Shown: piece after piece, positions 1-64,000 of the stretch
Layout: each line of letters opens with the position of its first letter
Position numbering within the stretch: the first letter of the stretch is position 1
Source: an uncultured Actinomycetes bacterium
GTDB lineage: Bacteria; Actinomycetota; UBA4738; JBBDHU01
DNA: 64,000 nt
Direction: 5' to 3'
Assembly (NCBI GenBank): GCA_964640385.1
Contig: CAZXFL010000003.1
Location: 100,725-164,724 of the forward strand
Translations under genes and position numbers: made by a program
Notes under the pieces: generated by a model
Told to the model about the DNA's origin: nothing
Seen by the model: the letters and a program-made list of their open reading frames with translations, nothing else
Databases searched by the model: none

Positions 1-67
1 GGCCCGTTAGTCATACTGTCGCGGTGGCGGCGGATGCCTCCGCCGCATTCGGACGGACCAAGGAGGC

Positions 68-430
68 TTGGACATGAGCGACGCGCAGGTAAAGAGCCAC
101 GATTCTCCCGACGAGACGCGCAAGTTCACCGACAAGGGGCAGGTGGAGATCGTGAAGCTCGCGAGCGGAACGGTCGGGCGCGGAACCTTCGAGCCGGGCT
201 GGCGCTGGTCCGACCACGTCAAGCCCATCGCGAAGACCGATTCTTGCCAGTCCCTCCACATCGGCTACGTCGTTTCCGGACGTATGAACGCTGTGATGGA
301 CGACGGCAGCGAGTTCGAGATGGGCCCAGGTGACGCCGTCTACATCCCGCCGGGACACGATGCCTGGACGGTGGGCGATGAGTCCTGCGTCATGTTCGAC
401 TTCTCGGGTATGGAGGACTACGCGAAGTAG
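68..430 (+). CDS. cupin domain protein (120 aa)
   Basis: Intact ORF with an AGGAGG RBS. Small cupin-like beta-barrel sequence (GDAVYIPPGHDAWTVGDESCVMFDF). A truncated duplicate of its 5' part lies at 6674-6832. Confidence 0.55.
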   Translation: MDMSDAQVKSHDSPDETRKFTDKGQVEIVKLASGTVGRGTFEPGWRWSDHVKPIAKTDSCQSLHIGYVVSGRMNAVMDDGSEFEMGPGDAVYIPPGHDAWTVGDESCVMFDFSGMEDYAK

Positions 431-1315
431 GGACAGAACCCCAGTTCAGCGGACGCGGTCCCGTCGGCTATCACCCAACCCGACGATGAAGAGCCCGACG
501 GCGATGAGGAGCACCGACACTTCGAACGCGACGCGAACGCCATCGCTTAGCTGGGGCGCGCGACGAGGGATCACCCTCCGATCCGATCCTTCGTCACGGC
601 GTGAGCGTAGCAGTACGACGTTCCGGAACTTCAGAGCGGTCGAACCGGCGCCGCGATGGGTGCCGAACTAGCCTCGCCAAGCCTTCGCTCGGAACCGCGT
701 AGGTACTCACCACTATGGGCAGGTGCCGCCTAGAAGAGGGAGTTGCTTGATCACAGGGTTGTCATCCTGGGGTCTTGCCGTGAAGGTTGCGCACACCGGA
801 AGTCCCGCCGAGACCAGCCCCCGTTGAACTGGGTGAACTTTCGAGGCGCTTGTGGGTATGGCGAGGTCCCGGGGCGACATGGTCTGAACCTGACTGATGC
901 GTTCCCCTCCTCCACCGTGTCGGCGCCATTGAACGTGGCGGGGTTGTAGGCAAGAGCGACGCCATCGGTTGGGGCGACACTGACCTTGACCGGCGGGCCT
1001 CGACGGACGACAACGAGGACCTTGAAGCGGGTCCACGATCCCGCCGGTGGTCCGCTCGTCTCGAGATAGAGGAACCAGACCCTTCCGAGCTTCAAGGCGT
1101 CCTCTCGCCAATCGTGAGCGAGTTCGCCGTACACGCTGGTCCTGCACTTGCGTACGAACGTCGTTGGATCGGAGTCGCGGGGGACCGGCCGCGCCGAAGA
1201 CGTGGTCGGCAAGATCAGAAGTAGTCCGAGGGCAAGCGCGACCGCTCTGACCATAGCTACGAAGGTAGGCCGCTGCCGGCGGGGAACGCAAGCTAGCTGG
1301 TAAATCAAGCGCGCC

Positions 1316-2546
1316 TCACCGATCGAAGACAGCCAACACATCGCGACCGCCGGCTAGGTGGACGGATCCGATCAGCGTCCCGGTCGAAGGGTTCCGCGCC
1401 TCGATCGCATCACCGGTAGCCAGGTACAGCATCTTGCCGTCGCTCGCGAGATGGACGTCGTAGAGCTGCTGATCGGCTACCCACATCGGCCCAGGAGCCG
1501 ACGTGCCGGCGTCGAACGCTGCGACCTGGGACCCTCCGCTCACGTAGAGAACCCCGTTCGGGGCGATCGATGCCGACGCGGATCCCGGGGACTCCGGCGA
1601 GGGCAGGTTCGCTGCCACCGTCGTCTCGACCGAGAACCTGCGCGTGTTGATCGTGGCGATCTTGCCGGTCGTTGCGTCGGTGATGACCAGGTGCTCCCCG
1701 TCCGCGGAACCGGCCATCGCCTTCGCACCCGGAGGGCTGGCCCCGAACGGCGCGGGGAGGTCGATGCAGTGAGCCCAGCGCTCCTTAAGGTTCAGCGCGT
1801 GGACGAATGTGAGCGGTTCCCTGCCCGCGACCTGGTTCGTGTACAGGGTGTAGAGCACCGTTCGGTCGGGTGCCCAAACCTGTTGCAGCCGCACTCCTTG
1901 CATCGCCGCCGGAGGGACCTTGGCCGAAGGGACCCTGTCGGGACTAGCGATGGGAAGCACCCGTCCTGAGGCAAGGCCCAGCTGCATCACGCGGTAGCGG
2001 GTCGGCGCCTCGGCCGGCAGGTACTGGATGAGGAACAGGAACTCGCCATCGGTCGAGAACGCCTCGGGTTCGAAGTTACCCTCGAGGTCGAGGTGCAAAG
2101 GGGGGTCATCCCCGGTCGTGTCGACGACGTCGATCGGCGTGGCGGTTCGCCCCGTCGGTACGTCAGGATAGGTTGCGACCCCTTCGGGGATGAGCGCGAC
2201 GAGTCCGCCTTCCGCTGCGGCGATCGGAATCGTCCCGGTCGGGGCTGGAGCGGAAGCGCGAACCTTCCCCGTGCGGGCATCGATCGCCCGGAGAGAGCCG
2301 CCGGCATCAGTCGCGTACACGATCGACCGGTCTGGTGATGCAACCGCGTCCGGGGCGTCGAACAGTACCTCCCCGGTGGCAGCATCGAGTCCCGTCAGCC
2401 CCCTCCCGGTGCCCACGAGCAGGATCCCCCCACCTGGGATGCCAGGATCGTCCGGCCCCTCACCGGAGGCCTGTGCCGCGATCCCGGAGCAGGCAGGGGC
2501 CAGGAGGAGCACCAGTGCGGCTGTGATCGTTCGATGGGTATTCATC
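1316..2546 (-). CDS. secreted beta-propeller-like repeat protein
   Basis: N-terminal signal/lipobox-like peptide MNTHRTITAALVLLLAPACSG. Repeated xxDGxxLYxxxG beta-strand blades. The 811-aa ORF in the track is an artifact that extends through the opposite-strand sigma gene; the real start is the ATG at 2546. Confidence 0.5.
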
Positions 2547-2637
2547 AGTAGGGAGACACCCCCCGGCGCCGATCGGTTCCATATGCGGAACCCCGGAGGC
2601 CCGGCCGGTGTAGAAACGGCAGGTGGAGGGCTGACCA

Positions 2638-3180
2638 CTGGACGACGAGGAACTGATCCTGAAGGCGAAGGGTGGCGACGTGGCCGCGTACGGGCAGCTG
2701 GTCCTGCGGCACCAGGCTGTCGCGTTGCGCGCCGCCGCGCTCGTTGCCGGCGCCGACGCTCCCGATGCCGTCCAGGAAGCTTTCGTGAAGGCCTATGCGG
2801 CGTTGGGCCGGTTCCGGATGGACGCTCCGTTCCGGCCGTGGCTGCTCCGGATCGTGGCGAACGAGTCACGCAACGCGCGCAGGGCGGAGGGACGCCGAGC
2901 GACGCTGCCGACGCGGCTCGCGAGCGAGCGCGGCCCGGGCGATGCAGCCCCATCGCCCGAGGCCACGTTCCTCGATCGCCAGCAGCGCGATGCCCTGTAC
3001 GCAGGGCTTCACCGCCTCGGCGAGCGGGACCGGCTCGTGCTCGGTTATCGCTTCCTGCTCGGGCTTTCGGAGGCCGAGACCGCGGATGCCCTGGAGATCC
3101 GGCGAGGCACGGTGAAGTCCCGCACCAGCCGAGCCCTCGCGCGTCTGCGTGCCCTCCTGGAAGAGGAGGCTCATGTATGA
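2638..3180 (+). CDS. ECF (sigma-70 family) RNA polymerase sigma factor
   Basis: Region 2 (GDVAAYGQLVLRHQ...AFVKAY) and region 4 (LSEAETADALEIRRGTVKSRTSRALARLR) motifs. After the in-frame stop at 2632, the only start candidate upstream of the conserved N-terminus is CTG 2638; GTG 2680 would truncate region 2. Confidence 0.75.
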   Translation: MDDEELILKAKGGDVAAYGQLVLRHQAVALRAAALVAGADAPDAVQEAFVKAYAALGRFRMDAPFRPWLLRIVANESRNARRAEGRRATLPTRLASERGPGDAAPSPEATFLDRQQRDALYAGLHRLGERDRLVLGYRFLLGLSEAETADALEIRRGTVKSRTSRALARLRALLEEEAHV

Positions 3181-3950
3181 GCTGGCGAGCGATGAGCGAT
3201 GAGGAACTGATGGGGGCACTGTCCTCGCTGGAGCCGGATGTGGCGGGGTCGGAGGTCGCCACCGCCGTTGCCCGCCGGATCGCCGGGGGACCCGGACGCG
3301 TGAGCCGGCGTGACGCCTTCGCCCTGTGGCCTCGCGGCCGTCGCCGGTTCGCGGTCGCCCTCGCCGTGTTCGTGCTCGCGACGACCGTGGCCGCGGGTTC
3401 GAAGGTCGTGATCGGAGCGATCCAGATCCAGCGCGCGCCCGAGGCGGCATATGCGCCGTCCACGGTACCGGAAACGGGGCCGAACCTCGGGCGTGCCGTT
3501 ACGCTCGTGGAGGCGGAGGCGCGCGTGAAGTTCCAGATCATGGTTCCCATGGCGCTTGGCGACCCGGACGCCGTGTTCCTCGACCATGCCGCTTCGCGGG
3601 TGTCGATGACGTGGCTGCCTCGTTCAGACCTCCCAAGGATCGCCGGGACCCCGTGGGGCGCGATCCTGATCGAGTTCGGCGGCGACGACATCCTCGCCGT
3701 TAAGCAGGTTCCCACCGAAGGTTCACCGGAGGCTATCGACATCGCGGGCACGCGCGGCTATTGGCTCGAGGGACCGCACACGCTGCAACTTGCCGACGGA
3801 ACCGCGCTGCGAGTCAGCGGAAACGTCGTGATCCTGGAGCGCGATGGCACGACCCTGCGACTAGAAACCGTCCTCGACCGAGCCGGTGCTATCCGTACAG
3901 CCGCATCCATGGAGCCGATCCCCTCGGAGAGCGGCGACGGGTATCCATAA
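3177..3950 (+). CDS. anti-sigma factor, single-pass membrane protein
   Basis: Its ATG overlaps the sigma gene's TGA stop (ATGA). A short cytoplasmic N-terminus, one TM helix (FAVALAVFVLATTVAAG), then an extracytoplasmic domain. This is the typical partner position for an ECF sigma factor. Confidence 0.6.
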   Translation: MSWRAMSDEELMGALSSLEPDVAGSEVATAVARRIAGGPGRVSRRDAFALWPRGRRRFAVALAVFVLATTVAAGSKVVIGAIQIQRAPEAAYAPSTVPETGPNLGRAVTLVEAEARVKFQIMVPMALGDPDAVFLDHAASRVSMTWLPRSDLPRIAGTPWGAILIEFGGDDILAVKQVPTEGSPEAIDIAGTRGYWLEGPHTLQLADGTALRVSGNVVILERDGTTLRLETVLDRAGAIRTAASMEPIPSESGDGYP

Positions 3951-4021
3951 GCCGGCATCTTCGGCGACCGGCCCGACAAGGGACGGAATGGGTGATCGCG
4001 GTGATATCGGATCGTGAGGGT

Positions 4022-5557
4022 CTACGGCGGCAGTTGGAACTGAGGGTCGGGGGGAGGCGGGCTGCAGAGTTGCGTCACGCGCGCTCGCATCGCGGTCAAC
4101 GTACTCGCATGATCCGGGTCCGACGCAAGGTTGTGCAATTCGTAGGGATCGTCCGAAAGATCGTAGAGTTCCTCGCCGCTCCTCCCGTACCACATGTACG
4201 CGAAGTCCTCGGATCGGATCCCGCACATCGTCGGGACGTGGTGGCGCCCCCGGCCGTCGTCCAGATGCTCCAGGAGGAAGTCGGTTCGCCAGCTGGATGG
4301 GCCTTGGCCATCGAGCAGCGGCAGGAGACTGCTCCCGTCCCAGGGACCCGGCGGGACGAGCCCCGCGGCATCCATGATCGTCGGCGCGACATCGATGTTG
4401 ACCACCAGGTCGTGTCGGTCCCCCGGCGTCTCGATCATCCGGTCGTACCTGATGTACATCGGCACATGGATGGCTTCCTCGTACGGAACGCCCTTCCAGA
4501 CCCAGCGGTGCTCCCCGAAGAGGAAGCCGTTGTCGGACATGTAGACGATCATCGTGTTGGCCAATGCCTTCTCGCGCCGGAGTGCGTCAAGGAGCTTGCC
4601 AACCGCCGTATCGAGGCCGATCAGCGCCCTCTTCTGCTCGCGGAAGCGCCGATCCATCCGTTCTCGGGCGTTCGCGCTCAAGCGCGGGATGTCGGCGGCG
4701 TGGGGCGGCTTGTCGGACATGTCCAGCTCGTTGAAATTCGGCGAGCGCTCGATCCGGATCGATCTCGATCGCCGCTTGTCACCGGGGGCGGGCACCACGG
4801 GTCCGTGGGGTGCGTTCGGCGCGAAGTAGAGGAAGAAGGGATCCCCACCGTGATCGACCTCGATGAACTTGACTGCCTGCCGGGTCAGCACGTTCGTCGA
4901 ATAGTCGCCGGGCTCATGCCCGAAGGACTCGATGGCCGGGGTCCCGGCGCCATCGGAGATGAGTTGGTCGAAGCCGTAGTACTTGGACGCGTCTTCGGCA
5001 AGCCCGTACCAGCGATCCCAGCCCGGCGGGACATACATCGTGGTGTGAGCGGGTTCCATGTAGCCGTTCAGGTATTTCCCGAACAGTGCCGTGTCATAGG
5101 TCGGTGTGAGCCAGGTCGCCAATGTCGAGGAGTCATCGAAGGAAGCGAACCCGCCGAAGGGACCAAGATTCTGATAGGTACCGTTGCCATGCGAATACAG
5201 GCCGGTCAGGATGCTCGCCCGGCTGGGGCAGCAAAGCGAGTTCGAGATGAACGCGTTCTCAAACCTGACCCCCTTGTCGCCGATGAGGTGGCGAACGTTC
5301 GGCATGACGTTCATAGTGTCGAAGCGTTGATCATCCGAGAGGATGAGCACGATGTTGGGCGATCCGCTCGGCAGGTGACGTCTCTGGGCCGCCGAGGGCG
5401 CCTCCGCCTGAGCCTGAACGAGGCCAGCGGTAAGGACGAGTAGGGCGGATGTAACCGCCGTGGAGACCCTAGCCGCGCTCAGGTCCGGGTCCGGGTCGGT
5501 GCCGCATGCACCGCGCAAGACTACAAGGGCGGTCAGGCGCGGCTCGGCTCGCACCAT
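4022..5557 (-). CDS. type I sulfatase (formylglycine-dependent arylsulfatase family)
   Basis: Canonical C-x-P-S-R sulfatase signature (SLCCPSRASILTGLY) and an N-terminal signal region. The exact start within the first ~40 codons is uncertain. Confidence 0.85.
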   Translation of the reverse strand: MVRAEPRLTALVVLRGACGTDPDPDLSAARVSTAVTSALLVLTAGLVQAQAEAPSAAQRRHLPSGSPNIVLILSDDQRFDTMNVMPNVRHLIGDKGVRFENAFISNSLCCPSRASILTGLYSHGNGTYQNLGPFGGFASFDDSSTLATWLTPTYDTALFGKYLNGYMEPAHTTMYVPPGWDRWYGLAEDASKYYGFDQLISDGAGTPAIESFGHEPGDYSTNVLTRQAVKFIEVDHGGDPFFLYFAPNAPHGPVVPAPGDKRRSRSIRIERSPNFNELDMSDKPPHAADIPRLSANARERMDRRFREQKRALIGLDTAVGKLLDALRREKALANTMIVYMSDNGFLFGEHRWVWKGVPYEEAIHVPMYIRYDRMIETPGDRHDLVVNIDVAPTIMDAAGLVPPGPWDGSSLLPLLDGQGPSSWRTDFLLEHLDDGRGRHHVPTMCGIRSEDFAYMWYGRSGEELYDLSDDPYELHNLASDPDHASTLTAMRARVTQLCSPPPPDPQFQLPP

Positions 5558-5747
5558 ATGGGGGAGTGGAGTCGAACGACGTCAGCTCCACGCAGATGCC
5601 CCGTAGGAGACGGCGGAGCATGAGTGCCCGCCCGACTGTGGCGTGGCCGGCGGACCACGCCTGGCGAAGCTCCTACTTCGGATCCCGCTGACCCCATCCG
5701 GACCTTTTTTCGTGAGGTAACGACCCCTTCGATCCGGACCTATTGAC

Positions 5748-6524
5748 ATGAGGCAACAGGCCTCGAGCGGGCCGGAGAGTGACAGAACCGCAGCTCAGAC
5801 GGTATGGCGATCGTCGGCATCATTGTGGTGGCGAGGCTGGCCCGCTATGGTCTGCGGCGTGAAGCGGACCCCCGCGACGGTGCTGGCAGCCTTGCTGATC
5901 CTCGCGATGGCGTCAGTTCGTGCGGTGTCGGCAGTTCCGACGGGAGCGTCCGATCCCGGACCCACCCTCGTCGGCGCGATCCAGGAGGACTCGAGGTTCA
6001 CGTCACCGTTCACGGGGTATGGCAGCGATGGTCAGGACTGCTACGCCGACCAGAAGGTCTGCCACGGGGGAGCCGGCAGGGTCCTGCAGATCGAGGGTCG
6101 CAGTGTGTGGCGTATCCCGCGAGCTGGCTTCGTCTCGCGGCACGGCTGGAGAGGCCCGTACCTCACCGTGTCCACACCGCCGGCTCCCGGGTCGCCGGCG
6201 AGCGAGCAGATGGCCTGCTGGGTGATGGCCGATCGCACCGACCCCGGGAAAGCTCGAGTCCACCTCGCCGTTCTGGCTCGTTCCGCAGTGGACGCGCCAC
6301 TGTCGACCCTTGCCCAGACCGTCATCCGCGTGGGCAGGAGCGAGCTCGCGCCCTCGTGCGTCCGCTTCCAGCTCACCGACCCATGGGTCGAGTTGAGTTT
6401 CGACGTGTTCGTGCGCAACAACGGTCCGGTGCTGGTCGACGAGGTGATGATCTATCAGGGCGGTCCGGAGCCCTCGCCGATCGACGAATTCGCCGCCCAC
6501 CCGTTCGATACCGGGACGTCCTAG
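5748..6524 (+). CDS. secreted hypothetical protein
   Basis: Long ORF with an internal signal-like segment (TPATVLAALLILAMASVRAVSA). No recognisable domain. The start may be further downstream. Confidence 0.4.
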   Translation: MRQQASSGPESDRTAAQTVWRSSASLWWRGWPAMVCGVKRTPATVLAALLILAMASVRAVSAVPTGASDPGPTLVGAIQEDSRFTSPFTGYGSDGQDCYADQKVCHGGAGRVLQIEGRSVWRIPRAGFVSRHGWRGPYLTVSTPPAPGSPASEQMACWVMADRTDPGKARVHLAVLARSAVDAPLSTLAQTVIRVGRSELAPSCVRFQLTDPWVELSFDVFVRNNGPVLVDEVMIYQGGPEPSPIDEFAAHPFDTGTS

Positions 6525-6673
6525 AGCGCCTGGCCGAAGCCTCGCTCGCATCGACCTCAGACGGCCGATGACCCCGGATCTGGAACGCGATTTGCAAGGT
6601 TAGCCCGCTGGGCATACGGTCGCGGCCGCGGTGGAGACCGCCGCCGCATGTGCGGGGAGAAGGAGGTTCGGAT

Positions 6674-6832
6674 ATGAGTGACGCCCAGGTGAAGAGCCAC
6701 GATTCGCCGGACGAGACGCGGACGTTCGACAACGGCCAAGTGGAGGTCGTGAAGCTTGCGAGCGGAACGGTCGGGCGCGCGACTTTCGAGCCGGGCTGGC
6801 GCTGGTCCGAGCACGTCAAGCCTGCAGCGGCA
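6674..6832 (+). pseudogene. truncated 5' duplicate of the cupin gene at 68-430
   Basis: About 155 bp of nucleotide homology to 74-230, plus about 70 bp of the upstream leader with the same RBS. The reading frame then diverges into unrelated sequence after ...HVKP. Confidence 0.5.
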
Positions 6833-7041
6833 GAGCAAGAGGGCAGGGAAGCAGGCAAAGGTGGCAACGACGCGCTACAAGATGGGGCAGATCTCCTACG
6901 CGGCTTACGGCAAGGTGTACGACAGGTCCGCGGAGGCCTACGACCGGTATTCGGAGGCCTACGATCTGGTCGTCAGGCTCGAGTTCCGCATGTCACAGGC
7001 CGAGGACCGTCTGCGGGGGGCCCTGTTCGGCGGCCGCAGCC

Positions 7042-7581
7042 CTAGGTCGGTGGGACGGCCGTGGGCACCTGGCCCGCTTTGTTAAAGGGCAGGTAGATCA
7101 CGTCGAGGGTGGTCGCTCCAAAGGTTGTCGACGCGAAATCAATGCCCAGCGCCCGGAGCTCGACTTTGTGCATGCCCTTCGCGACCGGCCAGGCGGCATT
7201 CGTGGAGCAGTCCTCCTGCGCATTTGTCGCCGCCGTCAGCTCGATTTGCCGGAGGGAGCTGGATAGGCTCACGTCGTTCAGGAAGATCATGCAGGAGACG
7301 CCCTCGTCGGCGACGAAGTTGCTTACGTCCGACGAGGCGACCATGAAGAGATAGCCGCGCTTCGGTGCGGCGATCGTCGTCGCGGCTGCGACACCGCTCG
7401 TTCCGCTGAGTGCAGTGCCGTCCGTGTGGTCTTCGGCGAGACGGACGAGTTGGTTCGCGTGGTAGCCGTCCACCTTGTGGGCGTTGGCGATGATCGCAAT
7501 CGCCGGTCCCCCGGAGGCGATTAGACCGGCGGCGAAGCCCGCGATGATGGAGCCGGAATGCTTCCTGAGCAGCCGCGTCAT
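7042..7581 (-). CDS. secreted hypothetical protein
   Basis: ORF of 179 aa with an N-terminal hydrophobic signal-like region (SGSIIAGFAAGLIASGGPAIAIIANA). Confidence 0.45.
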   Translation of the reverse strand: MTRLLRKHSGSIIAGFAAGLIASGGPAIAIIANAHKVDGYHANQLVRLAEDHTDGTALSGTSGVAAATTIAAPKRGYLFMVASSDVSNFVADEGVSCMIFLNDVSLSSSLRQIELTAATNAQEDCSTNAAWPVAKGMHKVELRALGIDFASTTFGATTLDVIYLPFNKAGQVPTAVPPT

Positions 7582-7756
7582 CTTAATCTCCTTTCAACGG
7601 TGGCTGTGCGAGTGTGTCACGCCCTGCTGGGAAAGCTCAACGTCGCGACCGGACCCCCATGAACCACTCAAGAGGGAGCGGTGGGCGGACGGCGCCCGTT
7701 TGGGGATTGAGAACCAGCTATGGCGCGTCACACAAGTGGTCTCCGAGACCGCTTCG

Positions 7757-7835
7757 GTGCCCCGGGAGGAATCGAGCCCCCGCCACCCGGTTAGGAAACC
7801 GTTGCTTCTATCGACTGAGCTGCGGGGCCCGGGCC
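7757..7835 (-). other. tRNA-like remnant (pseudo-tRNA)
   Basis: Minus-strand sequence has a GCTCAGTCGATAG D-arm-like segment, a GGGGGCTCGATTCCTCC T-arm-like segment and a 3' ...CGGGGCACC end. The anticodon region forms only a tetraloop hairpin (CGGTT-TCCT-AACCG), so no valid cloverleaf can be drawn. Confidence 0.3.
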
Positions 7836-8003
7836 GGGGGCCAGAGCAACTGGCGCTCTAACGGGGCTCGAGCTCAAGGGCCCTGTCGGCCCTCTACCCT
7901 ATCCTGTCGGCCCTCTGCCCTTTTAAGGAGCGCTTGGCGGGCCCAACCCCACCGGGGCTGCGCAGGGCCCGGAATGAAAAGATTCGCAGGTCAGAGCATA
8001 TTC

Positions 8004-8190
8004 GCGGAGGCGGACGGGATTCGAACCCGCCGGGGAGTTTTCGCCCCCACACCGGTTTTGAAGACTGGTGGGATCCGTCCATGGGGTCTGCGCTAGTCCA
8101 CGCGGGTCCACCCTCAGGCGCAAGTTGTCTACTCGGGTCCACCCTCGTCCGGGCGGGTCCGTGAACGGATGTCTGTAGGGCGTCAGTACG
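8004..8190 (-). repeat. partial copy A of the tRNA(UCA) 3' half, fused to a conserved ~120-bp arm repeat
   Basis: 8004-8064 matches the anticodon-loop-to-3'-end segment of the tRNA at 12005-12096 (TCTTCAAAACCGGTG...GGCGGGTTCGAATCCCGTCCGCCTCCGC). 8065-8190 matches 9651-9780 (GGATCCGTCCATGGGGTCT.CGC.AGTCCACGCGGGTCCAC...GTCAGTACGG). Confidence 0.6.
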
Positions 8191-8427
8191 GGGAGCAGGT
8201 CCAACCCGGGTGGCAAGTCATGATTCGGCGAGCGGACCGACTATTGGGGCCCTGTCGACCGAACCCACCGCTAGGATGCCGAGCATGGCCCGACGCCTCC
8301 TCGTGGCACCCGTCTGGATCGCTGCGTGCGTACTGGCGCTCACGGCTTGCACGGCACGAAGCAAGACCTTCGAACGTGACGGAGCCTCGTTCCAGTACCC
8401 GACTCCTGGAACGCGCAGGCCACGGTC

Positions 8428-8859
8428 GTGGGTGAGAACCCAACCGAGAGCTGTGGGAACGGTTTCTGGTCGGTCAGTTTCGAGACCGGGTCCGCTGCAC
8501 AGGCAGATGTCGTCCTATGTCCAGTCAGCGTCAATCCCGCCGATGAAGAACAGATCGAGAGTCTGATCACCGATGACTTCGATCGGCAGCACCCCAGCGG
8601 GATGGAGTGGACGCTCCGCGACCTCACGGATCGCGAGATGGGCGGGTTGAGAGGGATGTATGGGGAGGCGGAGGTGCTAGCAGGGCGGGGAGCCGAACTC
8701 GGCATCGAGGAAGGGACCCATCATGAGTACAGTGCGATCGCGACGAATAGCGGGAGTGTGGATTGGTACCGGATCGTTTGCACGTTCCCGAATCCCGATC
8801 CTGCCGATGTCGGCCAGGCGTGTCAGGACATGGCCGAGTCGTTCACGGCGGAGGCGTAG
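8428..8859 (+). CDS. hypothetical protein, possibly the frameshifted mature part of a lipoprotein
   Basis: ORF of 143 aa. A lipoprotein signal (MARRLLVAPVWIAACVLALTAC) is encoded in another frame at about 8279-8400 and runs into this ORF. This suggests a frameshift or a sequencing error. Confidence 0.35.
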   Translation: MGENPTESCGNGFWSVSFETGSAAQADVVLCPVSVNPADEEQIESLITDDFDRQHPSGMEWTLRDLTDREMGGLRGMYGEAEVLAGRGAELGIEEGTHHEYSAIATNSGSVDWYRIVCTFPNPDPADVGQACQDMAESFTAEA

Positions 8860-8867
8860 CCAGCTCG

Positions 8868-8935
8868 CTTGAAGTTGTCTACGCCAGTCCACCCTCGTCT
8901 ACGCGGGTCCATGAATGGATGTACTGAGGATCTAG
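8868..8935 (-). repeat. solo copy of the distal part of the arm repeat
   Basis: GTTGTCTACGCCAGTCCACCCTCGTCTACGCGGGTCCATGAATGGATGT matches 8128-8185 and 9708-9775. Confidence 0.5.
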
Positions 8936-8945
8936 CCGAGGTCCA

Positions 8946-9455
8946 TCATTTCGCCGTGACCGCCCAGGTGCCGTGCACGTTGAAGGAGAACGAGCTGCTG
9001 GTGATGTAAGGCGACGTACCCAAGACGAAGCCCCAAGGCGTGACGCCCGCCGACGCCTGGGTCCGAGGGTCAACGAAGACGACGCTTCCCTGAGACCACC
9101 CGCCACCGTAGTAGATGCAAAGGTGGCCGGGCTTGGCGGACGGCTTGCTGACCGTGCCCTGGCATGCCGCTGTCGTCTCACTGGGGCCGAGTACGTGGCC
9201 GACCGGAGTGAAGTTGAGTCGTTGAGGGAACGTCACGGCCTCCAACTGCATGTTCTGGGTCGCACCCGTTGCCTGCATCCCGCTCACGTTGAAGACGCCG
9301 CGCTCGGTCTTCCCGGACGGCAAGGCACCGGCGGCTCGCGGTGCCGGGCCTTCGGTGTCGCTCAGCGAGGTTCCCGCATAGGCGCCGCCGCCGAGGGCGA
9401 GCACAAGGGCCATGGTGGAGACGACGTTCGCGTAGGTGAGCCGGAAACGACGCAT
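8946..9455 (-). CDS. secreted hypothetical protein
   Basis: Signal peptide MRRFRLTYANVVSTMALVLALGGGAYA. Island cargo. Confidence 0.5.
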   Translation of the reverse strand: MRRFRLTYANVVSTMALVLALGGGAYAGTSLSDTEGPAPRAAGALPSGKTERGVFNVSGMQATGATQNMQLEAVTFPQRLNFTPVGHVLGPSETTAACQGTVSKPSAKPGHLCIYYGGGWSQGSVVFVDPRTQASAGVTPWGFVLGTSPYITSSSFSFNVHGTWAVTAK

Positions 9456-9574
9456 CGGAACCTCCCGGGTCGGATCGAGGCAATGCTATCACCGGCGGTC
9501 GGGGTGAACACCAGGCGTGGAGGCCCCCACTCCCGTGAACAGGTCGGCAAGGGTTACGCAGGTCTCCGCATGTG

Positions 9575-9780
9575 AGCGGAGGCGGACGGAGCGGAGGCGG
9601 ACGGGAATCGAACCCGCCGGGGAACTTGCGTCCCCCCACCGGTTTTGAAGCCGGGTGGGATCCGTCCATGGGGGTCTACGCCAGTCCACGCGGGTCCACT
9701 CTCAAGCGTGATGTTGTCTGCGCCAGTCCACCCTCGTCCACGCGGGTCCATGCACGGATGTCGGTACAGCGTCAGTACGG
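9575..9780 (-). repeat. partial copy B of the tRNA(UCA) 3' half, with a 15-bp tandem duplication, fused to the same arm repeat
   Basis: 9590-9650 matches the 3' half of the tRNA. AGCGGAGGCGGACGG is present twice in tandem (9575-9589 and 9590-9604). 9651-9780 matches 8065-8190. Confidence 0.6.
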
Positions 9781-9870
9781 AGACCTGAACGCCCTGACGG
9801 GATGGGCGTAGGTGACGCCCAGCCCGTTCGAATGAACCCAGTCGTCGGTGAGGATCGAGGCGGAGCTCGC

Positions 9871-12000
9871 CTAGCAGGCTCCCGCTGCGGCGCAGACCCC
9901 GATGTCTCCCAGCGTGCCGTTCGCCCCGCCGTCGCCGTCGAGCCCGTCGTCCTCGCCCGTCCCTTGGACGGCTGGGGCACTTGCGCCACCGGTCCCCCCG
10001 GTTCCGCCGCTCCCGCCGCTGATGGTGTTACCGGAGATCACGGGTGCGCTCGCCGCTCCGGACCGGTAGATCCCCCAACTGGAGCCGCCGGCGCCCCCGC
10101 CACCGCCCCCGCCATGACCACCGTGGGCTCCGGCGCCACCGGCGCCCGGGCTGGACGATCCGGGGTGCAGACCCGGAAGCCCGCCAGAGCCACCCGGCTG
10201 GCCGCGGCCGCCGCTTCCGCCGTTCCCACCGTTGCCACCATTCCCTCGCTGGATGTCGTTGCCGGAGATCGTCGGAGAGGAGTCGATGACATAGATGGCG
10301 AATGATCCGCCTCCAGCGCCGCCTCCGCCGCCGCCCCCGCGAGCGGCAAGTCCTCCAGCGCCGCCTCCACCGCCGCCGCCGCCCCAGGCGTCCGTCCCGC
10401 TATCGCACCCGCCGCCGCCTCCTCCTCCTCCTCCTCCGCTCCCGTTCTGACCTGTGCCGCCGCCGCTGGCTGCCGATCCGAACCACAATTCCCCAGACAA
10501 GAAGCCTCCTGAGCCGCCCCCGGCCCCGGCTGATCCATTGACGACCATGCCGGGAGAACCAGTGCCTCCGGCCGTGCCGCCGCCGGCGTCGCAACCGGCT
10601 GAGTTCGCCGGGCCGCCGGTCCCCTGAGCGCCCGCGCCGCCCGACGTGAAGTCGGCGGACGACCCGACGTCGCCGGAGGTGGCGGTCAGATCGAAGGGGC
10701 AGCTGTTGTCCATCTCCCCGCCGGCGCCGCCGGCGCCGCCGTCCATGTCGCGCGAACTCGGTGAGGTGCCCGAATTCGTCCCGCGTGATCCCCCGGCACC
10801 GTGGCTCGTGTCATCGCAGGCCAGCTGCTCGGCACCGGATCCCCCTTGATCACCGGAGGGCGCCGCAGTGAGCGTCGTCGCATCCCAACCGTTCCCACCG
10901 TCTGCTCCGTCCGCGCCGTCGCCCGCGATGATGGTGTTCCCCGAGATCGTGAGGACACCCGCCGGCACGTCCTCGACGAGGATCGTGTACGACGCCTTCA
11001 TCGATCCGCCGACACCCGTGGTGGAATTCGCCCCCTGCAGTGTGAGATCGGCCAGGATCGTCGGCTGGGTCAGCCCCTCGGCTGCGACGGTGACGGTCAT
11101 GGTCCGGTCCGGAGTCGCTGTCGTTACGACGGCGCCGTCGATGCCCTGCACGGTGGCCTCGTGACCGGGCGACTGAGGCGACGCGCGTAGGTACGATTGG
11201 TCGTAGCCGCCATAGACGCTCACGCCGTTGGCCATCTGGAAGAACCCGCTCGGGTAACTACCGGCCGCGACGTAGACGTCCCGATGCCCATTTGCAGCCG
11301 CGGTATCGATGCCCTGCTGGACGGTGGCACACGGGGAAGCCATCGTGCAGGCAAATCCCGAACCGGTTGTGGCAACGAAAGCCGCCTCGGCGACCTCGCC
11401 GTCGATCCCGTCGCAGTTGACGTCAACGAAGATCGTGTCCGGAAGGTCCGCGAGGCCTGGATGCACGCTGGGGTCGGCCGGTGCGCAGTCGCCGGTGGCC
11501 GGAGAGTATCCATCGCCGTCCGCATCCAGGGTCTTGGTCGGCACCGTCTTGCTCCGGGCCTGATTCCCGGAGCGATCGGTGACGGGCTTGGAGCGCGTGC
11601 GCTTGTAGGTGAGCCCGGGTGCGGCGGCCAAATCGGGCGAGCCACTCTCGGTCAATACGATCGTGATCGTCTTCCCCTGCGCGGCGCCGGCGCTCGCAAC
11701 CGAGTATCCCGCGACCTTGAAGGGGTACTTCCCGTCGGCATCGGCTTGGTGTCGAACCTTCTCGTTGTACGTGATGAGGATGCGGTCGACCTGGCCATCC
11801 GCGTCCAGATCCAGCATGGCAGCGCTGACGATCTTCGGCGGCTTCCGATCCGCGGCTCGTGCGTGCGGTGGGGGCAGGATAGCGGCAAGGACGAGTACTG
11901 GAACGATGATGGCTCGTGGGGTTCGGCGCACCGCGGAGATCCTCCCTCTCCGGAAGTATGAGCCGACCCTGTGTGGCTGTCGAGTCGCGTCTACGACTCC
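9871..12000 (-). CDS. large secreted glycine-rich parallel beta-helix repeat protein with MopE-like metal-binding motifs
   Basis: Signal region (RTPRAIIVPVLVLAAILPPPHARA). DADGDGYSPATGDCAPADP...DVNCDGIDGE is a putative MopE-type metal-binding motif. Repeated ISGNTI/ISGNDI beta-helix caps and long Gly-rich tracts. The ORF track extends it artificially through the tRNA. Confidence 0.6.
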   Translation of the reverse strand, partial: GVVDATRQPHRVGSYFRRGRISAVRRTPRAIIVPVLVLAAILPPPHARAADRKPPKIVSAAMLDLDADGQVDRILITYNEKVRHQADADGKYPFKVAGYSVASAGAAQGKTITIVLTESGSPDLAAAPGLTYKRTRSKPVTDRSGNQARSKTVPTKTLDADGDGYSPATGDCAPADPSVHPGLADLPDTIFVDVNCDGIDGEVAEAAFVATTGSGFACTMASPCATVQQGIDTAAANGHRDVYVAAGSYPSGFFQMANGVSVYGGYDQSYLRASPQSPGHEATVQGIDGAVVTTATPDRTMTVTVAAEGLTQPTILADLTLQGANSTTGVGGSMKASYTILVEDVPAGVLTISGNTIIAGDGADGADGGNGWDATTLTAAPSGDQGGSGAEQLACDDTSHGAGGSRGTNSGTSPSSRDMDGGAGGAGGEMDNSCPFDLTATSGDVGSSADFTSGGAGAQGTGGPANSAGCDAGGGTAGGTGSPGMVVNGSAGAGGGSGGFLSGELWFGSAASGGGTGQNGSGGGGGGGGGGCDSGTDAWGGGGGGGGAGGLAARGGGGGGGAGGGSFAIYVIDSSPTISGNDIQRGNGGNGGNGGSGGRGQPGGSGGLPGLHPGSSSPGAGGAGAHGGHGGGGGGGAGGSSWGIYRSGAASAPVISGNTISGGSGGTGGTGGASAPAVQGTGEDDGLDGDGGANGTLGDIGVCAAAGAC

Positions 12001-12004
12001 TTCG

Positions 12005-12096
12005 AGCATATGAGCGGAGGCGGACGGGAATCGAACCCGCCGGAGAACTTGCGTCCCCCCACCGGTTTTGAAGACCGGGGGGCCCACCAGGAACCC
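12005..12096 (-). tRNA. selC: class-II tRNA with anticodon UCA (tRNA-Sec/selC candidate, or a Ser-type opal suppressor)
   Basis: Minus-strand fold: acceptor GGAGGCG/CGCCTCC with discriminator G; 3-bp D-stem with a GG-containing 11-nt D-loop; anticodon stem CCGGT/ACCGG with loop CUUCAAA (the same loop as E. coli selC); a ~20-nt variable arm forming a 6-bp hairpin with a GCAA loop; T-arm GGCGGG-TTCGATT-CCCGTC. The acceptor plus T-stem total 13 bp, as in tRNA-Sec. Confidence 0.5.
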
Positions 12097-12244
12097 TGAC
12101 GCCTCCGTGGGGCAGCCTATCCGTCCGGCGCCGTCGGCACGGTCGGGTCGCGACCGATCTCGCAGGCCGGGTTAGGCTACGTCGATGGAACCGGGTCCCG
12201 TGCGGGCCTCGATCTCGACTTCCTGATCTGAAGGAGCTGGCGAA

Positions 12245-12757
12245 ATGAGCAGCACGACCGCGCGACTACGAACCCGGCTGGCGCTCGTCGCCCTCTCGAC
12301 GGCGTTCGTCATCTTGACCACCGCGCTCCCCGCTTCGGCGTGCTGCTCGGGTCCGGATCCGGATGACACGTCTGGCAGGCTCGACATGTCCGCGGCGAGC
12401 GGCTTCAAGGATGCCCCAGGTGCACCACTCGACCTCAGCATCGAAACGTTCGGGCGATGGGGTGACCGCGTACTGGCGCGCAGTGGTCCTGGTCGGGTGT
12501 TCGTGTACTTCGACACGACGGGCGACTTGGTCTCCGACTATGTCGGCAAGGTCAAGCTTGCGCACGGTCGGCTCGTGATGGTCATCACCGGTCCCGGTTT
12601 CAGGAGCCAGCCGCTCGAGGTGCGGCGTCCGAACCGCAGCAAAGCCAAGGTGACGGTCGCCTTCTATTTCCGGACCGAATTCACGGCGGTCGGTGCCTGT
12701 TCGGGTGGCTGCGCAGACGAAACCCCGGATGTCCCCGGCTGGTTCGGGCCGATCTAG
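12245..12757 (+). CDS. secreted hypothetical protein
   Basis: Signal peptide (LALVALSTAFVILTTALPASA). No known domain. Confidence 0.5.
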   Translation: MSSTTARLRTRLALVALSTAFVILTTALPASACCSGPDPDDTSGRLDMSAASGFKDAPGAPLDLSIETFGRWGDRVLARSGPGRVFVYFDTTGDLVSDYVGKVKLAHGRLVMVITGPGFRSQPLEVRRPNRSKAKVTVAFYFRTEFTAVGACSGGCADETPDVPGWFGPI

Positions 12758-12903
12758 CCCCGGGGTCTGACTAGTCCGTCCGGGCCATCTCTGGTGGTTC
12801 GGCCCCAGAGGGCTAAACCTTTCCGGCGTTCCTGCCGAGGGAAAAACTGGGGACAGCTAACGCAACGCGCCGACCTACGCATGCCCTTTCTTCATCGGCT
12901 TCA

Positions 12904-13302
12904 TTGATAAGGAAAGGAGAGGGCATGGGTGCCGCGCCGTTCGTACAGTCGTTCGCGCGGAACTTGGAGCAGGGTGAAGGGGTGCAGGCGTTCGTGGACG
13001 CCATCGTTCGGTACGGCGATGGGCTGCGGACGGGGAAAGTCGTCCTGACGGATCGGCGGTTGCTGCTGATTCTGCCGGACGACGAAGGTGGAGAACCGGA
13101 CATCCGTGCGTTCAAGCGCACGGAGTGCACGGTCGTCAGTACCCAGGAGCGTGATGACGGCGGTGTCCTCGTCGTTCTGAAGCTGCGGGATCGCGTACTG
13201 GGATTGTGCTTCATGGATTGGTGGCGTCAGGAAGGCGAGCAGCTGATCGCCTCCCTAAGCCCCGAACAGGAAGGAGGGCGATCGCACCGCCGGGTGAGCT
13301 GA
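12904..13302 (+). CDS. hypothetical protein (possible bacterial PH-like domain)
   Basis: ORF of 132 aa. The KVVLTDRRLLLI...ECTVV pattern is reminiscent of bPH domains. Confidence 0.35.
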   Translation: MIRKGEGMGAAPFVQSFARNLEQGEGVQAFVDAIVRYGDGLRTGKVVLTDRRLLLILPDDEGGEPDIRAFKRTECTVVSTQERDDGGVLVVLKLRDRVLGLCFMDWWRQEGEQLIASLSPEQEGGRSHRRVS

Positions 13303-13320
13303 GCGTTCTACGATGAACGC

Positions 13321-14133
13321 ATGCAGGCGGCCTTCTTCGACCTCGACAAGACCGTCATCTCCCGGTCGAGCTCGTTCAGCCTCGCGCGGCCGATGTACCG
13401 CGCGGGCATGGTTTCGCGCCGGACCGTCCTTCAGAGTGCGTACGCGCAACTGGTTTTCGTGCTGCTCGGAGCCGACGAACGCCGGCTGGACCGCGCCAAG
13501 GGGGCGATGCTCAAGCTGACCAAGGGCTGGGAGCGCGCCCGACTCGAGGCGCTGGTCCGCGAGGTGATGGAAGAGGTCATCGACCCGTTCGTCTACCAGG
13601 AGGCGCTCGAGCTGATGGAGGAGCATCGCGCCGCCGGCCGGGAGGTCTGGATCGTCTCGACCTCCCCTGAGGAGATCGTCCGCCCATTGGCCGAGCACTT
13701 CGGCGCGACCGGCGTCATCGCTACGCGCGCCGCCGTCACTTCCGAAGGCCGTTACACCGGCGAGCTGGAGTTCTACTGTTTCCGCGAGGCCAAAGCCGAG
13801 GCGATGCGCGAGCTGGCCGAACGCCGGGGCATCGACCTCGCGTCGTCGTTCGCCTACTCGGACTCGATGACCGACCTGCCGATGCTCGAGTCGGTGGGCG
13901 AGCCCCACGCGGTCAATCCCGACCGCGAACTGCGCCGCGAGGCCGAGCAGCGCGAGTGGCCCGTGCTCTCGTTCCGACGTCCGGTGCGATTGATGAGGCG
14001 TCGCGTGCCGGCGTCCGATGGCGGCAGCGGTTTCGTCGTGGTGTGGGCTGTTGCCGCCGCCGCGGTCGCCGTCGGATTGCTGGTGTGGATCTGGATGCGG
14101 GGCCGCAGATCGCAACGCCGGTCCCGAAGGTGA
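13321..14133 (+). CDS. HAD-superfamily hydrolase, subfamily IB
   Basis: HAD motif I (FFDLDKTVI) and motif IV (YSDSMTDLPML). A C-terminal membrane anchor follows (GFVVVWAVAAAAVAVGLLVWIW). Confidence 0.8.
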   Translation: MQAAFFDLDKTVISRSSSFSLARPMYRAGMVSRRTVLQSAYAQLVFVLLGADERRLDRAKGAMLKLTKGWERARLEALVREVMEEVIDPFVYQEALELMEEHRAAGREVWIVSTSPEEIVRPLAEHFGATGVIATRAAVTSEGRYTGELEFYCFREAKAEAMRELAERRGIDLASSFAYSDSMTDLPMLESVGEPHAVNPDRELRREAEQREWPVLSFRRPVRLMRRRVPASDGGSGFVVVWAVAAAAVAVGLLVWIWMRGRRSQRRSRR

Positions 14134-14349
14134 GGGGCCGAACGGCCGATTTCCCTCCCGGGGGGTCCGGGTGTAGGGTCGGGAAGTAGGGAGCAGTACC
14201 CACGCGCGGACTGCCGCGGGAGGCATGCTCGGGTGCGGCTGACATAGTCGGCCGGCAGCCGAGCAAGTGCAAGAGCGCTTGTTAGCTGCTCCCTTTCTCT
14301 TTGCCCGGCTCGGGCGGATCGCGTCGCGAACTCAGACAGGACCGCGTTG

Positions 14350-14637
14350 TTAGCTGCTGCGTGCCGATGCGTGGGCCAGGCGCGCAGCCAGGCGTTCGGC
14401 CCGCTCCGCCGCCTCGTCGATGCTGCCTTCCGACACGGTCCGGCGGATCGTTCCGAGTTCGGTCTCGACTACCGTGCCGAGGCGTCCCTTGCGCGTGTGC
14501 GGGTCGCGGATGAATTCCTCGAGCTCGGCGACCGCGTGGTCGAGCCGGGCCATCGAGTCGTTCGCCCGGAACTGGGTGGCCGCGGCGGCCCTGCGCCGTG
14601 CCTCCCGCCGCTCTGCCAGGTCGATCACGTTGCTCAT
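14350..14637 (-). CDS. small hypothetical protein (95 aa)
   Basis: ORF starting MSNVIDLAERREARRR. Charged helical protein. Divergent from the ferritin-like gene. Confidence 0.35.
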   Translation of the reverse strand: MSNVIDLAERREARRRAAAATQFRANDSMARLDHAVAELEEFIRDPHTRKGRLGTVVETELGTIRRTVSEGSIDEAAERAERLAARLAHASARSS

Positions 14638-14716
14638 GGTTCGATGGTAGGACTCGCCTCTGACATTTCCGGTATCTGCGCCGGGAATCACCCGGGCACC
14701 CGCCTAGAATCCCCTC

Positions 14717-15373
14717 ATGGGGGACACGCAAGCCGTCGCGCTCCTATTGGCCGCACTCACCTGTGGGGAGCGGTTCGCCGCCCGCCGGGCGCGCGAGAAC
14801 GTCACCCTCGCGCCCGACGAGCGCACGAGCAAGGAACAGGTGCATATCGCCGAACACGAGGAGCGCAGCTACGAGCTGGTCTCGGCACGCCTCGCCGAGG
14901 TTGGCGATCCGGGACTGACGGAGCGCTTCCAGCCCTACTTCCAGTCGTTCCACGACCGCTGCGCTCCCTCGGACTGGGTGGAGGCGCAGGCGTTCCACTA
15001 CATCGGGGACGCACTGGTTTCCGAGTTCGGCGATGCGCTGGCCGGCAGGCTCGATCCGGTCTCGGCCGAAGTCGTAACCAAGTCCCTCGGCGGCCGGGAG
15101 GCGCAGGAATCGTTCTCGCTGGACGAGTTGCAGCGGGCGATCGACCAGGACCCCGAGACCCGCTCGAGGATCGCCGACTACGCCCGCCGCATCTCGGGCG
15201 AGGCGCTGACCCAGACGTCCCGGGCGCTGGAGGCCGCGGCCGCGCTGCGCGATCTGCTGGGCGGCGTGCAGGGCGAGAAGGCCATCCTGCTGGACCTGCT
15301 TGAGGCCCACCGGGTGCGACTGGACCGGCTGGGCATCGACATGGTCGAGATGGACGACGACGACGGCATCTGA
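14717..15373 (+). CDS. ferritin-like domain protein
   Basis: Four-helix-bundle-type composition with E..H..E-type segments (HIAEHEERSYE; EAQAFHYIGDALVSEF). The assignment is tentative. Confidence 0.45.
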   Translation: MGDTQAVALLLAALTCGERFAARRARENVTLAPDERTSKEQVHIAEHEERSYELVSARLAEVGDPGLTERFQPYFQSFHDRCAPSDWVEAQAFHYIGDALVSEFGDALAGRLDPVSAEVVTKSLGGREAQESFSLDELQRAIDQDPETRSRIADYARRISGEALTQTSRALEAAAALRDLLGGVQGEKAILLDLLEAHRVRLDRLGIDMVEMDDDDGI

Positions 15374-15445
15374 CCTCCGGTCTCGGCCAACGGTCCTACC
15401 TGACTTGCAGTAGACGGCCTCGGCGGGGCACGATACCCCTCCAGT

Positions 15446-16573
15446 GTGCCCGCGTCAGGGGACCCCGTTGGGGGGTCGAATGTGAGTCAGACGTCTCAGG
15501 AGACCGTGGAAGATCTCGAGCGCTTCAAGCACGCCTTCGCCAGCGCCCCTATCGGCATGGCGTTGGTGGGCAGCGACTTCCGGTTCCTGGAGGTCAACGA
15601 CGCTCTCTGCGCCATGGTCGGCTACCCGCGTGAGGAGCTGACGGGCCTCACCTTCGTCGACATCACGCACCCGGATGACGCCGAGATCGGCGCGCACCTG
15701 GCCAAGCAGCTGTTCGAGGGGGAGCTACCGCACTACCGGATCGAGAAGCGCTACCTGGCCAAGTCGGGCGACGTGATCTGGGTCGACCTCAGCGCCACCC
15801 TGATCCCCGCCGGGGACGGCACGCCCTATGGCCTCGGGATCATCGAGAACATCACCGACCGCAAGACGGGCGAGATCCAGCTGCGGGAGCTGGAGGCCGA
15901 GCAGCGCAAGCTGCTCGACGCCACCATGGGCGCGGTCGAGGACGAGCGCAGCCACCTCGCCGGGGAACTCAGCGACGGGACGATCCCGCGCCTGACTGCG
16001 TTCGCGCAGAAGGTCGAGACCGTGCGGGCGACCCTGGCATCGTTGGCCGGTTCCATGGAGTCCGAGGCGTCCCTGCACGAGGTCCAGCAGGGCTTGACCG
16101 AAGAGGCGAGTTACCTGTACACGCTGGCCGGACGCCTGCGGCCGGTGATGCTGGCCCGTCAGGGGTTGGAGCCGGCGATCCAGGGACTGGCCGAGTGGCT
16201 CAAGTGGGCTCTGTCGATGCCGTGCACGATCAGCGTGGTCCTCGACGGCCGGCTCCCGCCCGAGGTCGAGATCAACGTCTACCGGATCGCGCAGGAAGCC
16301 GTGACCAACATCATCCGGCATTCGCGTGCCACGCTGACGTCGATCTCGGTCTGGAAGCAAGGCGATCAGATCCTGATGCACATCCGCGACAACGGCGTCG
16401 GGTTCGATGCGACCTCGCCGACCCGGGCCGAGAGCATGGGCATCGGCCTGATGCGCCGGCGCGCGCAAGCGCTCGGCGGGACGTTCAGCGTCGAGTCGGT
16501 GGTCGGCGGCGGCACGTCGGTCCGCGCGTCGATCCCCGCACCCGCACCCCCGCCGGCAGCCGAGGGCGAGTAG
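15446..16573 (+). CDS. PAS-domain sensor histidine kinase (HisKA_3/NarL-family type), cytoplasmic
   Basis: PAS (FKHAFASAPIGMALVGSDFRFLEVNDALCAMVGYPREEL). HATPase_c (IAQEAVTNIIRHS...IRDNGVGFD...GIGLMRRRAQALGGTFSV). No adjacent cognate response regulator; it sits directly upstream of the tad locus. Confidence 0.8.
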   Translation: MPASGDPVGGSNVSQTSQETVEDLERFKHAFASAPIGMALVGSDFRFLEVNDALCAMVGYPREELTGLTFVDITHPDDAEIGAHLAKQLFEGELPHYRIEKRYLAKSGDVIWVDLSATLIPAGDGTPYGLGIIENITDRKTGEIQLRELEAEQRKLLDATMGAVEDERSHLAGELSDGTIPRLTAFAQKVETVRATLASLAGSMESEASLHEVQQGLTEEASYLYTLAGRLRPVMLARQGLEPAIQGLAEWLKWALSMPCTISVVLDGRLPPEVEINVYRIAQEAVTNIIRHSRATLTSISVWKQGDQILMHIRDNGVGFDATSPTRAESMGIGLMRRRAQALGGTFSVESVVGGGTSVRASIPAPAPPPAAEGE

Positions 16574-16770
16574 CCCGGGGGAGCACGGCATCCCCCGGAT
16601 GGGGTGCCGACGTGCCCGATGCATCCCGCGCGCGAATCGGTCGCTTTGGCGATTCACGGGTGCATCCCATCCGCGTAGGCTTGTCCATGTTCCGCAGGAC
16701 GGCCGACGCCCTCGGATGAGCCCCCTCTCCTCCCTATCGCAGTGCAAGTAGTTCCGGGCTTCCCGTCTGG

Positions 16771-17856
16771 ATGGAGACTATGGTTGGGGTCGCGAGGGTA
16801 TTGCTCGCGTGCGACGAACCGATGTTGGCCGAGGAAGTGATGAGCTTCCTCGATCGCACGGGTCGCGCGAAGGTGGTCGCCGCGGCGGCCGATCGGCAGC
16901 AACTCGCCGAAGCGGTGCGACAGGTGAGTCCGGACGTCATCGTCGCGACGCCGAGCCTCGCCGGTCATGTGGATGCCTCCGTCGCGCCGATCCTCGTCAT
17001 GGATCGGTCGGAAACGGTCGGCGGGCTCCGGACCGCGCTGCGGACCGGTGCGGTGGGGTTCACGGTGTGGCCGGATGACCGTGACGGTCTGGCCGGGCTG
17101 GTCGCATCGTCGGCGTCCGAGGCACCGGTCGCATCTGCTGCGGGACCGACGAAGGTGATCACCGTCGTCGGGGCGCGCGGCGGTGCGGGTGCGACGTTCC
17201 TCGCGACGCATCTGGCCGACGCCTGTGCGCGCCTGGGGTCGCGGACCATCCTGATCGATGTTGATCCGGTCTTCGGCGAGGTGGGGTTCGCGCTCGGCGC
17301 ACACCGGGATCCAGAGGCGAGAACGGCTCGCGAGCTGGTCCCGATGATGGACGAGCTGACCTCGGCGCATCTCGAGGAGGTCCTGTGGCCGCACCCACGC
17401 GGGTTCCGTGTGCTGCTCGGGGGCGAAGGCCTCCTGCCGTCACACCATCCCGGATTGCTGGCGGCGGCGGGCGGCGTGGCTGATGCCCTGATCGTTCATG
17501 TGCCCCGCTCCGACCTACTGGGTTCCGTCGGACTCCTGGCCGCGAGCGACCGCCTGCTCTGCGTGTTGCTGCTCGACGTCATGAGCTTCCAGTGTGCGAA
17601 ACGCCTCCTCGACGGGCTCGAGGCCCAGCCGGCACCGCAGGCGGATCTGGTCCTGAATCGCGCGTCGCGGGCCGAGCTGGTCCCGGGCGACGTCGTGCGC
17701 GTGTTCGGCCGTGCCCCCCTGGCGATCGTTCCCGAGGATCGCGCAGTGGCATCCGCGCAGGACCGGGGCCGGCTCCTCTCGCCACGGAGCCGTCCTTGCC
17801 GTGCGGTCACCCGGCTCGCCGGAACCATCCTCGAAGACGGGGAGCGGGCAGCGTGA
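16771..17856 (+). CDS. cpaE: Flp pilus assembly protein CpaE/TadZ (receiver-like N-domain plus ParA/MinD-type ATPase)
   Basis: Walker A-like VVGARGGAGATFLATHLA preceded by a REC-like N-terminal domain. Gene order with cpaF. Confidence 0.8.
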   Translation: METMVGVARVLLACDEPMLAEEVMSFLDRTGRAKVVAAAADRQQLAEAVRQVSPDVIVATPSLAGHVDASVAPILVMDRSETVGGLRTALRTGAVGFTVWPDDRDGLAGLVASSASEAPVASAAGPTKVITVVGARGGAGATFLATHLADACARLGSRTILIDVDPVFGEVGFALGAHRDPEARTARELVPMMDELTSAHLEEVLWPHPRGFRVLLGGEGLLPSHHPGLLAAAGGVADALIVHVPRSDLLGSVGLLAASDRLLCVLLLDVMSFQCAKRLLDGLEAQPAPQADLVLNRASRAELVPGDVVRVFGRAPLAIVPEDRAVASAQDRGRLLSPRSRPCRAVTRLAGTILEDGERAA

Positions 17857-19226
17857 GCGGCGACGGGGTCGCGTCTACGTCCCTGCGCCAACGGCTGCAC
17901 CGGCGCTTGGTCGAACGCGTCGACGCGGAGGTGTTCGGGTCGGTGTCGCGGGCCCAGCGCCGTCTCCGGGTACGTGAGGAGGCGCTGGCCATCCTTCGCG
18001 AGGAGGGGGAACTGTTGCCGCACGCGTCGCTGACGCGAGTCGTGAACGAGATCGCCGATCGTGTCGTCGGGCTCGGACCCATCGAGTCACTCCTGCGGGA
18101 CCCGGAGGTGACCGAGGTCATGGTCAACGGGCCCGGCGACGTCTACGTGGAGCGGAGGGGGCGGCTCGAGAGGGTGCCCGATGTCCTATTCGAGGGGGAG
18201 GAGGATGTCGTGCATGTGATCGAGAGGATCGTGGCACCGCTCGGTCTGCGGGTCGATGGATCGTCACCATATGTGGACGCCAGACTCGCGGACGGCAGCC
18301 GTGTGCATGCGATCCTTCCGCCCCTTTCGCTCTGCGGCCCCGTCCTAACGGTGCGCAAGTTCTCGCTGGCCCCACTCTCGCCCGAGGACCTGGTCGGCAG
18401 TGGAACGCTGGGTCCTCGGATGCTTCTGTTCCTCGCTGCGTGCGTCCGCGGGAAGGCGAACATCGTCATCTCCGGCGGTACCAGTTCCGGCAAGACCACC
18501 TTCCTCAACGTGATCTCCTCGTTCATCCCCGAGCGCGAGCGGCTCATCACGATCGAAGATGCGGCCGAGCTCCGGCTCGGGAAGTCGCACGTGGTCGGTC
18601 TCGAGGCCCGGCCGCCCAACGTCGAGGGCAGCGGCGAGGTGACGGTACGGGACCTCGTCCGGAACGCGCTGCGGATGCGCCCCGACCGGATCATCGTGGG
18701 CGAGGTGCGTGGCGGCGAGGCCCTCGACATGTTGCAGGCCATGAACACCGGCCACGACGGCTCGCTCTCGACCGCACACGCGAACTCCTCCCGCCACTTG
18801 CTCTGGCGGCTCGAGACGATGGCGCTGATGTCGGACATCGATCTTCCCGTCGAGCACGTGCGCGGGCAGGTCGCCTCGGCCGTCGACGTGATCGTCCACA
18901 TGGCCCGCCTGGCCGACGGCAGTCGGAAGGTCACCGATATCTGCACGGTCGAAGGGTTCCACGACGGACGTCCGGTCCTCGAGCACGTCTTCCGCCTCGA
19001 CCGATCGTCGGGATCGACGGGCGTCTTCGTCGGGTCCGGGCAGGAGCCGGCGCTGGCAGGGATCCTCGTCGAGCGGGGGGAACGGTTGCCCGACGGACTC
19101 TTCGGTAGTCATGCGGATGTCGCCGGTCCGCCCGGAAGGGGGTCCCGGGACCCGGGAACCCCCGCGGGGGCCGCGCCGTCGCCGTCCGATGACGAGATCG
19201 TGCTCGAGCCGGCGGTGTCCCGATGA
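17853..19226 (+). CDS. cpaF: Flp pilus assembly ATPase CpaF/TadA
   Basis: VirB11-family motifs: SGGTSSGKTT (Walker A), RPDRIIVGEVRGGEA, GHDGSLST. GTG start overlaps the cpaE stop (GTGA). Confidence 0.9.
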   Translation: MSGDGVASTSLRQRLHRRLVERVDAEVFGSVSRAQRRLRVREEALAILREEGELLPHASLTRVVNEIADRVVGLGPIESLLRDPEVTEVMVNGPGDVYVERRGRLERVPDVLFEGEEDVVHVIERIVAPLGLRVDGSSPYVDARLADGSRVHAILPPLSLCGPVLTVRKFSLAPLSPEDLVGSGTLGPRMLLFLAACVRGKANIVISGGTSSGKTTFLNVISSFIPERERLITIEDAAELRLGKSHVVGLEARPPNVEGSGEVTVRDLVRNALRMRPDRIIVGEVRGGEALDMLQAMNTGHDGSLSTAHANSSRHLLWRLETMALMSDIDLPVEHVRGQVASAVDVIVHMARLADGSRKVTDICTVEGFHDGRPVLEHVFRLDRSSGSTGVFVGSGQEPALAGILVERGERLPDGLFGSHADVAGPPGRGSRDPGTPAGAAPSPSDDEIVLEPAVSR

Positions 19227-19948
19227 TCCTCTGGATGTTGGCATGTGGCGCCACCGGGGCGGCGCTGCTCGGCACCTCATGCGTGGTTGCCGCCCGCGAC
19301 CATCAGCAGGTCACACCGCGCATCGGCCTCCCCGGCGCCCGTGCGCGGCGGCGTCCACTGTGGGCCGGCCGAGTCGGATGGCTGGGAGCCTTCCGTCGTC
19401 GGAGGCAGGCCGTCCTGCTTGCGTCGCAACTCGCAGAGATGGTGCGGTCCGTAGCCGGTGGCCTGCGTTCGGGAGCGTCGTTGTCCGGCTCGCTGGCGCT
19501 CACCGCGAAGGAGTCTCCACAGCCGGTCTCGGATGTGTTGTCGGGGGTCGTAGCCGGGGAGGCTGCCGGTGCGGGGCTCGATGACGGCCTCGCGCGCTGG
19601 GCGAGCGAGGCCGGGGACGACGACGTCGGGTTGGTGGTCGCCGCCGTCCGTATGCACCGGCGAGCCGGTGGCGATCTCCCATCGGTGTTGGACCGGCTCG
19701 CGGGAACGCTGGACGAGCGGACGGCGTGCCGCCGTGAAGTGCGGTCGCTGACGGCACAGGCCCGGCTCTCGGGGCTCGTCGTGGGTCTGCTTCCGGTCGG
19801 GTTCTTCGCGTTCCTGTCACTGACCTCTCCCAGGGATATGGCTGCGGCGTATGCCTCGCCCATCGGCGGGTTCGCCATCGTGGCCGGCCTGATGCTGGAG
19901 GGCGGTGCGTTCCTGTGGATCCGGCACCTCCTGCGGGTGGATCCATGA
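19223..19948 (+). CDS. tadB: Flp pilus assembly protein TadB (T2SS-F domain)
   Basis: Membrane protein with a GspF-like domain. Its ATG overlaps the cpaF stop. Confidence 0.8.
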   Translation: MILWMLACGATGAALLGTSCVVAARDHQQVTPRIGLPGARARRRPLWAGRVGWLGAFRRRRQAVLLASQLAEMVRSVAGGLRSGASLSGSLALTAKESPQPVSDVLSGVVAGEAAGAGLDDGLARWASEAGDDDVGLVVAAVRMHRRAGGDLPSVLDRLAGTLDERTACRREVRSLTAQARLSGLVVGLLPVGFFAFLSLTSPRDMAAAYASPIGGFAIVAGLMLEGGAFLWIRHLLRVDP

Positions 19949-20781
19949 TGGCCCTGCTTGCACCTCTTCTCGGGGCCCTGGCGGTGGCCTGCGTCGTGTT
20001 GGCTTCATGGCCCGATGGCCGGCGGGGCTTGCTGGTGATGGCCGGACCGGTCCTACCGAGAGACGGTGCACCCATGCGGCTCCGCCGGCAGCACCTCGGT
20101 CGCGTCGGGGCGTCTCGCATCGGGTCGCTGATCCGGGGATCGAAGCCATCGCCGCTCAGCGGCGCAGCCGGCTGGTCGGGAGAGGAACTCGCCGGGGCAC
20201 AGATCCTCGTCGGGACGGGAGTCGCGCTCGGCTCGCTACTCGTCGGCGTCCCCCTCGCTGCCGGTGCGATCCTGGCCGTCCTTGCCGGCGCCCTACCGCG
20301 GCTGTTCGCCGGTCGTGCGGCGCGAGCGCGGGCGGCTCGGATCGATCGCGAGGTCCCTCAGCTCCTGGACCTGCTCGCCGCCGCGGCGTCCGCGGGACTC
20401 GCGGCTCCGCTGGCGCTTCGCCGCGCCACCGAGGGGCTGCGCGGTCCGCTCGCGACCGAGCTCGGGGACGCGTTCGGGAACGTGTCCCTCGGCGGCCGAT
20501 GGCGACACGAACTCGCTGGGCTGGCCGAGCGGCTGGCCAACGCAGACCTCCGTCGCATGGTTGCCGTCGTCGCGCGGACCGAGCGTCTCGGGATCCCCCT
20601 TGCGGACGCCGTGACCGGACTCGCGTCCGAGGTCCGGCGAGCACGCCGCGATGCCGCGATGGAGCGCGCGCGCAAGGCCCCGGTCAAGATGCTCCTTCCC
20701 CTCGTGTTCATGATCCTGCCTGCGTTCCTCCTCCTCACGGTGGTTCCGGTGCTGGTGTCGACCGTCCGGTCGATCCGATGA
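19945..20781 (+). CDS. tadC: Flp pilus assembly protein TadC (T2SS-F domain)
   Basis: Second GspF-like membrane protein. ATGA overlap with the tadB stop. Confidence 0.75.
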   Translation: MMALLAPLLGALAVACVVLASWPDGRRGLLVMAGPVLPRDGAPMRLRRQHLGRVGASRIGSLIRGSKPSPLSGAAGWSGEELAGAQILVGTGVALGSLLVGVPLAAGAILAVLAGALPRLFAGRAARARAARIDREVPQLLDLLAAAASAGLAAPLALRRATEGLRGPLATELGDAFGNVSLGGRWRHELAGLAERLANADLRRMVAVVARTERLGIPLADAVTGLASEVRRARRDAAMERARKAPVKMLLPLVFMILPAFLLLTVVPVLVSTVRSIR

Positions 20782-20795
20782 GAAGGAGGTATCCG

Positions 20796-20984
20796 ATGTT
20801 GCAGAGGTTGTACGTCCGGCTACTGCTGGCTCGCGAGGAGGGCCAGACGACGGCCGAATACGCGCTGGTGATCCTGGCCGCGGCCGCGGTCGCCGTGGTC
20901 CTGATCGCGTGGGCGAAGTCCTCGGGCAAGCTGCCCTCGTTCTTCGACAACATCATCGATCAGGTCACCGGGAGTGCCTCGTAG
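20796..20984 (+). CDS. flp: Flp family type IVb pilin
   Basis: 62-aa prepilin with the Flp motif EGQTTAEYALVILAAAAVAVVLI, preceded by a GAAGGAGG RBS. Confidence 0.7.
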   Translation: MLQRLYVRLLLAREEGQTTAEYALVILAAAAVAVVLIAWAKSSGKLPSFFDNIIDQVTGSAS

Positions 20985-21354
20985 CCAGCGGGCCTCGTCG
21001 ACCGTCGAGTTCGCCCTGGTCTTGCCGCTGCTGCTCATCGTCCTGCTGGGCGTGGTGCAGGTCGGTCTCGTGATGCGCGACCAGTTGCGCGTCTCGCAGG
21101 CGGCCCGCGAGGCGGCCCGCGAGGCGACGGTCACGCTGGACGAGGCGGCGATCAGGGGGGCGGCCGAGCGCTCCGGCCTGGACGGGGCGAGGCTCGAGAT
21201 CGGCATCACTCGCGAGGGTGGTGCTCCCGGCGATGCGGTTGCAGTCGCCGTCACCTATCACGAACCTGTGGTGGTCCCCTTCGTCGGTTGGCTCTTCTCC
21301 GACGGGTTCGTCCTGACGGCGGCAACGACGATGCGTCAGGAGGTATCGGCGTGA
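20974..21354 (+). CDS. tadE: TadE-like pilus assembly protein
   Basis: N-terminal TadE signature STVEFALVLPLLLIVLLGVVQVGL. Confidence 0.65.
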   Translation: MPRSQRASSTVEFALVLPLLLIVLLGVVQVGLVMRDQLRVSQAAREAAREATVTLDEAAIRGAAERSGLDGARLEIGITREGGAPGDAVAVAVTYHEPVVVPFVGWLFSDGFVLTAATTMRQEVSA

Positions 21355-21719
21355 GGGACGAGCGCGGGTCGGTCACCGTCCTGGCCGCGGTGCTGGTGCT
21401 GATCGCGGCGGTCCTCGCGCTGGGATCGGCGGATGTCGCCCGGGTGTTGGCGGCGGCGCAGGCCGCCCAAGACGCCGCCGACGCCGCCGCCCTCGCCGCG
21501 GTGCAGGAACTGGCTCTGCCGACCGACGCCACCGCGGCAACCCTCGCGTCCGAGTACGCGGAACGCAACGGTGCAACGTTGATCGGATGTGAGTGTGCGG
21601 AGGGAGGGCTCGCGGTCCGCGTGGAGGTGCAGCGGAGCGTCGGATCTCTCTTGCTGGTGCCAGGCGAACGCGTCGTGACCGCGGGGGCGAGAGCGGTGGC
21701 GGAGCCGGCGGCTCAGTAG
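21351..21719 (+). CDS. TadE/TadG-like pseudopilin-type protein
   Basis: GTG overlaps the tadE stop. A hydrophobic N-terminus (SVTVLAAVLVLIAAVLALG) and an Ala-rich mature part, as in the Rv3655c-type proteins of actinobacterial tad loci. Confidence 0.5.
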   Translation: MRDERGSVTVLAAVLVLIAAVLALGSADVARVLAAAQAAQDAADAAALAAVQELALPTDATAATLASEYAERNGATLIGCECAEGGLAVRVEVQRSVGSLLLVPGERVVTAGARAVAEPAAQ

Positions 21720-22744
21720 AGCTGGCGGAGGCCCTTGACGTCGCCGCGGCCCCACGTCCGGTAGGTCTTGGAGCACTCCGGCAGCCCGAAGATGCTCATC
21801 GTGAGGTTCCCGTGCGCGGCACCTACGTGGGCGATCCCGAACGTGTGCCCGCGTTCGTGGGTCGCGATCCCCTGAAGGTCGTACGCGTTGTTGCAGCCGT
21901 TGCCGATGTCGATCGTCCAGTTGCTGTTGTCGTCGATCCGGATGTCGGCCTCGACCAGATCATCGATCCCGCTCGCGGTCATCGACCACGAGCAGTTGAT
22001 GGCCGCGGCCGGAGCCTGGAGCGAGCCGAAGTCCATGACGCTGGTGCCGTCGTTGTTCAGGCAGTTCAGGTTCTGGCTGATGTTCGCCCCCTCGGTCGTG
22101 TCTCCGAGGTAGTTCGTCGAGAGGCTGACGCGGTCGGGCATCCCGCAGCTGTTCTTCTGGTTCGCCACGTTGGCGGTGGCCGAGACGACCGCGGCTTCGG
22201 CCTGGACGGCCGTCAGGTTCCCCGGCGTCGTGCCCATGTTGAAATACCAATCGAAGGTTTCCGACGGTGGGAGCGCGTACCCTTCGAGCGAGTACGTCTT
22301 GTCGTTGCAGGCCTTCGGGCACGACTTGCAGGGCGTGCCCCCCGAACCCGTCGCGGCCGTCGCGACGATACCCGCCTGCGCATCGTCGCCGACGTCATCG
22401 AGCGTGATGCTTCCGTCGGCGTTGGACGTGATCGTTAGGGTCTGGATGCCGCCGGGAAGTTCCGCCGAAGCCGTCACGCCCATGCTCGCCGCCGGCACCG
22501 TCGCGCCGACGCCGTGATCGGTCAGGGTGCGGCCGCGCAGGTCGCAGGCCGTTCGGGCCACCTTCCCGGGGAGGACGCCGGCGTCCAGGGGGCCCGCCAC
22601 GCGGCAGGCGGCCAGCTCGGCCGCCCCGCCCGAAGCCCCGAGGGCCGGGAGCCCCGGGGCCAGCACCACGAGCGTGGTGACCAGCGAGAACAGCAGGACC
22701 GGCACCAGGAGCCGGGCGCGTTCGATGGATGTCTGTGTGGTCAT
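21713..22744 (-). CDS. secreted zinc metalloprotease (metzincin, HExxHxxGxxH)
   Basis: Signal peptide (LLVPVLLFSLVTTLVVLAPGLPALGA). Zinc-binding motif HERGHTFGIAHVG. Many Cys residues. Convergent with the tad locus. Confidence 0.75.
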   Translation of the reverse strand: MTTQTSIERARLLVPVLLFSLVTTLVVLAPGLPALGASGGAAELAACRVAGPLDAGVLPGKVARTACDLRGRTLTDHGVGATVPAASMGVTASAELPGGIQTLTITSNADGSITLDDVGDDAQAGIVATAATGSGGTPCKSCPKACNDKTYSLEGYALPPSETFDWYFNMGTTPGNLTAVQAEAAVVSATANVANQKNSCGMPDRVSLSTNYLGDTTEGANISQNLNCLNNDGTSVMDFGSLQAPAAAINCSWSMTASGIDDLVEADIRIDDNSNWTIDIGNGCNNAYDLQGIATHERGHTFGIAHVGAAHGNLTMSIFGLPECSKTYRTWGRGDVKGLRQLY

Positions 22745-22892
22745 GTCGTCGGTTGCCTCTCCCCTTGGATATCGGTCCCGGACCGGACGCCTTGAGCCTG
22801 AGGGCGCCCGCTCGCCGGATGGGGATATCCCGAACCCCCATCCGTCGCGAGGCCTCACCGGATCGCGCGCCCGGGTGTACGATGCCTCCACC

Positions 22893-23282
22893 ATGGCGGG
22901 GCTCGTCGCGAGGAAGAAGAAGCAACCGCTCGGCGTGATCGACTACACGCTCGCGAAACGGGCGCTCCTTCGGCGCGCGCGCGTCGGGATGCTCTCGACC
23001 TTCGAGATCTGCGATGCGCATCCCGAGCTGATGCGCGCGGCCAAACATGTCGGCGAACCCGCCTCTCGAGACTGCCCGGTCTGTCGCCGTCACGAGCTGC
23101 GGTTGCTGGCCTACGTCTACGCCGACGGGCTCAAGCAGAACAGCGGCCGGGTGTGGGCGCTTGACACGGCATTGCTCATGACCGCGAAGTACCACGGCGC
23201 CTCGTGCTACGTGGTCGAGGTCTGCACGTCCTGCCAGTGGAACCACCTGTCCGAGGCGTTCGTGGCCCGCACGGCCGGCTGA
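22893..23282 (+). CDS. DUF5318-like conserved actinobacterial protein
   Basis: CxxC...CxxC protein (RDCPVCRRHE...VCTSCQWNH) located immediately upstream of a class A PBP, as is typical for this family. Confidence 0.55.
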   Translation: MAGLVARKKKQPLGVIDYTLAKRALLRRARVGMLSTFEICDAHPELMRAAKHVGEPASRDCPVCRRHELRLLAYVYADGLKQNSGRVWALDTALLMTAKYHGASCYVVEVCTSCQWNHLSEAFVARTAG

Positions 23283-23393
23283 CGCGCCCTGCCCGCCTCC
23301 GCCGCCCCCCAGTCGCGCCTCCACAGGATCGCAACGAGGATCTGAGCCCGCCTGCCTGGTGCCCTCGGGGGTCGTCGGTATCATGAGGACGTC

Positions 23394-25631
<2,238 letters not shown>

Positions 25632-25634
25632 CCG

Positions 25635-27743
25635 CTAGTTCGTCGCCAGCTCCCGGGGGGTCGGGACCATGTCCAGCGGCAGCGTCGCCACGATCGTGGT
25701 GCCCGATCCGGGGCTGGAGCGGACGACGAACGTGCCGCTGGCCAGTTCGATCCGCTCGCGCATCGAGGCCAGCCCGACCTTGCCGGCCCGCAGGAAATCG
25801 CGCGCCTGGTTCGGGTCGAAGCCGATGCCATCGTCACCGATCTCGAGCTTGAGCTGACCGGCGACGGCGTCGACCGTGACCGTTACCTCCGAGGCGTGCG
25901 AGTGTTTGCGGGCGTTGGTGAGCGCCTCCTGCACCAACCGGTAGGCGAGCGTCTCGAGGTCGGACGGCACCTCGACCAGCGACCGGCTGCGGAACTGTGT
26001 CTGCACCTCGTCGTCGCGCCCGAACCGAGCCAGCGTCTCCTGCAGCGCCGGGACCAGGCCGCGCTCCTCGAGCAGCGGCGGCCGCAGGTTCCCCATCAGG
26101 CGCCGCAGGTTGTCGGCTTCCTCGGAGAGCTGCCCCCGGATCTTCATCAGCGTCTCGATCGCGCGCTCCGTGTCCCCGGATTTGAGCATCAGCAGGACGG
26201 CCTCGAGTGAGAGCGTGGCGGCGGAGACGCCCTGGACCGGCCCGTCGTGAAGGTCCCGCGCCACTCGGTTGCGTTCCGCCTCGATCGCGGCGTTCGTCCG
26301 CTTGAGCAGCCGGGTCCGGTCCTCGTCGCGATCCTGGAGGAACTGGAAGAGGGAACGGATCGTCTGGTCCGCCACCTTGGCGGCCGTCGCATCGCGGACC
26401 AACAGCAAGGTGCCGGGCGGGTTGCCGGGGATCTTGGAGGTGCGCGCTTCGAGGAACACCTCGTGTCCCTGGCGATCGAGCGCCGCCTGCCCGGTCACCA
26501 GCAGGGACGCGATCGAGGCTCCTCCCGGAGCGGACGCGGCGACCCGGTCCCACGGCTTGCCTACGACGAACGCCCGCTCCAGCCCGACCATCTCGCAGAA
26601 CGCTCCGTTCGCCTGGCGCACCACGTCGTCGGGGTCGAGCTCGACGATCCCGTCGACCGCGGCGTCGAAGAGGAGCCGCAGCCGTTCCTCGGACTCGGCC
26701 AGCGTGCCCATCGCGCGCTGCAGCTGCTCCATCGCGTGGTCGGTCTCGTGGAGGGCTGCTTCGCGTTCCGCGAGCGCCTCGTGTGCGGCCTCGGTGGCCG
26801 CGGTGCTGCGCACCTGGTTCACCAGGATGCGGGCGGCGATGGCTCCTCCGAGGAGAGCGATCAGGATGGCGCCCTCCCGCAGACTCGCGCTGCCCCGAAC
26901 CTGCAGCGCGGCAACGATCCCGAGGCTCCCGGCCGCGGATGCGACCGCGATCGTCGTCAGGACCGGGCGCCCCCAGCCCGCGCTCGTCACCTGTCGGGCA
27001 TGCTCCTCGGGCCGGACGACCATGAGCCCGGCGAGGACGAGCGCGGCGAGTCCGAGGGGGATGTCCAGGGCGGGAAGGCCCCACGCATCGATCCCACGCA
27101 CCCACAGGCTCCCGACGGTCAGGGTGGCACCGGCGAAGACCCCGACAACCGAGAGCTGGCCGAAGTGCGACGGGGAGGGGACCCAGAGCGTGAGCGCGAT
27201 GAACGAGGTGATGGCGACCGCCGCGGTCGCCGCGAACAGGGCGCTCCACAGGAGCGCTGCGAGCTCCTGGTTCGCACCCTCCGGTCGGATCAGCAGGTAG
27301 ACGACGCTGATCATCGCCGTCGCGATCAAGGCGACGTCGGCGGAGATCTCACGCCGGTCCTCCCGGACGAAATGGTCCCGGAACTGCACCCGGGCCGGGA
27401 AGATCAAGATCGCGCCGATGACCAGGAAGAGCAGGTCCGAGGTGCCGCCCGCGCGTCCCGTGCCTTTGCCGAGGTCGTTCCAGAGCTCGATCGCCTTGGC
27501 CAGGGCCATGACTCCCATCGCCACCCCGAACGGGAGGGTCCCCTCCCACGCCTTCGGCATCCGCGCGCGCCTGAGGATGACGGCGGTCGAGAGCGCCGCA
27601 ACGCCGAACAGGGCCACATCCGAGACCAGCTTTCGAACGCCCGGGTCATCGGGCGCAAGGACGTACGTCAGGACGAACACGCTCCCTGCAAGTGCGAGCG
27701 GGATGATCTCACGTCGGGCGTTCTTCGTGCCTGGATGCGCCAT
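25635..27743 (-). CDS. multi-pass membrane sensor histidine kinase (polytopic sensor domain + PAS + HisKA_3 + HATPase_c)
   Basis: About 300-aa N-terminal region with multiple TM helices. PAS (FDAAVDGIVELDPDDVVRQANGAFCEMVGL). H-box RNRVARDLHDGPVQ. HATPase N-box LVQEALTNARKHSHA and G-box DDGIGFD. Confidence 0.85.
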   Translation of the reverse strand: MAHPGTKNARREIIPLALAGSVFVLTYVLAPDDPGVRKLVSDVALFGVAALSTAVILRRARMPKAWEGTLPFGVAMGVMALAKAIELWNDLGKGTGRAGGTSDLLFLVIGAILIFPARVQFRDHFVREDRREISADVALIATAMISVVYLLIRPEGANQELAALLWSALFAATAAVAITSFIALTLWVPSPSHFGQLSVVGVFAGATLTVGSLWVRGIDAWGLPALDIPLGLAALVLAGLMVVRPEEHARQVTSAGWGRPVLTTIAVASAAGSLGIVAALQVRGSASLREGAILIALLGGAIAARILVNQVRSTAATEAAHEALAEREAALHETDHAMEQLQRAMGTLAESEERLRLLFDAAVDGIVELDPDDVVRQANGAFCEMVGLERAFVVGKPWDRVAASAPGGASIASLLVTGQAALDRQGHEVFLEARTSKIPGNPPGTLLLVRDATAAKVADQTIRSLFQFLQDRDEDRTRLLKRTNAAIEAERNRVARDLHDGPVQGVSAATLSLEAVLLMLKSGDTERAIETLMKIRGQLSEEADNLRRLMGNLRPPLLEERGLVPALQETLARFGRDDEVQTQFRSRSLVEVPSDLETLAYRLVQEALTNARKHSHASEVTVTVDAVAGQLKLEIGDDGIGFDPNQARDFLRAGKVGLASMRERIELASGTFVVRSSPGSGTTIVATLPLDMVPTPRELATN

Positions 27744-27892
27744 CTAGCCCACTACTATGCAGGGAGAACGTCCGTTGTCCAATCGGCCGGATGGGGAAGG
27801 CCCGCAGGGGTGTCCGGGGGATATCCACTAGTCATTTCAGACTAGGGCTTCAGGCCCAAGGTCGAGTACATCCGGGCATGGGCGCGGTCGAC

Positions 27893-28573
27893 TCACTCGA
27901 TGAGCCGGCGGCGCAGGGCCTCTGCGACGGCCGCGGTCCGGTCCGAGGCGCCGAGCTTCTCGAAGATGTGCTCGAGGTGGGTCTTGACCGTGTCCGGAGA
28001 GATGAAGAGCTTCTCGGCGATGTCCTTGTTCGTGTGACCGAACGCGAGGAGCTGCAGCACTTCGATCTCCCGCGCCGTCATTGTGTCCGCCTTGCGGTCG
28101 CGTTCCTTCGCATCGGAGAGCTCCTCGGCCAGGGCGACCACCAGCTGCGGATCGATGACCATGTTGCCGCTGGCGACCAGACGAACCGTCTGGATCAGGT
28201 GCTCGGCGTCCCGCGCCTTCAGCACGTAGCCGCGCGCGCCCGCACGGACGGCTTCGACGACGAACTGCCGGTCGTCGTAGGCGGAGAGCATGATGACGTT
28301 GACCTCCGGGTGGTTGGCCCGGATCTCGCGAGCGGCCTCCAGGCCGTCCATCTCCGGCATCCGGATGTCCACGAGCGCGATCTGCGGCTTGGTCTGGTCC
28401 AGGACCTCGAGCAGCTCCCGGCCGTTGGCCGCTTCGCCGACCACCTCGATGCCGTCGGCGGTCTCCAAGTAGCGCCGCAGCCCTTGGCGGACCAGGGAGT
28501 GGTCATCGGCGATGGCCACCCGTACCGTCTTGTCGCTCTCGTCCGCCACGGTCTTGTCGCTATCGTCCGCCAC
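27893..28573 (-). CDS. two-component response regulator, NarL/LuxR family
   Basis: REC domain (VRVAIADDHSLVRQG...ALVDIRMPEMDG) and a LuxR-type HTH (LTAREIEVLQLLAFGHTNKDIAEKLFISPDTVKTHLEHIFEKLG). Confidence 0.9.
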   Translation of the reverse strand: MADDSDKTVADESDKTVRVAIADDHSLVRQGLRRYLETADGIEVVGEAANGRELLEVLDQTKPQIALVDIRMPEMDGLEAAREIRANHPEVNVIMLSAYDDRQFVVEAVRAGARGYVLKARDAEHLIQTVRLVASGNMVIDPQLVVALAEELSDAKERDRKADTMTAREIEVLQLLAFGHTNKDIAEKLFISPDTVKTHLEHIFEKLGASDRTAAVAEALRRRLIE

Positions 28574-28580
28574 GGTGCTC
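28531..28580. repeat. 24-bp tandem duplication inside the response-regulator 5' end
   Basis: gtcttgtcgctctcgtccgccacg / gtcttgtcgctatcgtccgccacg encodes DDSDKTVA-DESDKTVR. Confidence 0.7.
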
Positions 28581-28620
28581 CCCTCCGGATCAGGTCCCCC
28601 GATTCTAGTCGGGTCGCCCC

Positions 28621-29781
28621 TCAGAAGATGAAATGGGCGTTCACGAACAGCACGGTGAGCACGCCCAGGCCTGCGGCCGAGACGCCCACGATCAGCGTAT
28701 GCCGGAGCCGGCGGCGGTCGGCGAGTTCGGCCAGCGCCCAGAAGATCGGGAACAGCGGCAGGATGAAGCGGGGCATCGACATCAGGGGCCGGTCCGGCCA
28801 GATGAGGCTCAGTGGCGCCAGGATCCCCAGCCAGGTGAAGACGCTGAACGCGGGCCGGAACCGGATCACCCCGTAGGCGGCGGCGGCCAAGGCCGGGACT
28901 ACGATGAGCCAGTCGAGCAGGAGGTAGCCGCCGTCGCGGAACGCGCCGGTCGTGGCGGCCACCAGTGTGGCCGGTGGGAAGGCGGCCTCCCGGTCCCAGT
29001 TCGACTGGAACCGCAGCGGTGCCAGGGTGTCACCGGTCTTGGCCTGCCAGTACCAGAGGTAGGCGCCGAGACCGAGCGGCACGACTCCCGCCCACAGCAC
29101 CATCCACATGGATCCGCGCTTCTCACGCCACTGTTGGATCGCCTCGACCGCCAGAGCGGGCGCGAGGATCACCCCGACGCTCCGGGCCGCCGCCGCGAGC
29201 GCTCCCGAGGCCGCGGCCGCAGGCCATCGGGCTCGCCGCGCCGCCCAGAACGCCGTGACGGCGAGCAGCAGGAACAGCGATTCGCCGTACGGGGCGAGGA
29301 AGAAGAACGACGTCGGGAAGATGCTGATGTACAGGACGGCCTTGCGTGCCTTGGACTCCGAGAGTTCGGAGCGCGTCAGCAGGTAGAGCATGCACAGCGC
29401 TCCGAGGAAGGCGAGGTTCGAAACCAGGAACCCGGCGGCGAGGGGACGGCCGCCCAGCACCCACGATGTTCCCCGCACCGCAAGCGGGAACAGCGGGAAG
29501 AACGCGGCGCTGCCGTCGTCGGTCCGGTAGCCGCCGTCGGCGATGCGCAGGTACCACAGCGCGTCCTGCTCCTCGAACGACGTGACCACGTTGTGGAGCC
29601 CCGGGGTGTTCGTGTCGTCGGGCCAGCCCGGCGCCGAGACCGCGGCGCGATCGGGCAGCAGCCCCGTTGCGACGTAGCCGAGGATGAGCAGCCCGATGCG
29701 CACCGCGAGGAACACCCTGATGCAATACAGGAGTCCGGCGCGGGTCTCGGGGTCGATCCGTCGGCGCCTCGCGTCCGTCAT
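28621..29781 (-). CDS. polytopic membrane protein, GT-C-fold glycosyltransferase-like (PIG-V/mannosyltransferase-like)
   Basis: About 10 predicted TM segments. Its ATG overlaps the upstream GT87 stop (ATGA). The family assignment is tentative. Confidence 0.55.
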   Translation of the reverse strand: MTDARRRRIDPETRAGLLYCIRVFLAVRIGLLILGYVATGLLPDRAAVSAPGWPDDTNTPGLHNVVTSFEEQDALWYLRIADGGYRTDDGSAAFFPLFPLAVRGTSWVLGGRPLAAGFLVSNLAFLGALCMLYLLTRSELSESKARKAVLYISIFPTSFFFLAPYGESLFLLLAVTAFWAARRARWPAAAASGALAAAARSVGVILAPALAVEAIQQWREKRGSMWMVLWAGVVPLGLGAYLWYWQAKTGDTLAPLRFQSNWDREAAFPPATLVAATTGAFRDGGYLLLDWLIVVPALAAAAYGVIRFRPAFSVFTWLGILAPLSLIWPDRPLMSMPRFILPLFPIFWALAELADRRRLRHTLIVGVSAAGLGVLTVLFVNAHFIF

Positions 29782-31043
29782 GGTGCCACCTCCTGGAGCG
29801 GCGGGAAGGGCTCCGCTGCGTCGTTATCGTTGAGGAGCGGCTCGTCCTGCCGGACCCACGCGATGACGCAGGCGACCAGGATCGCCGCCCGGACGACGAC
29901 AGCGATCTCGAACGCGCCGAAGCCCACGTGTTCGGCGAAGCCGCCGGTGTCCGTGAAGTTGCCGAACCACCAGAACCGCGTCGCGAAGACGGCGATGTCC
30001 GCTGCCTCGAACAGCGCGAACAGCCGCCAGTTGGGTAATGCCAGCGCGAACCACGGCAGCAGCCAGAGTCCGTACTGCGGCGAGTACACCTTGTTGGTCA
30101 GCAGGAACAGCACGATCAACGGGAAGCCCAGCGTCCATTGGGGGAAGTCGGGGAAGCGGCGCGCGCGCAGGTGCCAGACGAGCGCGGACAGGCCGACGAA
30201 CAGGAGCGCCGACCCGAGGTTCACCAACGGCGTCATCCTCTCAGGACACGAGAGGTCCCCGGTGATCCGATGGCACCCGATGAACCACAGGCTGTCCCAG
30301 TCGGGCTGGCGCCCGGAGTTGAAGCTGAAGAAGCGGAGCCATCCGGACGTCGCCAGCAGCGCGAACGGGACGTTGAGCAGGAGCCAAGCGCCCGCCGCTC
30401 CCCACGCGAGGTGGATCCCGCCGTCGGGGTCCTTGCGGCGGAAGCGTCCTGCCACGAAGGGGACGACGAGCAGCAGCGGGTATAGCTTCGCGGCGCCGCC
30501 GAGACCGAGCATCACGCCCGACCAGGCATCGCGGCGCCGCAGGTACAGCAGGGTGCCGACCGCGGCGAACGCGACCGCGATCAGGTCCCAGTTCGTGAAC
30601 GCGTAGATCGCGAGCGTCGGTGCCAGCGCGAAGAACAGGGCGCGCCGGCCGACGGCCATGTACAGGGCGACGGCGGTCACGACGGCTGCCGCAGCCAGCA
30701 GGAACGCGTTGAACGCGAAGAAGGAGAGGGCGTCGTCCGCCGGCCAGGCGGCCACGCGCATCACCCACATCGTCAGGACCGGGTACTCGTCGCACTGGCC
30801 TTCGCCCGCCGGACATGGCTCCAGGAAGGGGAGGCGTCCGCCCTCGAGGTGCTCGGTGCCGTAGAGGGGGACGAGGTCCGTGTAGCACAGGAGCCGGTAC
30901 TGTCGGCCGTCGCTCCAGTTCCCCGATGCGCACGGCGCCTTCATGACCAGGCCGACGGCCAGCGTTCCGAACAGGGCAAGCAGGATGAGCGTCAGCGAGG
31001 TCGTGCGGGCGGCGGGAGCGCCTCGGTCGGGCGCTCCGGTCAT
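29778..31043 (-). CDS. GT87/DUF2029-family polyprenol-phosphate-sugar-dependent glycosyltransferase (MptA/MptB/PimE-like)
   Basis: Polytopic membrane protein with the DUF2029 signature GGAAKLYPLLLVVPF. Its start overlaps the upstream response-regulator stop (ATGA). The 633-aa ORF in the track is an over-extension. Confidence 0.65.
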   Translation of the reverse strand: MTGAPDRGAPAARTTSLTLILLALFGTLAVGLVMKAPCASGNWSDGRQYRLLCYTDLVPLYGTEHLEGGRLPFLEPCPAGEGQCDEYPVLTMWVMRVAAWPADDALSFFAFNAFLLAAAAVVTAVALYMAVGRRALFFALAPTLAIYAFTNWDLIAVAFAAVGTLLYLRRRDAWSGVMLGLGGAAKLYPLLLVVPFVAGRFRRKDPDGGIHLAWGAAGAWLLLNVPFALLATSGWLRFFSFNSGRQPDWDSLWFIGCHRITGDLSCPERMTPLVNLGSALLFVGLSALVWHLRARRFPDFPQWTLGFPLIVLFLLTNKVYSPQYGLWLLPWFALALPNWRLFALFEAADIAVFATRFWWFGNFTDTGGFAEHVGFGAFEIAVVVRAAILVACVIAWVRQDEPLLNDNDAAEPFPPLQEVAP

Positions 31044-31720
31044 ACGGTGATCGCGCCGTTCTTGACGGCGAGCGCGACGGCTTCCAGCTTCGAGTGCACG
31101 TCGAGCTTGGCCAGGATGTTGCGGATGTGGGTCTGGACCGTCTGCGGGCTGATCTTGAGCCGCCGGGCGATGGCGTCGTTGCGGGCGCCGGCGGCAAGGC
31201 GTTGGAGGATCTCGAATTCGCGGTCGGTGAGGGTGCTCAGGCGCTGGGTCGCGTCTCGCCGGGCCTGGCGCTGGCCGGCCACCTGATGCAGCAGGCGGGT
31301 CAGCGTCGACGGGTCGATCAGGACCTCGCCGTCGGCCGCGGCTTTGATCGCGGAGAGCACGTCGGCGGCGGCCTCGGTCTTGGTCATGAATCCTGAGGCG
31401 CCGGCTTCGACCGCCTCGAGCATGAGGCCCTCGTCCTCGTGGGCGGTCATGATGATGACCTTGGTCTCGGGTGACGCGGTCTTGATCCGGCGCGTCGCCT
31501 CGATCCCGTTCATCGCTCCGCGGAACTTCACGTCCATCAGCACCACGTCCGGGTGGTGCTCGCCCGAAAGGCGGACGGCCTCGTCGGGGGTGTGGACCGG
31601 ACGTGCCGGCATCTCCAGGGCCGGGTCTCGGTCGATGACCATGGCGAGCGCGTCCGTAAGGATCTTGTGGTCGTCGCACACGAGCAGGATGATCGGCCGC
31701 GCGGGCGCTTGCGGTACCAC
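31040..31720 (-). CDS. two-component response regulator, NarL/LuxR family
   Basis: REC (IILLVCDDHKIL...VVLMDVKFRGAMNG) and LuxR HTH (LTDREFEILQRLAAGARNDAIARRLKISPQTVQTHIRNILAKL). GTG start overlaps the kinase's TAG stop by 1 nt. Confidence 0.85.
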   Translation of the reverse strand: MVPQAPARPIILLVCDDHKILTDALAMVIDRDPALEMPARPVHTPDEAVRLSGEHHPDVVLMDVKFRGAMNGIEATRRIKTASPETKVIIMTAHEDEGLMLEAVEAGASGFMTKTEAAADVLSAIKAAADGEVLIDPSTLTRLLHQVAGQRQARRDATQRLSTLTDREFEILQRLAAGARNDAIARRLKISPQTVQTHIRNILAKLDVHSKLEAVALAVKNGAITV

Positions 31721-32414
31721 TATCGGTCTCCCTCCAGGGGCAGCGTGAACGCGAGCATCGTACCGCTCTCCGGATGCGCCTCCATGCGCAACGTGCCCCC
31801 CTGGGCGGTGACGTGCGCGCGCGCGAGGTAGAGCCCGAGCCCGGCCCCGCGGACCTCTTCGTAGCCCCTCGGCCGCACGGTGGTGAACGGCTCGAACGCT
31901 CGCTCCATGTCTTCCGGCCACAGACCCGGACCCTCGCTCGTGACCTCGACGCCGACCCGTCCGTCGCCGTCGACGCCGGCGCGCAGCTCGATCGTCGAGT
32001 CGGCAGGCGAGTACCGTTCCGCGTTGTCGATCAGTTCCCCGATCACCGCTTTCGTCCACATCGGGTCGCACAGCGCGGTGAGGCCGGCTGCCACCTCAGC
32101 CTTCACGCGGTCATGCCCGGCCGCCGCCTCGTCGACGATCGTGTCGAGCTCGCTCGCGATGATCACGTAGTTGAGGTTTCCCGCCTCCAGCTCCATGAGC
32201 AGGTAGGTCCGCTCGACGAGCCGGTCGAGCCGGTCCGATTCTTGGTCGATCAGCTGGAACAGTTCGCGGCGCTCGTCGTCGGAGAGTGAGTCGTACAGGC
32301 GGTTGCCCGTCGTTGCGAGGCCCTTGATCCCCATGAGCGGGTTCTTCAGTTCATGGGCGATCTGTGAGGCGAGGGTCGGTCCCGGCTCGGGCCGGGCGTG
32401 GTCTTCACTCACGA
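31720..32414 (-). CDS. histidine kinase (HisKA + HATPase_c), no membrane sensor domain
   Basis: H-box IAHELKNPLMGIKG. HATPase motifs (ELIDNAERYSP; GPGLWPEDMERAFEPF; GAGLGLYLARAHV). The ORF track's 5' extension would overlap panB, so a GTG start at 32414 is proposed. Confidence 0.65.
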
Positions 32415-32443
32415 TGGCTGTGAGTGTATGCCTCGGGGCTCCG

Positions 32444-33238
32444 CTACCGATAGGAGTGGTCGGCGTCCGGGAAGGTCCCCTGCTCGACGTCCCGCGCGAA
32501 GGCCGTGACCGCTCGGGTGATCTCTCCCGCGAGGTCGGCGTAGGGCCGGACGAACTTCGGCGGTGCCTGCTCGTCGTCCAGACCGAGCAGGTCGGTGAGG
32601 GCCAGCACCTGGCCGTCGGTGTGGGGACCGGCGCCGATGCCGATGGTCGGGATCGACACGGACTGCGTGATCTGCTTGCCCACGTCGATCGGAACGCCTT
32701 CGAGGACCAGCGCGAAGATCCCCGTCTTCTCCAGGGACAGCGCATCGTCCAGCAGGCGGGACGCGCCTTCCTCGCTGCGGCCCTGAACCCGGTAGCCACC
32801 CATGGCATGGATGGATTGTGGGGTCAGCCCGAGGTGGCCCATCACGGGGATGCCGCGTTCGGTCAGGGCCGAGGCGAGTTCTTGCATCGGGCCTTCGAAC
32901 TTGACCGCATGGGCCCCACCCTCCTTGATGAACCGGCCAGCGTTGTGGATCGCCTCATCCGTCGAGGCCTGATAGGACATGAACGGCATGTCCCCGACGA
33001 CAAGCGCGTTCCGGGCACCGCGCGTTACCGCACGCGTGTGGTGGAGCATCTCCTCCATAGTGACGGGCAGGGTGGTCTCATAACCCAGCACGGTGTTGGC
33101 GAGCGAATCCCCGATCAGCAGGACCGGGATCCCGGCCCGGTCGAGGAGCCTTCCGGTCGGGTAGTCGTAGGCGGTGAGCATGGGGAACCGCCTCCCGGCG
33201 GCCTTCCATGCGCGCAGATCGTGAACGGTGACGGTCAT
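32444..33238 (-). CDS. panB: 3-methyl-2-oxobutanoate hydroxymethyltransferase
   Basis: Full-length match to the PanB family (LTAYDYPTGRLLDRAGIPVLLIGDSLANTVLGYETTLPVTMEEM...GGAHAVKFEG). Confidence 0.9.
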   Translation of the reverse strand: MTVTVHDLRAWKAAGRRFPMLTAYDYPTGRLLDRAGIPVLLIGDSLANTVLGYETTLPVTMEEMLHHTRAVTRGARNALVVGDMPFMSYQASTDEAIHNAGRFIKEGGAHAVKFEGPMQELASALTERGIPVMGHLGLTPQSIHAMGGYRVQGRSEEGASRLLDDALSLEKTGIFALVLEGVPIDVGKQITQSVSIPTIGIGAGPHTDGQVLALTDLLGLDDEQAPPKFVRPYADLAGEITRAVTAFARDVEQGTFPDADHSYR

Positions 33239-33311
33239 GTCGGCTCGCGCCTCCTTATGGTCGAGTGCACGGCTCCCGTCAGTCTAGCGCGGGCCCGGGG
33301 AAGGGGATAGC

Positions 33312-33692
33312 ATGCTTCCGATGAAGCGGATCTCCACGATCGTCGGCCTCGCGCTCGTCGCGGTCTTGGCGCTCTCCGCGTGCGCCTCGAAGGTCGAGCA
33401 GGATCTGAACGCGTTGGATGAGGCGCAGGCGACCGGTGGCAACATCCTCCTCCAGCAGGCGGCGGTCACCGCGTCCAACTGGTACGCCTCGAACGGCAGC
33501 TACTCCGGCTTCAACGCCGCGACCGCCAAGAGCCTGGAGCCCGCGCTGAAGTGGGTGGACGGCGGGAGTCCCGAGGTCGGGGTCGTCACGATTGAGAGCC
33601 CGTCCGCCTCGAGCGTTCAGCTCCTGACCTCGGACGATTCCGGCGGATCCGTTTGTGTCCAGCTCAACGAAGGGGGCGACACGCCCTGCTGA
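33312..33692 (+). CDS. lipoprotein, function unknown
   Basis: Lipobox (LALVAVLALSACAS). Confidence 0.5.
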   Translation: MLPMKRISTIVGLALVAVLALSACASKVEQDLNALDEAQATGGNILLQQAAVTASNWYASNGSYSGFNAATAKSLEPALKWVDGGSPEVGVVTIESPSASSVQLLTSDDSGGSVCVQLNEGGDTPC

Positions 33693-33814
33693 GCCTCCTC
33701 CGTCGCACGGCGGTGGCGTTCGTGTCAGACCCCCCTGCTAGTCTCGCGCTTGTTACACTCTCTCGGTCCACTCCTGCTCCTTCGGGGGCCGCGTGAGACC
33801 AGAGGAGGTCGGAT

Positions 33815-34126
33815 TTGAGGGCATACGAGATCATGTTGATCCTGCCCGGTGACGCCGATGAGGCGGCCGCCGGCCAGGTCATCGACCGCATCACCCAGGT
33901 GCTCGGCGACCAGGGGTCCGTCGGCAAAGTCGACCAGTGGGGTCGCCGCCGGCTCGCCTACGAGATCGCCGGCAACACCGAGGGCTACTACGTGGTCGCC
34001 CGGTTCGAAGCCGATCCGACCGTGCTCAAGGAGCTGGACCGTACGCTCTCCCTCGCGGACCAGGTCATCAGGTTCAAAGTCATGGCGAAGGTCGCCGCGA
34101 AGGTAGCTTCCCCCTCCCCGTCATAG
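33815..34126 (+). CDS. rpsF: 30S ribosomal protein S6
   Basis: MRAYEIMLILPGD...RRLAYEI..GYYV. Confidence 0.9.
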   Translation: MRAYEIMLILPGDADEAAAGQVIDRITQVLGDQGSVGKVDQWGRRRLAYEIAGNTEGYYVVARFEADPTVLKELDRTLSLADQVIRFKVMAKVAAKVASPSPS

Positions 34127-34174
34127 GCCATCAGGAACGGGGAGCGGAGCAGCACAGAGAAGGTGGTGGTGGAG

Positions 34175-34654
34175 ATGGCCAGCGACAACCAGATCACGAT
34201 CGTGGGGAACCTGACCGACGATCCCGAACTCAAGTACACGCCCAACGGGGCGGCGGTTGCCAACTTCAGCGTGGCCGTCAGTCGCCGGGTCAAGGACGAG
34301 GTGAGCGGTCAGTGGACCGACGCCGATACGTCCTTCTTCCGGGTGAACTGCTGGCGGGCCCTGGCCGAGAACGCCGCCGAGTCGCTCACGCGGGGCACGC
34401 GGGTCGTCGTTTCCGGGCGGCTCAAGCAGCGCTCGTGGGAGACCCAGGAGGGCGATAAGCGCTCGGTCGTCGAGATCGAGGCCGATGAACTCGGACCCAG
34501 CCTCAAGTGGGCCACGGCCCGGGTGGAGAAGACGTCCCGCAGCGGCAGCAACAGTGCAGCCGGTGGCGGCGGTGGCGGCGGTGGCGGCGGTGACTGGTCG
34601 GCCGGTACGCCGATCGGTGCCGGAGTCGGAACAGAAGAGGAGCCTCCCGTCTGA
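34175..34654 (+). CDS. ssb: single-stranded DNA-binding protein
   Basis: OB-fold start [34 protein letters not shown]. Gly-rich linker and an acidic tail. Confidence 0.9.
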
Positions 34655-34929
34655 TGGCAGGAAAAACCAAGAAGCGGCCCGCTGGCAAGGGCAAGAAGGA
34701 ACGCGAAGAGAAGGCATGGAAGAAACAGAAGCGCAAGGTCTGCATCTTCTGCGTCGAGCGCATCGAGCTGGACTGGAAGGACATCAACCTGCTGCGCAAG
34801 TTCGCGTCCGACCGGGGCAAGATGCGCGCGCGCCGGGTCACCGGGAACTGCCGGCAGCACCAGATCGACGTGGCCATGGCGATCAAGAACGCTCGCGAGA
34901 TGGCCCTGATGCCTTACAGCTCCCGATGA
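34654..34929 (+). CDS. rpsR: 30S ribosomal protein S18
   Basis: [43 protein letters not shown]. Confidence 0.9.
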
Positions 34930-35381
34930 AGATCGTCCTGCAGAAGCCCGTCGAGAAGCTCGGCGTGCCCGGGGACGTCGTCGAGGTTAAGGATGGCTAT
35001 GCCCGCAACTTCCTGTTCCCCCGCGGGCTGGCCGTCCAGGCCTCCAAGGGCACTGTCCGCCACGCCGAGAGCCTCCGGGCGGCGCAGGACCGCCGGTCGA
35101 CCAAGTCCAAGGCCGCGGCCGAGGATCTGGCCGGCACCCTCAAGTCGCTGCCGATCCTGATCCGGATGAAGGCGGGCGAGGACGGGAAGCTGTTCGGCTC
35201 GGTCACCACGGCCGACATCGCCGCCGAGATCGAGGCTGCCGCTGCCGATGGGACCCCCATCGACAAACACTGGGTCCAGATCGACGAGCCCATCAGGTCA
35301 ACGGGTGCTCACCCCGTGACACTCAAGCTGCATCCCGAGGTCGAGGTCGAAGTGACCATCGAGGTGCAGGCCGAGGCCTAG
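34926..35381 (+). CDS. rplI: 50S ribosomal protein L9
   Basis: [40 protein letters not shown] overlap with the rpsR stop. Confidence 0.9.
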
Positions 35382-35901
35382 GCCCTAGCGGGGACGGGGT
35401 CCTCGTGCGCGCTGCTCGGATCCCTTCGCTCCCGCTCGGGACCTCGTCGACGCTCGCACGAGTCCCCGCCCCCTGCCGTCACCAGCCTGCGGGCGCACCC
35501 GTTCCGCACCGTGGCCTTGGGAGCCAGAACCTGTCCGTTCCTCCGGGAATCGATCCATGGCTGTAAGGCGCGGTCGGTCGCCTGCTTTCTGGCCGTGACG
35601 GGGTCGGTGAATGCCGCATCCCTGTCCGAGGACGTACACCTCGCCCGAACGGCAGGGTGCAGTTCCCATGGCCGGGCCTTCGTCCCGAAAATGTCAGTGG
35701 TGGGAATTACAATCGTGCCATTCGGTGTTATGCACCGTTTTCCACCGGTTGTCCCAACGCCAAAACCGCAGGTGGGTAAGGGAATGACAGGAAAGTTCGA
35801 GATGCGACCTGGGGAAAGAGTTCTCCACACCCGAATCCCCTCGCTTTCCCATTCCCAGGCGGGGGGCGCGGGGCCTACCCTGCGGGTTCCGTCGACGGGG
35901 G

Positions 35902-38580
35902 GTGTGGTGGTTGGCGCTGGTCGCTGAGGATCCCCGGCGGATCCGTCCAGATCGGATACCGCCACACAACCTGGACGCTGAGGAATCGGTCCTCGGCTCC
36001 ATGATGCTGTCCGGCGAAGCCATCGCTGACGTCGTGTCCCAGCTCAAGGCCGACGACTTCTACCGTTCGGCTAACGGCACCATCTTCAAGGCCATCCTGT
36101 CGATCTACGCCCACGGCTCGCCCGTCGACGCCATCACCGTCGTCGAGGAGCTGAAGCGCGGCGGAAACCTCGAGCAGATCGGGGGTCACCTCTACGTCCA
36201 CGAGCTGGTGCAGAACGTCGCGACCCCGGCCAGCGCGGCTCACTACGCGCGGATCGTCGGGGAACTGGCGCTCCTGCGGCGGATGATCGCGGCGGCCGGC
36301 AGGATCATGGAGCTCGGCTACTCCAACCCCCGCGACCCCGAACGCACAGCAGATGATGCCGAGGACCTCATCTACAAAGTCGCCCGCCACAGCGAGCAGG
36401 ACGAGGTCGTGTCGATGGCGGCGCTCGTCGATGGCGCCATCACCGAACTCGAGAAGTCCCAGCAGCACGATTCGCCGTTCGTCGGGGTCCCCACCGGCTT
36501 CACCGACCTGGACTCGCTGACCGCGGGCCTGCACCCGGGGAACCTGATCGTGATCGCCGCGCGTCCGGGCGTCGGGAAATCCTCCCTCGTGACCAATCTG
36601 GCGCGCAACGTGGCGGTCGCGGCCGGCACCTCCGTCGCCATGTTCTCGCTCGAGATGTCGCGCTGGGAGATCGGCATGCGTCTGCTCTGCGGCGAGGCGA
36701 GGGTCCCCTGGGACAACATCCGCGGCAAGCGGACGAGCCCCGACGACTGGGCCCGCATCGTGGAGGCCGCCGAAGTCCTGAACGAGGCTCCGCTGTTCGT
36801 GGTCGACTCGGGCAACATCAACATCGTGGACATCAGGGCGAAGGCCCGGCGGCTCCGGTCCAAGCCGGGCCTGGGCATGATCATCGTCGACTACCTCCAG
36901 CTCATGTCCTCGCCGGGCCGCGTCGAGTCGCGCCAGCAGGAGATCGCCGAGATCAGCCGGAACCTTAAGCTGCTGGCCAAGGAGATGGAGATCCCGGTCA
37001 TCGCGGTCTCCCAGCTCAACCGCGACCCGGAGCGCCGGCAGGACAAGCGGCCTCAACTCTCGGACCTGCGCGAATGCGTGACCGGCGACACGTTGGTATG
37101 CCTCGCCGACGGGAGCCGGGTTCCGATCCGCGGGTTGGTCGGCTCAACGCCCGAGGTCCTCGCCGTCTCGGCCGAAGGCCGTCTGGTCGTCGCCGGCAGC
37201 GACCGGGTGTGGTCGAAGGGGAACAAACCGGTTTTCGCGGTCCAGACCGCGACCGGACGGATGATGCGGGTGACCGCGCGTCACCGTGTGCTCACCGAAC
37301 GAGGGTGGACGCGGGTACACGACCTGGAGGTGGGTGACCGGCTGGCCCTCGCCCGCAAGATGCCCGAGCCCGCCAACCCGCTCCAGTGGCCGGACGACCA
37401 TGTGATGCTCCTCGCACACCTGATCGCCGCGGCGGATCTGTCGGGCCACCCCGTGGCCTACGGCACCCGCTTCGAGGAGAACGCCCGCGCGGTGACCGCA
37501 GCGGCGCGCCAGAGCTTCGACATCACACCGGAGTGGATCGAGGGCGAGCGGCACGCCGTGTCCTTCGACGGCACGGACCACCCGAACGCGTTCGACGACT
37601 GGTTGAACGGGCTCTCGCTCGCGGGGCGCCGGCGGCCGGAGCTGAGGGTTCCCGGTGACGTCTTCCGTCTGGCGGACGCGCAGATCGCGAGGTTCTTGCG
37701 GCACCTGTGGGCCGACGCGGGCGCCATCGCTCCCGGGGTGGTCGGCGGCGGGATGGCCGACATGTGGTTCTCCGCGACCGGGCGGGGGCTCGCCGAGGAC
37801 GTTGCTGCGCTGCTCTTGCGAGTGGGGGTCGTCGCCCAGCTTCACGACGCCTCGACCGGCGCGGCGGACCGATATGAGGTCGCGGTGGTCGGCGTCGACG
37901 AGCAGGCCCGGTTCCTCGAACGTGTCGGAGCGTTCGGGCCGCTGGTTCCGTCGGCCGAGCAGCTCGCGCTGGTGCTGACCAGCATGGCCGACGTCACGAT
38001 CAGCTCCCTGCCGCGTGAGGTCTTCGACGGCAACGGGAACGGTGCCCACGGCATCTCGTCCCGGATGACGGCGGCCCTGCGAGGGACGACGTCGGGCGGC
38101 GGGGACGCGGGTTCGACGGGCGAGGCGCGTCCGTGGCACCCGAGCCGGACGGGCAAGGCGGGGACCGGAGGCGGTGCCACCGGCGTCGATCCGGACGCAG
38201 CAGCGGACGAGTCGCCCGTTCCGACAGCCGGCGGGCGGGACCTGCTCTGGGACCCGGTCGTATCGGTGGTGATCGACGGCGAGGAGGAGGTCTTCGATCT
38301 CACCGTGCCGGGACCGGCTTCCTGGCTCGCGGACGGTGTCGTGAGCCACAACTCCGGTGCCATCGAGCAGGACGCCGACATCGTCATGTTCATCCACCGC
38401 GAGGATTCCGAGGATCCGCAGGTCAAGGGCACCGCCGACCTGATTATCGCCAAGCACCGCAACGGACCGACCGGCGTCGTGAAACTGACGTTCCTGCCGC
38501 AGCTGACGCAGTTCAAGAACTACGCGCCCCCACAGGCCGTCGGCAACTACCCGCCGCAGTCGCAGCCGACCGGTCCGTGA
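35902..38580 (+). CDS. dnaB: replicative DNA helicase DnaB containing a 426-aa intein
   Basis: N- and C-exteins align with DnaB (Walker A GVGKSS; ...QLSDLRE | SGAIEQDADIVMFIHRED...). The insert begins with Cys and ends with ...VVSHN followed by Ser. Confidence 0.9.
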   Translation: MWWLALVAEDPRRIRPDRIPPHNLDAEESVLGSMMLSGEAIADVVSQLKADDFYRSANGTIFKAILSIYAHGSPVDAITVVEELKRGGNLEQIGGHLYVHELVQNVATPASAAHYARIVGELALLRRMIAAAGRIMELGYSNPRDPERTADDAEDLIYKVARHSEQDEVVSMAALVDGAITELEKSQQHDSPFVGVPTGFTDLDSLTAGLHPGNLIVIAARPGVGKSSLVTNLARNVAVAAGTSVAMFSLEMSRWEIGMRLLCGEARVPWDNIRGKRTSPDDWARIVEAAEVLNEAPLFVVDSGNINIVDIRAKARRLRSKPGLGMIIVDYLQLMSSPGRVESRQQEIAEISRNLKLLAKEMEIPVIAVSQLNRDPERRQDKRPQLSDLRECVTGDTLVCLADGSRVPIRGLVGSTPEVLAVSAEGRLVVAGSDRVWSKGNKPVFAVQTATGRMMRVTARHRVLTERGWTRVHDLEVGDRLALARKMPEPANPLQWPDDHVMLLAHLIAAADLSGHPVAYGTRFEENARAVTAAARQSFDITPEWIEGERHAVSFDGTDHPNAFDDWLNGLSLAGRRRPELRVPGDVFRLADAQIARFLRHLWADAGAIAPGVVGGGMADMWFSATGRGLAEDVAALLLRVGVVAQLHDASTGAADRYEVAVVGVDEQARFLERVGAFGPLVPSAEQLALVLTSMADVTISSLPREVFDGNGNGAHGISSRMTAALRGTTSGGGDAGSTGEARPWHPSRTGKAGTGGGATGVDPDAAADESPVPTAGGRDLLWDPVVSVVIDGEEEVFDLTVPGPASWLADGVVSHNSGAIEQDADIVMFIHREDSEDPQVKGTADLIIAKHRNGPTGVVKLTFLPQLTQFKNYAPPQAVGNYPPQSQPTGP
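37075..38352 (+). other. DnaB intein (splicing domain plus LAGLIDADG-type homing-endonuclease remnant)
   Basis: Intein block A CVTGDTLV. C-terminal HN followed by the +1 Ser. Internal LAGLIDADG-like blocks (LLAHLIAAADLSG; FLRHLWADAGAI). Inserted in the conserved DnaB ATPase H4 site, as in known DnaB-b inteins. Confidence 0.85.
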
Positions 38581-39257
38581 CCGCCGGCGCTGGGGACATC
38601 CCTAACGCCACCGCTCGCCGTGCTCGCGCCATCCTGCGTCGCCTGCGCAAACGGTTCGGCGACCTGGCGCCGCCCCGCAAAGCCGACCCGCTCGACGAAC
38701 TGATCCTGACGGTCCTCTCCCAGCACACCAGCGATCTCAACGCCCAGCGTGCGTTCGGCGAGCTCCGGGCCGCCTACCCAGGGTGGTCCGACGTACTGGC
38801 GGCGCGACCGGAGGCGGTGGCCGGCGTGATCCGAAGCGGCGGGTTGGCCCAGACCAAGGCGCCGCGGATCCAGGCGGTCCTGCGCGAAGTCGAGGACCGC
38901 GAAGGGGGGTTCGAGCTGGGGCGGCTCGGGGGGCTGGACGATGCCGAAGCGCGCGCCTATCTCACCTCGCTCCCGGGTGTGGGCCCGAAGACGGCGGCCG
39001 TCGTCCTGTCCTTCGCGCTGGGCCGGGACGCGCTCCCGGTCGACACCCACGTCCACCGGGTGACGCAACGCCTGGGGATGGTGCCACGAGGGGTCTCGGC
39101 GGAGAAGGCCGATAGGATACTGCACGATCTCGTCCCCGACGGGTTGCGGACGCCGTTGCACGTTGGGCTGATCCGTCTCGGCCGTGAGGTCTGTACGGCG
39201 CGGCGTCCGGCGTGTCCCCGGTGCCCCCTGAACGACCTGTGTCCCAAGTTCCTCTGA
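38577..39257 (+). CDS. nth: endonuclease III-family DNA glycosylase (HhH-GPD with [4Fe-4S] cluster)
   Basis: HhH-GPD motif (LTSLPGVGPKTAAVVLSFALGRDALPVDTHVHRV). C-terminal Cys cluster CTARRPACPRCPLNDLC. GTG overlaps the dnaB stop. Confidence 0.8.
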   Translation: MTAGAGDIPNATARRARAILRRLRKRFGDLAPPRKADPLDELILTVLSQHTSDLNAQRAFGELRAAYPGWSDVLAARPEAVAGVIRSGGLAQTKAPRIQAVLREVEDREGGFELGRLGGLDDAEARAYLTSLPGVGPKTAAVVLSFALGRDALPVDTHVHRVTQRLGMVPRGVSAEKADRILHDLVPDGLRTPLHVGLIRLGREVCTARRPACPRCPLNDLCPKFL

Positions 39258-39258
39258 G

Positions 39259-39729
39259 TCAGGCGACCGACGGCGGCGGCGACGGTTCCTCGGGGAGATC
39301 GAAGGCGTATCCAGCGGTGACCCACCCTTTGTCCTGCTCGTAGGCGAGGTTCACATCGAAGCCGACCTCCTGGCCGTTCGGGAGCACGACGTGGAAGGTC
39401 ACGCAGGCCCCGTCGTGGGCGCCCGCGGTATCTCTCCATATACAGGACGGTGACGTGTCAACGGCCGTGAGGGTCGCGCCGGCCAGGTCGTCATGGATGG
39501 CCCCCAGGACCTCTAGGCAGGACCCGCGCTTCTGAGGGACCGTCTGCGACCGGCAGGTCGAATCGTCGATGGCAGCCTCCCAGTCGTCCGAGGTCACCGT
39601 CGAGAAGAAGCGCTCGGCGACCGCCCGGGGCCCCGGTCCCGGCGGCGGCTCCTCCGAGTTGAAGATCTGTGACAGGAACAGGGCCACGGTGAGCGCGAAG
39701 ATCACGAACGCCAGCGAGAGCAGCTTCAT
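39259..39729 (-). CDS. secreted hypothetical protein
   Basis: Signal peptide MKLLSLAFVIFALTVALFLSQI. Confidence 0.5.
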   Translation of the reverse strand: MKLLSLAFVIFALTVALFLSQIFNSEEPPPGPGPRAVAERFFSTVTSDDWEAAIDDSTCRSQTVPQKRGSCLEVLGAIHDDLAGATLTAVDTSPSCIWRDTAGAHDGACVTFHVVLPNGQEVGFDVNLAYEQDKGWVTAGYAFDLPEEPSPPPSVA

Positions 39730-39800
39730 CGATGCGAGCCTAGCGCCGGTGTCATCTTTGCGCGACCCGGGCGCTGCGTGAGGGGACGCGAGAGGAGGGG

Positions 39801-39871
39801 AGCGGGTGAGGAGAATCGAACTCCCATCTCAAGCTTGGGAAGCTTGCATTCTGCCATTGAACTACACCCGC
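39801..39871 (-). tRNA. tRNA-Gly (anticodon CCC)
   Basis: Minus strand: GCGGGTG acceptor; anticodon stem CAAGC/GCTTG with loop TTCCCAA; T-arm GGGAG-TTCGATT-CTCCT; 3' CACCCGC plus discriminator T. No encoded CCA. Confidence 0.75.
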
Positions 39872-39989
39872 GGTTCGGCACCGATCGTAGCAAGCCGGGC
39901 ACCGGGCGCGGGGCTGGTCCCCCGGCGTGCGCGGCGGTGCCCGCCTGGGGTAGATTCGAGGTTCGACCGCCGGAGTTCCGAGGGAAGAC

Positions 39990-41036
39990 ATGAACCAGGC
40001 CGCGCCCGAGATCGATCCGACCTATTGGCCGGGGATCCTGTCCCGGCTCACCGCCAACGAACCGCTGTCCCCCGACGAGGCCGCGGACGCGATGCGCGCG
40101 ATCATGCGCGAACAGGCGACGCCGGTGCAGGTCGCCGGTTTCCTCATGGCGCTGAGGGCCAGGGGTGAGACCACGGACGAGGTCGACGGGTTCGCGACCG
40201 CCATCCTGGAGTTCGCGGAGCCGGTCGAAACACCCGGACCCGTCGTCGATACCTGCGGAACCGGCGGCGACCGGTCCGGCACGTTCAACATCTCGACCGT
40301 CACCGCGATCGTGGTCGCCGGGTCGGGCCTCATGGTGGCCAAGCACGGGAACCGCGCCGCGACCTCGCAGTGCGGGTCCGCCGACGTACTCGAGGCGCTC
40401 GGGGTCAAGATCGACCTGGATGCCAAGGGAGTGCAGCGGTGCCTCGAGGACGCGGGGATCGCGTTCCTGCTGGCGCCCGTGTTCCACCCGGCCGCTGCCT
40501 ACGCAGCCGGCATCCGCCGGGAGCTCAAGACGCCGACCGTCTTCAACTTCCTCGGACCGTTGACGAACCCTGCCCGCCCGGCCGCGCAGGCGATCGGCGT
40601 CTCGGACGCGCGGATGCTCCCCCTGATGGCGAACGTCCTGGCCCGGCGCGGGTCGACCGCCAAGCTCTTCCAAGGACTCGACGGGCTGGACGAACTGTCG
40701 ACCACGATGCCGTCGGTCGTCTACGACGTGAAGGACCACGAGGTCCGCAAGCGCATGTTCGACCCGGACGACCTGGACATCGCACACGCCAAGGCCGCGG
40801 CGCTCCGCGGAGGTGATGCCGCGACGAACATGGCGATCCTTCGCGCGGTGCTCGGCGGCGAGCAGGGGCCGAGAAGGGACATCGTCCTGCTGAACGCGGC
40901 GGCCGCCTTTCAGGTGGCCGGCGAGGTCGACGAGCTCGCCGACGGGATGGCCCGGGCCGCCGACTCGATCGACTCGGGCAAGGCGGCGGCGCTCGTGGAC
41001 CGCTGGATCGTGGTCTCCAACGCGGCCGCGTCGTAG
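39990..41036 (+). CDS. trpD: anthranilate phosphoribosyltransferase
   Basis: GTGGD and KHGNRA motifs. Full-length TrpD-like. Confidence 0.9.
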   Translation: MNQAAPEIDPTYWPGILSRLTANEPLSPDEAADAMRAIMREQATPVQVAGFLMALRARGETTDEVDGFATAILEFAEPVETPGPVVDTCGTGGDRSGTFNISTVTAIVVAGSGLMVAKHGNRAATSQCGSADVLEALGVKIDLDAKGVQRCLEDAGIAFLLAPVFHPAAAYAAGIRRELKTPTVFNFLGPLTNPARPAAQAIGVSDARMLPLMANVLARRGSTAKLFQGLDGLDELSTTMPSVVYDVKDHEVRKRMFDPDDLDIAHAKAAALRGGDAATNMAILRAVLGGEQGPRRDIVLLNAAAAFQVAGEVDELADGMARAADSIDSGKAAALVDRWIVVSNAAAS

Positions 41037-41090
41037 GCGGCTCCCGAGGCCCGGTCGGCGCGTTCGCGCGGCGTGTAGCATCTGCCACCG

Positions 41091-41651
41091 ATGATCCTCT
41101 CCGACCGAACCATCCGCGAAGAGATCGCAGCCGGCCACATCGAGATCGATCCCTTCGATGAAAGCTGCGTCCAACCATCGTCCGTCGATCTGCACGTCGA
41201 CAGCGACTTCCGCGTCTTCCACAACGCGCGGCATCCGTACATCGACGTCAAGCAGGACATGCCCGACCTGACCGAGGTCGCCTCTATCAAGGAGGGCGAC
41301 GCGTTCATGCTGCATCCGGGCGAGTTCGTGCTCGGGTCAACCCTCGAACGCGTTCGCCTGCCGAACAACCTGGTCGCGCGGCTCGAAGGCAAGTCGTCGC
41401 TCGGGCGGCTGGGGCTACTGATCCACTCCACCGCGGGCTACGTGGACCCGGGGTGGGATGGCTACCTCACGCTTGAGCTGTCGAACGTCGCGAACCTGCC
41501 TATCACGATCTACCCGGGGATGAAGATCGGGCAGATCTCGTTCTTCCGGCTCACGACCGAGGCCGAGGTGCCCTACGGTTCGGCCGGCAACAAGTACCAG
41601 GGCCAGCGCGGCCCCACGGCGAGCAAGTTCTTCGAAGAGTTCACGAAATAG
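41091..41651 (+). CDS. dcd: dCTP deaminase
   Basis: [12 protein letters not shown]...PSSVDLHV...[12 protein letters not shown], Dcd family. Confidence 0.9.
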
Positions 41652-41664
41652 GACGGCGGGCGAA

Positions 41665-41690
41665 GGGGAGCGCCGGCGGGCCGGCGCCAG
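41665..41690. terminator. candidate bidirectional hairpin terminator between convergent dcd and ugd
   Basis: GCGCCGGCGGGCCGGCGC: an 8-nt perfect inverted repeat in the 51-bp gap between convergent genes. Confidence 0.45.
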
Positions 41691-41702
41691 CAACGACGAC
41701 GG

Positions 41703-43031
41703 CTACTCGGGGGTCCAGCCGGAGACCGTCGGGCGCCCCATGCTCACGTACAGGTACCCGGCCTTGGCCATCTCCTGCGGGTCGAAGACGTTGCGTCCAT
41801 CGACCACGACGGGGCGGGCCATCACTTCGCGGAGCCGCGCGAGGTCGGCGGTCGCGAACACGCTCCACTCGGTGCACACCGCAAGCACGTCGGCATCGGT
41901 TGCCGCCTCGTACGGGTCCTCCGCGTACTCCGCCTCCGGCAGCAGGGCCCGGGCCTCGGGCATCGCCGCAGGATCGTAGGCCATGACGCTCGCGCCGTGT
42001 GAGAGCAGCCGGCGGATCACATCCAGCGGCGGGGATTGGCGCAGGTCGTCCGTCTCCGGCTTGAACGCGAGACCCCAGACGGCCACCCGCTTGCCTTCCA
42101 GGTCACCGACGGTCGAGCGGATCCGCTCGACGAAACTCGCCCGCCGCTCCTGGTTGATCCGGTCGACGGCGGCCAGCAGCGAGAACTCGACGCCGAGCTG
42201 CTCCGCCCGGTACCGGAAGGCCTGCACGTCCTTGGGCAGGCACTCGCCGCCGTAGCCGATCCCGGCCTTGAGGAACCCTGGTCCGATCCGCGGGTCCATC
42301 CCCATCGCGGCGGCGACGGTCTCCACGTCGGCGCCGGTGCGCTCGCAGATCTCGGCCACCTGGTTGATGAACGAGATCTTCGTCGCCAGGAACGCGTTCG
42401 AGGAGTGTTTCACTAGCTCGGCGGTCGCGACGTCAGTGACGATGAACGGGCAACCAGTCGTGTCGAGGATCGGGCGGAAGACATCGCGCAGGATGCCGGC
42501 TGCATGTTCGCTCGGCGCCCCGACCACGATCCGCGTCGGTTCCAACGTGTCCTGGACCGCGCGCCCCTCTTGGAGGAACTCGGGGTTCGATGCGATCTCG
42601 AAACCAGCATCCTCGCCCTCGGCGTGCGCTTCGATCGTTTGGCGGATCCACTCCGCCGTCCCGACAGGGACCGTGGACTTCTCGGTGATGAGGGTGTGTC
42701 CGACCAGGCTCGAGGCGAGCGTCGTTGCCACCCGCTCGATCTGGCTGAGGTCCGCCTCGCCGGAGGCCTTGGTCGGTGTCCCGACGCAGACGAACACGAC
42801 GTCGCTGGCGCCGGCATCGCGGGAGTCGGGTGACATCCGGAGCCTGCCGTTCCCGACGCCCTCGCGCACCAGGTCGGCCAACCCCGGTTCGACGAACGGG
42901 ACCTCGCCCGCTTCGATGGAGCGGACCTTCTCGTCGTCCTCATCGACACCGAGAACGTCGTGCCCGATGTGCGCGAGGCACGCGGCGGTGGTCAGTCCGA
43001 CATGGCCCGTTCCAACGACGGCAACCCTCAT
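41703..43031 (-). CDS. ugd: UDP-glucose 6-dehydrogenase family protein
   Basis: N-terminal Rossmann GTGHVGL. Catalytic GGECLPKD. UDPG/MGDP dehydrogenase family. Confidence 0.85.
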   Translation of the reverse strand: MRVAVVGTGHVGLTTAACLAHIGHDVLGVDEDDEKVRSIEAGEVPFVEPGLADLVREGVGNGRLRMSPDSRDAGASDVVFVCVGTPTKASGEADLSQIERVATTLASSLVGHTLITEKSTVPVGTAEWIRQTIEAHAEGEDAGFEIASNPEFLQEGRAVQDTLEPTRIVVGAPSEHAAGILRDVFRPILDTTGCPFIVTDVATAELVKHSSNAFLATKISFINQVAEICERTGADVETVAAAMGMDPRIGPGFLKAGIGYGGECLPKDVQAFRYRAEQLGVEFSLLAAVDRINQERRASFVERIRSTVGDLEGKRVAVWGLAFKPETDDLRQSPPLDVIRRLLSHGASVMAYDPAAMPEARALLPEAEYAEDPYEAATDADVLAVCTEWSVFATADLARLREVMARPVVVDGRNVFDPQEMAKAGYLYVSMGRPTVSGWTPE

Positions 43032-43083
43032 GAGGGACCCACCATATACGCGGCGACCTAGCTGCGGCTCAGCGGCAGCCGGG

Positions 43084-43776
43084 CTAGGAGTTCGATGCCG
43101 GCTTGACCTCACGCGAGCCGCTGCGGCCGATCCCCATCGCGACGCCGGTCATCGCGGCCTGGGTTCGGTTCGAGACGCCCATCTTGCGGAAGATCGCGGC
43201 CAGGTGCGCCTTCACGGTCTTCTCGGACAGGAACAGCGCCTCGGCAACATCCTTGTTGCTCTTGCCCTCGATGACCAGCTCGAGGATGTCGGTCTCCCGC
43301 GGCGTCAGGTTCACCTGGGACGACGCCGCAGGTGCCCCGGGCACTGCGTCCTTCTCGTCGTTCTCGAAGAGGTTCTGGATGATCCTCGAGGACAGGACGT
43401 TACCGCCTCCCGAAAGCGCAACCCGGATCGCCTGCGCCAGGTCCGCGGGGGCCGAGTCCTTGAGCATGTACCCGGCGGCCCCCTCGGCCAGAGCGCGACG
43501 CGCGTAGCGGGCGTGGTCGTAGGTGGTCAGCATGATGACCGGCGTGTCGGGCCAGGTGGCCTTGATCTCGCGGAGCAGGTCCAGGCCCTCGGCTTGCTCA
43601 TCGTCGTTCAGGCGGACGTCCAGCAGCGCGACGTCGACGGGGCTCTCACGGAGAGCGGCGAGCGCGTCCTCGCCTCCTCCGGCCTCCACTACGTCGGCAT
43701 CGTCGAAGCACTCCCGGACCACGTGCGCGAGACCCCGACGGACCAGCGCGTGATCGTCGACCAGCAGCAGCCTCAC
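43084..43776 (-). CDS. two-component response regulator, NarL/LuxR family
   Basis: REC (LLLVDDHALVRRG...LLDVRLNDDE) and LuxR HTH (LTPRETDILELVIEGKSNKDVAEALFLSEKTVKAHLAAIFRKMG). GTG overlaps the kinase stop (GTGA). Confidence 0.85.
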   Translation of the reverse strand: MRLLLVDDHALVRRGLAHVVRECFDDADVVEAGGGEDALAALRESPVDVALLDVRLNDDEQAEGLDLLREIKATWPDTPVIMLTTYDHARYARRALAEGAAGYMLKDSAPADLAQAIRVALSGGGNVLSSRIIQNLFENDEKDAVPGAPAASSQVNLTPRETDILELVIEGKSNKDVAEALFLSEKTVKAHLAAIFRKMGVSNRTQAAMTGVAMGIGRSGSREVKPASNS

Positions 43777-44486
43777 GGCGCGCTCCCGAGGGGAAGCGCA
43801 ACCCTGATCCGCGTTCCCTCGCCCTCGGCCGACCGGACGTCGAGCGTGCCGCCGACCTCGGCGATGCGGCGCTGCATCATCCGCATCCCGAAGCGGTGGC
43901 GGTCGCGGCCTGCGGGAGGAAGGCCGCGGCCGTGGTCCTCGATCTCCACGGTCAGTACGTCGGAAGCGGCGTGCGCGCGGACGTCGGCGTGCGAGGCGGC
44001 CGAATGCTTGGCGGCGTTCGTCAGGGCTTCGTGGATCACCAGGCAAGCGATCTGCGTCACCTGCGCGTCAACGGTGCGCAGGTCGCCGGAGACCGACACA
44101 TCGACATCGAGACCCCAGCGTTCACGGATCTCGTCGATGACCGCGTTCAGGTCGACATCGTCGCCGCCGTCGGTGAGTTCGAACAGGACCTCGCGGATGT
44201 CGGCGAGCGCCTCCCGCATCTCTGCGGTGATCTCGCCGAGGGCACCCGCAGCCACGTCCGGGTCGCGCTCGATCAGCGTACGCATCGATTCCAGCTCGAG
44301 GATCGCGGCGGTCACCGTCTGGGTCAACCCGTCGTGGATCTCGTAGGCCCAGCGCAGCTTCTCGTCCTGCAGCAGGCGCTCGACCAGCTCCCGGGTCACG
44401 TCGGTGACCTCCGCCAGCGCCGGCTCGCGGCGCGCACGAGGAAGCTCTTGCCCTGCCTGCATGTGTTTGACCGTCTTCATGGACAT
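43773..44486 (-). CDS. cytoplasmic histidine kinase (HisKA_3 + HATPase_c)
   Basis: H-box WAYEIHDGLTQTV. HATPase (IHEALTNAAKHS; EIEDHGRGL; GMRMMQRRIAEVGGTLDV). No TM segment. Confidence 0.75.
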   Translation of the reverse strand: MSMKTVKHMQAGQELPRARREPALAEVTDVTRELVERLLQDEKLRWAYEIHDGLTQTVTAAILELESMRTLIERDPDVAAGALGEITAEMREALADIREVLFELTDGGDDVDLNAVIDEIRERWGLDVDVSVSGDLRTVDAQVTQIACLVIHEALTNAAKHSAASHADVRAHAASDVLTVEIEDHGRGLPPAGRDRHRFGMRMMQRRIAEVGGTLDVRSAEGEGTRIRVALPLGSAP

Positions 44487-44613
44487 CCTTATCGGTCTTT
44501 AGGTCTAGTACGAGGTATCGGCAGGCATGGGCCATCCCTTGAACAGGGGTTCGAGCCTTGCCTGACGGGGGAGTTCGGGGTACTCCGAAAGGCCTATCCG
44601 CGGATCGGCGAGA

Positions 44614-46620
44614 TCAGGCGGTCGGTGTCCGGTCCCCGCCGAGTGAGCGGCTGACGACCTGGGCGACGTCCAGGATCTCGAGGTCCTCGCCCCGGGCCTT
44701 GGCACCGTCGTCGAGCATGATCAGGCAGTACGGGCACGCCACGCCGACCATCCCGCAGCCGGTCGAGCAGGCCTCGTCCACGCGCTCCTCGTTGATGCGC
44801 TTGCCCTGGTGCTCCTCGAGCCACATCCGCGCGCCGCCGGCGCCGCAGCAGAACGCCCGCTCCTTGTGCCGCGGCATCTCGACCGTCTCCAAGCCCGGGA
44901 CCGCGCCGAGCACCGTGCGCGGGCTCTCGTAGATCTCGTTGTGACGCCCGAGGTAGCAGGGGTCGTGGTAGGAGAGCAGCCCCTCGACGTCGTCCCGGAG
45001 CGTCAGGCGCCCCTCGTCGATCAGCTTCGCCAGCAGCTGCGTGTGGTGGATCACGTCGAACTGCTCCTCGGCCAGGTCCGGGTACTCGTTGAAGATCGTG
45101 TTGAAGCAGTGCGGGCAGTTCGTGATGACCGTGCGTACCTTCACATCGCGCAGCGTCGCGATGTTCTCCTTGGCGATCTCTTGGAAGAGGTATTCGTTGC
45201 CGATGCGCCGGGCCGGGTCGCCGGTGCACCCTTCCCGCGAGCCGAGGATCGCGAACGGAACGCCCGCCGTCTGGAGCAAGCCGACCACCGCCTTGGAGAT
45301 GCTCTTGGCGCGGTCGTCGAACGAACCGGCGCAGCCGACCCAATAGAGGTACTCGGGTGCGGTGTCGCCCTCGGCCAGCACGCGGACGCCGAGCCCGTCG
45401 GCCCACGCGGCGCGATCGGCCTGCGCCATCCCCCACGGGTTGCCGGCGGTCTCGAGGTTGCGGAGCAGCGTGCCCGCCTCGGTCGGGAACCGTGACTCGA
45501 CCATCACCAGGTTCCGCCGCATGTCCACGATCGAGTCGATGTGCTCGATGTTGACCGGGCATTCCTGCATGCAGGCGCCGCACGTGGTGCAGTCCCACAG
45601 GACCTGGTCCTCGACGATGCCGGGGTTGAGTTGCACGCCCTCGTAGCCGTCGCCGTTCGCCGACAGGACTTTCGAGCCCTCCGCCAGCATGTTGTCGCGA
45701 AGTCCCATGATCAGCAGCTTCGGGGAGAGTTCCTTGCCCGTGTTCCATGCGGGACAGACGTCCTGGCAGCGGCCGCACTCGGTGCAGGTCACCGTGTCGA
45801 GCAACTGTTTCCAGGTCAGGTCCTGGAACGTCGCGGCACCCAGCGAGGACTCCTCGAGGTTTTCCATGTCGATGTCGAGCGTCCTCAGCTTGCCGCGCGG
45901 TTTGGTGGACGAGAAGAAGACGTTGATCGCGCTGGTCACGATGTGCAGGTGCTTGGAGAAGGGCAGGTAGACCAGGAACGCCAGGATGATCAGCAGGTGC
46001 AGCCATAGGAAGAAGTAGAAGAGTGCGTTCAGCGTGCTCTGCGACGGGTCGAACCACAGCAGCACCTTCGCGATCAGGTTCGAGATGGGGGTCCACGCGG
46101 GCGCGCTGTCCCAGTGGCCGCCGGCGATGGCCGTCGCGTTCAGCATCAGGAACGTCAGGACGATGCCCAAGATCATCAACAGGATGAAGTCGGCCTCCTC
46201 CATGTGGCTGCCGATGAACCGGTCGCTGCGCTGCACCTTGCGGAAGAAGACAGCCATGTAGACGCCGACCGCCACGGCGATGGCGAACAGGTCCTGCGCC
46301 AGGCCCAGGCCGTGCATCTCGCCGATGATCGGGATCGAGAAGTCGCGCGTGAAGACGAGGCCGAAGGCTTCGATGATCGTGGTGAACAGGACCAGGAAGC
46401 CCCAGAAGATCAGGGCGTGCATCAGGCCGGGCCCGAACCGCTGGAGTAGCTTCTTCTGGCCGAGGGCGATGACGACCTCATTCGCGAGGCGCTTGGGAAC
46501 GTCGTGGTAACGGTCGACGGGCTTGCCGAGCCGAACGATGGAGAAGAGGTGCCAGGCGCGGCGCGCGAACAGGCCGGCGGCGAGGAGGAGCAGGAACAGG
46601 AAGATGGTAGGTCCAACCAC
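44614..46620 (-). CDS. membrane-bound Fe-S oxidoreductase (NarI-like membrane domain + 2x[4Fe-4S] + CCG domains; HdrD/GlpC-like)
   Basis: N-terminal ~250-aa polytopic domain. Ferredoxin motifs CTECGRCQDVCP and CTTCGACMQECP. Cys-rich CCG repeats (WVGCAGSFDD...; YHDPCYLGRHN). Confidence 0.75.
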   Translation of the reverse strand: MVGPTIFLFLLLLAAGLFARRAWHLFSIVRLGKPVDRYHDVPKRLANEVVIALGQKKLLQRFGPGLMHALIFWGFLVLFTTIIEAFGLVFTRDFSIPIIGEMHGLGLAQDLFAIAVAVGVYMAVFFRKVQRSDRFIGSHMEEADFILLMILGIVLTFLMLNATAIAGGHWDSAPAWTPISNLIAKVLLWFDPSQSTLNALFYFFLWLHLLIILAFLVYLPFSKHLHIVTSAINVFFSSTKPRGKLRTLDIDMENLEESSLGAATFQDLTWKQLLDTVTCTECGRCQDVCPAWNTGKELSPKLLIMGLRDNMLAEGSKVLSANGDGYEGVQLNPGIVEDQVLWDCTTCGACMQECPVNIEHIDSIVDMRRNLVMVESRFPTEAGTLLRNLETAGNPWGMAQADRAAWADGLGVRVLAEGDTAPEYLYWVGCAGSFDDRAKSISKAVVGLLQTAGVPFAILGSREGCTGDPARRIGNEYLFQEIAKENIATLRDVKVRTVITNCPHCFNTIFNEYPDLAEEQFDVIHHTQLLAKLIDEGRLTLRDDVEGLLSYHDPCYLGRHNEIYESPRTVLGAVPGLETVEMPRHKERAFCCGAGGARMWLEEHQGKRINEERVDEACSTGCGMVGVACPYCLIMLDDGAKARGEDLEILDVAQVVSRSLGGDRTPTA

Positions 46621-46666
46621 GGCGACCGGAGTCTAGAGGCAGGCAGGCACGGCGGCAAAGCCCCGG

Positions 46667-47501
46667 TCAGGCCGGGCCGGGGACCTCTGTGAGCAGGGTG
46701 TCCATGACGACCCCGTAATGGGTCAGCGGGAGCAGGTGGTCGGCCCCTTCGAGCAGGTGCAGGGTCGCGCTCGGGATCCGGCGCTCCAGTTCCCGGATCC
46801 AGGAGAGCGGAAGCAGTTCGTCCTCGTTACCGCGCCAGATGTGCACCGGGCCGGGTACGTCCTCGGGCAGGAAGCCCCACGGCTTGACGAACGCGAGGTA
46901 CTCCTCGACGATGCCGGCCGTGTTGTGGAGCGACTCGGCGGCTAGGCCCGCGAATCCCGGGGGCGGCAGCGCCTGGAGGGCTTTGCGGCCGCTCGGCGCC
47001 AGATCGTGCATCGCCATCTCATTGAAGATGGCCGGTGTGAGTTCGGCGAGGTGCTTCGGGTCGTCCAGCGGTGGGGCGCCGGTCAATGATGCCGGTCGCG
47101 ATGACGCGGTCGGGGAGTTTCGTCGCCAGGCCCAGGACGTACTGGCCTCCGAGCGACCAACCATTGGTCAGGAACCGTTCGATGCCGAGGTGATCCGCGA
47201 GCTGCTCGACGTCTTCGGGCCAGTCGCCGGTGACGTGTCCGGGCTTCGGGTCCGAGCGCGCGATGCCGGGCCGGTCCGGGGAGATCAGGCGGATGTTGCG
47301 CTCCCGGGCCACATCAGAGGCCCACTGCGCGTCGAGGCGGCACGCGAGTCCTCCGTGTCCGTGGATGAGCGGAAGTCCGTCGGGGTCCCCGCATTCCTCA
47401 TAGGCCATGATCCGGCCGTCGGCGAGGGTGATGGTCTTGGGGTCGGCGGCGTGGTGGGTCACGGTCTGCGCAGATTCGCACGGGGTGGGTGGCACGAGCA
47501 A
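46667..47501 (-). pseudogene. alpha/beta-fold hydrolase, interrupted by a single-base frameshift
   Basis: The N-part (47019-47501) carries the nucleophile elbow GWSLGG. The C-part (46667-47100) is in the -1 frame. Removing one C in gaccggcgcc (about 47090) restores ...IIDGAPPLDDPKHLAE. Confidence 0.5.
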
Positions 47502-47628
47502 CCGTCCGTTCCGGGCTCCGGTCGATGCGAGTACACTCCTGAGTCGTGACTCAGGATTCCACTGTGGCGGCCGCTAGTTCCGCCGCTACCTCGGTGCCGA
47601 AACCCGAAATACCTGAGGGTAGGCATGG

Positions 47629-50148
<2,520 letters not shown>

Positions 50149-50152
<4 letters not shown>

Positions 50153-51267
50153 ACACCGACGACATCAGGCGCGAGTGGTTCGAACGGGACTACTACAAAG
50201 ATCTCGGGGTTCCGAAGAACGCCGGCCAGGCCGACATCAAGAAGGCATACCGCAAGCTGGCGCAGCAGCATCACCCCGACGCGAACGCCGGGAACAAGGA
50301 AGCTGAGGAGCGCTTCAAGGAGATCTCCTCGGCCTACGACGTGCTGGGCGACGCCGCGAAGCGCAAGTCCTACGACCAGGTCCGTGAAGCGGCAGCGTCG
50401 GGGTTCGGTCCCGGTGGCTTCGGCGGTGGCGGAGCAGGAGCGGGATGGCCGGGCGGCGGGCGGTACCAGCAGGTCGACGTCGGGGACCTCGGCGATATCT
50501 TCGGCGATCTGCTCGGCGGCGGATTCAGTGGTAGGTCGCGGCGACGTCAGCCCGCACGCGGCGCGGACCTCGAGACCCACGTCCAGGTGTCCTTCGAAGA
50601 CGCGATGTCGGGAACGCAGGTCCCGGTCACGATCCGCGGCGCGGCGAGTTGTTCGCGATGCCACGGGAGCGGCGCCGAGCCCGGGACGTCGCCGATCACC
50701 TGCCCGCAGTGCGGTGGGTCCGGACAGGTCGCCGTCAATCAGGGCCCGTTCTCGATGGCACAGCCGTGTCCGCGATGCGGCGGTCAGGGACGCGTGGTCG
50801 AGCACGCGTGTACGACCTGCCGCGGCTCCGGCCACGTGAACAAGAAGCGCACGCTCAAGGTCAAGATCCCCGCGGGCGTCAAGGACGGCGCACACATCAA
50901 GCTCGCCGGTCGGGGTGAACCTGGCCCGGTCGGCTCGAAGCCCGGGGATCTGTACGTGGTCGTCGGCGTGGCTGCGCACCCGCTGTTCGGACGCAAGGGC
51001 AACAACCTCACGGTCGAGGTGCCGATCGGCTACGCGGACGCGGCGCTCGGGGCGCAGGTCTCCGTGCCGACCCTGAACGGGCCGGTGACCCTAAAAGTTC
51101 CGGACGGCACGCCCAGTGGCAAGACGTTCCGCATCAAGGGCAAGGGCGTGCCCACCAAGAGCGGCGCAGGTGACCTGCTGGCGACGGTCAAAGTCGACGT
51201 GCCGACGAAGGTGTCGAAGCAAGAGAAGGAGCTGCTCAAGCAGCTCCAGGAGTTGAAGTCGAAGTGA
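50149..51267 (+). CDS. dnaJ: molecular chaperone DnaJ
   Basis: J-domain DYYKDLGV...HHPD. Four CxxCxGxG zinc-finger repeats. No ATG/GTG/TTG in frame between the upstream stop (50062) and the J-domain; CTG 50149 overlaps the grpE stop. Confidence 0.85.
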
Positions 51268-51674
51268 GCGAACGACGGGAGCACGAGGAACGCAAGGAGC
51301 GGAGCGATGACGCGGCCGTTTACATCATCAGCGTGGCCGCTGAGCTCGCGGGTGTGCACCCACAGACGCTGCGTTTCTACGAGAAGAAGGGGTTGCTTAA
51401 CCCGGCGCGCAGTCGCGGCACCCAGCGGCGGTACTCGGACCGCGACATCGCCAGGATGCGCGCGATCCAGCACCTGACGCAAGGTGAGGGGATCAACCTG
51501 GCCGGGGCCAAGATGATCATGGAGATGCAAGCGCAGATCGAACAGATGCGGGCGCAGGTGCAGCGGATGCAGGAACAGATGCGGCGTTCGCGCGCGGCGG
51601 CGCGCGAACAGACCGGCCTGGTTCCGCTGCGCGATATCCCCCTCATGCCCTGGCAGGAGGGCCTGATGCGCTGA
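51264..51674 (+). CDS. hspR: heat-shock repressor HspR (MerR family)
   Basis: MerR-type HTH ([26 protein letters not shown]) in the dnaK-grpE-dnaJ-hspR arrangement. Confidence 0.85.
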
Positions 51675-54262
51675 TGGATCTGTCGAAGCTCACGCTGAAG
51701 TCGCAGACGGCGCTCGAGGGCGCCATCGACGAGGGCAAGCGCCAGAACCAGCAGGCGGTCGAACCCGAGCACGTGCTGTTCGCGCTGCTCTCGGACCCCG
51801 AAGGGGTCGTCTACCCGCTGCTGCATCACCTCGGGGTCTCCCCGCGGACGCTCCGCGATCGGGTTGCCGACGCGGTTGACAAGCTGCCGAAGGTGTACGC
51901 GCAGGGCGCGGCGGCGCAGGACGTGAGCCTGTCGCCACAGACGTCGCAGATGCTCGAGCGCGCGTTCGTGATCGCTCAGGAGATGACCGACGAGTACGTC
52001 TCGACCGAACACCTGCTACTAGCGATGCTCGACGGGACCGGTCCGGCGGCGGAGTTGCTCACCGAGGCGGGGCTGACGCGCGACAGCGCCTTGGCTGCTC
52101 TGGCTGAGGTCCGCGGGCGCCAGCGCGTGACCGACCAGAACCCTGAGGACAAGTACCAGGCTCTCGAGAAGTACGGGCGCGACCTGACCGACCTTGCGCG
52201 CGAGGGCAAGCTCGACCCCGTCATCGGCCGCGACGACGAGGTCCGCCGGATCATCCAGGTCCTGTCCCGGCGCACGAAGAACAACCCGGTGCTGATCGGC
52301 GAGCCCGGCGTCGGCAAGACGGCCATCGTCGAGGGCCTCGCGCAACGCATCGTGGACGGCGACGTTCCCGAGGGGCTGAAGGGCAAGCGCGTCGTCGGGC
52401 TGGATCTGGGCGCGATGGTCGCCGGCGCGAAGTACCGCGGCGAGTTCGAGGACCGGTTCAAGGCGGTTCTGAAGGAGATCACCGAGTCCGGCGGCCAGAT
52501 CATCACGTTCATCGATGAGCTGCACACCATCGTCGGCGCCGGTGCGGCCGAAGGTGCGATGGATGCGGGCAACATGATCAAGCCGATGCTGGCGCGCGGT
52601 GAACTGCGCGCGATCGGTGCGACCACCTTGGACGAGTACCGCACCAGCATCGAGAAGGACGCGGCCCTCGAACGCCGGTTCCAGCCTGTCTACGTCGAGC
52701 AGCCGTCGGTCGAGGACACGATCGCGATCCTGCGCGGCCTCAAGGAGCGCTACGAGGTTCACCATGGCGTCCGCATCCAAGACTCCGCGCTGGTCGCGGC
52801 CGCGATCCTGTCCGACCGCTACCTGTCCGGCCGGTTCCTGCCGGACAAGGCGATCGACCTGATGGACGAATCGGCCTCACGCCTGCGCATCGAGATCGAC
52901 TCGATGCCGGTCGAGATCGACGAGGTCGACCGTCGGGTCAAGCAACTCGAGATCGAACGCGCCGCGCTCAAGAAGGAGAAGGACGCCGCCTCCAAGGAAC
53001 GCCGGGAGAAGCTCGAGAAGGAACTGGCCGACCTCGGCGAGCGCAGCGAGGGCATGAAGGCGCACTGGGTCCGCGAGAAGGACCACATCGGCCGGATCCG
53101 AGGGCTGAACTCCGAGATCGAGGACGTCAAGGCCGACGCCGAACGCGCGGAGCGCGAGGGCAACCTCGAGCGTGCCGCCGAACTGCGCTACTCGCGGCTG
53201 GTCGAGCTTCAGAAGGAGATGGAGACCGAGAACGCCAAGCTCGCCGAACTCCAGTCGGATCTGAAGATGCTCAAGGAAGAGGTCGATGACGAGGATGTCG
53301 CCGAGGTTGTCTCGAAGTGGACCGGCGTCCCGGTCTCCAAGCTGATGGAGGGCGAGATCGGCAAGCTCGTCCGGATGGAGGACGAGCTGCACGAGCGCGT
53401 CGTCGGCCAGGACGAGGCGGTGGATGCGGTCTCGGACGCGATCCGGCGTTCGCGCGCGGGTCTGGCGGATCCACACCGCCCCATCGGCTCGTTCATGTTC
53501 TTGGGACCGACCGGTGTCGGCAAGACCGAGCTGGCGCGGGCGCTGGCTGAGTACCTGTTCGATGACGAACGCGCGATGGTGCGGATCGACATGAGCGAGT
53601 ACCAGGAGCGTCACGCGGTCTCGCGACTGGTCGGCGCGCCGCCGGGCTACGTCGGCTACGAGGAGGGTGGCCAGCTCACCGAATCGATCCGCCGCAGGCC
53701 GTACTCGGTCGTGCTGCTCGACGAGATGGAGAAGGCGCACCAGGACGTGTTCAACATCCTGCTGCAGGTCCTGGACGACGGGCGCCTGACCGACGGGCAA
53801 GGCCGCACGGTCGACTTCCGAAACGCGATCCTGATCATGACGTCGAACCTGGGGGGCGCGGTGTTCGCCGAGCCCGGGACCGACGAGGAGCACGAGGAAG
53901 CGGTGCTGGAAGCCGTCCGCGCAACGTTCCGCCCGGAGTTCATCAACCGGGTGGACGAGCTGCTGGTCTTCTCGCCCCTCAAGCGCGACGACATGGTCAA
54001 GATCGTCGACATCCAGATCGAGTTGCTGCGCAAGCGCCTCGAGGAGCGCCACGTGAAGCTGGACCTCTCCGACGGCGCCCTGCAGTACCTGGCGAACAAG
54101 GGCTACGACCTCGCGTACGGTGCCCGGCCGCTGAAGCGCCTGATCCAGAAGGAGCTGGTCGACGCCCTCGCCATCAAGCTGCTGAACGGCGAGATCGCCG
54201 ACGGAGCCACCGTTCGGGTGGACAGCGGCAATGGCGGCCTGACCTTGTCGCCGGGGGCCTGA
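51674..54262 (+). CDS. clpB: ATP-dependent chaperone ClpB
   Basis: Two AAA+ modules (GEPGVGKT; GPTGVGKT) with a coiled-coil middle domain. Full length, 862 aa. Confidence 0.95.
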
Positions 54263-54263
54263 C

Positions 54264-55118
54264 ATGGCACGGAGCCAAGCGCGCGGCGAGGATCCGGACC
54301 CGCAAACGAAGGTGGGCGCCCAGCATCTGTCGAGCATCATGGGCCCGTGGACCGACCGGTCGATCCGCCAACGGGCGATCGTGTTCGGCGCGCTCTGCGA
54401 AGCGATGGCGCTGTTCATGTTGATCCTGCTGGTCGCCGGTACGCCGATCCCGGCCAAGTTCGTGCTGTACGCGATGTTCGCCGGGCCGCTCCTCGCTCTG
54501 GCGTACTATGCCAGCCAGCACGCCCGCAAGACGCTGATCGACGAGGTCCACCGACTTGGCCTCCGCTTCTCGGCCAAGGACCCATTCAACCTACGAGCGC
54601 TCTCGCTTCCGGCTTTCCGAGCATCCGGGGAGCATCGAATCGAATGGGTTGGCTCCGGGGAGTGGCAGGGAGTCGAGGTGCTCCTGTTCGGCTACTACTA
54701 CTGCCCCGTCCTCGAGAAGAACGGCAAGAACCGAACGTGCGTGATCATCAAGCAGCCCTTCCATGCCCCGGCGCTCGACATCGGACGGGAGGACGCAGGC
54801 TCACGGCTTGCGGGAGCGCTCGGGCTGGACGATGTGCAGTTCGAGTCCGACGGGTTCAACGACACGTTCCGTGTCACCTCGGACGACAAACGATTCGCGT
54901 ATGCCTTGGTTGACCAGCGCATGATGGACTGGTTGGCAGCGGCACCGGTCTACGGGTTCCAGGTCGCTGGCAACGCCGTGATGGTGGTGGCGCCGCACGT
55001 GGTGCCGAAGGAGCTCGAGTCGTTCCTCGGTCTTGCGAAGGACTTCGTCGACCAGATCCCACGGGCCGTCCGAAGCCTCTATCGTGCCGAGCCGACCGTG
55101 ACCCGATGGGAAGCGTGA
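54264..55118 (+). CDS. DUF3137-like membrane protein, paralog 1
   Basis: N-terminal TM pair. Shares motifs with the next gene (YYY...FSC...TIGRE...GMxDxxFExxxFNxxFxV...DKRFAxxxVDxRMMxWL). Confidence 0.5.
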   Translation: MARSQARGEDPDPQTKVGAQHLSSIMGPWTDRSIRQRAIVFGALCEAMALFMLILLVAGTPIPAKFVLYAMFAGPLLALAYYASQHARKTLIDEVHRLGLRFSAKDPFNLRALSLPAFRASGEHRIEWVGSGEWQGVEVLLFGYYYCPVLEKNGKNRTCVIIKQPFHAPALDIGREDAGSRLAGALGLDDVQFESDGFNDTFRVTSDDKRFAYALVDQRMMDWLAAAPVYGFQVAGNAVMVVAPHVVPKELESFLGLAKDFVDQIPRAVRSLYRAEPTVTRWEA

Positions 55119-55201
55119 GACCACGTGCGTCTGCCGACCTGGGTTGAGCCGTCCGTGCCGGAGGTTGACCTTCGGTAGGCGCCTGACCGAGACTTCCCGT
55201 C

Positions 55202-55891
55202 GTGGAATGGTTGATCTTCGTCGGGATCGCGGTGTTGGTGGGCTGCATCGCCTACCTCTCCTACTACCTCAAGAAGAAGCGGCTCGCCGAGCTCAAGATG
55301 ATGGCTGCACAGCTCGGTCTGGAGTTCTGGGGCGAGGACATCGAGGGGCTGCTGCTGCACCCGTTCAGTCTGTTCCAGCGCGGGGACGGCAGGGGGGTCG
55401 AGAACGTGATGCGGGGCGAGTGGCAGGGTATCCCGCTCCGCCAGTTCGACTACTGGTACTACGAGGAATCGACCGATTCCGACGGCAACCGGTCGCGCTC
55501 CTACTCCCGCTTCTCGTGCGCGCTTGGCTGGATCGACGCGGCGTGCTCTCCGGTCACGATCGGGCGCGAGAACCTGTTCACGCGGCTCGCCGACCACATG
55601 GGCATGCCCGATATCGAGTTCGAGCTGGAGGAGTTCAACCACGCGTTCAACGTGAAAGGAAAGGACCGCAAGTTCGCGTTCGACTTCGTGGACGCGCGGA
55701 TGATGCGTTGGCTCCTGGACGTCGGGGGTGAGTTCGAGTTCGAGGTCGTGGCGAACGAGCTGCTCGCCTACTCGAAACGCCGACGACCCACCGAGCTGAT
55801 CCCCCTCCTGGGCACGCTCAAGGGGTTCCGGGAGCAGGTCCCGCGGGTGGTGTACGAGCTGTACGGGAGGGGCGGCTCGACGGTAGGGTGA
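55202..55891 (+). CDS. DUF3137-like membrane protein, paralog 2
   Basis: One N-terminal TM helix. Paralog of 54264-55118. Confidence 0.5.
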   Translation: MEWLIFVGIAVLVGCIAYLSYYLKKKRLAELKMMAAQLGLEFWGEDIEGLLLHPFSLFQRGDGRGVENVMRGEWQGIPLRQFDYWYYEESTDSDGNRSRSYSRFSCALGWIDAACSPVTIGRENLFTRLADHMGMPDIEFELEEFNHAFNVKGKDRKFAFDFVDARMMRWLLDVGGEFEFEVVANELLAYSKRRRPTELIPLLGTLKGFREQVPRVVYELYGRGGSTVG

Positions 55892-55925
55892 ACGCACGAA
55901 CGACGAAACAGGAGCGTGAGCAGAC

Positions 55926-56555
55926 ATGACACCCATCTACATCCTCATCGGCATCGTGGCGCTGATCGTGATCGTCGCGATCGTGTCCTACAACCGGTTC
56001 GTCTCGCAGCGGAACCTGATCCGGGATTCGTGGGCGAACATCGACACCGAGCTCCGGCGCCGGTACGACCTGATCCCGAACCTGATCGAGACGGTCAAAG
56101 GCTACGCCGCGCACGAGAAAGAGACCCTTGAGAACGTGACCAAGGCGCGGGCGATGGCCGTCGCTGCACAGGACCCCGAGGCCGCCGCGCAGGCTGACAA
56201 TATCCTGACCGCCGCCCTGCGTCAGCTGTTCGCGGTGTCGGAGAACTACCCGAACCTGAAGGCCAACGAGAACTTCCTGCAGTTGCAGAACGAGCTGGCG
56301 AACACCGAGGACAGGATCCAGACCTCACGCCGCTTCTACAACGCGAACGTGCGCGACTACAACCGTCGCGTGCAGTCCTTCCCGTCGATGATCATCGCGA
56401 AGTTCGGCAAGTTCACCGCGGAGAAGTTCTTCGAGATTGACGAGGCGATGCGCGAAGCGGGCCCACCGAAGGTGGACTTCGGCGGCGCCGGGGCCCCGGC
56501 TGCGGGTGCACCGCGTCCTGCGCCACCCGCCGCCTCAACTCCGCCTGCCGAGTAG
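55926..56555 (+). CDS. lemA: LemA family protein
   Basis: N-terminal TM followed by the LemA domain (YNRFVSQRNLIRDSWANIDTELRRRYDLIPNLIETVKGYAAHEKETLENV...FYNANVRDYNRRVQSFP). Confidence 0.85.
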   Translation: MTPIYILIGIVALIVIVAIVSYNRFVSQRNLIRDSWANIDTELRRRYDLIPNLIETVKGYAAHEKETLENVTKARAMAVAAQDPEAAAQADNILTAALRQLFAVSENYPNLKANENFLQLQNELANTEDRIQTSRRFYNANVRDYNRRVQSFPSMIIAKFGKFTAEKFFEIDEAMREAGPPKVDFGGAGAPAAGAPRPAPPAASTPPAE

Positions 56556-56581
56556 CAACCGGCTCGGGCGTTGCCCGGCGA

Positions 56582-57796
56582 TCAGGTCAACGTTCGCCGG
56601 ACGCGCCGCGTGAAGACCCACCAGCCGGTCGCGAACGCCAGCGATACGCCGGCCAGTGCGAGGACGGCGATCCTGGGACCCCACAGCGCCGCGGCGCCGG
56701 CGGCCAGGATCGCCGAGATCGAGAGCGTGAACGTGATCAGCGCGACGTCCATCGCGAAGATCCTTCCGCGTACGTAGTCCGGCACGATCTTCTGGAGCCC
56801 ATAGCTGGAGAGGGCCCACTGCGCGCCTCCGCCGAGGTGCGCCCCCGCCGCGCAGAGGGCGGCGACGAGCAGAGACGGTGCCAGCGGGAGGAACAGGTAG
56901 ACGACGCCGAAGGTGAACAGGGCGATGCCGATCGCGCGGAACAGGCCTCGCTCGGTGTCCCCGGCGATCGCGCGCCCGAGGAACGGGCCGGTCAGTGCAC
57001 CGACACCTCGGGCCGCCATCAGGATCCCGATCCCGATCGCGCCGCCGGCGAACACCTCATCGGACAGGATCGGCAGGAGCACGAGCCCGATGCCCCCGGC
57101 CAGCCCGAACCCGGCCTTCACGGTGATCAGCGCCGGGACGCGAGGGTCGGTGCGGGCGTACCGGAGGCTTTCGGCGACGTCTCGGAAGATCCTCGGCCGT
57201 CCTTTGGTCGCGGCGCGACGCTCGCTGAAACTGCGGGTGATCGTCGCCAGTAGCGCAGCGGAGACGGCGAACGAGATCGCATCGCCCAGGAACGCGGCTT
57301 CGCGTCCGAACACCGCCGCGACGAGTCCCCCGATCGCCGCACCGACCGCCAGCATGGTTCCCCACGTCGATCCGAGGATCGCGTTCGCCAGCAGCAGATC
57401 CTCGGGCTCGACGATGTTGGGGACCGCTGCGTTCGCGGCGGGATCGAAGAAGCCGGCGAGGGCGGACTCGATCGCTTGCAGCACGATCGCGAGCACGACG
57501 ACGTTGGCGGCGTCGAAGAACAGGAACACCACGATGACCGAGGCCCGGATCAGGTCCGTGGCGATCATCAGCTTGCGCCTGTCCAGCCGGTCGGCCAGGA
57601 CTCCTCCGAGCGGCGACACGAGGAAGAATGGCATCATCTGGACCACAACGACGAAACCCGCCAGGAGCTCTGTATCGGCCGTGCCTTCCAGCACCAGGTC
57701 GAACAGCGCGACGGTGAGGAACCAGTCCCCGGCGTAGGAGATGATTTGGGCGAAGAAGAGCTTGCGGAGGTCGCGGTTGCGCCGCAGCAGGTCCAT
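56582..57796 (-). CDS. MFS transporter
   Basis: 12-TM-like profile with MFS signatures ([13 protein letters not shown]; [11 protein letters not shown]). The start is uncertain (ATG 57796 or GTG 57851). The 683-aa ORF in the track is over-extended. Confidence 0.75.
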
Positions 57797-57922
57797 CGAG
57801 GCCCGGAACCCGGACGGCTGCGGTGCGGCGGAGGTCTCGTCGGTGGTGGCCACGGCCCCCACGCTAGCAAGGGCGATAGGATGAGCCCCCGCGAGCAGGA
57901 TGGCGCCAGGAGGGCGCAAGGT

Positions 57923-58414
57923 ATGGCAGAATCGTTGGTCGGCGTGATCATGGGGTCGAAGTCGGACTGGGAGACGATGCGCCACGCCGTCGACACCCTC
58001 GAGAAGCTCGGTGTCCCCGCCGAAGCTGAGGTCATCTCGGCCCACCGGACACCGGACCGGCTGGTCGAGTACTGCGAGACGGCGCCGGAGCGTGGGCTCA
58101 AGGTCATCATCGCCGGGGCCGGGATGGCCGCGGCCCTGCCGGGTGCGACCGCCGCCAAGACCCAGCTCCCCGTGCTCGGGGTTCCGACGGAGTCCAAGCT
58201 GATGGGGCTCGACTCGCTGCTGGCGATGTCGCAGATGCCGGCGGGTATCCCGGTCGGCACCCTGGCCGTCGGGCGTGCCGGTGCCGTCAACGCGGCCCTG
58301 CTCTCCGTCGCGATCCTGGCGCTCTCGGATGACGCCCTTGCACAGCGGCTCCGGGAGTTCCGCGAGCAACAGACGGCCGACGGCCTGGCGAACGCGGATC
58401 CCACGGCGGACTGA
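57923..58414 (+). CDS. purE: N5-carboxyaminoimidazole ribonucleotide mutase
   Basis: [14 protein letters not shown]...[14 protein letters not shown]. Confidence 0.9.
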
Positions 58415-58442
58415 GCGTGGGAAACCCAACCGAGGGGGAGTC

Positions 58443-59099
58443 ATGCTCGAAGGGTTCACCTGGTACAAGCAGGCGGCGTTCAAGTGGGAGACCGGCCACG
58501 GCCCGACCGTGTATCTCGATCCCTGGGGGATCCCCGACGACGCGCCCCCGGCCGACGCGATCTTCATCACCCACGCGCACTTCGACCACCTGTCGCCGCA
58601 GGACATCCACCGCATCCATGCCGAGGGAACCAAGCTCTTCGCGCCGGCCGACGTCGCGGCTGAACTCGCCGGCGACGTGACGCCGGTCGCGCCGGGCGAC
58701 GCGTTCGAGGTGCTGGGGATCGGCGTTCAGGCCGTCCCCGCGTACAACGTCCTCGAGGAGCGCCTCGATTTCCATCCGAAGGCGAACCGTTGGGTCGGGT
58801 ACGTGTTCACGACTCCCGGCGGCACGTACTACCACGCCGGGGATACCGATCACGTGGAGGAACTGAATGAGGTCCGGGCCGACGTCGCGTTCGTGCCGAT
58901 CGGCGGGACCTTCACCATGTCGCCACCCGAGGCGGCCGGCCTGGTGAAGGTCATCGGGCCGAAGGTGGCCGTGCCGATGCACTATGGATTCGTCGTCGGG
59001 GACCGTCGGGATGCCGACGTGTTCGCACAGGAAGCCGCACCCGTGCGGGTGGAAACGCTCGAACCCCAGCGCCCCTGGGGTGAGGGTGCCAGCGATTGA
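58443..59099 (+). CDS. MBL-fold metallo-hydrolase
   Basis: HxHxDH (ITHAHFDHL) with downstream His/Asp ligands (YHAGDTDH...PMHYG). Confidence 0.75.
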   Translation: MLEGFTWYKQAAFKWETGHGPTVYLDPWGIPDDAPPADAIFITHAHFDHLSPQDIHRIHAEGTKLFAPADVAAELAGDVTPVAPGDAFEVLGIGVQAVPAYNVLEERLDFHPKANRWVGYVFTTPGGTYYHAGDTDHVEELNEVRADVAFVPIGGTFTMSPPEAAGLVKVIGPKVAVPMHYGFVVGDRRDADVFAQEAAPVRVETLEPQRPWGEGASD

Positions 59100-59110
59100 A
59101 GGGGGAACGG

Positions 59111-59317
59111 ATGATGGGTGTCATCAAGACGATCGACCTGGTGGGGGTGTCGGCCGACTCGTGGCGCGACGCCGCGAATCAGGCGCTTGCCGAAGCTGCT
59201 AAGACCCTGCGCGGCATCGAGACGATGGACGTGCTCGAGACGAGCGCGATGGTCAAGGACAACGCGATCGCCGAGTACCACACGCACGTGCGCATCAACT
59301 TCCGTATCGAGCACTAG
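59111..59317 (+). CDS. dodecin-family flavin-binding protein
   Basis: About 68 aa: MMGVIKTIDLVGVSADSWRDAANQAL...HTHVRINFRIE, like actinobacterial dodecins. Confidence 0.7.
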   Translation: MMGVIKTIDLVGVSADSWRDAANQALAEAAKTLRGIETMDVLETSAMVKDNAIAEYHTHVRINFRIEH

Positions 59318-59341
59318 CCGGGAGCGACCCGGCCCGGGGGA

Positions 59342-59737
59342 TCAGCTCCAGCAGAAGACGACCAGGTCGAATCCGTGGTCGGCTTCGCCGCCGCCCGGTG
59401 CGAAGGTCGAGACCAGGACTTCCTTCGTGTTCGTGTACCGGGGCTGGACCGTGATGGAGCCGGGGTCGTCCGGCGTCACGATGCTCTTCTTCGCGCTGAG
59501 CGTGGCCTGATAGATGCATCCGGCGACGTTGTGGTTGTTGAACCGGACCCAATAGTCGCCGGTGTTGAGCTTGTCGGAACTCGCCCCGGTCGTCCCCTTC
59601 ACCATGGTGCCGTCGGCGCTCACCCGGGCCCGGAGCATCGTCGGCGGCGGCGGAGGATCGACGGCGCTCGCGATGCCGATGCCGGCGATCGCGAGGAGCA
59701 GGGCGCTCGCCAGCAGGGCGAGGATGTTCTTGGACAT
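59342..59737 (-). CDS. secreted hypothetical protein
   Basis: Signal peptide MSKNILALLASALLLAIAGIGIASA followed by a PPPPP linker. Confidence 0.5.
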   Translation of the reverse strand: MSKNILALLASALLLAIAGIGIASAVDPPPPPTMLRARVSADGTMVKGTTGASSDKLNTGDYWVRFNNHNVAGCIYQATLSAKKSIVTPDDPGSITVQPRYTNTKEVLVSTFAPGGGEADHGFDLVVFCWS

Positions 59738-59820
59738 GGTGGGCCCCCTTCGGGTTCGTTCACGCTGTGTAGGGACCGCACCATCCATCCTCCGCGATGA
59801 AGGGGGGCCGGGCAAGGACG

Positions 59821-60321
59821 TCAGGCGTCGAGTTCGCAGTCCAGGTAGCGGTTGACCCTGACTAGGGCCTGGGTCGCCGGATCGAGCGCCTCGAACGTCT
59901 CGACACCGTCCCCCAGGAGCCGGCTGCTCTCCAGGAGGGCTTCGGACCAGGCTCGAACCGACGCAGCCGCCTGCCCATGGCCCTCGTCCTTGAGGATGGC
60001 GGCCTGCCGTGCGGCGATCCTGACCCCCGCGCGCATCTGCCGTTCGGCGGCCTGCGGCTGGACCTTCTTCGTGATCAGTCTCGCTTCGATGCCGAGCACC
60101 AGTTCCTCGTCGATGCAGAAGCTGACCAGGACCGGGTCGTAGCCACCCTCCCCGAGTTCGGACGGGGGCGGCACGAACGGGATCGATGGGCTCGGCGACG
60201 GGGGCGGCGTGACCGGCGGGGGGCTGCTCTTCGGCGAAGGGGTGCACGCGACCAGGACCCATCCCAGGACCCACGCGAGGGCCAGGGCGGACACTGGCCG
60301 GAAGGCAGAGCGAACACGCAT
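59821..60321 (-). CDS. lipoprotein, function unknown
   Basis: Lipobox ALALAWVLGWVLVAC followed by a Pro/Ser-rich linker. Confidence 0.5.
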   Translation of the reverse strand: MRVRSAFRPVSALALAWVLGWVLVACTPSPKSSPPPVTPPPSPSPSIPFVPPPSELGEGGYDPVLVSFCIDEELVLGIEARLITKKVQPQAAERQMRAGVRIAARQAAILKDEGHGQAAASVRAWSEALLESSRLLGDGVETFEALDPATQALVRVNRYLDCELDA

Positions 60322-60388
60322 CGGTACCTATCGTACGGGCCGGCGTACGGGCCGGGCCCGTGACCCTGCCCGATACACTGAGGGAGTC

Positions 60389-61663
60389 ATGCCAGCCACC
60401 ATCGTTGTCGGGACACAGTGGGGGGATGAGGGCAAGGGCAAGGCCACCGATCTCCTGGCCGACCGGATGCACTACGTTGTCCGCTACCAGGGCGGGAACA
60501 ACGCGGGTCACACCATCCTCGCCGGTGGCCGCTTGCTCAAGCTCCAGTTGATCCCCTCGGGCATCCTGTATCCGCACATCACCTCGGTGATCGCCGATGG
60601 AGTGGTCGTGGATCCGCGGGTCTTGTTCGCTGAGATCGACACGCTCAAGGATCAAGGTATCGACACCTCCAAGCTCCGCATCTCAGGCAACGCGCACCTG
60701 ATCATGCCGTACCACCTGGAACTCGAGAAGGTCACGCAGCGGCACCTCGGACGCAATGCGCTTGGGACCACGAAGCGCGGGATCGGCCCGACCTACGCCG
60801 ACAAGGCTGCCCGCATCGGCATCCGCGTGCAGGATCTCCTCGATCCGAAGATCTTCCGGCAGAAGCTGGACGTCGTGCTCAAGGAGAAGAACGCGATCCT
60901 GACCAAGGTCTACGGCCGACTCCCGCTCGAGGCAGACTCGATCATCGAGGAGTACAAGGACTTCGGAGCCCGCCTCGAGCCGATGGTCGTGGAGTGCTCC
61001 AAGTTGCTCAACGACGCCCTGGACGCGGGGGAGAACGTGCTGCTCGAGGGTGCACAGGCCACGATGCTCGATCTGGATCACGGGACCTATCCGTTCGTTA
61101 CATCGTCGAATCCCGTCGCCGGCTACGCGCTGGCTTCGACCGGGATCGGTCCGAAGCACGTCGACCGGGTGATCGGGATCGTGAAGGCCTATGTCTCGAA
61201 GGTGGGAGCGGGCCCCTTCCCTACGAAGGATGCCGGAGAGGACGGCGCTCGGATGGTCGATGTCGGCAAGGAGTTCGGCACCAACACCGGGCGCAGACGC
61301 GACTGCGGGTGGTTCGACACGGTGGTCCTTCGTTACGCGGCGCGCGTGAACGGCCTGACGGAGTTGTTCCTGACGAAGCTCGATGTCCTGTCGGGGTTCT
61401 CGTCGCTGAAGGTGTGCACCGCCTATCGGAGCGGCGGGGAGATCTATGAGGACATGCCGGCTCACCAGTCCACGCTGCACCGCGCCGAACCCGTGTACGA
61501 GGAAGTCAAGGGCTGGGAGGAAGACCTGACCGAGGTCAACGCGTTCGAGGACCTGCCGGAAGCGGCCCAGGACTACATCCGCAGGATCGAGGAGTTGGTG
61601 GGCGTTCCCATCAAGGTTGCCTCGGTCGGGCCGGCACGCGAGCAGAGCCTCGAGGTGCCATGA
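60389..61663 (+). CDS. purA: adenylosuccinate synthetase
   Basis: QWGDEGKGK; GGNNAGHT; full-length PurA. Confidence 0.95.
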   Translation: MPATIVVGTQWGDEGKGKATDLLADRMHYVVRYQGGNNAGHTILAGGRLLKLQLIPSGILYPHITSVIADGVVVDPRVLFAEIDTLKDQGIDTSKLRISGNAHLIMPYHLELEKVTQRHLGRNALGTTKRGIGPTYADKAARIGIRVQDLLDPKIFRQKLDVVLKEKNAILTKVYGRLPLEADSIIEEYKDFGARLEPMVVECSKLLNDALDAGENVLLEGAQATMLDLDHGTYPFVTSSNPVAGYALASTGIGPKHVDRVIGIVKAYVSKVGAGPFPTKDAGEDGARMVDVGKEFGTNTGRRRDCGWFDTVVLRYAARVNGLTELFLTKLDVLSGFSSLKVCTAYRSGGEIYEDMPAHQSTLHRAEPVYEEVKGWEEDLTEVNAFEDLPEAAQDYIRRIEELVGVPIKVASVGPAREQSLEVP

Positions 61664-62928
61664 GGATCCTGGTCGTAGGCGGTGGCGGCCGCGAGCACGC
61701 CCTCGCCTGGCGCCTCGCCCAGAATCCGACCGTCGACCGCATCTACGCAGCCCCCGGCAACGCCGGCATCGCCGAGGAGGCCACGTGCGTCCCCGTATCC
61801 GCGGGTGACGTAACCGGGCTGGTCGAGTTCGTCGAGCGCAACGGCATCGACCTGACCGTGGTCGGCCCGGAGGCGCCGCTGGTCGCCGGGCTCGCCGACG
61901 AGCTCGACGCGCGCGCGTTCCCGGTGTTCGGGCCGTCCGCGGCTGCCGCACAGATCGAGGGGTCGAAGTCATGGGCCAAGGACATCTGCGAGCGGCACGG
62001 CATCGCGACCGCGCGCTCCGGCACCTTCAGCGACGTGGACGAGGCGCTCGCGTACCTGGACACGATGGAGGCGCCGTACGTGGTCAAGGCGGACGGGCTG
62101 GCGGCCGGCAAGGGCGTCGCGGTGACGGAGGACCGCGCCGAGGCCGACGCGTTCGTGCGGGCGATCCTGCTCGACCGGGTGTTCGGCGAAGCCGGCGCGA
62201 AGGTCCTGATCGAGGAGTACCTCGACGGGCGGGAGATCTCCGCGCTCTGTCTGACCGACGGCAAGGAGGTGCTGCAGCTCGCGCTCGCCCAGGACCACAA
62301 GCGGGTCGGCGACGGCGACACGGGGCCCAACACCGGCGGGATGGGCGCGTACTCGCCGCTGCCGTTCGTGAGCGACGACCTGGAGCGCTCGATCACCTGG
62401 GACACGCTGACGCAGGCGGTCCGCGCCCTCGAGGCCGAGGGCATCACCTACCGCGGCGTGCTCTACGCGGGGATGATGCTCACCGCCGACGGTCCGAGGC
62501 TGCTCGAGTTCAACTGTCGCTTCGGCGATCCGGAGACGCAGGTCATCGTTCCGCGGATGGCTTCGGACCTGGGCGAGCTCCTGCTGGCGTGCGTCGAGGG
62601 CAACCTCGGCAACTACAAGATGCTTTGGAAGCCCGAGTCCTGCGTCACCGTGACCCTGGCGTCGGCGGGCTACCCCGGACAGATCGAGACGGGGGTGCCG
62701 ATCGACGGCCTGCGCCAGGCCGAGGAGGTCGACGGCGTCGTCGTGTTCCACTCGGGGACCGCGATACGGGACGGTAGAGTGGTCACCTCCGGGGGGAGGG
62801 TGCTGTCGGTGAGCGCGATGGGGTCGGATCTCGCAGAGGCTCGGGAACGGGTCTACGCGGCGTGCGAGCGGATCTCGTTCGAGGGCATGCACTACCGGAG
62901 CGACATCGGCGAGAAGGCGTTCGCATGA
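61660..62928 (+). CDS. purD: phosphoribosylamine--glycine ligase
   Basis: MRILVVGGGGREHALAWRL...ATP-grasp fold. ATGA overlap with purA. Confidence 0.95.
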   Translation: MRILVVGGGGREHALAWRLAQNPTVDRIYAAPGNAGIAEEATCVPVSAGDVTGLVEFVERNGIDLTVVGPEAPLVAGLADELDARAFPVFGPSAAAAQIEGSKSWAKDICERHGIATARSGTFSDVDEALAYLDTMEAPYVVKADGLAAGKGVAVTEDRAEADAFVRAILLDRVFGEAGAKVLIEEYLDGREISALCLTDGKEVLQLALAQDHKRVGDGDTGPNTGGMGAYSPLPFVSDDLERSITWDTLTQAVRALEAEGITYRGVLYAGMMLTADGPRLLEFNCRFGDPETQVIVPRMASDLGELLLACVEGNLGNYKMLWKPESCVTVTLASAGYPGQIETGVPIDGLRQAEEVDGVVVFHSGTAIRDGRVVTSGGRVLSVSAMGSDLAEARERVYAACERISFEGMHYRSDIGEKAFA

Positions 62929-62938
62929 GGGGGCCGCG

Positions 62939-64000
62939 ATGATCCCCCGTTACACGTTGCCGGAGATGGCGGCGGTGTGGTCCGACGAAGCCCGGATGGC
63001 CCACTGGCTCGAGATCGAGATCCTCGCGGTTGAGGGCTGGATGCGGCTCGGCAAGGTTCCCGAGGACGACGCGCGGGCGATCCGCGAGAACGCGACGTTC
63101 GATATCGCCAGGGTCGACGAGCTGGAACAGGTCACGCGCCACGACGTGGCGGCCTTCGTTCAGAACGTCCAGGAATCGGTGGGGGAACCCGGACGATGGC
63201 TGCACTTCGGACTAACCTCCTCGGATGTGCTCGACACCGGCCTGGCCTTGCAGCTCCGTGACGCCGCCGACCTGATGCTGGCGCGGATGGACACGCTGCT
63301 GGCGGTGACCAAGAACCTCGCGTTCGAGTACCGGCGGACGGTGATGGTCGGGCGGTCCCACGGCATCATCGCCGAGCCGACCACGTTCGGACACAAGCTC
63401 GCGCTGTGGGCGTTCGAACTCGACCGTGGACGCGACCGGTTGCGACGCGCGCACGAGGCCGTGTCGGTGGGCAAGATCAGCGGCCCCGTCGGGACGTACT
63501 CGAACGTGGATCCGCAGATCGAGGAGTATGTGTGCGGGCAGCTGGGCCTGCGGGCTGCGGAGGTCTCGAACCAGATCATCCAGCGTGACCGGCACGCCGA
63601 GTTCATGGCGGCGCTCGCGCTCGTGGCGAGCTCGCTGGACAAGTTCGCCACGGAGGTCCGGCATCTGGCGCGCACCGAGGTCCGTGAGGTGCAGGAGCCG
63701 TTCGCGGAGGGACAGAAGGGCTCGAGCGCGATGCCGCACAAGCGGAACCCGGTCGTCTGCGAGCGGATCAGCGGTCTGGCGCGCGTGATCCGCGGAAATC
63801 TGCAGGCCGCACTGGAGAACGTGGCACTGTGGCACGAGCGCGACATCTCGCACTCGTCCGCCGAACGCGTGATCCTGCCCGACTCGACGATCGCGCTCGA
63901 CTTCATGCTCGCCGACTTCACGTGGGTGCTCGAGGGGCTCCGCGTGAACACGGAGCGGATGCGCGAGAACATGATGGCGGGCGGCGGCCTGGTCTTCAGC
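62939..64000 (+). CDS. purB: adenylosuccinate lyase (partial, runs off the window end)
   Basis: N-terminus MIPRYTLPEMAAVWSDEARMAHWLEIEILAVEGW. Fumarase/lyase signature GSSAMPHKRNP. No stop before position 64000, hence absent from the ORF track. Confidence 0.9.
   Translation, partial: MIPRYTLPEMAAVWSDEARMAHWLEIEILAVEGWMRLGKVPEDDARAIRENATFDIARVDELEQVTRHDVAAFVQNVQESVGEPGRWLHFGLTSSDVLDTGLALQLRDAADLMLARMDTLLAVTKNLAFEYRRTVMVGRSHGIIAEPTTFGHKLALWAFELDRGRDRLRRAHEAVSVGKISGPVGTYSNVDPQIEEYVCGQLGLRAAEVSNQIIQRDRHAEFMAALALVASSLDKFATEVRHLARTEVREVQEPFAEGQKGSSAMPHKRNPVVCERISGLARVIRGNLQAALENVALWHERDISHSSAERVILPDSTIALDFMLADFTWVLEGLRVNTERMRENMMAGGGLVFS

What the first reader, a model, noticed from the sequence alone, without database searches (positions are those of the whole stretch)
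37075..38352. DnaB intein (426 aa) with LAGLIDADG-like endonuclease blocks
The helicase is split exactly after ...QLSDLRE and resumes with SGAIEQDADIVMF. The insert starts with Cys (CVTGDTLV) and ends in ...VVSHN followed by Ser. These are the canonical intein block A and block G contexts at the DnaB-b insertion site. Two internal LAGLIDADG-like motifs indicate a homing endonuclease, possibly decayed.

The inferred host helicase is 466 aa after splicing.
Basis: partly seen in the sequence, partly recalled or inferred. Interest (0 to 1): 0.5.

Follow-up and report, generated by a model that had tools for sequence, protein, structure and literature searches.

The report
DnaB intein with disabled, conserved endonuclease
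The chromosomal replicative helicase gene of an uncultured actinobacterium is interrupted by a real 426-residue self-splicing intein of a known family; its homing-endonuclease domain has lost its catalytic residues yet is still kept by selection, so this is an ordinary find with one mildly interesting feature.

Summary
Window 37075-38352 (+) is an in-frame 1,278-bp insert in chromosomal dnaB. It starts CVTGDTLV and ends VVSHN|S, and removing it restores ...DLRESGAIEQDAD..., the sequence seen in 120 intein-less orthologs. Intein HMMs, LAGLIDADG_3 and NCBIfam's intein-bearing DnaB model all pass their cutoffs, and all class-1 splicing residues are present.

- The site is not DnaB-b, which is the P-loop. 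It lies in motif H4, two residues upstream of the Mtu/Ssp site a, so site c by elimination.
- The start is more likely TTG 35911, giving a 463-aa mature DnaB rather than 466.

The endonuclease lacks all three canonical active-site residues (block C Asp, block D Lys, block E Asp). It is a -6.8 SD outlier from its family, while the splicing lobes are typical. It is not decaying freely, however. In three genomes sharing this intein, the endonuclease core has dN/dS 0.07-0.09, the same as the splicing domain.

The best reading is a splicing-competent intein with a dead endonuclease retained as a structural module. It is a new member of a known kind, and interest is low to moderate.

The parts
35911..38580 (+). 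dnaB precursor CDS. The likely start is TTG 35911, the alternative is GTG 35902, and the stop is at 38578-38580.
   Evidence: Pfam DnaB and DnaB_C (split), and NCBIfam NF005852 at 813 bits against a cutoff of 780. The start is inferred from alignment with the ATG of P0242 and from ortholog N-terminal lengths. Context is rpsF-ssb-(rpsR)-rplI-dnaB-nth.
35911..37074 (+). N-extein, ending ...KRPQLSDLRE. The P-loop ARPGVGKS is intact, so site b is empty.
37075..38352 (+). Intein, 426 aa, class 1, at DnaB motif H4 site RE|SG (site c).
   Evidence: Pfam PF14890 at 57 bits, TIGR01445 and TIGR01443 above their cutoffs. The family HMM matches exactly 37075-38352. It is a clean insertion relative to the empty allele.
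37075..37374 (+). Hint N-terminal splicing lobe (aa 1-100), with block A Cys1 (37075-37077) and block B T67-x-x-H70 (37273-37284).
   Evidence: Invariant columns C1, T67, H70. Identity to the family consensus is 0.70, z=+0.1. It matches the Ssp and Npu DnaB mini-intein structures at E 1e-22. dN/dS is 0.08-0.11.
37375..37998 (+). LAGLIDADG endonuclease core (aa 101-308), catalytically disabled but conserved.
   Evidence: Pfam PF14528 at 34.6 bits. AF2 pLDDT is mostly above 90, and Foldseek finds TliVMA, PI-PfuI and PI-SceI. Over aa 101-386, 28 of 69 near-invariant family columns are broken, z=-6.8. dN/dS is 0.07-0.09.
37393..37437 (+). Block C (LAGLIDADG helix 1). It reads LLAHLIA-AADLSG against the family's LLGHLIGDGSYL, so the Asp before Gly is lost along with a 1-aa deletion.
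37642..37644 (+). Block D position, Leu190 where the family has an invariant Lys (..SHEKR[IVL]P.. becomes ..RRPELRVP..).
37675..37722 (+). Block E (LAGLIDADG helix 2). It reads FLRHLWADAGAI against the family's LLRHLWATDGTI, so the Asp before Gly is replaced by Ala215.
37999..38232 (+). Gly/Ala-rich, indel-prone linker (aa 309-386) that replaces the family's conserved C-terminal accessory segment. It is predicted to be disordered.
   Evidence: pLDDT is below 50 over 320-386. Window-specific insertions lie at aa 349-354 and 366-374. No frameshift is involved. dN/dS is 0.15-0.24, with indels among close relatives.
38233..38352 (+). Hint C-terminal splicing lobe (aa 387-426), with block F Asp408 (38296-38298) and block G His425-Asn426 (38347-38352).
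   Evidence: Invariant columns D408, H425, N426. There are no amino-acid differences among the three relatives. TIGR01443 passes its cutoff.
38353..38580 (+). C-extein, starting with the Ser+1 nucleophile (38353-38355): SGAIEQDADIVMF... Coordinates include the stop codon.

Best explanation
This is a class-1 intein in the chromosomal replicative helicase DnaB of an uncultured actinobacterium, inserted in DNA-binding motif H4 between Glu and Ser of DLRE|SGAIEQDAD. After translation, Cys1 attacks the upstream peptide bond and Ser+1 takes over the N-extein. Asn426 then cyclises with help from His425, and the exteins are joined into a normal DnaB of about 463 aa. These steps are inferred from the fully conserved residues and from the fact that dnaB is essential. 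The nested LAGLIDADG domain descends from an apparently active homing endonuclease family that occupies this same site in many phyla. In this lineage it has lost the block C Asp, the block D Lys and the block E Asp, so it most likely can no longer cut DNA or home, which is inferred from sequence. It is inherited vertically in a small clade. The domain has not been left to drift: its core is under purifying selection as strong as the splicing domain's, which is shown. The most likely reason is that the Hint fold and efficient splicing of an essential protein depend on a well-folded insert, which is inferred. Only the Gly/Ala-rich linker that follows is evolving loosely.
For: Boundaries and clean insertion. 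Intein and LAGLIDADG HMMs and NF005852 above their cutoffs. The spliced product gives one uninterrupted DnaB_C match (1-255/255, 340 bits), and the junction is identical to 56 of 120 intein-less orthologs. Splicing residues C1, T67, H70, D408, H425, N426 and S+1 are invariant in 60-120 homologs. All 120 homologs sit at the same RE|C..SHN|SG site and keep GDGS and ATDG/ATEG. The window is typical in the Hint lobes (z +0.1 and -1.0) but -6.8 SD in the endonuclease region, with 28 of 69 near-invariant columns broken. The family's D, K and D align with blocks C, D and E of the experimentally active TliVMA intein. Loss of these aspartates makes PhoVMA inactive (PMC8966425). The fold is that of inteins with a nested homing endonuclease. 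The same disabled motifs occur in two other genomes with a syntenic locus. dN/dS by region. The closest orthologs (67-78% identity) all lack the intein and have the same synteny.
Against: Splicing and the lack of cleavage are not shown experimentally. An Asp remains within 1-2 residues of each lost catalytic position (D121, D214), so a non-canonical active site cannot be excluded. dN/dS rests on three MAG-derived sequences and the Nei-Gojobori method, and the pairs are not independent. Constraint as strong as the Hint domain's is more than a mere spacer would seem to need. The AF2 confidence in the endonuclease core is driven by the family alignment and does not prove that this divergent copy folds.
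Confidence: 0.72

Rival explanations
1. The endonuclease is still active through a non-canonical active site (for example D121 and D214, shifted by 1-2 residues). Purifying selection would then reflect continued homing into the many intein-less dnaB alleles of related lineages.
For: dN/dS is 0.07-0.09 in the core. Under the homing-cycle model, selection on the endonuclease implies activity (PMC3229294). The closest orthologs are all intein-free, so targets exist. An Asp lies close to each lost position.
Against: All three canonical residues (Asp, Lys, Asp) are missing, together with 25 other near-invariant family positions and part of a conserved loop (SGNGNRW). The C-terminal accessory segment has been replaced by a disordered linker. 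Intein dS is at least as high as extein dS and the three loci are syntenic, which fits vertical descent rather than recent transfer. The analogous loss in PhoVMA abolishes cleavage.
Confidence: 0.12
2. The disabled LAGLIDADG domain has been co-opted for a new role, such as sequence-specific DNA binding by the excised intein (WhiA-like or maturase-like) or modulation of splicing as a post-translational control on DnaB.
For: Constraint is strong despite loss of catalysis. There was a burst of divergence on the branch leading to the clade, followed by conservation. LAGLIDADG-derived non-nuclease DNA binders such as WhiA appear among the fold matches. Conditional splicing of DnaB inteins is documented in mycobacteria (PMC6195587, PMC7360933).
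Against: There is no direct evidence. The clade is tiny and its sister lineages do without the intein. A folding constraint in an essential precursor explains the same data more simply.
Confidence: 0.1
3. The endonuclease is in free neutral decay on its way to becoming a mini-intein, which is the strict reading of 'decayed'.
For: Catalytic residues are lost and the region is a -6.8 SD outlier. Composition is mildly shifted toward Ala/Gly/Arg/Pro in the endonuclease region (z=+2.0). The linker is indel-prone.
Against: In the core, 25% of differences are nonsynonymous against 74% expected under neutrality, which is indistinguishable from the Hint domain (Fisher p=0.34). There are no frameshifts or stops. 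All three relatives keep identical blocks C, D and E.
Confidence: 0.04
4. It is not a functional intein: dnaB here is a pseudogene, an assembly artefact, or hosts a different kind of insertion or an overlapping antisense gene.
For: Long antisense ORFs exist, for example 37144-38457 (-), 437 aa.
Against: The antisense and off-frame ORFs have no Pfam match and are usual at 68-72% GC. Synonymous sites in the + frame are free to change (dS 0.6-0.9). The same gene is found in independent assemblies. Extein dN/dS is 0.00-0.07.
Confidence: 0.02

Closest known systems
DnaB motif-H4 'site c' LAGLIDADG inteins (NCBI names several members 'intein-containing replicative DNA helicase'; site defined in Novikova et al. 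2016, PMC4760082)
   Same: The insertion point is identical (LRE|C...SHN|SG) in 120 of 120 retrieved homologs. The intein aligns full-length (E to 6e-96, 40-48% identity). It has the same Hint blocks and the same two-lobed LAGLIDADG architecture.
   Different: The window clade alone lacks the block C Asp, block D Lys and block E Asp. It has 28 of 69 near-invariant endonuclease columns changed, small deletions, and a Gly/Ala-rich disordered linker in place of the conserved ...YGG..HF.FAPSR..YA.. segment. That 'c' is the correct letter is inferred by elimination, not read from a table.
Mycobacterial-type DnaB intein at site a (Mtu DnaBi, Msm DnaBi2; represented here by Nocardia farcinica DnaB)
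   Same: The host protein and H4 motif are the same. It is a class-1 intein with Cys1, His-Asn and Ser+1. The LAGLIDADG blocks are homologous (MIGDGSC, HLWATDGS) and the length is similar at 425 aa.
   Different: It is inserted two residues downstream (RESG|C...HN|SLEQ) and is only 30.6% identical to the window intein. The Nocardia copy keeps the canonical acidic residues.
Ssp and Npu DnaB mini-inteins (PDB 1MI8, 6FRG, 4O1R)
   Same: These are the closest solved structures for the splicing domain (E 1e-22 to 1e-20; 36-40% identity; rmsd about 1 A to the model).
   Different: They are at site a (Gly at -1) and have no endonuclease domain.
PhoVMA intein (PDB 7QST), a degenerated homing endonuclease in an archaeal VMA intein (PMC8966425)
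   Same: [quoted passage not shown] It was shown to be inactive and could be rescued by grafting them back.
   Different: The host protein, domain of life and accessory domains differ. Selection on the dead domain was not the question in that work.

Membership tests
Class 1 intein (Hint domain) | N-terminal nucleophile Cys or Ser at position 1 (block A) | tested here: met
   Cys1 at 37075-37077, invariant in homologs
Class 1 intein (Hint domain) | Block B T-x-x-H | tested here: met
   T67-A-R-H70. H70 is invariant and T67 is invariant in the 15-sequence alignment and at least 90% conserved in the 60-sequence one
Class 1 intein (Hint domain) | Block F Asp, and block G penultimate His plus terminal Asn | tested here: met
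   D408, H425 and N426 are invariant, and TIGR01443 scores 22-24 bits against a cutoff of 15.6
Class 1 intein (Hint domain) | Ser, Thr or Cys at +1 of the C-extein | tested here: met
   Ser at 38353-38355
Class 1 intein (Hint domain) | Curated HMM membership | tested here: met
   PF14890 scores 57 bits (cutoff 35.8) and TIGR01445 scores 38-39 bits (cutoff 24.5)
Class 1 intein (Hint domain) | In-frame insert whose removal restores a conserved host motif | tested here: met
   DnaB_C matches 1-255/255 uninterrupted after removal. The junction equals that of intein-less orthologs, and the DNA breakpoints are clean
Class 1 intein (Hint domain) | Autocatalytic protein splicing | not testable with these tools
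   Inferred from the conserved residues, the essential host gene and extein dN/dS of 0.00-0.07
Active LAGLIDADG homing endonuclease | Two LAGLIDADG helices in an alpha-beta-beta-alpha-beta-beta-alpha pseudo-dimer | tested here: met
   PF14528 scores 34.6 bits (cutoff 22.5). AF2 secondary structure and Foldseek match TliVMA, PI-PfuI and PI-SceI
Active LAGLIDADG homing endonuclease | Acidic residue immediately before the Gly at the end of each LAGLIDADG helix (blocks C and E) | tested here: not met
   The window has LIA-AADLS and WADAG where the family has GDG and TDG, and 120 of 120 homologs keep Asp or Glu
Active LAGLIDADG homing endonuclease | Block D lysine | tested here: not met
   Leu190 stands where the family has an invariant Lys, which aligns to the K-V-P of TliVMA
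Active LAGLIDADG homing endonuclease | Site-specific cleavage of the intein-less allele | not testable with these tools
   The empty-site sequence is available from L082
DnaB site c intein family | Insertion between Glu and Ser of DLRE|SG in motif H4 | tested here: met
   The letter 'c' is inferred from 'a and c two residues apart' plus the need for a nucleophile at +1
DnaB site a intein (Mtu, Msm DnaBi2, Ssp type) | Insertion after Gly of RESG|S | tested here: not met
   The window has Glu at -1. Nocardia has RESG|C..HN|SLEQ, and the 'G-1' mutants of Ssp and Msm DnaBi2 confirm Gly at -1
   The P-loop ARPGVGKS is uninterrupted, and site b is defined as the P-loop in PMC4760082 and PMC6195587
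NCBIfam NF005852 (PRK07773) intein-bearing replicative DNA helicase | Whole-protein score above the curated cutoff | tested here: met
   813.1 bits against 780, in a single stretch covering 15-875

The most novel reading that the evidence does not exclude
The catalytically disabled LAGLIDADG domain is kept because it does something. It could be a domesticated DNA-binding or regulatory module of the excised intein, a tuner of DnaB splicing, or a nuclease with a shifted, non-canonical active site that still homes into the intein-free dnaB alleles of neighbouring lineages.
Probability: 0.2. Interest if true: 0.55.

Novelty: new member of a known kind. Interest (0 to 1): 0.3.

Why it matters
DnaB is the most frequent bacterial host of inteins, and this family and site are already catalogued, so the intein itself adds little. 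There are two points of value. First, the standard homing-cycle model predicts that an endonuclease that has lost activity drifts and is then deleted. Here a domain lacking all three canonical catalytic residues evolves under constraint as tight as the splicing domain, in an essential replication protein, with intein-free sister lineages available for comparison. That makes this small clade a clean natural test of whether the splicing domain depends on a folded endonuclease scaffold, as opposed to domestication or hidden activity. Second, public gene calls for this protein start at Met34, inside the DnaB N-terminal domain, and should be extended.

Tried and rejected
- **Compensating frameshifts in the divergent Gly/Ala-rich stretch.** Rejected. 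The family HMM matches one frame end to end (610 bits, one domain) and nothing off-frame.
- **Hidden antisense or out-of-frame gene inside the insert.** Six alternative ORFs gave no Pfam hit, and synonymous sites are unconstrained.
- **Closer relatives in JGI metagenome contigs.** A search with the endonuclease segment matched 600 patterns, none confirmed.
- **GTDB genome scan with the extein.** It is pattern-limited and returned only intein-less DnaBs of 50% identity or less. The protein database search was far more useful, reaching 76-78%.
- **Phage and plasmid collections.** There was nothing close: a Planktothrix phage DnaB Hint lobe at 42% over 92 aa, and a Nocardia chromosome piece mislabelled as a plasmid, which served as the site-a comparator.
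- **Endonuclease-only profile against PDB.** It is weak on its own (E about 0.1) and is used only for residue correspondence, backed by the full-profile hit (E 6e-8) and Foldseek.
- **Composition as evidence of neutral drift.** The shift is only mild (z about 2), so it was not relied on.
Full report
**Observation.** ORF 35902..38580 (+) encodes an 892-codon DnaB. An HMM built from the intein part of 120 homologs matches the window at precisely 37075-38352 (412 bits, E 9e-127), with no other hit in six frames. blastn against the locus of the closest intein-less ortholog stops at 37075 and resumes at 38353, and both ends map to one base of the uninterrupted gene.

**Identity.**
- Pfam finds DnaB, a split DnaB_C, Intein_splicing (57 bits, cutoff 35.8) and LAGLIDADG_3 (34.6 bits, cutoff 22.5).
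- NCBIfam finds intein_Nterm and intein_Cterm above their cutoffs, and the intein-bearing DnaB equivalog NF005852 at 813 bits against a cutoff of 780.
- After removing the insert in silico, DnaB_C matches 1-255/255 in one piece (340 bits).
- The ligated junction KRPQLSDLRESGAIEQDAD is identical to 56 of the 120 closest DnaB orthologs, and all 120 are uninterrupted there.
- The gene sits in the usual chromosomal context panB-hyp-rpsF-ssb-(rpsR)-rplI-dnaB-nth-tRNA-Gly-trpD-dcd-ugd, syntenic with the intein-less ortholog in GCA_040880705.1. It is therefore the housekeeping replicative helicase.
- GC3 of the intein (0.88) equals that of the exteins (0.89-0.91), so it is a long-resident element.

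**Splicing apparatus.** Cys1, T67-x-x-H70, Asp408, His425-Asn426 and Ser+1 are conserved across 15-, 60- and 120-sequence alignments. T67 is at least 90% conserved and the other six are invariant. The closest solved structures for the Hint domain are the Ssp and Npu DnaB mini-inteins (E 1e-22; 36-40% identity; about 1 A rmsd to the model). This is the canonical class-1 residue set, so splicing is inferred but not shown.

**Insertion site.**
- Novikova et al. 2016 (PMC4760082) and Kelley et al. 2018 (PMC6195587) define site b as the P-loop. They place sites a and c in motif H4, two residues apart, with Msm DnaBi2 and Mtu DnaBi at site a.
- Site a has Gly at -1. This follows from the 'G-1V' mutant of Msm DnaBi2, the 'G-1F' mutant of Ssp DnaB, and Nocardia farcinica DnaB, which reads DLRESG|CLPAS...SVHN|SLEQDAD.
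- The window intein lies at DLRE|C...SHN|SGAIEQ, two residues upstream.
- A +1 nucleophile is required, so this is the only possible position two residues from site a. It is therefore site c, by elimination.
- The P-loop ARPGVGKS is intact.
- All 120 retrieved homologs of the intein (40-48% identity; Actinomycetota, Planctomycetota, Proteobacteria, Rokubacteria and others) occupy exactly this site.
- The site-a Nocardia intein is 30.6% identical but shares recognisable LAGLIDADG blocks, so the two site families are related.

**Endonuclease domain.** The AF2 model has mean pLDDT 84.7 and pTM 0.83. It shows a Hint domain and a two-lobed LAGLIDADG core, both mostly above pLDDT 90, and a disordered stretch at about aa 309-386. 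Foldseek returns the full-length inteins with nested homing endonucleases: TliVMA, PhoVMA, PI-PfuI, PI-PkoII and PI-SceI. Compared with its family, the window copy is abnormal only in the endonuclease:

| Region | Identity to family consensus | z |
|---|---|---|
| Hint-N (aa 1-100) | 0.70 | +0.1 |
| Endonuclease region (aa 101-386) | 0.42 (family mean 0.68) | -6.8 |
| Hint-C (aa 387-426) | 0.78 | -1.0 |

- In the endonuclease region, 28 of 69 columns that are at least 95% conserved are broken. Family members average 1.4 broken columns, with a maximum of 7.
- The broken positions include the Asp of GDG in block C (LIA-AADLS), the Lys of ..EKR[IVL]P.. in block D (Leu190) and the Asp of TDG in block E (WADAG).
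- All 120 homologs keep Asp (or in one case Glu) at the block C and block E positions. The block D Lys is invariant in the 14-sequence endonuclease alignment and at least 95% conserved across the 120.
- In a profile alignment these three positions pair with ADG, K-V-P and CDG of the TliVMA intein, whose endonuclease is experimentally active.
- The related PhoVMA intein lacks the block C and E aspartates, is inactive, and regains cleavage when they are grafted back (PMC8966425).
- The divergent Gly/Ala-rich stretch is not a frameshift product.

I conclude that the endonuclease is very probably catalytically dead.

**The unexpected part.**
- The exact protein belongs to a 90% cluster with two other MAG proteins: MEX0992320.1 in GCA_040880465.1, and one in GCA_040960375.1.
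- Both relatives have the syntenic locus and the same intein, with identical disabled blocks C, D and E. The loss therefore predates their divergence and the intein is inherited vertically.
- Nei-Gojobori estimates over the three pairs are as follows:

| Region | dN/dS |
|---|---|
| N-extein | 0.00-0.03 |
| Hint-N | 0.08-0.11 |
| Endonuclease core, aa 101-308 | 0.07-0.09 (dS 0.65-0.75) |
| Linker, aa 309-386 | 0.15-0.24, with indels |
| Hint-C | 0.00-0.01 |
| C-extein | 0.05-0.07 |

- Pooled over the three pairs, the core has 226 synonymous and 77 nonsynonymous differences. That is 25% nonsynonymous against 74% expected under neutrality.
- The core is indistinguishable from the Hint lobes (p=0.34) and significantly tighter than the linker (p=4e-5).
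- The domain therefore diverged strongly on the branch leading to this clade and has since been held by purifying selection. It is not in free decay.
- Caveats: there are only three sequences, all MAG-derived, the pairs are not independent, and the method is a simple counting one.

**Mechanism and rivals.** The best reading (0.72) is a splicing-competent intein whose dead endonuclease is kept as a folded structural module, because misfolding of a 290-residue insert would compromise splicing of an essential protein. This is the Hint-endonuclease dependence discussed in PMC8966425. The rivals are:
- a non-canonical but active nuclease that is still homing (0.12), since Asp121 and Asp214 lie 1-2 residues from the lost positions and intein-free targets abound;
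- co-option for DNA binding or control of splicing (0.10);
- strict neutral decay (0.04), which is contradicted for the core;
- an artefact or pseudogene (0.02).

**Distribution.** The 120 closest DnaB orthologs (67-78% identity, Actinomycetota MAGs) are all about 450 aa and intein-free. The intein's own nearest relatives outside the clade are at most 48% identical and spread over several phyla. This is the usual sporadic pattern of horizontally acquired inteins. No close relative was found in phage or plasmid collections or in JGI metagenome contigs.

**Start codon.** The ATG of P0242 aligns with TTG 35911, which is preceded by a GGGGGG run at suitable spacing, and 90 orthologs have that N-terminal length. 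This gives a precursor of 889 aa and a mature DnaB of 463 aa. Public gene calls that start at Met34 (859 or 853 aa) cut into the DnaB N-terminal domain.

**Verdict.** It is a new member of a known intein family and site. Interest is low to moderate (0.3), and comes mainly from a catalytically disabled homing endonuclease being under strong purifying selection, with intein-free sister lineages at hand.

Noticed in passing
window 12014-12106 (-): A selenocysteine tRNA (ARAGORN anticodon TCA; Rfam RF01852 at 78.8 bits). This implies selenoprotein synthesis in this actinobacterium. No selA, selB or selD gene and no selenoprotein gene was looked for.
   Followed up: no
window 9871-~12010 (-): A roughly 710-codon open frame that abuts or overlaps the tRNA-Sec. 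It encodes a secreted-looking protein (signal-like N-terminus) with an extremely Gly-rich C-terminal half made of GGxGG-type runs. It has no Pfam match, and its GC3 of 0.77 is lower than neighbouring genes.
   Followed up: partly
window 16771-20984 (+): A Tad/Flp-like pilus assembly cluster: a CpaE/ParA-like ATPase, a T2SSE ATPase, a T2SSF membrane protein and a DUF4244 protein. A PAS histidine kinase lies upstream at 15446-16573.
   Followed up: no
window 39259-39729 (-); L085 6341-6811: A 156-aa ORF with a hydrophobic N-terminus and no Pfam match lies between nth and tRNA-Gly. It is present in the intein-bearing relative L085 but absent from the intein-less ortholog locus L082, where nth runs straight into tRNA-Gly and trpD.
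   Followed up: partly
window 35381-35911; L085 2083-2544 (-); L086 2118-2579 (-): The rplI-dnaB spacer is about 530 bp here, against about 220 bp in the intein-less ortholog. Gene callers place a 153-aa minus-strand ORF without a Pfam match in this spacer in both close relatives.
   Followed up: no
window 36001 vs 35911: Public gene calls for this DnaB start at Met34 (859 or 853 aa), which truncates the DnaB N-terminal domain. TTG 35911 aligns with the ATG of MEX0992320.1 and with the ortholog N-termini.
   Followed up: yes
window 38577-38580: The dnaB stop overlaps the start of the endonuclease III (nth) gene by 4 bp. The same overlap is seen in the relatives, and in the intein-less ortholog the two genes share a single base. 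This suggests translational coupling of dnaB and nth.
   Followed up: no
L084 (NZ_LN868939.1, Nocardia farcinica 'plasmid 2', 2.66 Mb): The PLSDB record is evidently a chromosome piece: it carries the housekeeping dnaB with a site-a intein. It has only 2 annotated features, and the dnaB intein region is unannotated.
   Followed up: partly

What the first reader, a model, noticed from the sequence alone, without database searches (positions are those of the whole stretch)
54264..56555. Two tandem DUF3137-like membrane paralogs plus LemA placed directly after clpB
The genes at 54264-55118 and 55202-55891 are clear paralogs, sharing the block ...E(W)QG...YYY...FSCA...TIGRE.N...GMPD.EFELE.FN..F.V.G.D.KFA.DFVD.RMM.WL... 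Each has one or two N-terminal TM helices. They are followed 35 nt later by lemA.

The first paralog's ATG is 2 nt after the clpB stop, so the trio is probably co-transcribed with the HspR heat-shock regulon. LemA plus DUF3137-type partners are uncharacterised membrane modules. Their linkage to the chaperone operon suggests an envelope-stress role.
Basis: partly seen in the sequence, partly recalled or inferred. Interest (0 to 1): 0.5.

Follow-up and report, generated by a model that had tools for sequence, protein, structure and literature searches.

The report
TtfA-like membrane paralogs plus LemA after clpB
The two "DUF3137-like" genes after clpB are real paralogs and remote relatives of TtfA, the essential mycobacterial mycolate-export factor, and with LemA they sit beside the heat-shock operon in most of the 80 closest related Actinomycetota genomes examined.

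Summary
Genes A (54264-55118) and B (55202-55891) are paralogs (32% identity, E 3e-32), and lemA follows (Pfam 2.6e-59). A starts 1 nt after the clpB stop.

Across 80 related MAG loci:
- lemA follows the DUF3137-like gene in 74 of 74 loci with room.
- hspR lies upstream in 53 of 57.
- clpB lies between them in 47 of 57.
- pspC plus a liaF-like gene are inserted just upstream of the B-type gene in 16.

One correction: B-lemA has its own conserved promoter-like element, and a strong hairpin precedes it. So only A is firmly tied to the clpB transcript.

The most likely function is a membrane-anchored scaffold on the cytoplasmic face that acts in heat or membrane stress. This is inferred, not shown.

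The parts
47627..47674 (+). dnaK promoter with overlapping HAIR-like (HspR operator-like) half-sites. -35 is TTGACA at 47631, followed by ACTCAAG, and -10 is TAGACT.
   Evidence: The promoter scan found it as the only + strand hit in 47-58 kb. Two HAIR matches with 3 mismatches lie at 47630-47650 and 47654-47674. The motif AAnTTGnCAAT..ACTCAAGTTCTAT is conserved upstream of dnaK in 49/49 loci and found nowhere else in 1.36 Mb.
47706..51674 (+). dnaK (47706-49565), grpE (49562-50152), dnaJ (about 50149-51267, apparent CTG start) and hspR (MerR family, 51264-51674). All overlap or abut one another.
   Evidence: ORFs. hspR hits MerR_1 at 9.3e-23. The J-domain reading frame was checked.
51674..54262 (+). 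clpB (862 aa). Its ATG overlaps the hspR stop.
   Evidence: Pfam AAA_2 8.2e-69, ClpB_D2-small and Clp_N.
54264..55118 (+). Paralog A. It has a variable N-terminal tail, a two-helix membrane hairpin (39-57, 62-80) and a TtfA-fold cytoplasmic domain (about 98-275). It is translationally coupled to clpB.
55127..55182 (+). Very stable GC-rich hairpin in the 83-nt A-B spacer, with no U tail. It could be a terminator, a processing element or an insulator.
   Evidence: Fold of 55100-55215: -55.6 kcal/mol, z -4.18, with 0/200 shuffles folding as well. The terminator scan did not call it.
55166..55195 (+). Promoter-like element for B-lemA: TTGACC, 18 nt, GAGACT, ending 6 nt before the GTG start. This spacing fits a leaderless-type transcript.
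   Evidence: Sequence. The same layout occurs in L001 (TTGACC-N18-CAGACT, then the ATG) although the upstream gene differs. A related element, TTGnnn-N17/18-CGATAC(T/C), lies 5-9 nt before the start codon in at least 54/80 loci.
55202..55891 (+). Paralog B, the conserved canonical copy. It has one N-terminal membrane helix (1-19), then KKKR, then a TtfA-fold cytoplasmic domain.
55926..56555 (+). lemA. It has one N-terminal membrane helix (4-22), a cytoplasmic four-helix-bundle domain and a Pro/Ala-rich tail.
   Evidence: Pfam LemA 2.6e-59. PDB 2etd_A E 2.5e-44. NCBIfam MamQ 4.9e-26, below its cut-off. It is adjacent to the DUF3137-like gene in 74/74 loci.

Best explanation
**What it is.** The region is the membrane-facing end of a gene string conserved in a large uncultured Actinomycetota clade. 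The string runs dnaK-grpE-dnaJ-hspR-(GNAT)-clpB-[TtfA-like copy]-(pspC-liaF)-[TtfA-like copy]-lemA.

**The proteins.**
- A and B are membrane-anchored. Their roughly 200-residue C-terminal domain faces the cytoplasm and has the fold of TtfA, the essential partner of the MmpL3 mycolate exporter.
- LemA is a single-pass protein with a cytoplasmic helical bundle.

**Expression.**
- A is translated in step with ClpB from the HspR-controlled operon.
- B and lemA form an invariant pair. They have their own promoter-like element and may also receive read-through.

**Proposed mechanism.** The three proteins act as scaffolds or adaptors on the inner face of the membrane. They would hold or stabilise a membrane-embedded client (a transporter or an envelope-lipid machine) when heat or membrane stress threatens it, as TtfA does for MmpL3.

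**Shown.** Paralogy, fold, profile-level homology to TtfA, gene order and its conservation, and the absence of a gap between clpB and A.

**Inferred.** Topology, HspR control, the promoter, and the whole functional step.
For: Paralogy.

TtfA fold, from template-free models built without any TtfA sequence:

Sequence-level support:
- hhalign gives 94.3%, E 9.8e-8, over 174 columns.
- 6T84 is the top PDB hit of the family profile, at E 0.03.

Same architecture as TtfA: an N-terminal membrane helix and a C-terminal domain shown experimentally to be cytoplasmic (PMC6593404). Here the family mean net charge after the last membrane helix is +2.7.

Same genomic position as ttfA:
- In Nocardia farcinica ttfA lies 0.9 kb downstream of clpB on the same strand.
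- In M. tuberculosis Rv0383c sits next to Rv0384c (clpB). Both are in the 103-gene reaeration response with dnaK-grpE-dnaJ-hspR, acr2 and htpX (PMC2905415).

Synteny: counts.

Stress links:
- pspC plus a liaF-like gene lie directly upstream of the B-type gene in 16/80 relatives.
- lemA-htpX/M48 pairs occur in Listeria, Bacteroides and Mycobacterium.
- A LemA-like domain is predicted to scaffold PimA-EphE at the cytoplasmic membrane face (preprint 10.64898/2026.07.15.738315).

A is under purifying selection: differences from L001 by codon position are 26/18/72.
Against: - No expression, interaction or phenotype data exist for this clade.
- Identity to TtfA is only 14-15%, and the family profile against the PDB is marginal (E 0.03).
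- No client is identified. No MmpL gene is among the ten largest ORFs of the window.
- B-lemA has its own promoter-like element and a strong hairpin upstream. The HAIR-like motif occurs only at dnaK. Heat-shock control of B-lemA is therefore unproven.
- The clpB link is not universal. Eight loci go from hspR to the DUF3137-like genes without clpB. Four loci with more than 6 kb of upstream sequence have no hspR within it. Nonomuraea has no such gene within 5 kb of clpB.
- The 80 loci are the best of 292 hits and represent one clade, not a random sample.
Confidence: 0.55

Rival explanations
1. A and B are dedicated accessory factors of a lipid or RND-type exporter, with a TtfA-like job in envelope lipid transport. 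Their place beside the heat-shock genes is inherited gene order with no regulatory meaning.
For: They are homologous to TtfA in fold and profile. ttfA keeps the clpB-adjacent position in Mycobacteriales although its known role is TMM export. B-lemA has its own promoter-like element.
Against: No MmpL/RND gene was seen in the window's large ORFs, and none was noticed in the loci, which were not searched for one. The clade lies outside the mycolate producers to which TtfA was thought confined. A overlaps the clpB transcript with a 1-nt spacer in all three close relatives. In M. tuberculosis ttfA is co-induced with the heat-shock genes.
Confidence: 0.2
2. B and LemA are effector or sensor parts of a Psp/Lia-type membrane-integrity system, working with PspC and a LiaF-like protein. 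They would sense or repair membrane damage rather than scaffold a specific client.
For: pspC (Pfam 3.7e-23 and 9.4e-26) and a liaF-like gene sit directly upstream of B-lemA in 16/80 loci. This includes L025, where the unit is far from clpB. MamQ, a LemA relative, is needed for magnetosome membrane formation (PMC4902198, listed; the role itself is from my own knowledge).
Against: The window has no pspC or liaF homologue, and 64/80 loci lack them at this site. Two large comparative studies of Psp partners never mention LemA. No PspA gene was noticed in the loci, which were not searched for one.
Confidence: 0.15
3. The genes are unrelated neighbours. The conserved order reflects slow genome rearrangement in one clade, and A is a decaying duplicate.
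For: All loci come from one uncultured clade. A has only two close relatives and is far more divergent than B.
Against: The order survives many local changes. These include loss of clpB, gain of a GNAT gene, of pspC-liaF, of a toxin-antitoxin pair and of a histidine kinase, at protein identities down to about 50%. The lemA pairing holds in 74/74 loci. A shows third-position-biased substitutions and no frameshift.
Confidence: 0.05

Closest known systems
TtfA (TMM transport factor A; Rv0383c / MSMEG_0736; PDB 6T84; precomputed Pfam PF28092)
   Different: Identity is 14-15%. A and B lack TtfA's long disordered C-terminal tail. A has two membrane helices. The genes occur in organisms outside the mycolate producers and are paired with lemA, which is not next to ttfA in Nocardia. 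No MmpL3 partner is known here. The PF28092 model could not be run because it is absent from the local Pfam copy.
DUF3137 (Pfam PF11335)
   Same: It is the only Pfam family hit by A, B and 36/75 relatives. Some homologues carry it as a precomputed annotation.
   Different: A (20.8 bits) and B (17.6 bits) fall below the 26.1-bit gathering score, and the matches cover only about 50 of 139 profile positions. The family has no described function (two incidental mentions in the literature).
LemA family (PF04011; Thermotoga TM0961, PDB 2ETD; MamQ)
   Same: The Pfam match is full length (199.8 bits) and 2ETD matches at E 2.5e-44. The protein has one N-terminal membrane helix.
   Different: In the six other organisms sampled, lemA comes first and is followed by HtpX/M48, DUF2207 or YgcG/TPM genes. 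Here it comes last, after a TtfA-like gene. The MamQ equivalog score (91.6) is far below its cut-off of 250.
HspR/HAIR-controlled dnaK and clpB operons of Actinobacteria
   Same: The dnaK-grpE-dnaJ-hspR order is kept. The repressor is of the MerR type. A HAIR-like ACTCAAG half-site overlaps the dnaK promoter.
   Different: clpB is fused to the dnaK operon (the hspR stop overlaps the clpB start) instead of having its own HAIR promoter. The operon is extended by membrane protein genes. The operator departs from the CTTGAGT-N7-ACTCAAG consensus by 3 mismatches.
CCDC47 (PAT complex of the ER multipass translocon) and CesT/SycE-type secretion chaperones
   Different: The scores are far lower than for TtfA and there is no sequence signal. 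This is a resemblance of fold class only.

Membership tests
LemA (PF04011) | Pfam HMM match above the gathering score over the full domain | tested here: met
   199.8 bits against 26.2, profile positions 1-149 of 149.
LemA (PF04011) | Homology to the solved LemA four-helix bundle, plus one N-terminal membrane helix | tested here: met
   2etd_A E 2.5e-44 over residues 23-178. Hydrophobic helix at 4-22 followed by +3/-1 charge.
DUF3137 (PF11335) | Pfam HMM match above the gathering score (26.1 bits) | tested here: not met
   A scores 20.8 bits and B 17.6 bits, covering about 50 of 139 profile positions.
DUF3137 (PF11335) | Relatives of the protein belong to the family | tested here: inconclusive
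   36/75 members of alignment A5 hit DUF3137 at E<=1e-3 (best 1.7e-8) and no other family. Seven of the 120 listed homologues carry the precomputed PF11335 annotation.
TtfA family (6T84 / PF28092) | Fold of the soluble domain | tested here: met
TtfA family (6T84 / PF28092) | Sequence homology | tested here: inconclusive
   hhalign gives 94.3% (E 9.8e-8) and 90.2% (E 1.6e-6). The profile against the PDB gives only E 0.03. The narrower profiles A2 and A3 give no hit. The TtfA HMM finds nothing in the 80 loci. This supports a shared superfamily, not membership of the TtfA family itself.
TtfA family (6T84 / PF28092) | Match to the Pfam PF28092 model | not testable with these tools
   PF28092 is precomputed for the Nocardia orthologues. 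It is absent from the local Pfam library: the Nocardia TtfA itself returns no family.
TtfA family (6T84 / PF28092) | N-terminal membrane anchor with a cytoplasmic C-terminal domain | tested here: met
   This is prediction only, from hydrophobic helices and positive-inside charge. For TtfA it was shown experimentally.
TtfA family (6T84 / PF28092) | Gene downstream of clpB | tested here: met
   A starts 1 nt after clpB. Nocardia ttfA lies 0.9 kb after clpB. In M. tuberculosis the tags are Rv0383c and Rv0384c.
TtfA family (6T84 / PF28092) | Complex with MmpL3 and requirement for TMM export; restriction to mycolate producers | not testable with these tools
   No MmpL is among the large window ORFs. 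The hosts are uncultured MAGs. The published distribution is 'mycolate-producing organisms'.
HspR regulon | HAIR operator (CTTGAGT-N7-ACTCAAG) at the promoter that drives the genes | tested here: inconclusive
   Two sites with 3 mismatches overlap the dnaK promoter. The motif is conserved in the clade at dnaK only. None lies before clpB, A, B or lemA.
HspR regulon | Uninterrupted co-orientation with the operon, with no terminator | tested here: met
   This holds for A: overlapping or abutting genes from dnaK to A and no + strand terminator call. For B-lemA it is doubtful because of the hairpin and the separate promoter-like element.
Psp/Lia envelope-stress module | PspC and/or LiaF genes in the locus | tested here: not met
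   There is no homologue anywhere in the window. They are present directly upstream of the B-type gene in 16/80 relatives.

The most novel reading that the evidence does not exclude
TtfA-type proteins are ancestral members of the actinobacterial HspR/ClpB heat-shock gene cluster, and mycobacterial TtfA is a specialised descendant of the clpB-adjacent copy. If so, these proteins couple the chaperone response to the membrane. They could do this by protecting a transporter or by bringing DnaK/ClpB to membrane clients. Mycolate export through MmpL3 would then be wired directly to the heat-shock regulon.
Probability: 0.2. Interest if true: 0.8.

Novelty: new variant of a known kind. Interest (0 to 1): 0.62.

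Why it matters
**Why TtfA makes this matter.** TtfA is essential in M. tuberculosis and works with MmpL3, a leading drug target. It was published as having no recognisable domains and no homologues outside mycolate producers.

**What this locus adds.**
- TtfA would belong to a much larger family: 5,421 cluster representatives at E<=1e-3.
- In deep-branching Actinomycetota that family sits in the heat-shock operon and is always paired with LemA.
- This gives TtfA an evolutionary origin and offers a reason why ttfA lies beside clpB.
- It also gives DUF3137-like proteins, which have no described function, and LemA, whose function is poorly defined, a testable role as scaffolds on the inner face of the membrane.

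**Limit.** Only homology and gene order are shown. The function is inferred.

Tried and rejected
- **Canonical HAIR scan.** With at most 2 mismatches over all loci it found only two sites, both at dnaK. I replaced it with a clade-specific matrix.
- **Narrow profiles against the PDB.** A2 and A3 gave no TtfA hit. Only the broad 75-sequence profile did, and weakly.
- **A2 against a single TtfA sequence.** hhalign probability was 1.2%. A2 against the TtfA alignment gave 27%.
- **AlphaFold database fold search.** This library was unavailable.
- **B against plasmid records.** There was one weak hit, a Nostoc protein with DUF3592 plus a DUF3137-like domain and no lemA nearby.
- **Nonomuraea.** Nothing TtfA-like or DUF3137-like lies within 5 kb of clpB, so the link is not universal in Actinomycetes.
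- **First regular expression for the B promoter.** It used the wrong spacing and under-counted, with 9 hits and fewer than in shuffles. The count of at least 54/80 rests on the -10-like CGATAC core 5-9 nt from the start codon.
- **Defence-system reading.** There were no PADLOC hits.
- **Relocated kinase.** The kinase between A and B in the relatives is not the window's other PAS-HisKA_3 kinase moved elsewhere. Identity is 33% over the kinase core only.
- **A as a pseudogene.** Rejected on the substitution pattern.
Full report
**1. What is in the sequence**

The + strand from 47.7 to 56.6 kb carries eight tightly packed genes:
- dnaK, 47706-49565
- grpE, 49562-50152
- dnaJ, to 51267
- a MerR-type hspR, 51264-51674
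- clpB, 51674-54262
- gene A, 54264-55118
- gene B, 55202-55891
- lemA, 55926-56555

A convergent MFS transporter gene follows.

The clpB stop (54260-54262) is separated from the ATG of A by one base. A and B align over 223 residues at 32% identity, E 3e-32. A 46-nt stretch is still 74% identical between them at the DNA level. LemA is unambiguous: Pfam 199.8 bits and PDB 2ETD at E 2.5e-44.

**2. Family assignment**

DUF3137 is the only Pfam family that A and B touch. Both are below the curated threshold (20.8 and 17.6 bits against 26.1). NCBIfam and PADLOC give nothing useful. Of 75 family members, 36 hit DUF3137 at E<=1e-3 and no other family. The group is therefore a divergent branch near DUF3137.

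The two copies differ sharply in how widely they are found:
- B has 665 homologues in the 90%-clustered protein collection, all from uncultured Actinomycetota.
- A has only itself and two relatives at 74-76% identity.
- A profile of the family finds 5,421 cluster representatives at E<=1e-3.

**3. The fold is that of TtfA**

AlphaFold2 was run without templates, on alignments that contain no TtfA sequence. It gave confident models: B at pLDDT 90.6 and pTM 0.83, A at pLDDT 80.9.

To test sequence homology I recovered a bona fide TtfA orthologue from a Nocardia farcinica chromosome piece (phmmer to 6T84, E 3.4e-43). I then collected its family and compared alignments:
- The broad DUF3137-like alignment against TtfA gives 94.3% probability, E 9.8e-8. 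It spans 174 columns and nearly the whole soluble domain.
- The alignment of divergent clpB-side copies gives 90.2%, E 1.6e-6.
- The same broad profile ranks 6T84 first in the whole PDB, but only at E 0.03.
- Narrower profiles find nothing.

I read this as remote homology at superfamily level, not membership of the TtfA family proper.

**4. Architecture and topology**

Published work describes TtfA as follows (PMC6593404):
- It has a membrane helix at residues 2-24.
- Its C-terminus was shown to be cytoplasmic.
- Residues 1-205 are conserved.
- BLAST homologues were found only in mycolate producers.

The window proteins compare as follows:
- B has the same plan: a helix at 1-19, then KKKR.
- LemA has a helix at 4-22 followed by net positive charge.
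- A has an Arg-rich segment, a two-helix hairpin (39-57, 62-80) and then the domain.
- Across 72 family members the 15 residues after the last N-terminal helix carry a mean net charge of +2.7.

All three proteins are therefore predicted to put their folded domains on the cytoplasmic face.

**5. Conservation of gene order**

One scan of species-representative genomes found 292 relatives. I analysed the best 80 loci, all from MAGs.

| Feature | Count |
|---|---|
| lemA directly after the last DUF3137-like gene (gaps 24-449 nt) | 74 of 74 loci with room |
| hspR upstream, among loci with more than 6 kb of upstream sequence | 53 of 57 |
| clpB between hspR and the DUF3137-like genes | 47 of 57 |
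| hspR to DUF3137-like genes with no clpB | 8 loci |
| One DUF3137-like copy | 47 loci |
| Two copies | 28 loci |
| Three or more copies | 5 loci |

Each locus has one canonical copy scoring 290-410 bits. Any extra copy is fast-evolving (50-170 bits). It usually lies on the clpB side and sometimes on the lemA side.

The order survives many local changes:
- a GNAT-like gene between hspR and clpB;
- a toxin-antitoxin pair;
- an opposite-strand MASE1-PAS histidine kinase gene between A and B in both closest relatives.

In 16 loci a PspC-domain gene and a LiaF-like gene sit directly upstream of the canonical copy (Pfam PspC 3.7e-23 and 9.4e-26; LiaF-like_C 8.4e-7). The window has neither.

**6. 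The same position in mycolate producers**

In Nocardia farcinica the order is clpB, a DUF5666 gene, ttfA, an ORF I read as a short-chain dehydrogenase (not tested), then pyrE, identified by eye from its translation.

In M. tuberculosis ttfA is Rv0383c and clpB is Rv0384c. Both appear in the 103-gene "Reaeration Response" together with Rv0350-0353 (dnaK, grpE, dnaJ1, hspR), Rv0251c and htpX (PMC2905415). That the consecutive locus tags mean direct adjacency, and that these genes make up the HspR regulon, rests on my own knowledge.

No searchable paper links TtfA to DUF3137, LemA, clpB or HspR.

**7. Transcription**

*dnaK promoter.* A sigma-70-like promoter (TTGACA-18-TAGACT) with two overlapping HAIR-like sites lies upstream of dnaK. 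The clade-wide motif AAnTTGnCAAT..ACTCAAGTTCTAT occurs before dnaK in 49 of 49 loci and nowhere else in 1.36 Mb.

*A.* A has no room for its own promoter. All three close relatives keep a start codon 1-2 nt after the clpB stop. A is therefore very probably made from the chaperone transcript.

*B-lemA.* This pair differs in four ways:
- The 83-nt A-B spacer folds into a hairpin of -55.6 kcal/mol, z -4.2.
- B has no Shine-Dalgarno sequence.
- A TTGACC-N18-GAGACT element ends 6 nt before the B start codon. The same layout is kept in L001, where the upstream gene is different.
- At least 54 of 80 loci have TTGnnn-N17/18-CGATAC(T/C) 5-9 nt before the start.

The promoter reading is an inference from pattern and spacing. 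If it is right, B-lemA is a leaderless-type unit of its own that may also receive read-through.

**8. What LemA usually keeps company with**

I sampled six lemA loci from other organisms:
- Listeria: followed by htpX.
- Bacteroides: followed by an M48 peptidase.
- Mycobacterium branderi: followed by an M48 peptidase.
- Sulfitobacter: followed by DUF2207.
- Streptomyces: followed by a protein with a DUF2207 C-terminal domain.
- Ralstonia: followed by YgcG/TPM genes.

[quoted passage not shown] It calls that protein a membrane-associated scaffold. MamQ, a LemA relative, is a magnetosome membrane biogenesis factor (PMC4902198, listed; the role itself is from my own knowledge).

**9. Interpretation**

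The best-supported reading is a set of membrane-anchored scaffolds or adaptors on the cytoplasmic face, tied to the heat-shock cluster. A is co-produced with ClpB. B and LemA form an obligate pair. The client is unknown.

Three rivals remain:
- a pure lipid-export accessory role, with the gene order merely inherited;
- a Psp/Lia-type membrane-integrity role;
- chance neighbourhood.

The first two cannot be excluded and overlap with the main reading. The third is weak given the 74 of 74 pairing and the survival of the order through many insertions and losses.

**10. Limits**
- There are no expression or interaction data.
- All relatives are MAGs of unknown class.
- Only the top 80 of 292 genome hits were examined.
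- Pfam PF28092 could not be run.
- The AlphaFold database fold library was unavailable.

Noticed in passing
window 50149-50341: The J-domain of dnaJ is in frame and intact, but no ATG, GTG or TTG precedes it. The likely start is a CTG at 50149 that overlaps the grpE stop (TCCTGA). The same CTG is the annotated start in relative L001. Other gene callers truncate DnaJ to 308-311 aa, which loses the J-domain.
   Followed up: partly
window 55127-55182: An unusually stable hairpin lies in the A-B spacer (-55.6 kcal/mol for 55100-55215, z -4.2) with no U tail. Its 3' arm contains the -35-like TTGACC of the B promoter-like element. In both closest relatives this spot holds an opposite-strand MASE1-PAS-HisKA_3 kinase gene instead.
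   Followed up: partly
L004, L011, L012, L018, L020, L025, L027, L030, L034: about 15-35 nt upstream of the B-type start: In the sub-clade with pspC-liaF, the stretch between the -35-like and -10-like boxes is a palindrome, CACC-N9-11-GGTG. Its centre varies but stays self-complementary (for example caccggtcgggccggtg and cacccccgcgcggggtg). It could be an operator or the terminator hairpin of the upstream liaF-like gene. This is unresolved.
   Followed up: no
L003 2836-3582 (same contig as L001): A fragmentary third DUF3137-like reading frame (two pieces, 70 bits) lies between hspR and clpB, next to an inserted Gp49/HTH toxin-antitoxin-like pair. It looks like the remnant of a copy directly after hspR, as seen in loci that lack clpB.
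   Followed up: no
L006, L014, L031 and about 40 other loci, between hspR and clpB: A GNAT-like acetyltransferase gene of about 180 aa (..NxAMRRVxExLGFxFEGVMRGFMP..DYAMY..) is inserted between hspR and clpB and abuts the clpB start. It is absent from the window, where hspR and clpB overlap. It was identified by eye and not run through Pfam.
   Followed up: no
window 35902-38580 (+): The replicative helicase DnaB is interrupted by an intein with a LAGLIDADG homing-endonuclease domain (Intein_splicing 2e-14, LAGLIDADG_3 4.5e-8).
   Followed up: no
window 12016-12106 (-): A selenocysteine tRNA (Rfam tRNA-Sec, 78.8 bits) abuts the long ORF 9871-12087, which has no Pfam hit.
   Followed up: no
L085 3584-4636 (Nostoc carneum plasmid3): A cyanobacterial 350-aa protein joins a DUF3592 membrane domain to a DUF3137-like domain (family HMM E 4.2e-21). 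No lemA is nearby, so the domain occurs outside Actinomycetota in other architectures.
   Followed up: partly
L086 7508-8389 (Nocardia farcinica): A Pro/Gln-rich membrane protein with a DUF5666 domain (8.8e-9) sits between clpB and ttfA. It was not checked in other Mycobacteriales.
   Followed up: no
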